Origin: a virus | Lineage: Duplodnaviria > Heunggongvirae > Uroviricota > Caudoviricetes | Strand: one strand, 5' to 3' | DNA length: 6,611 nucleotides | IMG/VR virus record: IMGVR_UViG_2619619131_000010 | Shown: positions 1-6,611 of the stretch, one piece after another | How positions within the stretch are numbered: the first letter of the stretch is position 1 | Layout of the letters: each line of letters opens with the position of its first letter | Made by a program: the position numbers and the translations under genes | Notes under the pieces: generated by a model | The model's input: the letters and a program-made list of their open reading frames with translations, nothing else | Told to the model about the DNA's origin: nothing | Databases searched by the model: none

Positions 1-1204
1 ATTTTTCGCCATCCTTGTCGGTGAAGAGGAAGTAGAACGGCCCCTCACGCTCTACAGATGGTTCGACTTCCACTTTGCATTCGGTTTTTTCGTTGCCCGG
101 AATTGCCGTTTCCACTGCATCAGTTTCTGGTACTGGCGACGAGAGAGTATCAGTTGCGCTCTGATTTCTTCCTTCATCTTCAAACACGCCCTTTGTAGTC
201 AGGTATTCAGTAATGTATTTGTTCAGTGCCACAGGGTCTTTGTGAATGTCGATCGGACGTTCACGGACAAGGCCAAAAATAGTCTGGCGGTCGGAGCGAA
301 GGGCATCAGGCTGTTTGCGCATTGATGCCGAGATACGCTTCCAGTCTTCGCGGTCGTTGTCGATAACTTCATTTTTTGCCCAGCGATGGATGCTGCCGTC
401 AATGTTTCCGGCATCCACATCACCAGGCCAGAGAGCGTAGGCCAGTTCGTCATCCAGTGTTTTCCATGTCTGCTTGTATTCGCGATGAATGGCAGCAATG
501 ACCGGGCTGATTTTTCCTGTTGAATTTTCACTGTGCTGTTGATTGGTTCTGGCGCGGGCGAGATCAACAACAGACGTGTATTTTCCGGTTTCCTTGCGTT
601 CACCTTCGCGACGTTTTTTCCAGATGCGCATCTCTGCCTGAATTTCGGGCCATTTGGCACCAGGCTTACATTTATGCTTAACCCACCCGATGGCATGCAG
701 CTTAAGCTCCGGATACATGGTGTTAACTTCTGGCATTTTCATCAACGCTTCAACGATATGTCCGTCGAATGTTGCCATGTCTTCCTGCAACAATTCCTGT
801 GCGCTAATAACCATATCAACGGTGATGTTTTCACATGTGTCGAACTTAACCATGACAGCGTTCTGTACTTCAGGGGCCAGCTTGTCAAAAGTGACGTTCA
901 TCGGATCTGATTCAGTCTCAACCGGGACAAAGGAAGCAGACTCCTCATCCCAGCGGTTTTCCTGCATATATTCAGCATCCCAGGAATCGAGGGCAGGGCG
1001 GGGTATACCGGGTTTATCCTCGCAGACAAGAAATTTATAAGCGCAGTCCTGAGCAGCCGGATAATGTTCCAGGAATTGCCAGTGAAATTTTGCGCGGGCG
1101 CGACGTTCATCACCGGCTTCAATGGCAGTGGCTACAGCGACGGCACCTTCTTCCTTTATTGCCTGTTCGTCCGGAATGGCGGCGCAAATAAAGACTTTAC
1201 TCAT
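1..1204 (-). CDS. 5' portion of a large early-left-operon protein; ORF runs off the window at position 1. Possibly the variable N-terminal region of a RecE (exonuclease VIII)-family protein; identity not verified.
   Basis: Hand translation of the reverse complement from ATG at 1204-1202 gives 401 codons with no stop (MSKVFICAAIPDEQAIKEEG...GPFYFLFTDKDGEK). GAGGT Shine-Dalgarno about 8 nt upstream. Not in the ORF track because no stop lies inside the window. Position matches recE in Rac-like prophages; I do not recognise a nuclease motif in this part. Confidence 0.6.
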   Translation of the reverse strand, partial: MSKVFICAAIPDEQAIKEEGAVAVATAIEAGDERRARAKFHWQFLEHYPAAQDCAYKFLVCEDKPGIPRPALDSWDAEYMQENRWDEESASFVPVETESDPMNVTFDKLAPEVQNAVMVKFDTCENITVDMVISAQELLQEDMATFDGHIVEALMKMPEVNTMYPELKLHAIGWVKHKCKPGAKWPEIQAEMRIWKKRREGERKETGKYTSVVDLARARTNQQHSENSTGKISPVIAAIHREYKQTWKTLDDELAYALWPGDVDAGNIDGSIHRWAKNEVIDNDREDWKRISASMRKQPDALRSDRQTIFGLVRERPIDIHKDPVALNKYITEYLTTKGVFEDEGRNQSATDTLSSPVPETDAVETAIPGNEKTECKVEVEPSVEREGPFYFLFTDKDGEK

Positions 1205-1296
1205 TTTGTTTTACCTCATTACAGATTTAAGGGTGAACAAATCCCTGCCATTGCTGGCATATAAGAATGAAACCGGATATTTATTACGGAACTGTT

Positions 1297-1488
1297 TTAA
1301 AGACCTGCCGGGATTTCGTTATTATCCTGGTGAATAACTTTATCGACCGGGTAACAGTTACCGGGAATTTTCTGTTCGGTTGCTGCAGTCACACACTCCT
1401 GCATTGTCCTGTGAACACTGACTGCAATATCAACTGGCTCTCCGGAAACAAGAAAAACTGTCAGAACAAGTGCAAATGCTGTATTCAT
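1297..1488 (-). CDS. hypothetical small protein (63 aa) with hydrophobic N-terminus; occupies the racC/ydaE/kil-type slot
   Basis: ATG at 1488-1486 overlaps the upstream gene's TGA stop (ATGA, translational coupling). AGGA about 8 nt upstream. MNTAFALVLTVFLVSG hydrophobic segment. Track ORF 1297..1542 is a longer version of the same frame. Confidence 0.45.
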   Translation of the reverse strand: MNTAFALVLTVFLVSGEPVDIAVSVHRTMQECVTAATEQKIPGNCYPVDKVIHQDNNEIPAGL

Positions 1489-1673
1489 TGCCAGCATCCT
1501 TTTTGTATCGGACGTAAACGGGCCAGCATTGAAAGAATGCATATTTTATTTAATAGCTCCCGTTCGTGTTTTCTCTTGTTAATGGCATCTTCAGTAAATA
1601 CAGGGTTACTGATAGTGACACCAATTTCAAAACAACCTTCAGACGTATTAATGTTTGGTAATAACGTTTCCAT
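1485..1673 (-). CDS. hypothetical small protein (62 aa), early-left operon
   Basis: ATG at 1673-1671 with GAGGA about 8 nt upstream (METLLPNINTSEGCFEIG...). Stop overlaps the start of the next gene. The track's 97-aa version needs a GTG start at 1778 with no clear SD. Confidence 0.5.
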   Translation of the reverse strand: METLLPNINTSEGCFEIGVTISNPVFTEDAINKRKHERELLNKICILSMLARLRPIQKGCWQ

Positions 1674-1842
1674 TATCGCGTCCTCAACAATGAATTTTGT
1701 GATGCGGTGCCTGGTGCCTCCAGGTGACGTTAACCAGTTAACAATTAACGCCGGATACAGAGAATCCACCCATAACACTGTTTTTGGTTTTAACTGTTCC
1801 GCGTGCGCTCAGCCGCATTCACCACATCACAAAATTCACTTT

Positions 1843-1885
1843 AAAAAGGGCGGCAGAGCAGTCACGGAGTAAAACTGATACCGCC
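1843..1885 (-). terminator. candidate intrinsic terminator for leftward transcription (imperfect hairpin followed by CUUUUU on the minus-strand RNA)
   Basis: Minus-strand RNA: GGCGG ... (CAGU/ACUG inner pairs) ... CCGCC then CTTTTTAAAG. The long loop makes this weak. Confidence 0.2.
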
Positions 1886-2234
1886 AAACGTCACCAGAAA
1901 ATTGATAACAGAGGGCGTTGCAGCGGGGTTGTCACTTAAGCGTATGGTCAACCTGACAACTCGGTGTCCTCAACGGGGAAGGAATAACCCCGCCATACTT
2001 ACCGCCGCGCCATTTCGCGGATTGCCACAACCGGAAACGCACGGTCGACGAAAATTTAACGACAGGCTATCTATGAACCAGCTACCTCGCCGGGCGCTTT
2101 CGCGTTATGGTCTGACTTTTCAGGGAAATATCCTTTCAGTAAACTGTCAGTGCCGGATGCTCACCCGTGTCCGGCGCACGCACTCCACCTCACCCGTGGA
2201 GAACTCCTTAATCACCAACCCTCAGGAGGGTGAA

Positions 2235-2510
2235 ATGTCGACTGAAAATGATGAAATCATTAACTCCCTGATACGCCAGATTAATAATTTTGATAAAGCA
2301 TTGCAACATGCTGCGGCGCGTAGTGATATAACTCTTTTAGCAATTTCATTTCTTGCATCTGTTATGGATAAAAATGAAGTCGTACGACAGAGTCTTGTTG
2401 ATTATATCGACTCGCTTCAACCCGGCACTTTCAATCATGAGAGCTTCAATCATGAGAAAGAGCATGTTAAGTCTGTAATTAATTCTCTTATTTTGAATCA
2501 AAAGAATTAA
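2235..2510 (+). CDS. hypothetical 91-aa protein, AT-rich moron gene; unrecognised
   Basis: ATG at 2235 preceded by AGGAGG with 5-nt spacer. Coding region is visibly AT-rich compared with its neighbours. Contains an in-frame 15-bp tandem duplication (FNHES/FNHEK). Stop at 2508-2510. Confidence 0.6.
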   Translation: MSTENDEIINSLIRQINNFDKALQHAAARSDITLLAISFLASVMDKNEVVRQSLVDYIDSLQPGTFNHESFNHEKEHVKSVINSLILNQKN

Positions 2511-2808
2511 TGCTTTTTGTTGCAAAGTAATTTTCAAGGGGTTCTATTCGAATCCCTTTCTTTTTCATTAACAAGCCAAACCCCTTATCAATGATGTCCA
2601 TTAGATCCAGGAAGTATTTTTCATGTAAATCCTGGTTATCAGAGAGCTGCTTCTCTTCGTACAGCCCGATAAAGGCTCGGCGTACGTTACCGGATATATT
2701 GTCGATGGTTTCTTTTTCTACGGTACTCAGGTCAAGAGTCGCCAGTTGAGAGCGAACCACATTCGATGCCATTTCCTGGAATGGTACTGGTAAATCTTTA
2801 AATTCCAT
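2488..2808 (-). CDS. hypothetical ~106-aa protein (110 aa if started at the ATG at 2820); unrecognised, AT-rich; second gene of the PL operon
   Basis: Track ORF 2488..2820. The ATG at 2808-2806 has GAGGT with 5-nt spacer. The alternative ATG at 2820 overlaps the upstream TGA (TGATG). The 3' end overlaps the convergent 91-aa gene by 23 bp. Confidence 0.6.
   Translation of the reverse strand: MEFKDLPVPFQEMASNVVRSQLATLDLSTVEKETIDNISGNVRRAFIGLYEEKQLSDNQDLHEKYFLDLMDIIDKGFGLLMKKKGIRIEPLENYFATKSINSFDSK
2536..2566 (+). terminator. candidate rho-independent terminator for the 91-aa gene, embedded in the convergent gene's coding sequence
   Basis: AAGGGGTTC-TATTC-GAATCCCTT hairpin (one G-U pair) followed by TCTTTTTC, 26 nt after the stop at 2510. 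No U-tract on the opposite strand. Confidence 0.3.
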
Positions 2809-2819
2809 CGTCAACCTCA

Positions 2820-2972
2820 TCAGTCAGTGTTTCTGGTTAACCAGCGACGCGCGCCAGCTTCAGTTTTAAACGTTTTGCTTCTGGTATATGTCATCGCGGT
2901 AAACGTGCCGTCCTGGTTGGGAAACACGCCGCATACCAGAGATTCGTTGTTGCCAAGCTCGATAGTATCCAT
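2820..2972 (-). CDS. small Rac-prophage-type protein, YdaF/DUF1391-like from memory (50 aa; 77 aa if the upstream ATG at 3053 is used)
   Basis: MDTIELGNNESLVCGVFPNQDGTFTAMTYTRSKTFKTEAGARRWLTRNTD. GAGGT 4-5 nt upstream of the ATG at 2972. First gene downstream of the PL-like promoter. The family assignment is recollection, not a search. Confidence 0.55.
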   Translation of the reverse strand: MDTIELGNNESLVCGVFPNQDGTFTAMTYTRSKTFKTEAGARRWLTRNTD

Positions 2973-3153
2973 GCTGACCTCATTTCCCCTTAACGCCGGG
3001 GTAGCGGAACAAAAACCTGCTGCATAGTTATTAAAGTTGAACCCTGCCGTCATGTTCTTACGCCTCGGGCTGGCTACTTAACCCCTGACCACTGCCTGGT
3101 AACTCGAGGTATTGCCCTGTATTGTGTGGGACGGGATGGGTTGGTATGGGAAA

Positions 3154-3182
3154 ACTATAGGAAATGCCTAATTACTTGTCAA
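3154..3182 (-). promoter_or_regulatory. PL-like early leftward promoter: -35 TTGACA, 17-bp spacer, -10 TATAGT on the minus strand
   Basis: Minus-strand TTGACA at 3182-3177 and TATAGT at 3159-3154. The -35 lies inside the operator copy. Confidence 0.6.
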
Positions 3183-3219
3183 TAGGCTATGCCTAATAAT
3201 TTGGGCGCAACCTAATAGG
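3166..3219. promoter_or_regulatory. OL-like operator cluster with TTAGGC/GCCTAA half-sites
   Basis: 3176-3198 is an exact 23-bp reverse-complement copy of 3819-3841 (ttgtcaataggctatgcctaata). Extra GCCTAAT (3166-3172) and CCTAATAGG (3211-3219) half-sites. Confidence 0.55.
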
Positions 3220-3290
3220 TGATGGTTTGTGGGAGAGGTAGTAGGAGTTAACTAACGGGAACTAGGAATTTCCCGTCGGACCATATAAGT

Positions 3291-3767
3291 TTAAGTTCCT
3301 GTCTTGGTGATGTTCTGGCTTTTCCGTTTTGATTCTTGATTTTTCAGATAGTTAGCTACCTTCATTTCCATTGCGGCAATGTAGGCGCGAACGTCATAAT
3401 CAACCCAACTAGGCTCCGTAGCATTTCCAGATAAGATGAAAGCCACAATTGCTTTTTTTTCATCAGAGGCGGCTTGATAAAGGCTGTTTATGTCTAAAAG
3501 TTCACTTTTTGTATCTGAAGTGGATGGGGTTGGTATGGGGTATTCGTTAAGCCCCCAATGCTCTGGACCAACCACATCAGAAAAGAAACGCCATAGTTCT
3601 GGAAGTTTGTCTTTACTTATCGAACCTTTCTTAATCCAGTCATGGATTGATGGTGGTTGGACTTTGAAATGACGTGCGATTTCCGCCTTTGATTTGACGG
3701 CTCCTGATGCAATTTTTTTGTTAATGGCCTGCTCTATCGCTCGGCCTAAGTCTTTACCACTAAGCAT
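3291..3767 (-). CDS. racR: Rac-type prophage repressor (RacR-like, 158 aa), the cI-equivalent immunity repressor
   Basis: Track ORF MLSGKDLGRAIEQAINKKIASGAVKSKAEIARHFKVQPPSIHDWIKKGS... with an N-terminal HTH. Divergent from the ydaS-like gene and flanked by operator-bearing promoters. Name from memory of E. coli K-12 RacR. Confidence 0.85.
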   Translation of the reverse strand: MLSGKDLGRAIEQAINKKIASGAVKSKAEIARHFKVQPPSIHDWIKKGSISKDKLPELWRFFSDVVGPEHWGLNEYPIPTPSTSDTKSELLDINSLYQAASDEKKAIVAFILSGNATEPSWVDYDVRAYIAAMEMKVANYLKNQESKRKSQNITKTGT

Positions 3768-3818
3768 TGCTTAATAGTCTCCTATGCGCATCGCGTTAGG
3801 CAATCCCTACTCTCGATG

Positions 3819-3864
3819 TATTAGGCATAGCCTATTGACAATTTCATTAGGCTAAGCCTAATAT
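3819..3864 (+). promoter_or_regulatory. PR-like early rightward promoter (-35 TTGACA 3835-3840, 18-bp spacer, -10 TAATAT 3859-3864) with overlapping OR-like operators
   Basis: Near-consensus hexamers about 28 nt upstream of the ydaS start. Operator inverted repeats TTAGGCatAGCCTA (3821-3834) and TTAGGCtaAGCCTAA (3847-3861) overlap the -35 and -10. Confidence 0.6.
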
Positions 3865-3891
3865 TGTTGCGTGTTTTTTGGAGTTCATTCG

Positions 3892-4215
3892 ATGAAAAAA
3901 GATAACTATTCATTCAAACGAGCTTGTGCTGTTGTCGGTGGGCAATCAGCAATGGCTAGGCTTTTAGGTGTATCTCCTCCAAGCGTAAATCAATGGATCA
4001 AAGGTGTACGTCAGTTACCTGCTGAGAGATGTCCTGCGATTGAACGAGCAACAAAAGGTGGTGTCCTGTGTGAAGAACTTCGTCCTGATGTTGATTGGAC
4101 ATACTTACGACGCTCGTCATGTTATTCGCAGAATATGTCGATGAAGCAACCAAATGACGAAAACGATCATACCCGAAGCATCAAGAGGCAAATGATTCAT
4201 GAAAATCAAACATGA
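3892..4215 (+). CDS. ydaS: YdaS-like Cro-type HTH regulator (107 aa)
   Basis: MKKDNYSFKRACAVVGGQSAMARLLGVSPPSVNQWIKGVRQLPAERCPAIERATKGG... matches my recollection of Rac YdaS. ATG at 3892 with GGAG 8 nt upstream; the track's GTG at 3871 is a probable over-extension. Confidence 0.85.
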   Translation: MKKDNYSFKRACAVVGGQSAMARLLGVSPPSVNQWIKGVRQLPAERCPAIERATKGGVLCEELRPDVDWTYLRRSSCYSQNMSMKQPNDENDHTRSIKRQMIHENQT

Positions 4216-4624
4216 GCACATCCGCATGGCGATGAATGCCTGGGCATACCCTGATGGTGAGAAAGTTCCTGCAGCTGAAATAGCCCGGACTTATTTCGAA
4301 CTGGGGATGACGTTCCCTGAACTGTACGACGACAGCCATCCGGAAGCCCTGGCCCGTAATACCCAGAAAATTTTCCGTTGGCTGGATAAAGACACCCCTG
4401 ATGCTGTTGAAAAAATGCAGGCTCTGTTACCGGCGATCGAAAAGGCGATGCCGCCTTTGCTGGTGGCCCGTATGCGCAGCCACAGTTCTGAATATTACCG
4501 TGAGATCGTCGAACGGAGGGATCGGCTGGTGAAGGATGTCGATGATTTTGTTGCGTCAGCGGTTGTTTTGTATGACCAGATGAATCGCGGCGGCCCGGCA
4601 GGGAATGCTGTGGTGATGCACTAA
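4199..4624 (+). CDS. ydaT: YdaT-like protein (141 aa); the family has been annotated as a toxin but is also described as a CII-like regulator
   Basis: MKIKHEHIRMAMNAWAYPDGEKVPAAEIARTYFELGMTFPELYDDSHPEALARNTQKIFRW... matches my recollection of Rac YdaT. Start overlaps the ydaS 3' end by 17 nt. Confidence 0.85.
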   Translation: MKIKHEHIRMAMNAWAYPDGEKVPAAEIARTYFELGMTFPELYDDSHPEALARNTQKIFRWLDKDTPDAVEKMQALLPAIEKAMPPLLVARMRSHSSEYYREIVERRDRLVKDVDDFVASAVVLYDQMNRGGPAGNAVVMH

Positions 4625-4646
4625 AAGCACGGTGTTCGGGGGTTTT

Positions 4647-5609
4647 ATGAGCAGCAAGCTTCATGGTCTTGTCTGGGAAGGGTGCGCCTTCACCGGCATG
4701 ATCTTATCCAGGGTGGCGGTTATGGCCCGTCTTGCAGACTACAGCAATGACGAGGGCGTGTCATGGCCTGCCATTGAAACTATCCGGCGTCAGATCGGTG
4801 CAAGAAGTGAATCCACAGTGAAATCGGCTATTGCAGAACTGGCGAAAGAGGGCTGGCTGACGAAGGAAGAGCGTAAGGTCGGTGGGCGTAATGTAAGCAA
4901 TATCTATCGGCTTAATGTGGAAAAACTCGAAGCAGCTGCGGCGGCGGCGCGTGAGTCATATAAACCGAAAAGAAAAATTAGCCCGGCAAAAAATGACCCG
5001 TTAACAGTTGACCCGTCAAATATTGACCCCTCAACGGTTGACCCGTCAAATTTTGATGGATCAACTGTTGATAAAAAACTGCCGATTAGGGGGGCGATGA
5101 TTGACCCCGATCCGTCAGTATTAAAACCTGATCCGTCAGATAAAAGATCTTCTTGTCCGGACGCTTCGCAACCGGACCCGCAGACGGCTGAACAGGATTT
5201 TTTAACCCGACACCCTGACGCGGTTGTGTTCAGTGCGAAAAAACGCCAGTGGGGAAGTCAGGAAGATTTGGTGTGCGCACAGTGGATCTGGGGACGAATC
5301 GTGAGTCTTTACGAGCAGGCGGCCAGCGATGATGGCGAGATCACTAGACCGAAAGAACCCAACTGGACAGCATGGGCCAATGACGTTCGCACAATGCGGA
5401 TGCTGGATGGCAGAACTCACAGACAAATTTGTGAAATGTTTGGGCGTCTCCAGCGGGATTCGTTCTGGGTAAAAAACATCATGAGTCCGGCAAAACTCCG
5501 GGAAAAATGGGATGAACTGGTTATCCGCCTGGGGCGTTCGCCTGCGCAGCGTTGCGTGAATCACATTTCTGAACCGGACACTGAAATTCCGCCGGGCTTC
5601 AGGGGGTAA
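4647..5609 (+). CDS. phage replication initiator (lambda O-like architecture: N-terminal winged-HTH, iteron-encoding linker, C-terminal domain), 320 aa
   Basis: ATG at 4647 after a GGGGG run (the track ORF starts at an upstream GTG at 4632). N-terminal region (ILSRVAVMARLADYSNDEGVSWPAIETIRRQIGARSESTVKSAIAELAKEGWL) looks like a replication-initiator wHTH. Internal DPS-repeat linker coincides with the DNA iterons. Confidence 0.75.
   Translation: MSSKLHGLVWEGCAFTGMILSRVAVMARLADYSNDEGVSWPAIETIRRQIGARSESTVKSAIAELAKEGWLTKEERKVGGRNVSNIYRLNVEKLEAAAAAARESYKPKRKISPAKNDPLTVDPSNIDPSTVDPSNFDGSTVDKKLPIRGAMIDPDPSVLKPDPSDKRSSCPDASQPDPQTAEQDFLTRHPDAVVFSAKKRQWGSQEDLVCAQWIWGRIVSLYEQAASDDGEITRPKEPNWTAWANDVRTMRMLDGRTHRQICEMFGRLQRDSFWVKNIMSPAKLREKWDELVIRLGRSPAQRCVNHISEPDTEIPPGFRG
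4993..5079. repeat. iteron array (probable prophage replication origin): six 15-bp-periodic dyad-symmetric repeats, consensus TTGACCCGTCAA
   Basis: Repeats start at 4993/4994, 5008, 5023, 5038, 5053 and 5068 (TTGACCCGTCAA twice, TTGACCCCTCAA, TTGATGGATCAA, and degenerate end copies). Related copies at 5101-5117 and 5127-5140. Confidence 0.6.
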
Positions 5610-5649
5610 GTGTTAATTTCTGGTCATGAGGTAATTTTCAGGAGGGCTT

Positions 5650-6072
5650 GTGGCAAAAGTTTTTACACAAGAAGAGCGGGAGAAAATTAAAGGGCAGGTT
5701 GTTGAACTCGTACGCCAGAGTGGGCGCGAGACGTTACGACAACTGGAAACTAAAACTGGGGCAACAAGATATCTGATGAGCGTTCTGACCAGAGAGCTGG
5801 TTGCCAGTGGCGATGTATACAACTCTGGTTACGGGTTATTCCCGTCTGAACAGGTGCGTAAGGACTGGCAAAATGCCCGTAAAAAGCTCTCAAGGGCAAA
5901 GCCGAAGAAACCATCTGCGGTTGATCCGGACCTTATCTGGTCATTACCTGACGGAGAAATACGTCGCTACGACAGGCGTCAGAACATAATCTGTCGCGAG
6001 TGCCGGAAGAGCGAAGTTATGCAGCGCATATTGTCGTTTTATCAGGGTAATTTTCAGAAGGTGCTGTTGTGA
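5650..6072 (+). CDS. hypothetical 140-aa protein, possible HTH/winged-helix DNA-binding protein, downstream of the replication initiator
   Basis: GTG start at 5650 with AGGAGG 5 nt upstream (MAKVFTQEEREKIKGQVVELVRQSGRETLRQLETKTGATRYLMSV...). No Walker motif, so not a DnaC/P-type loader. Confidence 0.65.
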   Translation: MAKVFTQEEREKIKGQVVELVRQSGRETLRQLETKTGATRYLMSVLTRELVASGDVYNSGYGLFPSEQVRKDWQNARKKLSRAKPKKPSAVDPDLIWSLPDGEIRRYDRRQNIICRECRKSEVMQRILSFYQGNFQKVLL

Positions 6073-6176
6073 GCCAAATTAACAATCGGAACTTCGTGAA
6101 GAGAAAGCATAATCCAAATCTGGTGATGCTGCCAACTTACTGATTTAGTGTATGATGGTGTTTTTGAGGTGCTCCA

Positions 6177-6452
6177 GTGGCTTCTGTTTCTATCAGCTGT
6201 CCCTCCTGTTCAGCTACTGACGGGGTGGTGCGTAACGGCAAAAGCACCGCCGGACATCAGCGCTATCTCTGCTCTCACTGCCGTAAAACATGGCAACTGC
6301 AGTTCACTTACACCGCTTCTCAACCCGGTACGCACCAGAAAATCATTGATATGGCCATGAATGGCGTTGGATGCCGGGCAACTGCCCGCATTATCGGCGT
6401 TGGCCTCAACACGATTTTACGTCACTTAAAAAACTCAGGCCGCAGTCGGTAA
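6177..6452 (+). CDS. insA: IS1 InsA (transposition repressor, 91 aa)
   Basis: [51 protein letters not shown]... is the canonical InsA sequence; GTG start. Confidence 0.95.
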
Positions 6453-6611
6453 CCTCGCGCATACAGCCGGGCAGTGACGTCATCGTCTGCGCGGAAATGG
6501 ACGAACAGTGGGGCTATGTCGGGGCTAAATCGCGCCAGCGCTGGCTGTTTTACGCGTATGACAGGCTCCGGAAGACGGTTGTTGCGCACGTATTCGGTGA
6601 ACGCACTATGG
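6371..6611 (+). CDS. insB: IS1 InsB (transposase catalytic part, made as the InsAB' fusion by -1 frameshift), partial, 3' end outside the window
   Basis: Frame beginning atgccgggcaactgcccgc encodes MPGNSPHY...[33 protein letters not shown]..., recognisable as InsB. Confidence 0.9.

Follow-up and report, generated by a model that had tools for sequence, protein, structure and literature searches.

The stretch of DNA analyzed here (6,611 nt, from IMG/VR record IMGVR_UViG_2619619131_000010; referred to as the window) is part of an Escherichia coli lambdoid prophage. A 601-bp stretch identical to positions 1700 to 2300 of the window is carried by E. coli MS 145-7, where the genes annotated in RefSeq are those for an integrase, an excisionase, an exonuclease, a DUF1482 protein (ydfD), DicB, 91-aa and 106-aa hypothetical proteins, a DUF1391 protein (ydfA-like), RacR, and YdaS-like and YdaT-like proteins. 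Pfam searches confirmed DicB (1673 to 1485), DUF1482, DUF1391, and the YdaS/YdaT genes of the right arm in the window. Near the right end, the InsA protein of IS1 was also recognized by Pfam (6177 to 6452). The RefSeq and Pfam gene layout therefore identifies the minus strand as that of the early-left operon, in which dicB and ydfD follow dicF and the ydfA-like gene precedes it (Table 1). The racR-like repressor gene is flanked by a 23-nt perfect inverted repeat (3176 to 3198 and 3819 to 3841), which contains a PL-like promoter. By its likeness to dicBp of prophage Qin (PMC10448788), this promoter is the presumed start of the leader-dicF-dicB transcript.

Table 1. Features of the dicF segment and its surroundings (positions in the window; right-to-left order of the minus-strand transcript)
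Feature	Position	Strand	Basis or remark
PL-like early-left promoter (TTGACA, 17 nt, TATAGT)	3154..3182	-	11 of 12 consensus positions
91-aa opposite-strand gene (a moron in the first-pass annotation)	2235..2510	+	hypothetical protein in the identical RefSeq locus
Upstream untranslated leader (hairpins A, B, and others)	2032..2221	-	95.8% identical to K-12 Qin
Hairpin A	2201-2183	-	upstream leader
Hairpin B	2174-2153	-	upstream leader
Conserved 115-nt folded domain, 5' part of the 190-nt DicF precursor	1917..2031	-	covariation and folds; 98.3% identical to K-12 Qin
Helix P0	2031-2025 / 1923-1917	-	
Helix P1 (CCGCG/CGCGG)	2020-2016 / 2009-2005	-	
Helix P2	2004-2001 / 1965-1962	-	
Pseudoknot, internal loop to P4 loop	1998-1993 / 1947-1942	-	
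Helix P3	1992-1988 / 1978-1974	-	
Helix P4	1961-1954 / 1934-1927	-	
Linker between domain and DicF (16 nt)	1901..1916	-	K-12 dicF annotation and alignment
dicF, 53-nt DicF sRNA	1848..1900	-	Rfam RF00039; 53 of 53 bases of K-12 dicF
dicF-dicB spacer (5' UTR of dicB)	1674..1847	-	99.4% identical to K-12 Qin
dicB, cell division inhibitor, next gene of the operon	1485..1673	-	Pfam PF05358 (DicB), E = 5e-37; RefSeq

Positions 1648 to 2221 of the window align with the ydfC-dicF-dicB region of the E. coli K-12 prophage Qin at 97.7% identity over 574 bp (identities of the individual segments are given in Table 1). Past position 2221, identity to K-12 Qin drops to 27%. Because the homology ends there, the conserved noncoding dicF module coincides almost exactly with the stretch from 1780 to 2234 that the first-pass annotation had singled out as GC-rich and noncoding; its GC content is indeed higher than that of the adjacent 91-aa gene (52.5% versus 34.8%). 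A match to the dicF locus was found in 4,727 of 5,426 complete E. coli genomes (~87%), at a median of two places per genome.

The Rfam DicF model (RF00039) matched over its full length on the minus strand, at 1899 to 1848, with 76.7 bits against a gathering score of 48 (E = 3.7e-16), and the 53 bases are those of dicF in NC_000913 (b1574); the RNA is thus a DicF both by the covariance model threshold and by its seed and body. It ends in an intrinsic terminator (hairpin 1885 to 1849, −17.3 kcal/mol; U run 1847 to 1843) and lies upstream of dicB in a dicB-type operon, with dicB 175 nt downstream. The first-pass annotation had seen no credible gene on either strand, which holds for proteins but overlooks this RNA gene. 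Its proposal of a structured noncoding RNA was right, since what lies here is the known dicF locus, comprising DicF and the structured 5' part of the 190-nt precursor, although the hairpin of DicF itself was absent from the features it listed. Its second proposal, a termination or antitermination region for the leftward operon, is borne out as far as termination goes, the DicF terminator and U run being situated inside the operon and upstream of dicB.

[quoted passage not shown] DicF of K-12, an sRNA that blocks cell division, works in trans together with Hfq, and ftsZ is one of the targets that it represses. DicF and the dicBF operon of the cryptic prophage Qin have been described (PMC10448788, PMC5069750), and the identity of the two RNAs suggests that DicF of the window would function in the same way. 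The conserved spacer block that follows DicF is found after different seed and terminator cassettes in many loci. A match to STnc100 (Rfam RF02076) at 1641 to 1850 scored 39.8 bits, below the gathering score of 47, so that this region is not a member of that family; comparable subthreshold matches occur in phages pPE4 and P1.

The operon of K-12 is driven by dicBp and repressed by DicA, and no internal promoter was found in it (PMC10448788). Northern blots revealed both transcripts ending at dicF and read-through into dicB-ydfD, with a large share of transcripts stopping at the DicF terminator (PMC10448788). A 190-nt DicF species, lost without RNase III, accumulates stably in stationary phase, and the 53-nt DicF requires RNase E (PMC10448788). 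Figure S1 of the same study places the DicF precursor within exactly the leader-dicF sequence of the window. From that sequence and the length of 190 nt counted back from the terminator, we infer an RNase III cut at approximately 2032 to 2037, within a few nucleotides of P0, the first helix of the 115-nt domain. The RNase E site that generates the 5' end of the 53-nt DicF corresponds to the 3' edge of the linker, according to the K-12 annotation and the published RNase E dependence (PMC10448788); in the predicted fold, UGUUAUCA (1910 to 1903) of the linker pairs with the 5' region of DicF.

If transcription and processing carry over from K-12, as the sequence similarity suggests, transcription would proceed from the repressor-controlled promoter at 3182 to 3154 through the ydfA-like gene and the 106-aa gene, pass antisense through the 91-aa gene, and continue into an untranslated region of 814 nt. 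RNase III would cut just 5' of the folded domain, at the inferred position, to give a 190-nt precursor made up of the domain (2031 to 1917), the 16-nt linker, and DicF, as in K-12; a cut by RNase E at 1900 would release the 53-nt DicF. The 3' end of DicF would be set by the intrinsic terminator, with part of the transcription continuing into dicB and ydfD. The domain may serve as a self-contained module that defines the 5' end of the released RNA and stabilizes this RNA, and it may act as a scaffold that carries different 3' seed and terminator cassettes. Altogether, the stretch is very probably the dicF segment of the early-left operon of a Rac/Qin-like prophage, transcribed from the minus strand, processed as in K-12, and bearing the domain as its 5' module.

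The 5' part of the precursor folds as a self-contained domain of six helices, a pseudoknot among them. In an alignment of 52 distinct sequences among the matches listed, 95.1% of the helix cells were paired, compared with 33 to 62% when the partners were slid. Changes on both sides were seen in 11 pairs among the matches listed, compared with 3.1 ± 1.4 in shuffled alignments, and none of the 500 shuffles reached the observed value. The alignment was fitted to the nested helices, with the pseudoknot and P2 lying outside that model; a MAFFT alignment that was not fitted to any structure gave the same picture of the domain helices. With the exception of helix P1, all helices (P0, P2, P3, P4, and the pseudoknot) showed compensatory events, those of P2 in phage P7 and those of the pseudoknot in phage P1 versus P7 and Qin; helix P1, although conserved, had none in the alignment of the matches listed. 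P3 is maintained by dissimilar stems (CGGGG/CCCCG, CUGGG/CCCAG, CUGGGGC/GCUCCAG, and CAGGUG/CACCUG), and single-sequence folds of five divergent families recovered P0, P1, P2-P3, and P4. P0 often contains G-U and U-G pairs, which are possible on the minus strand only and thereby identify it as the strand of the RNA. The homologs (at least 120) were collected with a pattern that fixes two conserved blocks; because of this pattern and the listing of at least 120, diversity is undersampled and the two blocks are invariant by construction. The invariant unpaired nucleotides GGCGG-UAAG, ACACCG, and CAGGUUGACCAU thus owe part of their invariance to the search pattern. The loop of P3 is variable yet CU rich (UCCUU, CCUCC, and CUCC).

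Searches of Rfam found no family matching the domain, and ARAGORN found no tRNA-like or tmRNA-like element in it. The individual motifs reported from the sequence are present, namely GCGGGGTT (1923 to 1930), AACCCCGC (1986 to 1993), GTTGTCA (1928 to 1934), and TGACAAC (1954 to 1960), as is the CCGCG-N6-CGCGG hairpin, which is the conserved helix P1 and lies at 2005 to 2020, one base off the reported 2004 to 2019. The inner stem, GTTGTCA/TGACAAC, corresponds to helix P4 and shows compensatory changes in relatives. The outer stem, GCGGGGTT/AACCCCGC, receives no support from relatives, as its G's pair and covary locally with CCCCG (1978 to 1974). The description of the stretch as full of nested symmetry is correct in that the motifs exist, but neither the folding energy (z = −1.3 for the minus strand and −1.7 for the plus strand) nor the frequency of inverted repeats with 7- to 8-nt arms (p of about 0.32 against dinucleotide shuffles) exceeds that of shuffled sequences. 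Covariation across relatives, proposed in the first-pass annotation as a check of the stems, did reveal a conserved structure, with the 11 cochanging pairs given above.

A piece of approximately 100 to 120 nt upstream of DicF (~2031 to 1909) was found by BLAST to stand alone in several other phages. Such a seedless domain is located downstream of cI and PL in phage cdtI and in Stx2c phages, just past the C1-controlled ban promoter in phages P1 and P7, and between a dicA-like repressor gene and kil in phage pPE4; it also occurs in a Serratia symbiotica prophage. A pattern scan added at least 120 viral contigs, as well as prophages of E. albertii, E. ruysiae, Shigella, and Serratia symbiotica. 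A covariance model of the domain (R1) scored 93 to 156 bits in the Qin-like, cdtI/Stx2c, P1, P7, pPE4, and Serratia loci. In a genome-wide pattern scan of 596 Gb, a volume for which the pattern was not strict enough, most of the 120 matches listed were due to chance, and only those in Escherichia, Shigella, and Serratia were real; two matches in Burkholderiales gave no score with model R1 and were dropped. With the same model, no second copy of the domain was found in the same locus. The Rfam DicF model did not match the seedless versions, and a full-text literature search returned nothing relevant on the seedless loci, on put-like elements, or on the sequence of the domain; some of these homologies may already be described by Faubladier and Bouché (J Bacteriol 176:1150, 1994) and in the 1990 paper.

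A terminator hairpin with a U run follows 60 to 125 nt past the CAGGUUGACC motif of the domain in 81 of 82 distinct downstream sequences (130 loci, among the matches listed), the sole exception among them being a decayed Shigella copy. The piece between domain and terminator is the DicF seed in 90 of these 130 listed loci and another sequence in the remaining 40, and the linker measures 12 to 59 nt. Only approximately 12 nt separate domain and terminator in cdtI and Stx2c phages; these loci therefore have no obvious seed, which speaks against a scaffold or stability role and suggests that the domain has some action of its own.

Qin-type loci share the upstream leader, and its left boundaries in them are nested. 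Its last 44 nt, which immediately precede P0, are able to base-pair with the domain's 5' half (−30.6 kcal/mol; p of about 0.04), a pairing that is a candidate substrate for RNase III. Complementarity over a longer range connects the 5' flank of the domain with the block that follows the terminator, as CGUGCGCU/AGCGCACG in Qin-type loci and as GUGCUCU/AGAGCAU in cdtI-type loci. As an RNase III stalk, this long-range helix found no support in the window, where its duplex energy was not better than that of shuffled sequences (z = −0.3), and no compensatory change was seen in it; the local pairing of the flank with the domain scores better. Neither Pfam nor PHROG yielded a family for the opposite-strand 91-aa gene, which is followed by a plus-strand terminator of its own (2536 to 2558). 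This gene lies outside the RNA element, at the border of the conserved leader. Unrelated small genes on the opposite strand begin exactly at this border in several other prophages, and for that reason the border looks like a recombination joint for inserted genes.

The 10-bp direct repeat CTCACCCGTG, at 2160 to 2169 and 2189 to 2198, is unlikely by chance (p of about 0.03), and the ATG of the 91-aa gene follows the two copies at distances of 46 and 75 bp. These distances, together with the small opposite-strand genes that start exactly at the leader edge elsewhere, could mean that approximately 2040 to 2234 is a plus-strand promoter/operator for the 91-aa gene with the repeat as paired binding sites, much as the first-pass annotation had proposed in calling the stretch a possible control region of that gene. 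We regard this as distinctly unlikely. The plus strand from 2040 to 2234 contains no promoter-like site, and the leader is conserved in K-12 and in strain R11 (96 to 98% in K-12 Qin), where ydfC precedes it on the operon strand and the opposite-strand gene is absent. Nor is the repeat kept as such in relatives, being changed in one or both copies in K-12, O121, STEC383, and Ec-U4. At the RNA level, its copies are the loops of hairpins A and B, a degenerate resemblance between neighboring hairpins, and in other lineages an unrelated stem takes the place of hairpin A or, in some, its top is inverted. A protein-coding function of the stretch is extremely improbable. Two frames are open in the window, one of 202 codons on the plus strand (1902 to 2510), which confirms the reported upstream extension of the 91-aa frame, and one of 36 aa on the minus strand (2042 to 1932), which matches phrog_8854 (E = 1e-12). 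Common length differences of 1 nt and 4 nt in P3 shift both frames, however, and stops occur in the cdtI, P1, P7, and Serratia variants. Neither Pfam nor PHROG searches matched the 111-codon extension, the leader of K-12 is not accompanied by the 91-aa gene, and RefSeq annotates the 91-aa gene only. Coding potential was therefore rejected on both strands, the extension included, and phrog_8854 is most simply explained as ORFs called across a conserved RNA.

What the domain itself does can be read in several ways. It could be the effector of phage early sRNAs of approximately 170 to 190 nt, working as a protein decoy or as a regulator through the P3 loop, with the DicF seed a later addition in one subfamily. 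This is a tentative proposal, and one that we consider likelier, for a modular sRNA family, than a put-like antiterminator. It agrees with the 40 of 130 loci, among the matches listed, that have domain and terminator without the DicF seed, with the near absence of a linker in cdtI-type loci, with the many invariant unpaired nucleotides and pyrimidine-rich P3 loop, and with the stable 190-nt species in stationary-phase K-12 (PMC10448788); on the other side, part of the invariance comes from the search pattern, and the seedless versions were neither matched by the Rfam DicF model nor found in the literature search. Rather unlikely, in our judgment, is that the domain is a put-like processive antiterminator, which would bind the transcribing polymerase in cis and let it read through the following terminator and later ones, so that dicB, ydfD, and the exonuclease gene (or ban in phage P1) are expressed beyond them. 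Two corollaries seem to us just as doubtful: that the element would be a new class of phage RNA, widespread in E. coli prophages and P1-type phage-plasmids, and that DicF-type seeds would be mere passengers between element and terminator. The domain does occupy early operons behind repressor-controlled promoters, between promoter and terminators, approximately 25 nt past the Pban start in phage P1, approximately 270 nt past PL in cdtI, and after the dicA-like repressor gene and before kil in pPE4. As would be expected of a factor-like RNA, it has a closing stem of its own, and its spacing to the terminator varies. In neither cdtI nor the window is an N-like gene evident downstream. The terminator of phage P1 is strong (GCCCAUC-UUCG-GGUGGGC followed by at least 6 U), and one follows the domain in 81 of the 82 distinct sequences among the matches listed; this association is not specific to antitermination, since an sRNA gene needs a terminator too. 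Short motifs shared with putL (GGCGCG, and ACCAUGCG in the phage P1 variant) are a lead only. Against antitermination, each locus has one copy of the domain and none on the rightward side, the domain of Qin-type prophages is approximately 1 kb from the promoter, and in K-12 a large share of transcripts ends at the DicF terminator (PMC10448788). Model R1, with filters off and E values up to 10, found nothing at putL or putR of HK022 or at putL of HK639, and a put model built from three put RNAs (R2) found nothing at the domain in the window or in the K-12, P1, P7, cdtI, pPE4, and Serratia loci. The domain thus lacks the sequence and secondary structure of the put family, and its identity as a put RNA was rejected because the covariance models fail in both directions. 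A sensor of the riboswitch type that governs whether the next terminator forms is very unlikely. A multihelix junction with a pseudoknot, conserved junction and loop nucleotides, covarying stems, and a terminator after the domain would suit an aptamer, although such a fold alone does not demonstrate a ligand. However, no riboswitch family in Rfam matched, transcripts cut at the terminator loop leave the domain closed by P0 in most families, and across 11 families, with linkers of 12 to 59 nt, no conserved pairing of the domain with the 5' strand of the terminator, and hence no competing expression platform, was found. For want of this alternative pairing, a classical riboswitch was rejected, and with the domain not a put RNA, the antitermination half of the earlier proposal for the leftward operon gained no support.

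The locus itself is known, and the modestly novel part is the role of the domain. An independently folding, pseudoknotted domain that is supported by covariation, is absent from Rfam, and occurs in phages without DicF may merit follow-up. If the domain is active itself, whether through antitermination, stabilization, or protein binding, DicF would belong to a modular family of phage early RNAs, and such activity could account for the gating of toxic early genes, dicB for example, behind a terminator. Were antitermination to prove true, the element would control early-left gene expression beyond its built-in terminator.

Among known systems, dicBF of K-12 Qin is alike in its DicF (53 of 53 bases), in the leader, dicF, and spacer (97.7% over 574 bp), in the terminator, and in the order of the ydfA-like gene, leader, dicF, dicB, and ydfD; the domain forms the 5' part of the 190-nt species published as the RNase III product. 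Unlike Qin, the window has a racR-type repressor gene, a YdaS/YdaT right arm, and a Rac-type exonuclease gene, and the 106-aa gene and the opposite-strand 91-aa gene replace ydfB and ydfC, with homology starting at 2221. Phages P1 and P7 have the same folded domain (R1 scores of 95 and 94 bits, respectively), with compensatory changes in P2, P3, P4, and the pseudoknot, and it is likewise preceded by a repressor-controlled early promoter and followed by an intrinsic terminator. The annotation of phage P1 (NC_005856) lists a "dicF-like region" in the ban operon leader, and the same region is present in P7. These two phages differ from the window in having no DicF seed and no Rfam DicF match, in their terminator, in the tRNA genes and ban that follow in place of dicB, and in the position of the domain approximately 25 nt from the transcription start.

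A put RNA binds the zinc-binding domain of the beta' subunit of RNA polymerase and thereby suppresses termination in cis. The putL and putR RNAs of HK022 and putL of HK639 resemble the domain in being structured, self-contained early-operon RNAs upstream of terminators, with a few short motifs in common and with no evident N gene in the phages involved. The differences are that the covariance models mismatch both ways, that the domain is present in one copy per phage, and that it comprises six helices with a pseudoknot in 115 nt, compared with two stem-loops in approximately 70 nt for a put RNA. Finally, sRNAs cut from polycistronic transcripts by RNase III or RNase E, such as those derived from 3' ends, form a known class (PMC9438474). 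DicF is like them in being excised from an operon transcript and in ending at an intrinsic terminator; a conserved, independently folding 5' domain of 115 nt is unusual in that class.

A 36-amino-acid frame on the minus strand (1932-2042) spans the domain, i.e., the conserved folded RNA in the 5' part of the DicF precursor, and matched phrog_8854 (E = 1e-12). This family was probably built from spurious open reading frames called on the conserved RNA of the domain. In the leader, the untranslated RNA upstream of the domain, hairpin A lies at 2201-2183; in other lineages (relatives L253, L247, and L197), this hairpin is built on a different stem (GACCACACG/CGUGUUGUC). Both orientations of the hairpin top, with a loop of either UGACAG or CUGUCA, were found in these lineages, as would result from an inversion of the palindrome in the DNA.

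In phage vB_Apl-pPE4 (about 3100-3260 of its locus, L008), the module of seed and terminator downstream of the domain occurs as a tandem duplication, and a single domain is therefore followed by two terminators (3134-3147 and 3227-3240); its seed, AUGUUGAUUACCUUUU, differs from that of DicF. Phage P1 (L003) showed a second STnc100-like match (Rfam RF02076; 33 bits, sub-threshold) at 4342-4461, in the vicinity of the upl/tciA promoters. What the STnc100 model represents may be a recurrent phage leader block and not one single sRNA. On the minus strand of phage cdtI (L004, 540-728), Rfam models identified a C4 antisense RNA (68 bits) beside isrK (60 bits); this pair lies near the antirepressor gene and is unrelated to the dicF locus.

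The 91-amino-acid gene had no family match in Pfam or PHROG, and it overlaps the end of a 106-amino-acid minus-strand gene by 23 bp (2488-2510). The same slot in other prophages is occupied by unrelated opposite-strand genes encoding 66 to 92 amino acids. Both copies of the 23-nt inverted repeat around the racR-like repressor gene contain the hexamer TTGACA, and these copies are probably shared operator and -35 regions of divergent early promoters. The 13-nt repeat has one copy just downstream of the PL-like (early-left) promoter and the other within the repressor gene.

Positions of the genes, repeats, and terminator in the window
Feature	Position	Remark
91-aa gene	2235-2510	plus strand
Own terminator of 91-aa gene	2536-2558	inside 106-aa minus-strand gene
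13-nt exact direct repeat GGGTTGGTATGGG	3138-3150 and 3527-3539	
Direct repeat related to 23-nt inverted repeat	3157-3178 and 3182-3203	
23-nt perfect inverted repeat TTGTCAATAGGCTATGCCTAATA	3176-3198 and 3819-3841	either side of racR-like repressor gene
TTGACCC(G/C)TCAA-like repeats, several copies	about 4985-5075	within HTH_36 replication-initiator-like gene (4632-5609)
IS1 copy	about 6120-6611	InsA 6177-6452 (Pfam, E = 2e-30)

The TTGACCC(G/C)TCAA-like repeats in the HTH_36 gene look like origin iterons. A spurious Rfam match to mir-250 (5003-5069) arose from these repeats. Farther to the right, the IS1 insertion closely follows the DUF977 gene (5650-6072), and the window ends within this copy. 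In strain MS 145-7, whose prophage is otherwise identical, the place corresponding to this IS1 is instead occupied by a gene for an ATP-binding (DnaC-like) protein.

Follow-up and report, generated by a model that had tools for sequence, protein, structure and literature searches.

A small gene antisense to the dicBF-type early operon of an Escherichia coli prophage: a candidate lysogen-phase moron behind a leader shared with unrelated small ORFs

The stretch of viral DNA analyzed here (6,611 nucleotides, called the window throughout) comes from an E. coli prophage of Qin/Rac mosaic type: it shows 96% identity to K-12 Qin at positions 438-2220 and 86% identity to the ydaG-racR-ydaS region of K-12 Rac at positions 2985-4222, and in near-identical prophages in RefSeq racR, a ydaS-like gene and ydaT are annotated. 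Between these segments lie two convergent ORFs, a plus-strand gene of 91 codons (A91) and a minus-strand gene of 110 or 106 codons depending on a start at 2820 or 2808 (B106), with 3′ ends that overlap by 23 nt at 2488-2510 (Table 1). The ORF list bears out the coordinates, convergence and overlap which an earlier note on this DNA had read from the letters. The same holds for its remark that the pair is more AT-rich than its neighbors, with a GC content of 0.38 compared to 0.54 in the left flank, 0.485 at 2809-3290 and 0.477 in the whole window. The pair is the most AT-rich stretch of the window, an equally low GC content occurring in 0.1% of all 574-nt windows, and A91 alone reaches 0.35 compared to 0.48 for the window.

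Table 1. Features of the A91 unit and of the leftward operon, in window coordinates.
Feature	Position	Strand	Description
DicF sRNA	1848..1899	-	Rfam RF00039, 76.7 bits, E = 3.7e-16; downstream in leftward operon
Candidate sigma-70 promoter for A91, weak	2117..2145	+	TTTTCA-17-TAAACT, 8/12; relaxed scan
Conserved leader	2152..2234	+	Hairpins GCCGGA..TCCGGC (2152-2179) and CTCCAC..GTGGAG (2183-2201), then CCCTCAGGAGGGTGAA, ATG
A91	2235..2510	+	91-aa acidic (pI 5.4) small protein, predicted all-helical; AGGAGG RBS 2224-2229, 5 nt before ATG
B106	2488..2808	-	Second gene of leftward operon; phrog_6937; last 7 codons overlap A91 end
Predicted intrinsic terminator of A91	2536..2568	+	9-bp stem, 5-nt loop, T-run; within B106 coding sequence
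DUF1391 gene (YdfA/YdaF homologue)	2820..2972	-	First gene of leftward operon; Pfam PF07151, E = 9.3e-28
PL-like promoter of leftward operon	3154..3182	-	TTGACA-17-TATAGT, 11/12 matches; just downstream of racR

The leftward operon runs from the PL-like promoter through the YdfA-like DUF1391 gene, B106, a long structured untranslated region, DicF and DicB to YdfD; DicB, DUF1482 and DUF1391 are all found in the window by Pfam. Because DicF is present in it, the operon is a dicBF operon, and this identity as well as DicF itself had been overlooked in the earlier note. The dicBF operon of prophage Qin has the order ydfA-ydfB-ydfC-dicF-dicB-ydfD (PMC5069750). The window shares with it the YdfA homologue, the long untranslated region, DicF, DicB and YdfD, but it carries B106 in place of ydfB and ydfC and, in addition, the antisense A91 unit, with 336 nt between A91 and DicF on its left.

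The product of the first gene passes the Pfam gathering score (96.1 bits, cut-off 27.3) and is 84-88% identical to K-12 YdaF and YdfA from M28 of a 77-aa form; because the identity begins there, and because RefSeq annotates it so, the gene most likely encodes 50 aa, like YdfA/YdaF, rather than 77 aa. Its linkage to the minus gene had been proposed earlier and is directly readable in the sequence, either as a TGATG overlap of its stop with the ATG at 2820 or as an 11-nt gap to the ATG at 2808. The start at 2808, which gives 106 aa, is the most likely one, since GAGG lies 6 nt upstream of it, the PHROG profile begins at residue 5 of the 110-aa form, RefSeq gives 106 aa and homologues with different upstream DNA begin with MEFKDLP. 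B106 matches phrog_6937 with E = 6.9e-67 (residues 5-110 of the 110-aa form, profile positions 1-106 of 124), and its N-domain alone also matches phrog_1363, 2151 and 9419. Across the aligned variants of this B family (106, 109, 122, 124, 133, 135, and 147 aa) the N-domain (aa 1-55) is conserved and the C-terminus is swappable; B106 stops 18 residues short of the end of the 124-aa form. This 124-aa form, found without A91, is the majority (57/78 loci), and the number of E. coli genomes with the B part alone is far above the 198 which hold the pair. Judged from these comparisons, B106 is an ordinary modular member of the leftward early operon and not a dedicated partner of A91.

A91 is a real gene, because it has a ribosome binding site, a dN/dS of 0.28 (against a variant with 84% nucleotide identity) and homologues kept at 90-93 aa. 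The other five frames over A91 contain stops and give dN/dS values of 0.44-1.6. That A91 might be a chance, unexpressed ORF antisense to the untranslated region of the operon could be argued from the standard promoter scan, which found no promoter for A91, and from the inconsistent RefSeq start calls (91 aa vs. 145 aa); however, the selection on this one frame, the optimally spaced AGGAGG and a length conserved down to approximately 26% identity across Escherichia, Salmonella and metagenomes make this explanation extremely improbable. If the plus ORF is extended upstream to 145 aa or 202 aa, the added part crosses DNA conserved for other reasons, and both longer forms are probably artefacts. 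A91 is present in approximately 4% of complete E. coli genomes.

Both proteins are acidic and soluble (GRAVY -0.31 for A91 and -0.39 for B106), and the longest hydrophobic run in A91 comprises 13 residues. The AlphaFold2 models of A91 show three helices (pLDDT 64, then 73.6). Searching such a model against PDB and BFVD with Foldseek gave no match with E below 0.9; the best TM-scores belonged to ribosomal protein S20, a generic three-helix bundle. Profiles of the A and B families found nothing below E = 0.05 among PDB sequences, tblastn with A91 found no match in 50,697 phage genomes, and a literature search for the RefSeq accessions of these proteins returned no result. Pfam, NCBIfam, PADLOC and PHROG assign A91, B106 and the other slot occupants described below only to families of unknown function, and BLASTP revealed no homology of A91 or B106 to K-12 YdfB, YdfC, YdaG, KilR, or SieB. 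The profile and structure searches that the earlier note had recommended thus return function-unknown families and, for A91, no fold match. The suggestion of a defence or toxin-antitoxin-like module in that note finds no backing in PADLOC, Pfam or NCBIfam, where no defence or toxin-antitoxin model matches either protein. PADLOC-DB 2.0 gave zero matches for B106 and the DUF1391 protein and, for A91, a BrxA match that was rejected as chance-level (E = 0.014, 12.7 bits).

By profile comparison, A91 is a divergent member of a family of approximately 90-aa proteins which includes phrog_18692. The direct match is weak (E = 0.022, residues 9-88 vs. profile positions 6-89); A92 of E. coli 042 matches phrog_18692 with E = 5.9e-63, and the A91 group aligns to the A92 group with E = 4e-4 over 78 columns (hhalign). 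All relatives of A91 have 90-93 aa and about 26-36% identity, and they come from Escherichia, Salmonella and metagenomes; a joint A profile run against 1.84 billion proteins retrieves 90-93-aa proteins plus fragments, a 1482-aa HEAT-repeat match (P0161) being discarded as a repeat artefact. In the alignment the motifs R-[ST]-D..L..S and EK.H stand out, with R29, L34, S38, R51, E74, K75, and S84 invariant, so that A91 has in common with the phrog_18692-like proteins a profile match, the length, the motifs and the same 5′ leader. The neighbors of A-family genes are diverse and include B-family genes, a gene for a 214-aa HTH protein, a 71-aa first PL gene, cI repressors and an integrase, and the A gene is always opposed to them. 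At locus L095 the A gene is again antisense to an early-left operon, as between it and cI there is a strong promoter pointing leftward. The 3′ end of the A gene overlaps an opposite-strand ORF in six of the seven loci checked, by 41 to 101 nt in the relatives; at locus L099 the A gene has no partner ORF.

The leader upstream of A91 is not restricted to this gene. Its motif is found upstream of A91, A92 (phrog_18692), ORF73 (phrog_7249), A77 (phrog_10348) and ORF84, each time with an ATG 54-58 nt beyond it, and a divergent version of the leader lies before a 57/61-aa ORF (ATG at +48). The slot is occupied by A91 and, elsewhere, by at least five other unrelated small ORFs, with sizes ranging from 57 to 92 aa; the 84-aa ORF of L237, A77 and the 57-aa ORF were considered as hidden A-family members and show no detectable similarity. 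Leader and RBS are identical between the window and E. coli 042. Empty forms of the slot (L005, L006, and K-12 Qin) lack the RBS, and K-12 Qin retains both leader hairpins without RBS and cargo. Hairpin 2 carries two compensatory changes in L094, and the leader consensus folds to -10.5 in the sense of the A gene vs. -5.9 on the other strand; the strand on which the hairpins act is ambiguous, with one variant each way (U-G on the plus strand in L067, U-G on the minus strand in L096). These data support the earlier note in seeing here an AT-rich and variable insertion of accessory genes, close to where the leftward early operon of a lambdoid prophage begins.

Signals for separate transcription of A91 can be proposed at both ends. 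The candidate promoter of A91 was found by the relaxed scan, and the homologous position reads TGtTATTAT in L094, TGgTAAACT in L216 and L072, and TGaTAAGCT in L096; the same DNA is also conserved in prophages without an A gene, as part of the DicF precursor. Downstream, the terminator-like hairpin that the earlier note had seen inside the minus gene is present at 2536-2558 and is followed by the T-run TCTTTTTCAT; RNA of 2500-2575 folds with -16.3 kcal/mol (z = -3.1). The hairpin is intact in 19/20 A91-positive loci and weakened in approximately 40 of the 57 A91-negative loci, and homologous or analogous hairpins lie 3′ of A-family genes in L094 and L095, while no canonical terminator follows A92 in E. 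coli 042 or Salmonella.

In the concept reportedly introduced by Juhala, Hendrix and colleagues, morons are autonomous promoter-gene-terminator units of deviant composition. A91 resembles them in its low GC content, its own RBS, its predicted terminator, and its presence or absence between near-identical prophages with flanks >90% identical; these features support the view that it behaves like a moron of foreign composition. It differs from described morons in that the unit is embedded antisense within an early operon and overlaps a gene, that its promoter is a candidate only, and that the ORF changes behind a conserved leader. The A91 unit accompanies several immunity types, RacR being present in only 3/20 A91 loci.

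Whether A91 and B106 nevertheless form a dedicated pair has to be judged from their distribution. The earlier note had described a two-gene module and had asked for co-occurrence across prophages. One half of this expectation holds, as A91 adjoins B106 or B109 in 20/20 loci and the genomes with the pair and those with the unique DNA of A91 both number 198; the other half does not, as B is mostly found without A91 and the C-domains of B and its relatives are widespread without an A-family gene. A cognate two-protein module could consist of a toxin and its neutralizer, or of an abortive infection or exclusion protein and a protein for self-immunity that PL would supply on induction, as in SieB/Esc and BstA/aba, with the C-terminus of B recognizing A. 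Besides the strict adjacency, most A-family contexts retain 3′ ends overlapping by 23 to 101 nt, and A92-type genes accompany a LLLEDAKRLQQ domain which is either fused to a B N-domain (E. coli 042) or standalone with 71 aa or 67 aa (Salmonella L096 and L214). Moreover, similar C-termini are seen in B106 (MKKKGIRIEPLENY) and in the 214-aa partner at L094 (MKMKGAQFDPLDYG). This likeness, however, falls where the DNA is the reverse complement of the terminator (an A-run read as Lys codons, then the stem) and of the conserved A end, so that the DNA itself may impose it. C-domains of the same types are frequent where no A gene is present (the 124-aa B form in 57 loci, LLLEDAKRLQQ in 24/80 loci), unrelated cargo behind the same leader stands beside the same B types, and the A gene of L099 lacks a partner ORF. 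A strict co-variation of the B C-domain with the plus gene was considered and dropped, as the same C-domains are found with no cargo or with other cargo.

Toxin-antitoxin systems offer no better fit. With respect to type II, the genes are convergent and Pfam, NCBIfam and PADLOC detect no toxin or antitoxin domain; with respect to type I, the 23-nt overlap is present, but both A91 and B106 are small, acidic and soluble. PADLOC gave no match for either protein beyond chance level, and on all of this evidence we consider a cognate pair unlikely. A dedicated module is further contradicted by the leader, which precedes at least five unrelated ORFs, and by A-family genes that stand beside cI repressors, an HTH protein or an integrase.

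We therefore favor, with a probability of roughly 55%, the reading that A91 and B106 are separate entities that abut, B106 being an ordinary operon gene and A91 a moron cargo that is autonomous, belongs to the lysogen phase and runs antisense to the early operon. The A91 unit would comprise the two-hairpin leader with its strong RBS, a swappable small ORF and the intrinsic terminator within the end of B106, inserted backwards in the operon. In the lysogen the repressor would hold PL silent and the unit would be transcribed from its own weak promoter, whereas on induction PL transcription would pass head-on through it. The 3′ overlap would yield complementary RNA ends, and from this together with head-on PL transcription it would follow that A91 and early-operon expression oppose each other. 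A91, as a 10-kDa acidic protein with three predicted helices and without an enzymatic domain, would most likely bind another protein and serve as a lysogen-phase accessory factor. By analogy with SieB, it could exclude or interfere with other phages, or it could damp leaky toxic early products.

A different weighting would make the RNA the main product, with the plus transcript acting as an antisense regulator that limits leaky expression of B, DicF and DicB and the ORF being secondary, comparable to OOP/cII in lambda and sas/sieB in P22. Convergent antisense pairs overlapping at their 3′ ends are known from lambda OOP RNA/cII and from type I toxin-antitoxin systems such as txpA/RatA; here, too, convergent genes share tens of nucleotides at their 3′ ends (23 nt in A91/B106, 41 to 101 nt in relatives), but A91 and B106 both encode soluble proteins, without a small hydrophobic toxin. 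An RNA function would suit the orientation of the A gene, which converges on its 3′ neighbor in every context examined and in most of them runs antisense within an early-left operon, the frequent 3′ overlap with an opposite-strand ORF (6/7 loci), the structured and conserved 5′ leader and the toxicity of the dicBF operon if expressed (PMC5069750). Against this stand the purifying selection on A91 at protein level, the constancy of the ORF at 90-93 aa down to approximately 26% identity, the near-consensus RBS and the fact that unrelated cargo ORFs would give unrelated antisense sequences. As the principal function we consider it quite improbable, and an RNA role of the A91 transcript could be an addition, not the whole story.

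Similarly low is the probability that A91 and B106 together form an early anti-defence or host-takeover set for lytic growth, like ral, gam, and kil of lambda. B106 does lie in the early-left operon beside DicF and DicB, and both proteins are small and acidic, as is common among phage inhibitors of host proteins; but A91 is opposite in strand to the early operon and therefore cannot come from PL, and Pfam, PHROGs with function, NCBIfam and PDB gave no match to known anti-defence or takeover proteins. For B106 alone such a role is possible.

For A91 as an autonomous moron cargo, the closest positional precedent is sieB of K-12 Rac. The sieB genes of Rac and lambda/P22 confer superinfection exclusion, and Ranade and Poteete are said to have described in 1993 the Esc self-immunity and the sas antisense RNA of P22. 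K-12 sieB has the slot and orientation of A91, on the strand opposite to kilR, ydaF and ydaG and between the kil/sRNA region (kilR/KilS) and the DUF1391 gene ydaF, which its end overlaps by 4 nt. It differs in its product, a membrane protein of 162 aa as against the soluble, acidic helical 91-aa protein A91, in the absence of sequence similarity (BLASTP against K-12 SieB; PHROG and Pfam) and in the unrelated upstream DNA; the exclusion phenotype is that of SieB, A91 being compared from its sequence. The earlier note had asked whether known defence genes occupy this slot; sieB does so in the same orientation, and for the other occupants PADLOC found no defence match. The exclusion analogy is drawn from slot position only, because SieB is the sole slot occupant of known function.

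More broadly, variable cargo hotspots are known from P2/P4 prophages and satellites (PMC9122126), and BstA, encoded downstream of the repressor, comes with a self-immunity element of its own (PMC8585504). The slot resembles both in its conserved flanks and exchangeable accessory genes near the immunity or early region of temperate phages, and it differs in that its cargoes, known here from sequence, are single ORFs of 57 to 92 aa without recognized defence domains. A tentative extension, against which we see the odds as lying, takes the leader, with its candidate promoter, hairpins and RBS, as a dedicated expression platform in lambdoid prophages of dicBF type for swappable small cargoes (A91, A92, ORF73, A77, ORF57, and ORF84) antisense to the early-left operon. 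Production of each cargo would be confined to the lysogen, and on induction head-on PL transcription and 3′ RNA pairing would shut it off; the cargoes might constitute a reservoir of single-protein exclusion or interference functions against rival phages, harmless to their own phage through this switch. Cargoes that do act on other phages or hold toxic early genes in check would count as new effectors consisting of a single protein. The head-on layout would provide a simple switch by which the unit silences itself.

The analysis would add to the map of lambdoid prophages a compact accessory-gene slot in which one conserved leader serves at least six uncharacterized small proteins, within the operon from which the toxic DicF and DicB are produced. 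It also corrects the annotation of the start codons of three genes and of spurious long ORFs over the DicF precursor. The sequence GCCGGATGCTCACCCGTGTCCGGCGCAC could serve as an anchor for this slot across dicF-containing prophages.

The window matches E. coli prophages (megablast), on which an exonuclease, DUF1482, dicB, two hypothetical proteins, DUF1391, racR, a YdaS-like HTH protein and the YdaT family are annotated; DicB, DUF1482 and DUF1391 were confirmed in the window by Pfam. Because of the DicF sRNA, these Pfam families, a leftward promoter and a mosaic structure relative to K-12, the site of the plus-strand 91-aa gene A91 (2235-2510) and the minus-strand gene B106 is placed within an early-left operon of the dicBF type. 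Compared with the K-12 form of this operon, ydfA-ydfB-ydfC-dicF-dicB-ydfD (PMC5069750), the window has 2221-2840 in place of ydfB and ydfC. The DicF gene and its long precursor region (1900-2220) adjoin the A91/B106 region on the left, which makes the leftward operon one of dicBF type, joined to immunity genes of the Rac type (racR, ydaS-like, ydaT). Right of racR, a YdaS-like HTH gene shares 17 nt with a gene of the YdaT family (3889-4624); this pair has been described in K-12 Rac as toxic and repressed by RacR (PMC5700373). Past the DUF977 gene an IS1 element breaks the prophage (6148-6611; insA-like ORF 6177-6452). Most near-identical prophages match the window only to 6122 and carry other phage genes beyond, and one genome, E7476, has IS1A at the IS1 site.

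Features of the window and of related loci (L-numbers)
Feature	Position	Strand	Description
DicF sRNA	1848-1899	minus	Rfam, 76.7 bits
Qin-like segment	438-2220		96% identity to prophage Qin (ydfE, ydfD, dicB, dicF, long untranslated region)
ydfA-like segment	2841-3010		92% identity to ydfA
Rac-like segment	2985-4222		86% identity to racR region of Rac
Near-consensus leftward promoter	3182-3154		TTGACA-17-TATAGT
Candidate promoter	2117-2145		TTTTCA-17-TAAACT, relaxed scan
Leader hairpin 1	2152-2179		GCCGGA..TCCGGC, upstream of A91
Leader hairpin 2	2183-2201		CTCCAC..GTGGAG, upstream of A91
Leader	after hairpin 2		CCCTCAGGAGGGTGAA, then ATG, upstream of A91
Cargo, 73-aa ORF	14/57 A91-negative loci		phrog_7249; 11-nt overlap with the 124-aa B (B124)
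Cargo, A77	phages PPompW_EH2246, Evi (L008 2886-3119, L009 2886-3119)		phrog_10348; 23-nt overlap with 135-aa B
Cargo, 84-aa ORF			behind same leader
Sixth cargo, 57/61-aa ORF	L215		same first hairpin, ATG at +48
A-family gene	L094		converges on 214-aa HTH protein; element also has cox-like, repressor and integrase genes
A-family genes	L095, L101		converge on cI-type repressors
A-family gene	L099		converges on integrase

The earlier note had described a convergent, AT-rich pair of genes, and its observations were reproduced: both ORFs are present and share 23 nt (2488-2510), the GC content of the pair (0.38) is the minimum of the window, with only 0.1% of equal-length windows as low, the TGATG junction or 11-nt gap at the start of the minus gene is readable, and the terminator-like hairpin is a hairpin with a T-run at 2536-2568. 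Its term "moron" fits as well, but a two-gene toxin-antitoxin or defence module was not shown. Three start codons are in need of correction. The minus gene most likely starts at 2808 and encodes 106 aa, since a GAGG lies upstream and PHROG, RefSeq and the N-termini of homologues are concordant. The DUF1391 gene most likely has the 50-aa form, as in YdfA and YdaF. In RefSeq the plus gene also has a 145-aa version, which extends into DNA whose conservation has other causes. ORFs opposite DicF and its precursor (1784-1939 and 1902-2510, both plus, in the window; L007 2236-2430; L009 3414-3605), in some records hypothetical proteins of 64, 63 and 145 aa, seem to be spurious, arising from the conservation of DNA that encodes RNA.

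A91 itself is a real gene. AGGAGG lies 5 nt upstream of its ATG, and against a variant with 84% DNA identity its own frame has a dN/dS of 0.28, compared with 0.44-1.6, and stops, in the other five frames; an artefactual ORF is given lower weight. Word-indexed searches returned relatives from Escherichia only. E. coli 042 carries a 92-aa gene (A92; phrog_18692) with the same position, upstream DNA and ribosome-binding site, which is 28% identical to A91 and related to it by profile-profile comparison (E = 4e-4); A91 itself matches the phrog_18692 profile weakly. The joint profile of this A family, searched against 1.84 billion proteins, gave only 19 matches, namely several more 90-93-aa proteins and fragments. 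A91 is an acidic, soluble protein predicted by AF2 to form three helices (pLDDT 73.6), and fold and sequence searches of A91 and its family against solved and viral structures were uninformative. Both A91 and B106 belong to already existing families of unknown function.

The key result, and the new element, is that one leader is shared while the antisense cargo behind it is exchanged. The DNA upstream of A91, two hairpins and a leader, is conserved across many prophages, and an ATG follows 54-58 nt past the first hairpin ahead of five unrelated ORFs (A91, A92, the 73-aa ORF, A77 and the 84-aa ORF). The sixth cargo, in L215, differs from these in its second hairpin and has a divergent leader, and members of a 98/99-aa family (phrog_8894) occupy the corresponding site behind a different ribosome-binding site. 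The slot is empty in L005 and L006, where homology ends inside the second hairpin, and in K-12 Qin, where it ends just ahead of the ribosome-binding site; in K-12 Rac its occupant is sieB, oriented as A91. None of the cargoes matched PADLOC or Pfam. The A77 gene, unrelated to A91, converges on B with the leader, ribosome-binding site and 23-nt overlap of A91. The 73-aa ORF (L028 4365-4586 and 13 other IMG/VR loci) is accompanied by a distinct B tail, HPATDGSVTVSHEISINH.

Several signals bear on independent transcription. The terminator hairpin is intact in 19/20 A91-positive loci and weakened in about 40/57 A91-negative ones, counts that come from phylogenetically non-independent loci; equivalent hairpins lie 3' of the A genes in L094 and L095 and were not found 3' of those in 042 and Salmonella. 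A standard scan found no A91 promoter. At the position homologous to the relaxed-scan candidate, three diverged versions carry TGn and a hexamer resembling a -10 box. The leader consensus folds better in the A sense (-10.5 vs -5.9), and L094 has two compensatory changes in hairpin 2; however, single wobble pairs point both ways as to the hairpin strand, and this stretch belongs to the DicF precursor as well. A reading in which the element acts purely as RNA is given lower weight.

B106 (phrog_6937) is best explained as a normal early-left gene, of modular build. Its first 55 residues, taken alone, also match phrog_1363, 2151 and 9419, and its relatives, from Rac/Qin-like prophages, phages PPompW and Evi, and Stx phages, have in common an N-domain (MEFKDLP...NVRxAFxGLY) followed by differing C-termini, giving 106, 109, 122, 124, 133, 135 or 147 aa; recombination breakpoints fall inside the gene. 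Whether A91 and B form a cognate pair was approached by co-occurrence. Among 80 IMG/VR loci with this type of B, A91 is present in 20/20 with a 106- or 109-aa B and absent from 57/57 with the 124-aa form. The pair occurs in 198 of 5,426 complete E. coli genomes, as does A91-unique DNA, and the B part alone in many more. A91 is therefore always found with B, but B mostly without A91. The A91 unit accompanies several immunity types, with RacR in 3/20 loci only. The A92 type is accompanied by an LLLEDAKRLQQ domain, fused with the N-domain of B in E. coli and free-standing in Salmonella, where it forms the first PL gene (71 aa), a pattern that looks like co-inheritance; however, this domain occurs without any A gene in 24/80 loci. 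The stretch over which the partner C-termini resemble one another corresponds, in reverse complement, to the terminator and the conserved end of A, and the resemblance may therefore be imposed by the DNA. The cognate pair is given lower weight.

On the best-supported reading, an antisense, self-contained moron unit carries A91 as its cargo; the unit would probably be expressed in the lysogen, and PL transcription would work against it once the prophage is induced. We infer from no more than its position (the sieB slot), size and charge that A91 may take part in phage-phage or phage-host conflict by binding or interference; an anti-defence reading is given lower weight.

A-family genes also stand beside other neighbours. 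The integrase-adjacent island of L099 has a shortened version of the A91 leader, a TacA-like antitoxin and an N6-methyltransferase/Eco57I-type gene, and no DicF context was seen at this island. In L095 (812-960) and L101 (588-760), unannotated ORFs of 49 and 57 aa lie opposite the A-family gene and overlap its end, by 74 or 101 nt. Both ORFs have GAGG as ribosome-binding site and begin right at the T-run of the A terminator, and KP..EASIL[ED]YL is common to the two. They may be genes or may have arisen as a side effect of the terminator sequence. In L096, a Salmonella Rac-like prophage, another hairpin with a T-run lies at the DicF position on the leftward strand (3230-3290; GGCGGTACCAG...CTGGTATCCGCCCTTTTT) and may be a further sRNA, placed in the operon as KilS is in K-12 Rac.

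Follow-up and report, generated by a model that had tools for sequence, protein, structure and literature searches.

Whether a prophage repressor gene is flanked by two outward promoters carrying the same operators, as in lambda, and whether both arms of such a switch are recognizable in a Rac-type element, is the question raised by this locus. We addressed it in a stretch of 6,611 nucleotides, referred to here as the window, which is 100% identical to Escherichia coli chromosomes annotated with racR. The Rac prophage of E. coli K-12 is about 90% identical over the region and retains all half-sites and both promoters, with different n3 spacers. The window's prophage is nevertheless distinct from K-12 Rac, and its closest intact relative adjoins ompW. 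Very probably, the locus serves a Rac-type lambdoid prophage as its immunity switch, in which racR lies between two operator-covered promoters that point outward. The right half of this switch is already known from experiments in E. coli K-12. The left half is an expected part for which we found no published description: the K-12 Rac publications treat the sites between racR and ydaS only, and the open-access literature, in which older subscription papers on Rac may be missed, contained no explicit left operator or promoter of Rac, nor any allele in which the left site had been studied by binding, start-site mapping or reporter assays.

The repressor gene occupies the middle of the switch.

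3291 to 3767, minus strand: racR, encoding a 158-residue repressor with an HTH DNA-binding domain at approximately residues 1-77 and a C-terminal domain without a peptidase

The encoded protein matches the NCBIfam equivalog NF049929 (244.6 bits, cut-off 200) and is 90% identical to K-12 RacR, with His42 in the recognition helix where K-12 has Tyr. There was no Pfam match, including HTH_3 and Peptidase_S24, and no PDB relative by sequence; a single-sequence AlphaFold model was unusable (mean pLDDT 43.9). Peptidase_S24 does occur in Achromobacter and Aeromonas relatives that share the N-terminal domain (2.4e-14 and 5.7e-15). RacR was reported to share 15% global identity with lambda cI (PMC5700373). 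Given the absence of an S24 self-cleavage domain, RacR is cI-like in its function but outside the cI family, and the lambda route to induction, RecA-stimulated self-cleavage, is not available to it.

On both sides of racR, promoter and operator elements are arranged in the same order: operator, -35, operator, -10. Operators are given without a strand.

3154 to 3182, minus strand: predicted PL-type promoter of the early-left operon, -35 TTGACA at 3182 to 3177, -10 TATAGT at 3159 to 3154, 17-nt spacer, 11/12 matches in the promoter scan
Near A3147, minus strand: predicted PL start (K-12 counterpart at about 1,419,619, minus strand)
3157 to 3171: predicted OL1, ATAGGAAATGCCTAA, 2 mismatches, occupying the PL spacer with a 3-nt overlap with the -10
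3182 to 3196: predicted OL2, ATAGGCTATGCCTAA, 1 mismatch, abutting the PL -35 with one base in common, core of the left 23-bp copy (3176 to 3198)
3201 to 3215: possible, weak OL3, TTGGGCGCAACCTAA, 2 mismatches, 19 bp from OL2, low confidence
3760 to 3774: OR4, CTAAGCATTGCTTAA, 3 mismatches, overlapping the racR ATG (3765 to 3767)
3776 to 3781, minus strand: candidate counterpart, by alignment, of the -10 of the K-12 leaderless racR promoter PracR3, GAGACT here and GAGAAT in K-12
3796 to 3810: OR3, TTAGGCAATCCCTAC, 2 mismatches, over the -35 region of the racR promoter
3821 to 3835: OR2, TTAGGCATAGCCTAT, 1 mismatch, abutting the PR -35, core of the right 23-bp copy (3819 to 3841)
3847 to 3861: OR1, TTAGGCTAAGCCTAA, a perfect dyad with 0 mismatches, occupying the PR spacer and overlapping the -10
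3835 to 3864, plus strand: PR-type promoter, equivalent of PydaST, -35 TTGACA at 3835 to 3840, -10 TAATAT at 3859 to 3864, 18-nt spacer, 10/12 matches in the promoter scan

Positions 3176-3198 (TTGTCAATAGGCTATGCCTAATA) are the exact reverse complement of 3819-3841 (TATTAGGCATAGCCTATTGACAA), with 100% complementarity, and each of these 23-bp copies contains one predicted RacR operator and one TTGACA -35 hexamer. Shuffling the window 300 times with dinucleotide content preserved gave longest exact inverted repeats of 12.1 bp on average and at most 16 bp. The exactness over 23 bp is partly luck, since K-12 has 22 of the 23 bases. Allowing up to three mismatches, the dyad TTAGGC-n3-GCCTAA occurs nine times in the window compared with 2.15 expected, a number reached in none of 200 shuffles. 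Three dyads are on the left (starting at 3157, 3182 and 3201) and five at the 5' end of racR or slightly inside it (3735, 3760, 3796, 3821 and 3847), of which we count four as operators, leaving out 3735 as a weak three-mismatch match within the racR coding sequence. The geometry is mirror-symmetric: on either flank, one dyad runs up to the -35 hexamer, whose first T belongs to both, and the spacer of the promoter is taken up by another dyad that reaches 3 nt into the -10 hexamer. Promoter matches alone are unremarkable, with an 11/12 site present in 9% of shuffles and four sites of at least 10/12 in the window compared with 1.7 expected. It is the combination of exact repeat, dyads and cross-genus conservation that goes beyond chance, and not the hexamers. 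An earlier, sequence-only reading of this DNA had described the 23-bp exact inverted repeat, the TTAGGC/GCCTAA half-sites as inverted repeats over the -35 and -10, and the promoter pair TTGACA-17-TATAGT (minus) and TTGACA-18-TAATAT (plus), all of which were recovered here.

For the right half, hexamers and spacing of PR are identical to those of K-12 PydaST, for which the start site was mapped and activity was lost upon replacement of the TAATAT -10 (PMC9638921). K-12 RacR gives DNase I footprints on operators of the form (T/A)TAGGC-n3-GCCTA(T/A), including upstream of the racR ATG, and the region equivalent to OR1 is protected at the lowest RacR concentration (PMC9638921). EMSA, ChIP-qPCR and a GFP reporter provide further evidence (PMC5700373), so that binding and repression by RacR at the right-hand sites are experimentally established for the K-12 orthologue. 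Repressor family, operator consensus, PR hexamers with their 18-nt spacer and YdaT-box are the same in K-12 Rac and the window, and the four right-hand sites occupy positions 0, 36, 61 and 87 in both. A counterpart of OR4 is found at position 0 in 116/116 relatives and matches the K-12 operator over the start codon. OR3 lies over the -35 region of the racR promoter and is therefore likely the site of negative autoregulation. Apart from the operator spacers, K-12 differs in two mapped racR promoter -10 elements, including the PracR3 -10 that was mapped and mutagenized there (PMC9638921): the window has GAGACT for GAGAAT and ATCGAG for AGTAAG. These alterations were counted as a point against the main reading.

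Rightward of PR, the first genes resemble the cro and cII genes of lambdoid phages.

3892 to 4215, plus strand: ydaS-like gene, Cro analogue, first gene of the rightward operon (Pfam YdaS_toxin, PF15943, 3.8e-30; P22_Cro, 1e-8)
4199 to 4624, plus strand: ydaT-like gene, CII analogue (Pfam YdaT_toxin, PF06254, 2.8e-10)
4192 to 4209: YdaT-box, ATGATTCATGAAAATCAA, over the ydaT start codon, identical to the K-12 box

On the opposite side lies an ordinary early-left operon that would be driven by PL.

1485 to 2972, minus strand: early-left operon, predicted to be PL-driven
2820 to 2972, minus strand: DUF1391 gene of this operon
2488 to 2808, minus strand: phrog_6937 open reading frame of this operon
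1848 to 1899, minus strand: DicF RNA of this operon
1485 to 1673, minus strand: dicB of this operon

According to the annotation of an identical genome, the operon continues leftward into DUF1482 and an exonuclease. In K-12 Rac, the early-left operon contains kilR, whereas the window has DicF and DicB. The leftward genes had initially been taken for a moron. This did not hold, because DUF1391, phrog_6937, DicF and DicB count among the conserved early genes of phages and form a conserved early-left operon. The minus-strand terminator-like hairpins identified, near positions 1250 and 45, are located past dicB and do not flank the leftward genes. The sole moron-like element is an AT-rich plus-strand open reading frame at 2235-2510 (GC 0.35), followed by a terminator-like hairpin at 2536-2558, and it converges with PL. 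On the minus strand between PL and dicB, the promoter scan identified no other promoter-like site.

OL1 and OL2, with two mismatches and one, are weaker than the perfect OR1, also a point against the main reading. OL3 was rejected as a firm operator: its distal half-site is degenerate among Escherichia alleles and absent in other genera. Between racR and PL there is one conserved structure.

3254 to 3277, minus strand: 8-bp hairpin just past the racR stop codon, predicted by folding, without a U-tract

The hairpin is kept in 12 allele types, with a compensatory G:C to A:U change in K-12, and it may be a 3' stabilizer or a weak terminator between racR and PL. An intrinsic terminator in this position was dismissed, given the lack of a U-tract and of any call in the terminator scan. 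Two further candidates in the 175-nt PL leader (3147 to 2973) were discarded. A put-like or nut-like antitermination RNA had no Rfam match up to E=1, and the leader folds more weakly than shuffles (z = +1.46). The leader is C-rich and G-poor over approximately its first 30 nt only, and as a Rho-loading site it is not distinctive, with a C/G ratio of 1.33 in the first 78-nt window, the 77th percentile for the whole stretch.

Conservation provides the first line of evidence for the left promoter. We compared 116 distinct RacR-family loci encoding 38 distinct proteins, including Escherichia, a Klebsiella phage, Proteus and Mixta. A co-directional cassette is present downstream of racR in 106 of these loci, K-12 among those that have it, usually 87-132 nt beyond the racR stop codon and, where genes of 0.8-2.6 kb in total are inserted, at +787, about +1400 or +2635 nt. 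Only one cassette was found elsewhere in the flanks of RacR-family loci. Among 60 distinct PL sequences, the half-sites, TTGACA and the 25-bp OL1-OL2 spacing are at least 90% conserved, with isolated single-base changes only, and the position of the -10 is conserved; spacers and flanks are variable. The reverse association is a second line: of 119 viral-contig stretches containing TTAGGCnnnGCCTATTGACA, 104 have a RacR DNA-binding domain encoded no more than 4 kb away. The other 15 comprise 13 that are too near the end of the locus to judge and two without a RacR domain. Two outward-facing copies of TTAGGCnnnGCCTATTGACA, about 625 bp apart, are present in 71 stretches. The distance between OL and OR ranges from about 0.6 to 3.1 kb among relatives and is 0.64 kb here. 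Judged by sequence, the promoter-operator cassette is a fixed building block on both sides of the switch that is conserved across genera. The RacR DNA-binding domain and the half-sites are nearly invariant throughout the family, and altered sites at the same positions occur only in Pseudomonas phage VW-6S (35% identity) and an Aeromonas relative, for example TAAGGCATTACCTTA. This is suggestive of co-variation between operator and recognition helix, for which the cases are too few.

The third line of evidence is published transcriptomes of K-12, including strand-specific RNA-seq of RacR-depleted cells (bioRxiv 10.64898/2026.09.06.749655; PMC6765115). A Cascade roadblock at racR +3 or +58 lowered racR 20-fold or 11-fold and raised ydaG, ydaE, kilR, racC, recET, ralR, xisR and intR in RNA-seq. 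Upon C-protein silencing of racR, ydaF and ydaG increased about 40-fold. To explain both results, a promoter that RacR represses has to lie downstream of the racR 5' end, where PL alone is promoter-like. Part of the leftward induction after loss of RacR could be indirect, via YdaS or YdaT. Conservation and transcriptomes, with the experimentally verified PL/OL of the same design in the sister prophage CP-933P, constitute strong evidence for the left half; that PL is active and that RacR binds at OL1 and OL2 is inferred from conservation and transcriptomes.

Three other explanations merit consideration. In the most serious of them, which we regard as improbable, the left promoter-like site is unused; leftward transcription would then come solely from racR-promoter read-through, normally prevented by Rho/NusG termination instead of RacR binding beyond its own gene. 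Published work places a terminator that depends on Rho and NusG, trac, within the racR region, and when it fails the lethal kil gene is expressed (PMC4150792); OxyS repression of nusG is reported to permit read-through into the prophage, with no promoter named (PMC5793797). Since kilR in K-12 was ascribed to read-through, part of the leftward expression may start elsewhere than at PL, and the promoter match is weak when taken alone, as the shuffles show. Yet a roadblock at racR +3 or +58 should stop read-through, and leftward genes were upregulated nonetheless. An unused site also fits poorly with the conservation of the -35, the -10 position and both operators in 60 variants, with the way these elements accompany the leftward operon where inserts of up to 2.6 kb follow racR, and with the analogous site of prophage CP-933P, which is a functional, repressible promoter. 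Read-through with Rho termination and a RacR-repressed PL can coexist as a double lock.

It is less probable still that the dyads serve chiefly the Cro-like YdaS and not RacR, so that the shared element would reflect YdaS control of both promoters. The HTH domains of YdaS and RacR are alike (41% identity over 29 residues, E = 5e-6; PPSVNQWIK compared with PPSIHDWIK), and PL and PR of CP-933P are repressed by PaaR2 as well as by YdaS. Against this, K-12 RacR itself footprints and shifts the right-hand DNA (PMC9638921, PMC5700373), the OR footprints having been obtained without YdaS present, and K-12 YdaS is reported not to repress racR (PMC9638921). Use of the same dyads by both RacR and YdaS, as in lambda, is more likely than use by YdaS alone. 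We give hardly any credence to the third explanation, in which the 23-bp repeat is a by-product of lambdoid module exchange, marking a recombination boundary without a regulatory role. The racR flanks are mosaic, with DicF/DicB here and kilR in K-12, and some relatives have genes inserted between racR and the left cassette. A recombination scar would not account for conservation that is position-specific and footprint-like, with half-sites and hexamers kept and spacers and flanks free, nor for the 22/23 bases in K-12, by which exact identity is not what is conserved.

We return to a switch in which RacR acts on both sides. The proposal that a RacR-like repressor gene lies between leftward and rightward early promoters with common dyads is upheld by the equivalog match of RacR, the K-12 data on the right half and the conservation of the left cassette. 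Silencing of both early operons in the manner of cI, also proposed at the outset, is supported on the right by K-12 experiments and on the left by conservation and K-12 RNA-seq; the likeness to cI applies to function only, as RacR lacks Peptidase_S24.

The architecture can be compared with three known systems. As in lambda, the repressor gene is located between two outward early promoters, each of which is covered by a pair of neighbouring dyads spaced by about 25 bp, further sites on the right overlap the repressor's own promoter, and Cro-like and CII-like genes follow PR. Genes may intervene between repressor and PL in both cases (rexAB in lambda, the inserts in RacR relatives). By contrast, RacR has no detectable cI homology and no S24 autopeptidase, and lambda has three operators per side where the window has four on the right and, on the left, two firm operators plus a weak, non-conserved third. 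OL and OR are 2.4 kb apart in lambda compared with 0.64 kb here. Neither an N homologue nor a nut-like or put-like RNA was found in the window. A further difference from lambda is that YdaS, in the K-12 work, was reported not to repress racR. CP-933P of E. coli O157:H7 also has a non-cI repressor, PaaR2, divergent from ydaS-ydaT, and beyond the repressor operon a second promoter, PL933P with OL1-3, that reuses the -35/-10 design of PR and the same operators. Repression of PL933P by PaaR2 and by YdaS was verified experimentally and is about 100-fold. CP-933P differs in its operators, 18-bp palindromes built on GTTTAGTAA, and in its repressor, which is another protein co-transcribed with a toxin-antitoxin pair. 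In the Qin prophage, with DicA/DicC, a prophage repressor similarly silences the DicF-DicB operon of cell-division inhibitors. The Qin module is controlled by DicA, whereas here gene order places a RacR-type cassette ahead of DicF-DicB.

In the mechanism that we propose, RacR dimers would bind 15-bp dyads of the form (T/A)TAGGC-n3-GCCTA(T/A). At both promoters, one dimer would abut the -35 and another would occupy the spacer and overlap the -10, and dimers placed in this way would exclude RNA polymerase from both sigma-70 promoters. Occupation of OR3 and OR4, which cover the racR promoter and start codon, would result in negative autoregulation. When not repressed, PR would direct expression of the Cro-like YdaS, the CII-like YdaT and replication genes, and PL that of DUF1391, phrog_6937, DicF, DicB, the exonuclease and, further on, xis and int. 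Cooperation between OL and OR, or looping over 0.64 kb, is speculation. A linked, tentative proposal that we hold to be possible but rather doubtful combines several of these elements: the PL/OL cassette, and not read-through from racR, would be the origin of the Rho/NusG/OxyS-gated transcripts into the Rac kil region, here into DicF/DicB. RacR at OL1-OL2 and OR1-OR2 would cooperate via a 0.64-kb loop around racR, giving lambda-like control with an unrelated, peptidase-free C-terminal domain, and recombination in other bacteria would have combined the same DNA-binding domain and operators with an S24 domain.

The RacR switch silences toxic prophage genes, ydaS and ydaT in K-12 and additionally DicF and DicB here; it is well studied, and the importance of the present analysis is modest. 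Neither the location of the left promoter nor the cassette as a building block will surprise a phage specialist. What is provided is a precise candidate location for the missing left operator and promoter of Rac-type prophages. If correct, the left promoter defines the start of kilR/DicB transcripts, which the papers on Rho/NusG and OxyS describe only as read-through.

Several E. coli chromosomes match the 2.3 kb around the switch at 100% identity; in their annotation racR is accompanied by a helix-turn-helix gene, a YdaT-family gene, a DUF1391 gene and dicB, and the switch region aligns with the Rac prophage of E. coli K-12 at about 90% identity. In the closest relative without an IS1 insertion the prophage adjoins ompW and runs from int, xis and exonuclease to dicB, then racR, ydaS, ydaT and a replication gene, reaching as far as a Q-type antiterminator. 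The features considered here are as follows.

Further left, minus: DUF1482 gene and exonuclease (annotation in an identical genome)
1485-1673, minus: dicB (annotation in an identical genome)
1848-1899, minus: DicF RNA (Rfam RF00039, 76.7 bits, E = 3.7e-16)
2488-2808, minus: phrog_6937 ORF (family match)
2820-2972, minus: DUF1391 gene (family match)
3157, 3182, 3201: starts of left dyads (dyad search)
3291-3767, minus: RacR repressor, 158 aa (NCBIfam equivalog NF049929, 244.6 bits against a cut-off of 200; no Pfam family)
3735, 3760, 3796, 3821, 3847: starts of right dyads, at or just inside the racR 5' end (dyad search)
3892-4215, plus: YdaS-like, Cro-like protein (Pfam YdaS_toxin and P22_Cro)
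4199-4624, plus: YdaT-like, CII-like protein (Pfam YdaT_toxin)

The sequence-only reading had described an exact inverted repeat, two promoters and half-sites over their hexamers, and each of these was recovered. Both the window read and the repeat search show that 3176-3198, TTGTCAATAGGCTATGCCTAATA, reverse-complements 3819-3841 without a mismatch. When the 6.6-kb window was shuffled 300 times with its dinucleotides preserved, the longest exact inverted repeat per shuffle had a mean length of 12.1 bp and was at most 16 bp. A consensus scan found the predicted leftward promoter PL, TTGACA-17-TATAGT (3182..3154, minus strand, 11/12 matches), and the rightward promoter PR, TTGACA-18-TAATAT (3835..3864, plus strand, 10/12 matches). 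Because an 11/12 site arises in 9% of such shuffles, the hexamer matches by themselves are not significant. The dyad TTAGGC-n3-GCCTAA, allowing up to three mismatches, occurs at nine sites against 2.15 expected, a number reached in 0 of 200 shuffles. We took the dyads at 3760, 3796, 3821 and 3847 to be the right operators; the one at 3735, which falls within the racR coding sequence, was regarded as a weak match. In layout PL and PR are mirror images: on both sides one dyad adjoins the -35 hexamer, whose first T is common to both, and the next occupies the promoter spacer and runs 3 nt into the -10 hexamer. The 13-bp sequence GGGTTGGTATGGG occurs as an exact direct repeat, once at 3138-3150 in the predicted PL start region and again at 3527-3539 within racR, where its translation is PIPTP; by chance a window of this size should hold about 0.3 such repeats, and the copies are less alike in K-12.

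The right half is well known from K-12. There, primer extension placed a single ydaS start site behind TTGACA-18-TAATAT, replacement of TAATAT abolished activity, the RacR footprint spanned the intergenic region with the ydaS promoter protected first, the operators were defined as (T/A)TAGGC-n3-GCCTA(T/A) with one overlapping the racR ATG, and three racR promoters were mapped (PMC9638921). A summary counts four right-hand operators (PMC11879457). In earlier work EMSA had resolved three complexes of RacR with DNA, ChIP-qPCR had shown enrichment and a GFP reporter had been repressed, and the likeness to lambda had already been drawn (PMC5700373; PMC5917428). Both PR hexamers and every half-site of the window are identical to K-12 in the alignment, with differing n3 spacers (TAA vs GTC; ATA vs ACA), which identifies the right half, at the level of sequence, as the published system. 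Escherichia right sides carry four sites of the same cassette design, at 0, 36, 61 and 87 from the ATG, and relatives outside Escherichia three, at 0, 35 and 60. A YdaT-box, ATGATTCATGAAAATCAA, identical to that of K-12, covers the ydaT start codon (4192-4209); K-12 YdaT binds this box and activates a reverse racR promoter (PMC11879457).

We found no mention of operators or a promoter downstream of racR in the accessible literature, and the left half was therefore examined by comparison. Genomes, phages and viral contigs yielded 116 distinct loci of the RacR family, whose 38 different proteins range down to about 23% overall identity. In 106 of these loci a co-directional cassette lies downstream of the repressor gene, of the form [TTAGGC-n3-GCCTAT]TGACA, 4-5 nt, [TTAGGC-n3-nCCTAW], then the -10; only one such cassette occurs elsewhere in the flanks. 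It lies 87-132 nt past the repressor stop codon in most loci, and at +787, about +1400 or +2635 nt, past inserted genes, in Klebsiella-type and other phages; it thus travels with the leftward operon, much as lambda PL lies beyond rexAB. The 60 distinct versions of the cassette form a clean phylogenetic footprint: half-sites, -35 and 25-bp spacing keep at least 90% conservation, broken by isolated single-base changes only, and spacers and flanks vary. In the reverse direction, a scan of viral contigs for TTAGGCnnnGCCTATTGACA returned 119 stretches. Of these, 104 code for the RacR DNA-binding motif no more than 4 kb away, two lacked the motif and 13 were too near the locus end to judge. Two outward-facing copies about 625 bp apart are present in 71 of the 119. 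The proposal of a repressor gene between two operator-covered early promoters is thereby supported, by K-12 experiments on the right and, at the level of sequence conservation, by the 106 loci on the left. The sister prophage CP-933P offers a precedent: beyond its repressor operon lies a PL with PR hexamers and three OL operators, and PaaR2 as well as YdaS has been shown by experiment to repress this promoter about 100-fold.

Expression data from K-12 bear on whether PL acts as a repressed promoter. A Cascade roadblock at racR +3 or +58 lowers racR 20-fold or 11-fold and raises ydaG, ydaE, kilR, racC, recE, recT, ralR, xisR and intR; when a foreign C protein silences racR, ydaF and ydaG rise about 40-fold. 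A roadblock at the racR 5' end should stop read-through from the racR promoters, so that the rise of the leftward genes would call for a RacR-repressed promoter further downstream, and in that interval PL was the only promoter-like site in the consensus scan. The roadblock also raises ydaS and ydaT, and the induction could instead be indirect activation through YdaS or YdaT. K-12 kil expression, for its part, has been attributed to failed Rho/NusG termination with read-through into the prophage, one study placing a terminator, trac, within racR (PMC4150792) and a second likewise reporting read-through (PMC5793797); neither names a promoter downstream of racR. The conservation of the left cassette argues for a real PL. 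A repressed PL is compatible with read-through, and the two may together form a double lock.

The PL leader has no Rfam match, is less structured than its own shuffles and is C-rich only over its 30-nt start. These first 30 nt (3118-3147, minus; AUACCAACCCAUCCCGUCCCACACAAUACA) are nearly G-free, likewise in K-12, and might be a Rho-loading patch, but the signal is brief and does not stand out when 78-nt windows are compared. Directly past the racR stop codon, between racR and PL, stands an 8-bp hairpin without a U-tract (3254-3277, minus), retained in 12 allele types; in K-12 a G:C pair has been replaced by A:U in a compensatory way.

The leftward genes had been called a moron, a view we do not retain: they form a conserved early-left operon, and the scan found neither a separate minus-strand promoter nor a flanking terminator-like hairpin. 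Only one element resembles a moron, an AT-rich plus-strand orphan ORF (2235-2510, 91 aa, GC about 0.35; no Pfam, NCBIfam or PHROG match) with a terminator-like hairpin downstream (2536-2558). It occupies the place of K-12 sieB and is convergent with the PL operon, so PL would not express it; the ORF also shares sequence with the 3' end of the ORF at 2488-2808 on the minus strand. Behind the predicted PL, DicF and dicB stand where K-12 Rac has kilR, placing a Qin-type cell-division-inhibitor module under a RacR-type switch. A sub-threshold match to Rfam STnc100 (1641-1850, minus; 39.8 bits, gathering score 47) covers the DicF-dicB gap and part of dicB. On the other side, an IS1 copy begins at 6123 (stretch 6123-6611, GGTGATGCTGCCAACTTACTG...; insA, 6177-6452), 50 nt past the DUF977 gene. 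The match to the closest complete genomes stops at 6122, where EC21Z-078 has further early-right genes; this prophage copy is therefore interrupted to the right of an intact switch.

As to mechanism, RNA polymerase would most likely be sterically excluded at PL and PR by RacR dimers on O1 (spacer and -10) and O2 (beside the -35) of each promoter, and OR3 and OR4, the right dyads starting at 3796 and 3760, would act over the racR promoter and start codon in negative autoregulation. The comparison of RacR with cI holds in function and fails in descent: RacR has no Pfam match, no S24 peptidase and no PDB relative by sequence, and it is a functional analogue of cI and no relative. In Achromobacter and Aeromonas loci a RacR-type N-terminal DNA-binding domain is fused to Peptidase_S24 (LexA/cI-like; relative loci L011:1501-2598, L013:1501-2586 and L014:1501-2175); the two Achromobacter relatives keep the same TTAGGC-n3-GCCTAA operators upstream, and the Aeromonas one has them only in degenerate form. 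Escherichia, Klebsiella and Proteus forms carry an unrelated short C-terminal domain. These fusions indicate that the DNA-binding domain is modular, the window allele being, as judged from its sequence, a form unable to self-cleave. Cro-like YdaS may read the same operators, given the likeness of its helix-turn-helix to that of RacR (41% identity over 29 aa, E = 5e-6; racR residues 18-46, 3630-3716, vs ydaS residues 9-37, 3916-4002); the likeness extends over the likely recognition helix (PPSIHDWIK in RacR, PPSVNQWIK in YdaS). Residue 42 of the recognition helix (codon 3642-3644) is His in the window and most relatives and Tyr in K-12 and Proteus RacR; since the operator half-sites are unchanged, His42 and Tyr42 prophages are probably homo-immune.

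In conclusion, all that is added here is the location and conservation of the left promoter-operator cassette, which we did not find described; for the rest, this is the RacR switch as already known, with the architecture of a textbook lambdoid prophage.

Follow-up and report, generated by a model that had tools for sequence, protein, structure and literature searches.

A tandem array of 15-bp repeats lies inside the coding sequence of a predicted phage replication initiator. The question raised by this arrangement is whether the repeats constitute the replication origin of the prophage, or whether they reflect control of the gene, a structure of its nucleic acid or simply the peptide that they encode. 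The earlier note, made from the DNA of the window (the whole stretch of 6,611 nucleotides analysed), had read the repeats as the prophage origin, and that reading was supported by sequence comparison, namely by their lambda-like position, by frozen synonymous sites and by co-variation of the repeats with the N-terminal domain of the initiator. The segment at about 4977-5177 is very probably the vegetative replication origin of the prophage, located in the region coding for the disordered linker of its own initiator. That the origin of lambdoid phages lies inside the O gene is a textbook principle, and the finding would be expected by a phage specialist. The combination of an HTH_36 N-domain with 15-bp iterons is nevertheless a widespread and uncharacterised cassette, present in thousands of prophages of E. 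coli, Shigella, Klebsiella and Salmonella. No binding or origin-activity experiments on any member of the family were found in the literature searched; a prediction of origins of this type may be contained in Weigel & Seitz 2006, which deals with phage replication modules.

Domain architecture of the initiator

The gene and the parts of its product were assigned to the following positions.

4647-5609, + strand: replication-initiator gene, O-like; open reading frame of 320 amino acids, without a partner helicase-loader gene
4647-4961, + strand: region coding for the HTH_36 winged-helix N-domain, amino acids 1-105 (Pfam HTH_36)
5190-5537, + strand: region coding for the lambda-O-like C-domain, amino acids 182-297 (BLASTP, tblastn)
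5544-5606, + strand: DnaT-like C-terminal tail, amino acids 300-320, nearly identical to the C-terminus of host DnaT (…SEPDTEIPPGFRG)

The coding sequence corresponds to RefSeq WP_000095671.1 in an identical prophage, in which the ATG at 4647 is annotated as the start codon; a GTG upstream, at 4632, would give an alternative initiator of 325 amino acids. The host prophage of the gene is an E. coli lambdoid prophage with Rac immunity. The predicted protein matched phrog_391 ('replication initiation O-like', E=2e-115) over its full length and the HTH_36 family of Pfam at its N-terminus, which bears out the earlier description of a 320-amino-acid initiator with an N-terminal winged helix. In the AlphaFold2 model the N-domain consisted of four helices (residues 3-16, 20-31, 43-50 and 55-68) followed by a beta-hairpin wing (71-89) and a further helix (91-105), the pLDDT values being 75-88. 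Foldseek matched this model weakly (E about 3e-3) to dimeric winged-helix regulators of the ArsR/SmtB, MarR and PadR types, and neither Foldseek nor the PDB sequence search identified a specific solved relative of the N-domain, the matches being to generic dimeric winged-helix regulators with weak E-values.

The C-domain has 39% amino acid identity with lambda O over 119 amino acids (BLASTP, E=5e-26), and tblastn with the initiator matched the O genes of lambda and of Stx phages. The model of this part was helical (pLDDT 70-89), the helical domain spanning amino acids 180-297. The alignment with lambda O was confined to the C-domain; the HTH_36 N-domain is not homologous to the N-domain of lambda O. 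The linker between the two, amino acids 109-179, was predicted to be disordered (pLDDT <50 in the AlphaFold2 model), and the repeat array falls within it, as had been proposed. The initiator is built like lambda O, its DNA-binding N-domain being joined by a flexible linker to a lambda-O-like C-domain.

No internal promoters or terminators were detected between 4600 and 5700. No Rfam family was found in the origin region, the sole match in the window being DicF, which lies elsewhere.

The iteron array and the selection acting on its DNA

The array and the zone of synonymous constraint that surrounds it were delimited as follows.

4977-5177: zone of frozen synonymous sites, amino acids 111-177, regarded as marking how far the cis-acting origin reaches
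4993-5079: iteron array of five 12-bp near-palindromes and a half-site, with a period of 15 bp, equal to 5 codons
4993, U1: ATGACCCGTTAA, 2 mismatches to TTGACNNGTCAA
5008, U2: TTGACCCGTCAA, 0 mismatches
5023, U3: TTGACCCCTCAA, 1 mismatch
5038, U4: TTGACCCGTCAA, 0 mismatches
5053, U5: TTGATGGATCAA, 2 mismatches; with its own dyad TTGAT/ATCAA, the centre inverted to GG
5068, U6: TTGATAAAAAAC, half-site, left half only

Six dyads at 15-bp spacing had been described in the earlier note. The exact spacing across 4993-5079 was confirmed, but five recognisable sites and a left half-site were present rather than six dyads. Tandem Repeats Finder reported a period of 15 (about 5 copies) and a period of 30 (2.5-3 copies, 80-84% matches). 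In a pattern search every match with at most one mismatch fell within the array, and in strain E7476, over 20.9 kb of the same prophage, the iteron sites were likewise confined to it. A run of five sites at 15-bp spacing occurred in 0 of 2000 first-order Markov simulations, in which the longest run was two, reached in 4 of the 2000. The repeats are translated as NDPLT VDPSN IDPST VDPSN FDGST VDKKL, in agreement with the five-codon DPS-type peptide repeat noted before.

All 57 of the non-identical homologues of the HTH_36 type, which had 34-100% amino acid identity and ranged from Escherichia to Providencia, Yersinia and Erwinia, contained 3-10 in-frame 15-bp units at gene nucleotides about 300-470. 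A first scan of viral contigs had given near-identical copies only. Comparison of iteron copy number across related prophages, which had been suggested as a check, showed variation in steps of five codons, the proteins being 305, 310, 315 or 320 amino acids in length. With a period of exactly five codons the array can gain or lose sites without a frameshift, and this frame-neutral gain and loss accounts for the steps of five amino acids among relatives. Such an origin would be evolvable, since its number of sites can vary while the initiator stays in frame.

The same features could also be expected if the DNA repeat were the footprint of a flexible, DPS-rich peptide linker, expanded by slippage and without a function in cis: the period is exactly five codons, the encoded peptide is disordered and the copy number changes in steps of five amino acids. 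The codon usage of the linker argued against this explanation. Over the conserved columns of 66 homologues, the normalised codon entropy was 0.23 in the linker compared with 0.81 in the N-domain and 0.85 in the C-domain (linker vs flanking domains, Mann-Whitney p=7e-13), so that synonymous positions were frozen while the amino acids varied. These statistics across homologues ignore shared ancestry, with the flanking domains of the same genes serving as internal controls. The codons of Asp155 and Asp162 (GAT), Asp177 (GAC) and Ser134, Ser157 and Ser164 (TCA) were fixed in 100% of the homologues, whereas those of the control residues Asp31 and Asp35 were split about 50:50. Within [DE]xS motifs the serine codon was TCA in 308 of 345 cases (89%) in the linker vs 41 of 155 elsewhere, and a T preceded GA in 253 of the 345 linker motifs, although the codon concerned encodes 16 different amino acids.

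The site was, moreover, used in both orientations among the homologues, giving DPS when read one way and EGS or EGL when read the other; the site TTGAGGGGTCAA from the arrays of Morganella and Edwardsiella, read on the opposite strand, equals U3, TTGACCCCTCAA. In Stx2_KH16-043 the same 14-mer was present in two reading frames. Genes having the same C-domain and unrelated N-domains carried 4-5 iterons of 22-23 bp at the same place, and these periods, not being multiples of three, cannot encode a peptide repeat. The peptide-only explanation is largely refuted by these observations and is hardly credible. The DNA of the linker is under strong selection at synonymous sites, and about 200 bp of nearly frozen synonymous positions, in which two codes overlap, offers a computational signature for origins embedded in genes.

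A structural role of the repeats was also considered, either as an mRNA hairpin regulating translation of the initiator or as a cruciform or single-stranded DNA hairpin forming a PriA-type primosome site, the latter of which would fit the DnaT-like tail of the protein. The array indeed folded far better than shuffled sequences (z=-3.75 and -6.75, the latter for the window, and -6 to -8 in several homologues). When the order of the 15-bp units was permuted, however, the folding energy stayed the same (53 arrays, mean z=+0.14, 2 of them below -1.64); several homologues folded weakly, with z of -1.3 to -2.9, and the synonymous constraint extended over non-repeated codons of the linker as well. 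An array-level hairpin or cruciform was rejected as a selected feature on the basis of the permutation, and since permuted orders give the same energy the hairpin potential is a by-product of tandem near-palindromes. A role as nucleic-acid structure is very improbable.

The reading of the repeats as binding sites of the initiator was supported by their relation to the N-domain. The four clades of HTH_36 N-domains corresponded to four types of site, TTGACCCNTCAA, TCTGACGCRTCAAAA, CTGAACNTTCAGA and GTGAGGGCTCAC, and the sequence of the repeat co-varied with the N-domain. Across the family the site was conserved just in its TGA-N4-TCA core. Extended dyad symmetry was rejected as a family rule: the inner positions were complementary in 39% of distinct sites vs 35% of shuffled ones, which was not significant, and beyond the TGA/TCA core the symmetry held in the outermost T/A pair alone. 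Specific pairs of initiator and iteron could become orthogonal conditional replicons, and they are also relevant to the induction of prophages in pathogenic E. coli and Shigella.

The adjoining A/T-rich block and comparison with known origins

To the right of the array the following features were located.

5101-5138: outlying iteron-like sites, TTGACCCC at 5101, CGATCCGTCA at 5108-5117 and TGATCCGTCA at 5129-5138
5115-5154: least stable 40 bp of the gene, 68% A+T, nearest-neighbour stability z=+2.7
5059-5149: four GATC (Dam) sites, at 5059, 5109, 5130 and 5146; 4 of the 18 GATC of the window within 91 bp

Two copies related to the array had been reported at 5101-5140. The sites are real, but they differ in kind from the units of the array. 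Both CGATCCGTCA and TGATCCGTCA overlap a GATC; their spacing is 21 bp, and an A/T-rich patch lies between them. Paired GATCC(G/A)TCA sequences with a spacing of 18-24 bp were found in most of the 57 homologues, several of which have no other GATC, and the Asp codon in the distal sites was always GAT, whereas in the array it was mostly GAC. The distal copies are part of a separate, conserved GATC/AT-rich module, which is the likeliest unwinding region.

The least stable block, 5115-5154, starts 36 bp to the right of the last unit of the array and is proposed as a candidate DNA-unwinding element. The homologous block of PhiR49_1 was also the least stable (z=3.3), and in lambda O the least stable window was the AT-rich region already known immediately to the right of the iterons. 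The block is weaker than that of lambda, with 68% vs 78% A+T, and is interrupted by GATCCGTCAG. DnaA boxes and 13-mers of the oriC type occurred at chance counts window-wide; one match to a relaxed DnaA box (TTTTCCACA at 4916-4924, - strand) and one 13-mer-like sequence (GATCTTTTATCTG at 5137-5149, - strand) were present.

The lambda origin consists of four 18-bp inverted-repeat iterons, each bound by a dimer of O, next to a 39-bp region of high A+T content, and O contains a flexible linker (PMC6022878). As in lambda, the probable origin described here lies within the gene of its initiator, at the part coding for the linker that joins a DNA-binding N-domain to a homologous C-domain; its repeats have an internal dyad, and a block of low stability, less A/T-rich than that of lambda, follows on their right. 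The offset within the gene is nearly equal, the array occupying gene nucleotides 347-436 and the lambda iterons 349-435, so that the lambda-like placement inside an O-type gene claimed earlier (nucleotide 347 vs 349) held. The locus differs from lambda in having a non-homologous HTH_36 winged helix as its N-domain and 12-bp sites every 15 bp instead of sites of about 19 bp every 20-24 bp, in a period that comprises whole codons, in the occurrence of sites in both orientations, in the conserved GATC pair of the A/T-rich block and in the lack of a P gene. The Stx lambdoid phages of the 933W type have six iterons in the O gene; the number is reported to vary, additional iterons adding in-frame residues to O (PMC7466680). 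Variation in the number of linker iterons among related phages is common to both systems; the 933W-type origins, however, keep the lambda-type N-domain, iterons and P, whereas the HTH_36 family swaps the whole cassette of N-domain and iterons.

Iteron plasmids such as pSC101, P1 oriR, R6K, RK2 and F resemble the locus in having direct repeats, a winged-helix initiator and an adjoining A/T-rich unwinding region, but their iterons are 17-22 bp long, lie about two helical turns (about 22 bp) apart and are outside the rep gene. Homology of the initiator to Rep_3/WH1-WH2 proteins was not found by Pfam, NCBIfam, PDB sequence search or Foldseek. P1 oriR and oriC have GATC sites in their A/T-rich parts (review PMC4980987). 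The initiator of P1 oriL, the lytic origin of that phage, is unrelated, and tandem iterons of a comparable kind are not known to have been described for oriL. What oriL shares with the proposed origin is its position within the gene of its own initiator, repL, the synonymous positions of which are reported to carry the cis function (PMC9948254).

Binding of the N-domain to the sites could also serve mainly for control, through autoregulation by roadblocking of the early transcript, titration of the initiator or handcuffing, with the origin proper elsewhere in the prophage. Plasmid iterons are known to have such dual roles (established knowledge; review PMC4980987), the A/T-rich block is modest, and the tight 15-bp packing resembles the operator arrays of MarR/ArsR-type repressors, the closest folds to the N-domain. 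The position of the array, however, equals that of the proven origin of lambda, the conserved low-stability GATC module next to it and the constraint over about 200 bp fit a complete origin, and no second cluster of sites was found in 21 kb of the prophage. Control as the main role is considered improbable, and the two roles are compatible rather than mutually exclusive.

If the segment is the origin, initiation may proceed in a manner related to that of lambda. Dimers of the N-terminal winged helix would bind sites with a TGA-N4-TCA core, in this clade TTGAC-NN-GTCAA, and five to six sites packed at 15 bp together with two outlying, GATC-overlapping sites would form a nucleoprotein complex similar to the O-some of lambda. 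Since a period of 15 bp corresponds to about 1.4 helical turns, neighbouring sites lie on different faces of the helix, and for this reason the geometry of the complex would be unlike that of lambda. The complex would stress and open the adjoining, least stable A/T-rich block at 5115-5154, and the conserved GATC pair probably places firing under the control of Dam methylation and SeqA.

The DnaT-like tail and the absence of a loader gene

Lambda O ends in …TDWIYGVDL, whereas the initiator described here ends in the DnaT-like tail. The tail matched positions 159-179 of the NCBIfam DnaT model and, in the PDB sequence search, the DnaT chains 2ru8, 6aep and 9zbt. In BLASTP of the initiator against DnaT the tail alone aligned, with 14 of its last 20 residues identical. 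DnaT homology beyond the tail was rejected: the family profile gave no match in the PDB, hhalign gave a probability of 0.2% and BLASTP aligned the tail only. The DnaT query used with hhalign and BLASTP agrees with the 9zbt chain in its last 21 residues, which are identical.

Downstream of the initiator a DUF977/Ren-like gene is followed by IS1, and neither a P-like nor a DnaC-like gene is present; no helicase-loader gene is annotated beside the initiator in PhiR49_1 or Eeyore either. Among the relatives, all 54 genes with the …IP.GFRG tail lacked a P-like ORF within 2.6 kb downstream, and all 11 genes with the lambda-O-like …W..GW..L tail were followed by a P-like gene. The tail behaved as a swappable module across relatives.

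Given the lack of a P-like or DnaC-like gene downstream, the initiator probably recruits DnaB-DnaC of the host directly, by means of the lambda-O-like C-domain and the DnaT-like tail. Such a route of host-helicase recruitment, for initiators without a partner loader gene, is suggested by the presence of the tail and by the perfect anti-correlation between the tail and a P-like gene. A more specific proposal, that the origin fires without a phage-encoded loader and that the tail of about 20 residues is a portable motif recruiting host DnaB-DnaC or PriA/PriB, is put forward tentatively, as possible but somewhat doubtful. How DnaB/DnaC is recruited by the preprimosome has been stated to be unknown (PMC13377028). 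If the proposal were true, these phages would point to the function of the DnaT tail and would provide a simple, origin-dependent assay for the handoff from a DnaT-type factor to DnaB/DnaC.

The IS1 element begins at 6122, just downstream, and the prophage may be defective. The viable phages SfII, SfIV, phiP27, PhiR49_1 and Eeyore carry the HTH_36 N-domain.

The repeat array and the initiator that contains it

The initiator, encoded at 4647-5609 (320 amino acids, three parts), has a full-length match to PHROG 391, "replication initiation O-like" (E = 2e-115). Its N-terminus is an HTH_36 winged helix, and the C-terminal domain has 39% identity with lambda O (E = 5e-26; residues 182-300 against lambda 171-277). 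In the predicted structure a winged helix (residues 1-105) is followed by a disordered linker (109-179), the helical C-domain and a tail that is again disordered; the linker coincides exactly with the repeat-encoded part. The closest solved folds of the N-domain, with weak E-values, are regulators of the ArsR/SmtB, MarR and PadR types, dimeric proteins whose operators are dyads.

Within the gene, 12-base sites lie at 15-bp intervals, followed by related sites downstream:

Repeat units of the initiator gene (start, sequence)
4993, array site, ATGACCCGTTAA
5008, array site, TTGACCCGTCAA
5023, array site (U3), TTGACCCCTCAA
5038, array site, TTGACCCGTCAA
5053, array site, TTGATGGATCAA
5068, array unit, half-site only, TTGATAAAAAAC
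5101, downstream site, TTGACCCC
5108, downstream site, CGATCCGTCA
5129, downstream site, TGATCCGTCA

An earlier note had counted six repeats at 15-bp spacing; five are sites, and the sixth is a half-site only. Its related downstream copies and five-codon peptide repeat agree with the sequence and its translation (NDPLT-VDPSN-IDPST-VDPSN-FDGST-VDKKL). TRF reported periods of 15 and 30. Against the observed run of five 15-bp-spaced sites, Markov simulation of the window (2000 replicates) gave runs of two at most, and sites of this type are confined to the array within 21 kb of the prophage. Among window 4982-5071 and the homologous arrays, period 30 outscores period 15 in many cases (84-92% matches). 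Adjacent units alternate, for example between CCCGTCA and GCATCA in the centre or ATA and CGG in the spacer, so that the functional unit may be two sites together, spanning about three helical turns. Dyad symmetry at the inner positions was not significant across the HTH_36 family. Selected single-strand folding was rejected: the array folds strongly, yet permuting the unit order gave the same energy, so folding is a by-product of tandem dyads.

Constraint on the repeats as DNA

Homologues were gathered from four phages and 79 genomes of different species. All 57 non-identical HTH_36-type genes (34-100% amino acid identity) have 3-10 in-frame 15-bp units at about gene nt 300-470. Five results point to selection on the repeats as DNA. 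Normalised synonymous-codon entropy, calculated over amino acid-conserved columns of 66 aligned HTH_36-type genes, was 0.23 in the linker (residues 106-180) against 0.81 in the N-domain and 0.85 in the C-domain (p = 7e-13). Asp155 and Asp162 are GAT and Asp177 is GAC in every aligned gene, and Ser134, Ser157 and Ser164 are always TCA; at Asp31 and Asp35, which are also conserved, the two Asp codons GAC and GAT are about equally frequent. In [DE]xS motifs the serine codon is TCA in 308/345 cases within the linker vs 41/155 elsewhere, and T precedes GA in 253 of the 345 linker motifs, though that codon specifies 16 different amino acids. Read on the opposite strand, U3 (TTGACCCCTCAA) is identical to the Morganella and Edwardsiella units TTGAGGGGTCAA, which encode EGS or EGL rather than DPS, and Edwardsiella has both orientations within one array. 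The 14-mer TTTGACCCTTCAGA occurs at nt 429 and 461 of the initiator gene of Stx2a phage Stx2_KH16-043 (locus L005); the copies, being 32 bp apart, are read in two frames (FDPSD and RLTLQN). The codon, orientation and reading-frame results largely rule out an explanation of the repeats by the peptide only. The C-terminal half of the Stx2_KH16-043 initiator is different and not lambda-like.

The zone of constraint spans residues 111-177 (window 4977-5177). CCGGAC occurs twice in window 5154-5180, at 5157 and 5172, 15 bp apart, and the Cys170 (TGT) and Asp177 (GAC) codons are invariant wherever homologues conserve those residues; this conserved DNA, right of the A/T-rich block, is possibly a host-factor site.

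Iteron copy number, whose comparison across relatives the earlier note had proposed, varies from 3 to 10 units among homologues. The five-codon period allows it to change in frame, and close relatives have 305, 310, 315 and 320 amino acids. One natural variant, P0023 (265 amino acids), has a gap from the DPS of unit 4 to that of the second GATC site. The deletion looks like recombination between iteron-like repeats, with loss of the spacer and A/T-rich block, and its carrier is presumably an origin-defective prophage.

Layout of the probable origin and co-variation with the N-domain

Site type tracks the N-domain clade in HTH_36-type genes:

Site types by N-domain clade
Window clade, TTGACCCNTCAA
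Majority clade (SfII, SfIV, PhiR49_1 type), TCTGACGCRTCAAAA
KH16-043 clade, CTGAACNTTCAGA
L102, the most divergent N-domain, GTGAGGGCTCAC, outer bases changed symmetrically

Relatives that share the C-domain but have unrelated, Pfam-unassigned N-domains (L093, L112, L115, L116, L118, L120, L123 and L151) have four to five 22-23-bp direct repeats in the same place (gene nt about 280-480), with their own internal dyads, for example CATCGGGTCAAAATGACACGATG, CCGCAGAATCGCGG… and CGGCTCTTAAGCCG…; this period cannot encode a peptide repeat. Downstream of most of these arrays there are 2.5-3.8 copies of a 12-bp repeat rich in A/T, ACAGAGAATACA, which encodes TE(N/I)T and is probably their unwinding element. 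N-domain and repeats thus travel as one cassette, as would be expected if the N-domain binds the repeats.

The array is very probably the origin of the prophage, with the prophage's own initiator binding it. This reading, put forward in the earlier note, is supported strongly but indirectly by the DNA-level constraint, the co-variation and a layout in common with lambda, whose origin is established. The lambda origin has four dyad iterons, each bound by one O dimer, and an adjoining 39-bp high-AT region, and the O linker is flexible (PMC6022878). The lambda iterons occupy gene nt 349-435 and the array nt 347-436, and in both genes the least stable 40-mer lies right of the repeats, being the AT-rich region in lambda. 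Here it is 5115-5154 (z = 2.7, 68% A+T); the homologous block of PhiR49_1 is also the least stable. The block has a GATCC(G/A)TCA pair, 18-24 bp apart in homologues, which most of the 57 listed genes keep and which is the sole source of GATC in several; four of the window's GATC sites fall within 91 bp. The block is a candidate unwinding element, at which opening would occur under putative Dam/SeqA control.

Unlike in lambda, the N-domain is not homologous to that of O, the sites are shorter and spaced 1.4 helical turns, the period equals five codons, and the initiator has no loader gene beside it. DnaA boxes and 13-mers were at chance level. The relaxed DnaA-box consensus is matched perfectly by TTTTCCACA at 4916-4924 (minus strand), 69 bp left of the array and within conserved NVEKL codons; window-wide counts equal chance. 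No description of the origin of the HTH_36-type initiator family was found in the literature searched, the main review of phage replication modules lying outside its coverage. The lambda-type plan is known; new here would be an embedded origin of that type that combines another N-domain/iteron cassette, and 15-bp sites kept in frame, with a putative unwinding block marked by GATC and an initiator that has no loader gene as its partner.

The C-terminal tail and the prophage

Whereas lambda O ends in …TDWIYGVDL, the initiator ends like DnaT:

5544-5606, plus strand, DnaT-like tail, last 20 residues …RCVNHISEPDTEIPPGFRG, 14/20 identical to the host DnaT C-terminus

Upstream of the tail nothing aligns with DnaT. 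Among the collected loci (L002-L164), a P-like ORF was absent within 2.6 kb downstream in all 54 non-identical genes with the …IP.GFRG tail, and an overlapping P-like gene (phrog_109) follows 11/11 genes with the lambda-O-like …W..GW..L tail (Fisher p = 1e-12, phylogeny ignored). The last five residues of lambda O are essential (PMC6022878); together with this split, that suggests a tail that decides helicase recruitment, and it looks like a swappable module. According to PMC13377028, the way in which complexes with DnaT recruit DnaB/DnaC is unknown. The correlation of tail and loader gene is a more promising lead than the bare origin finding.

The source is a lambdoid prophage of E. coli whose immunity genes are of the Rac type; a 99.8% identical prophage adjoins ompW in strain E7476 and in many other genomes.

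Other features of the window
About 1484-1672, minus strand, dicB cell-division-inhibitor gene
1848-1899, minus strand, full-length DicF antisense sRNA (Rfam RF00039, 76.7 bits, gathering score 48)
3291-3767, minus strand, racR, Rac-type immunity gene
3886-4215, ydaS/cro-like gene, immunity region
4199-4624, ydaT/cII-like gene, immunity region
5650-6072, DUF977/Ren-like gene, directly after the initiator gene
6122-6611, IS1 left end (GGTGATGCTGCCAACTTACTG…), insA at 6177-6452

The window has no P-like or DnaC-like loader gene, the initiator gene being followed by the DUF977/Ren-like gene and IS1; a search of 4600-5700 for promoters and terminators gave none. IS1 breaks the prophage 50 bp past the DUF977 gene. 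The phage genes are uninterrupted there in E7476, and the insertion is therefore peculiar to the lineage of the source strain.

The contigs of L094, L097, L131, L139 and L161, which have this enterobacterial prophage gene, bear the labels Bacillota MAG, Veillonella parvula MAG, Vagococcus sp., Martelella alba and Chryseobacterium sp., most likely through binning or assembly contamination in public genomes. DicF lies upstream of dicB, as in the Qin prophage, the immunity genes here being of the Rac type.
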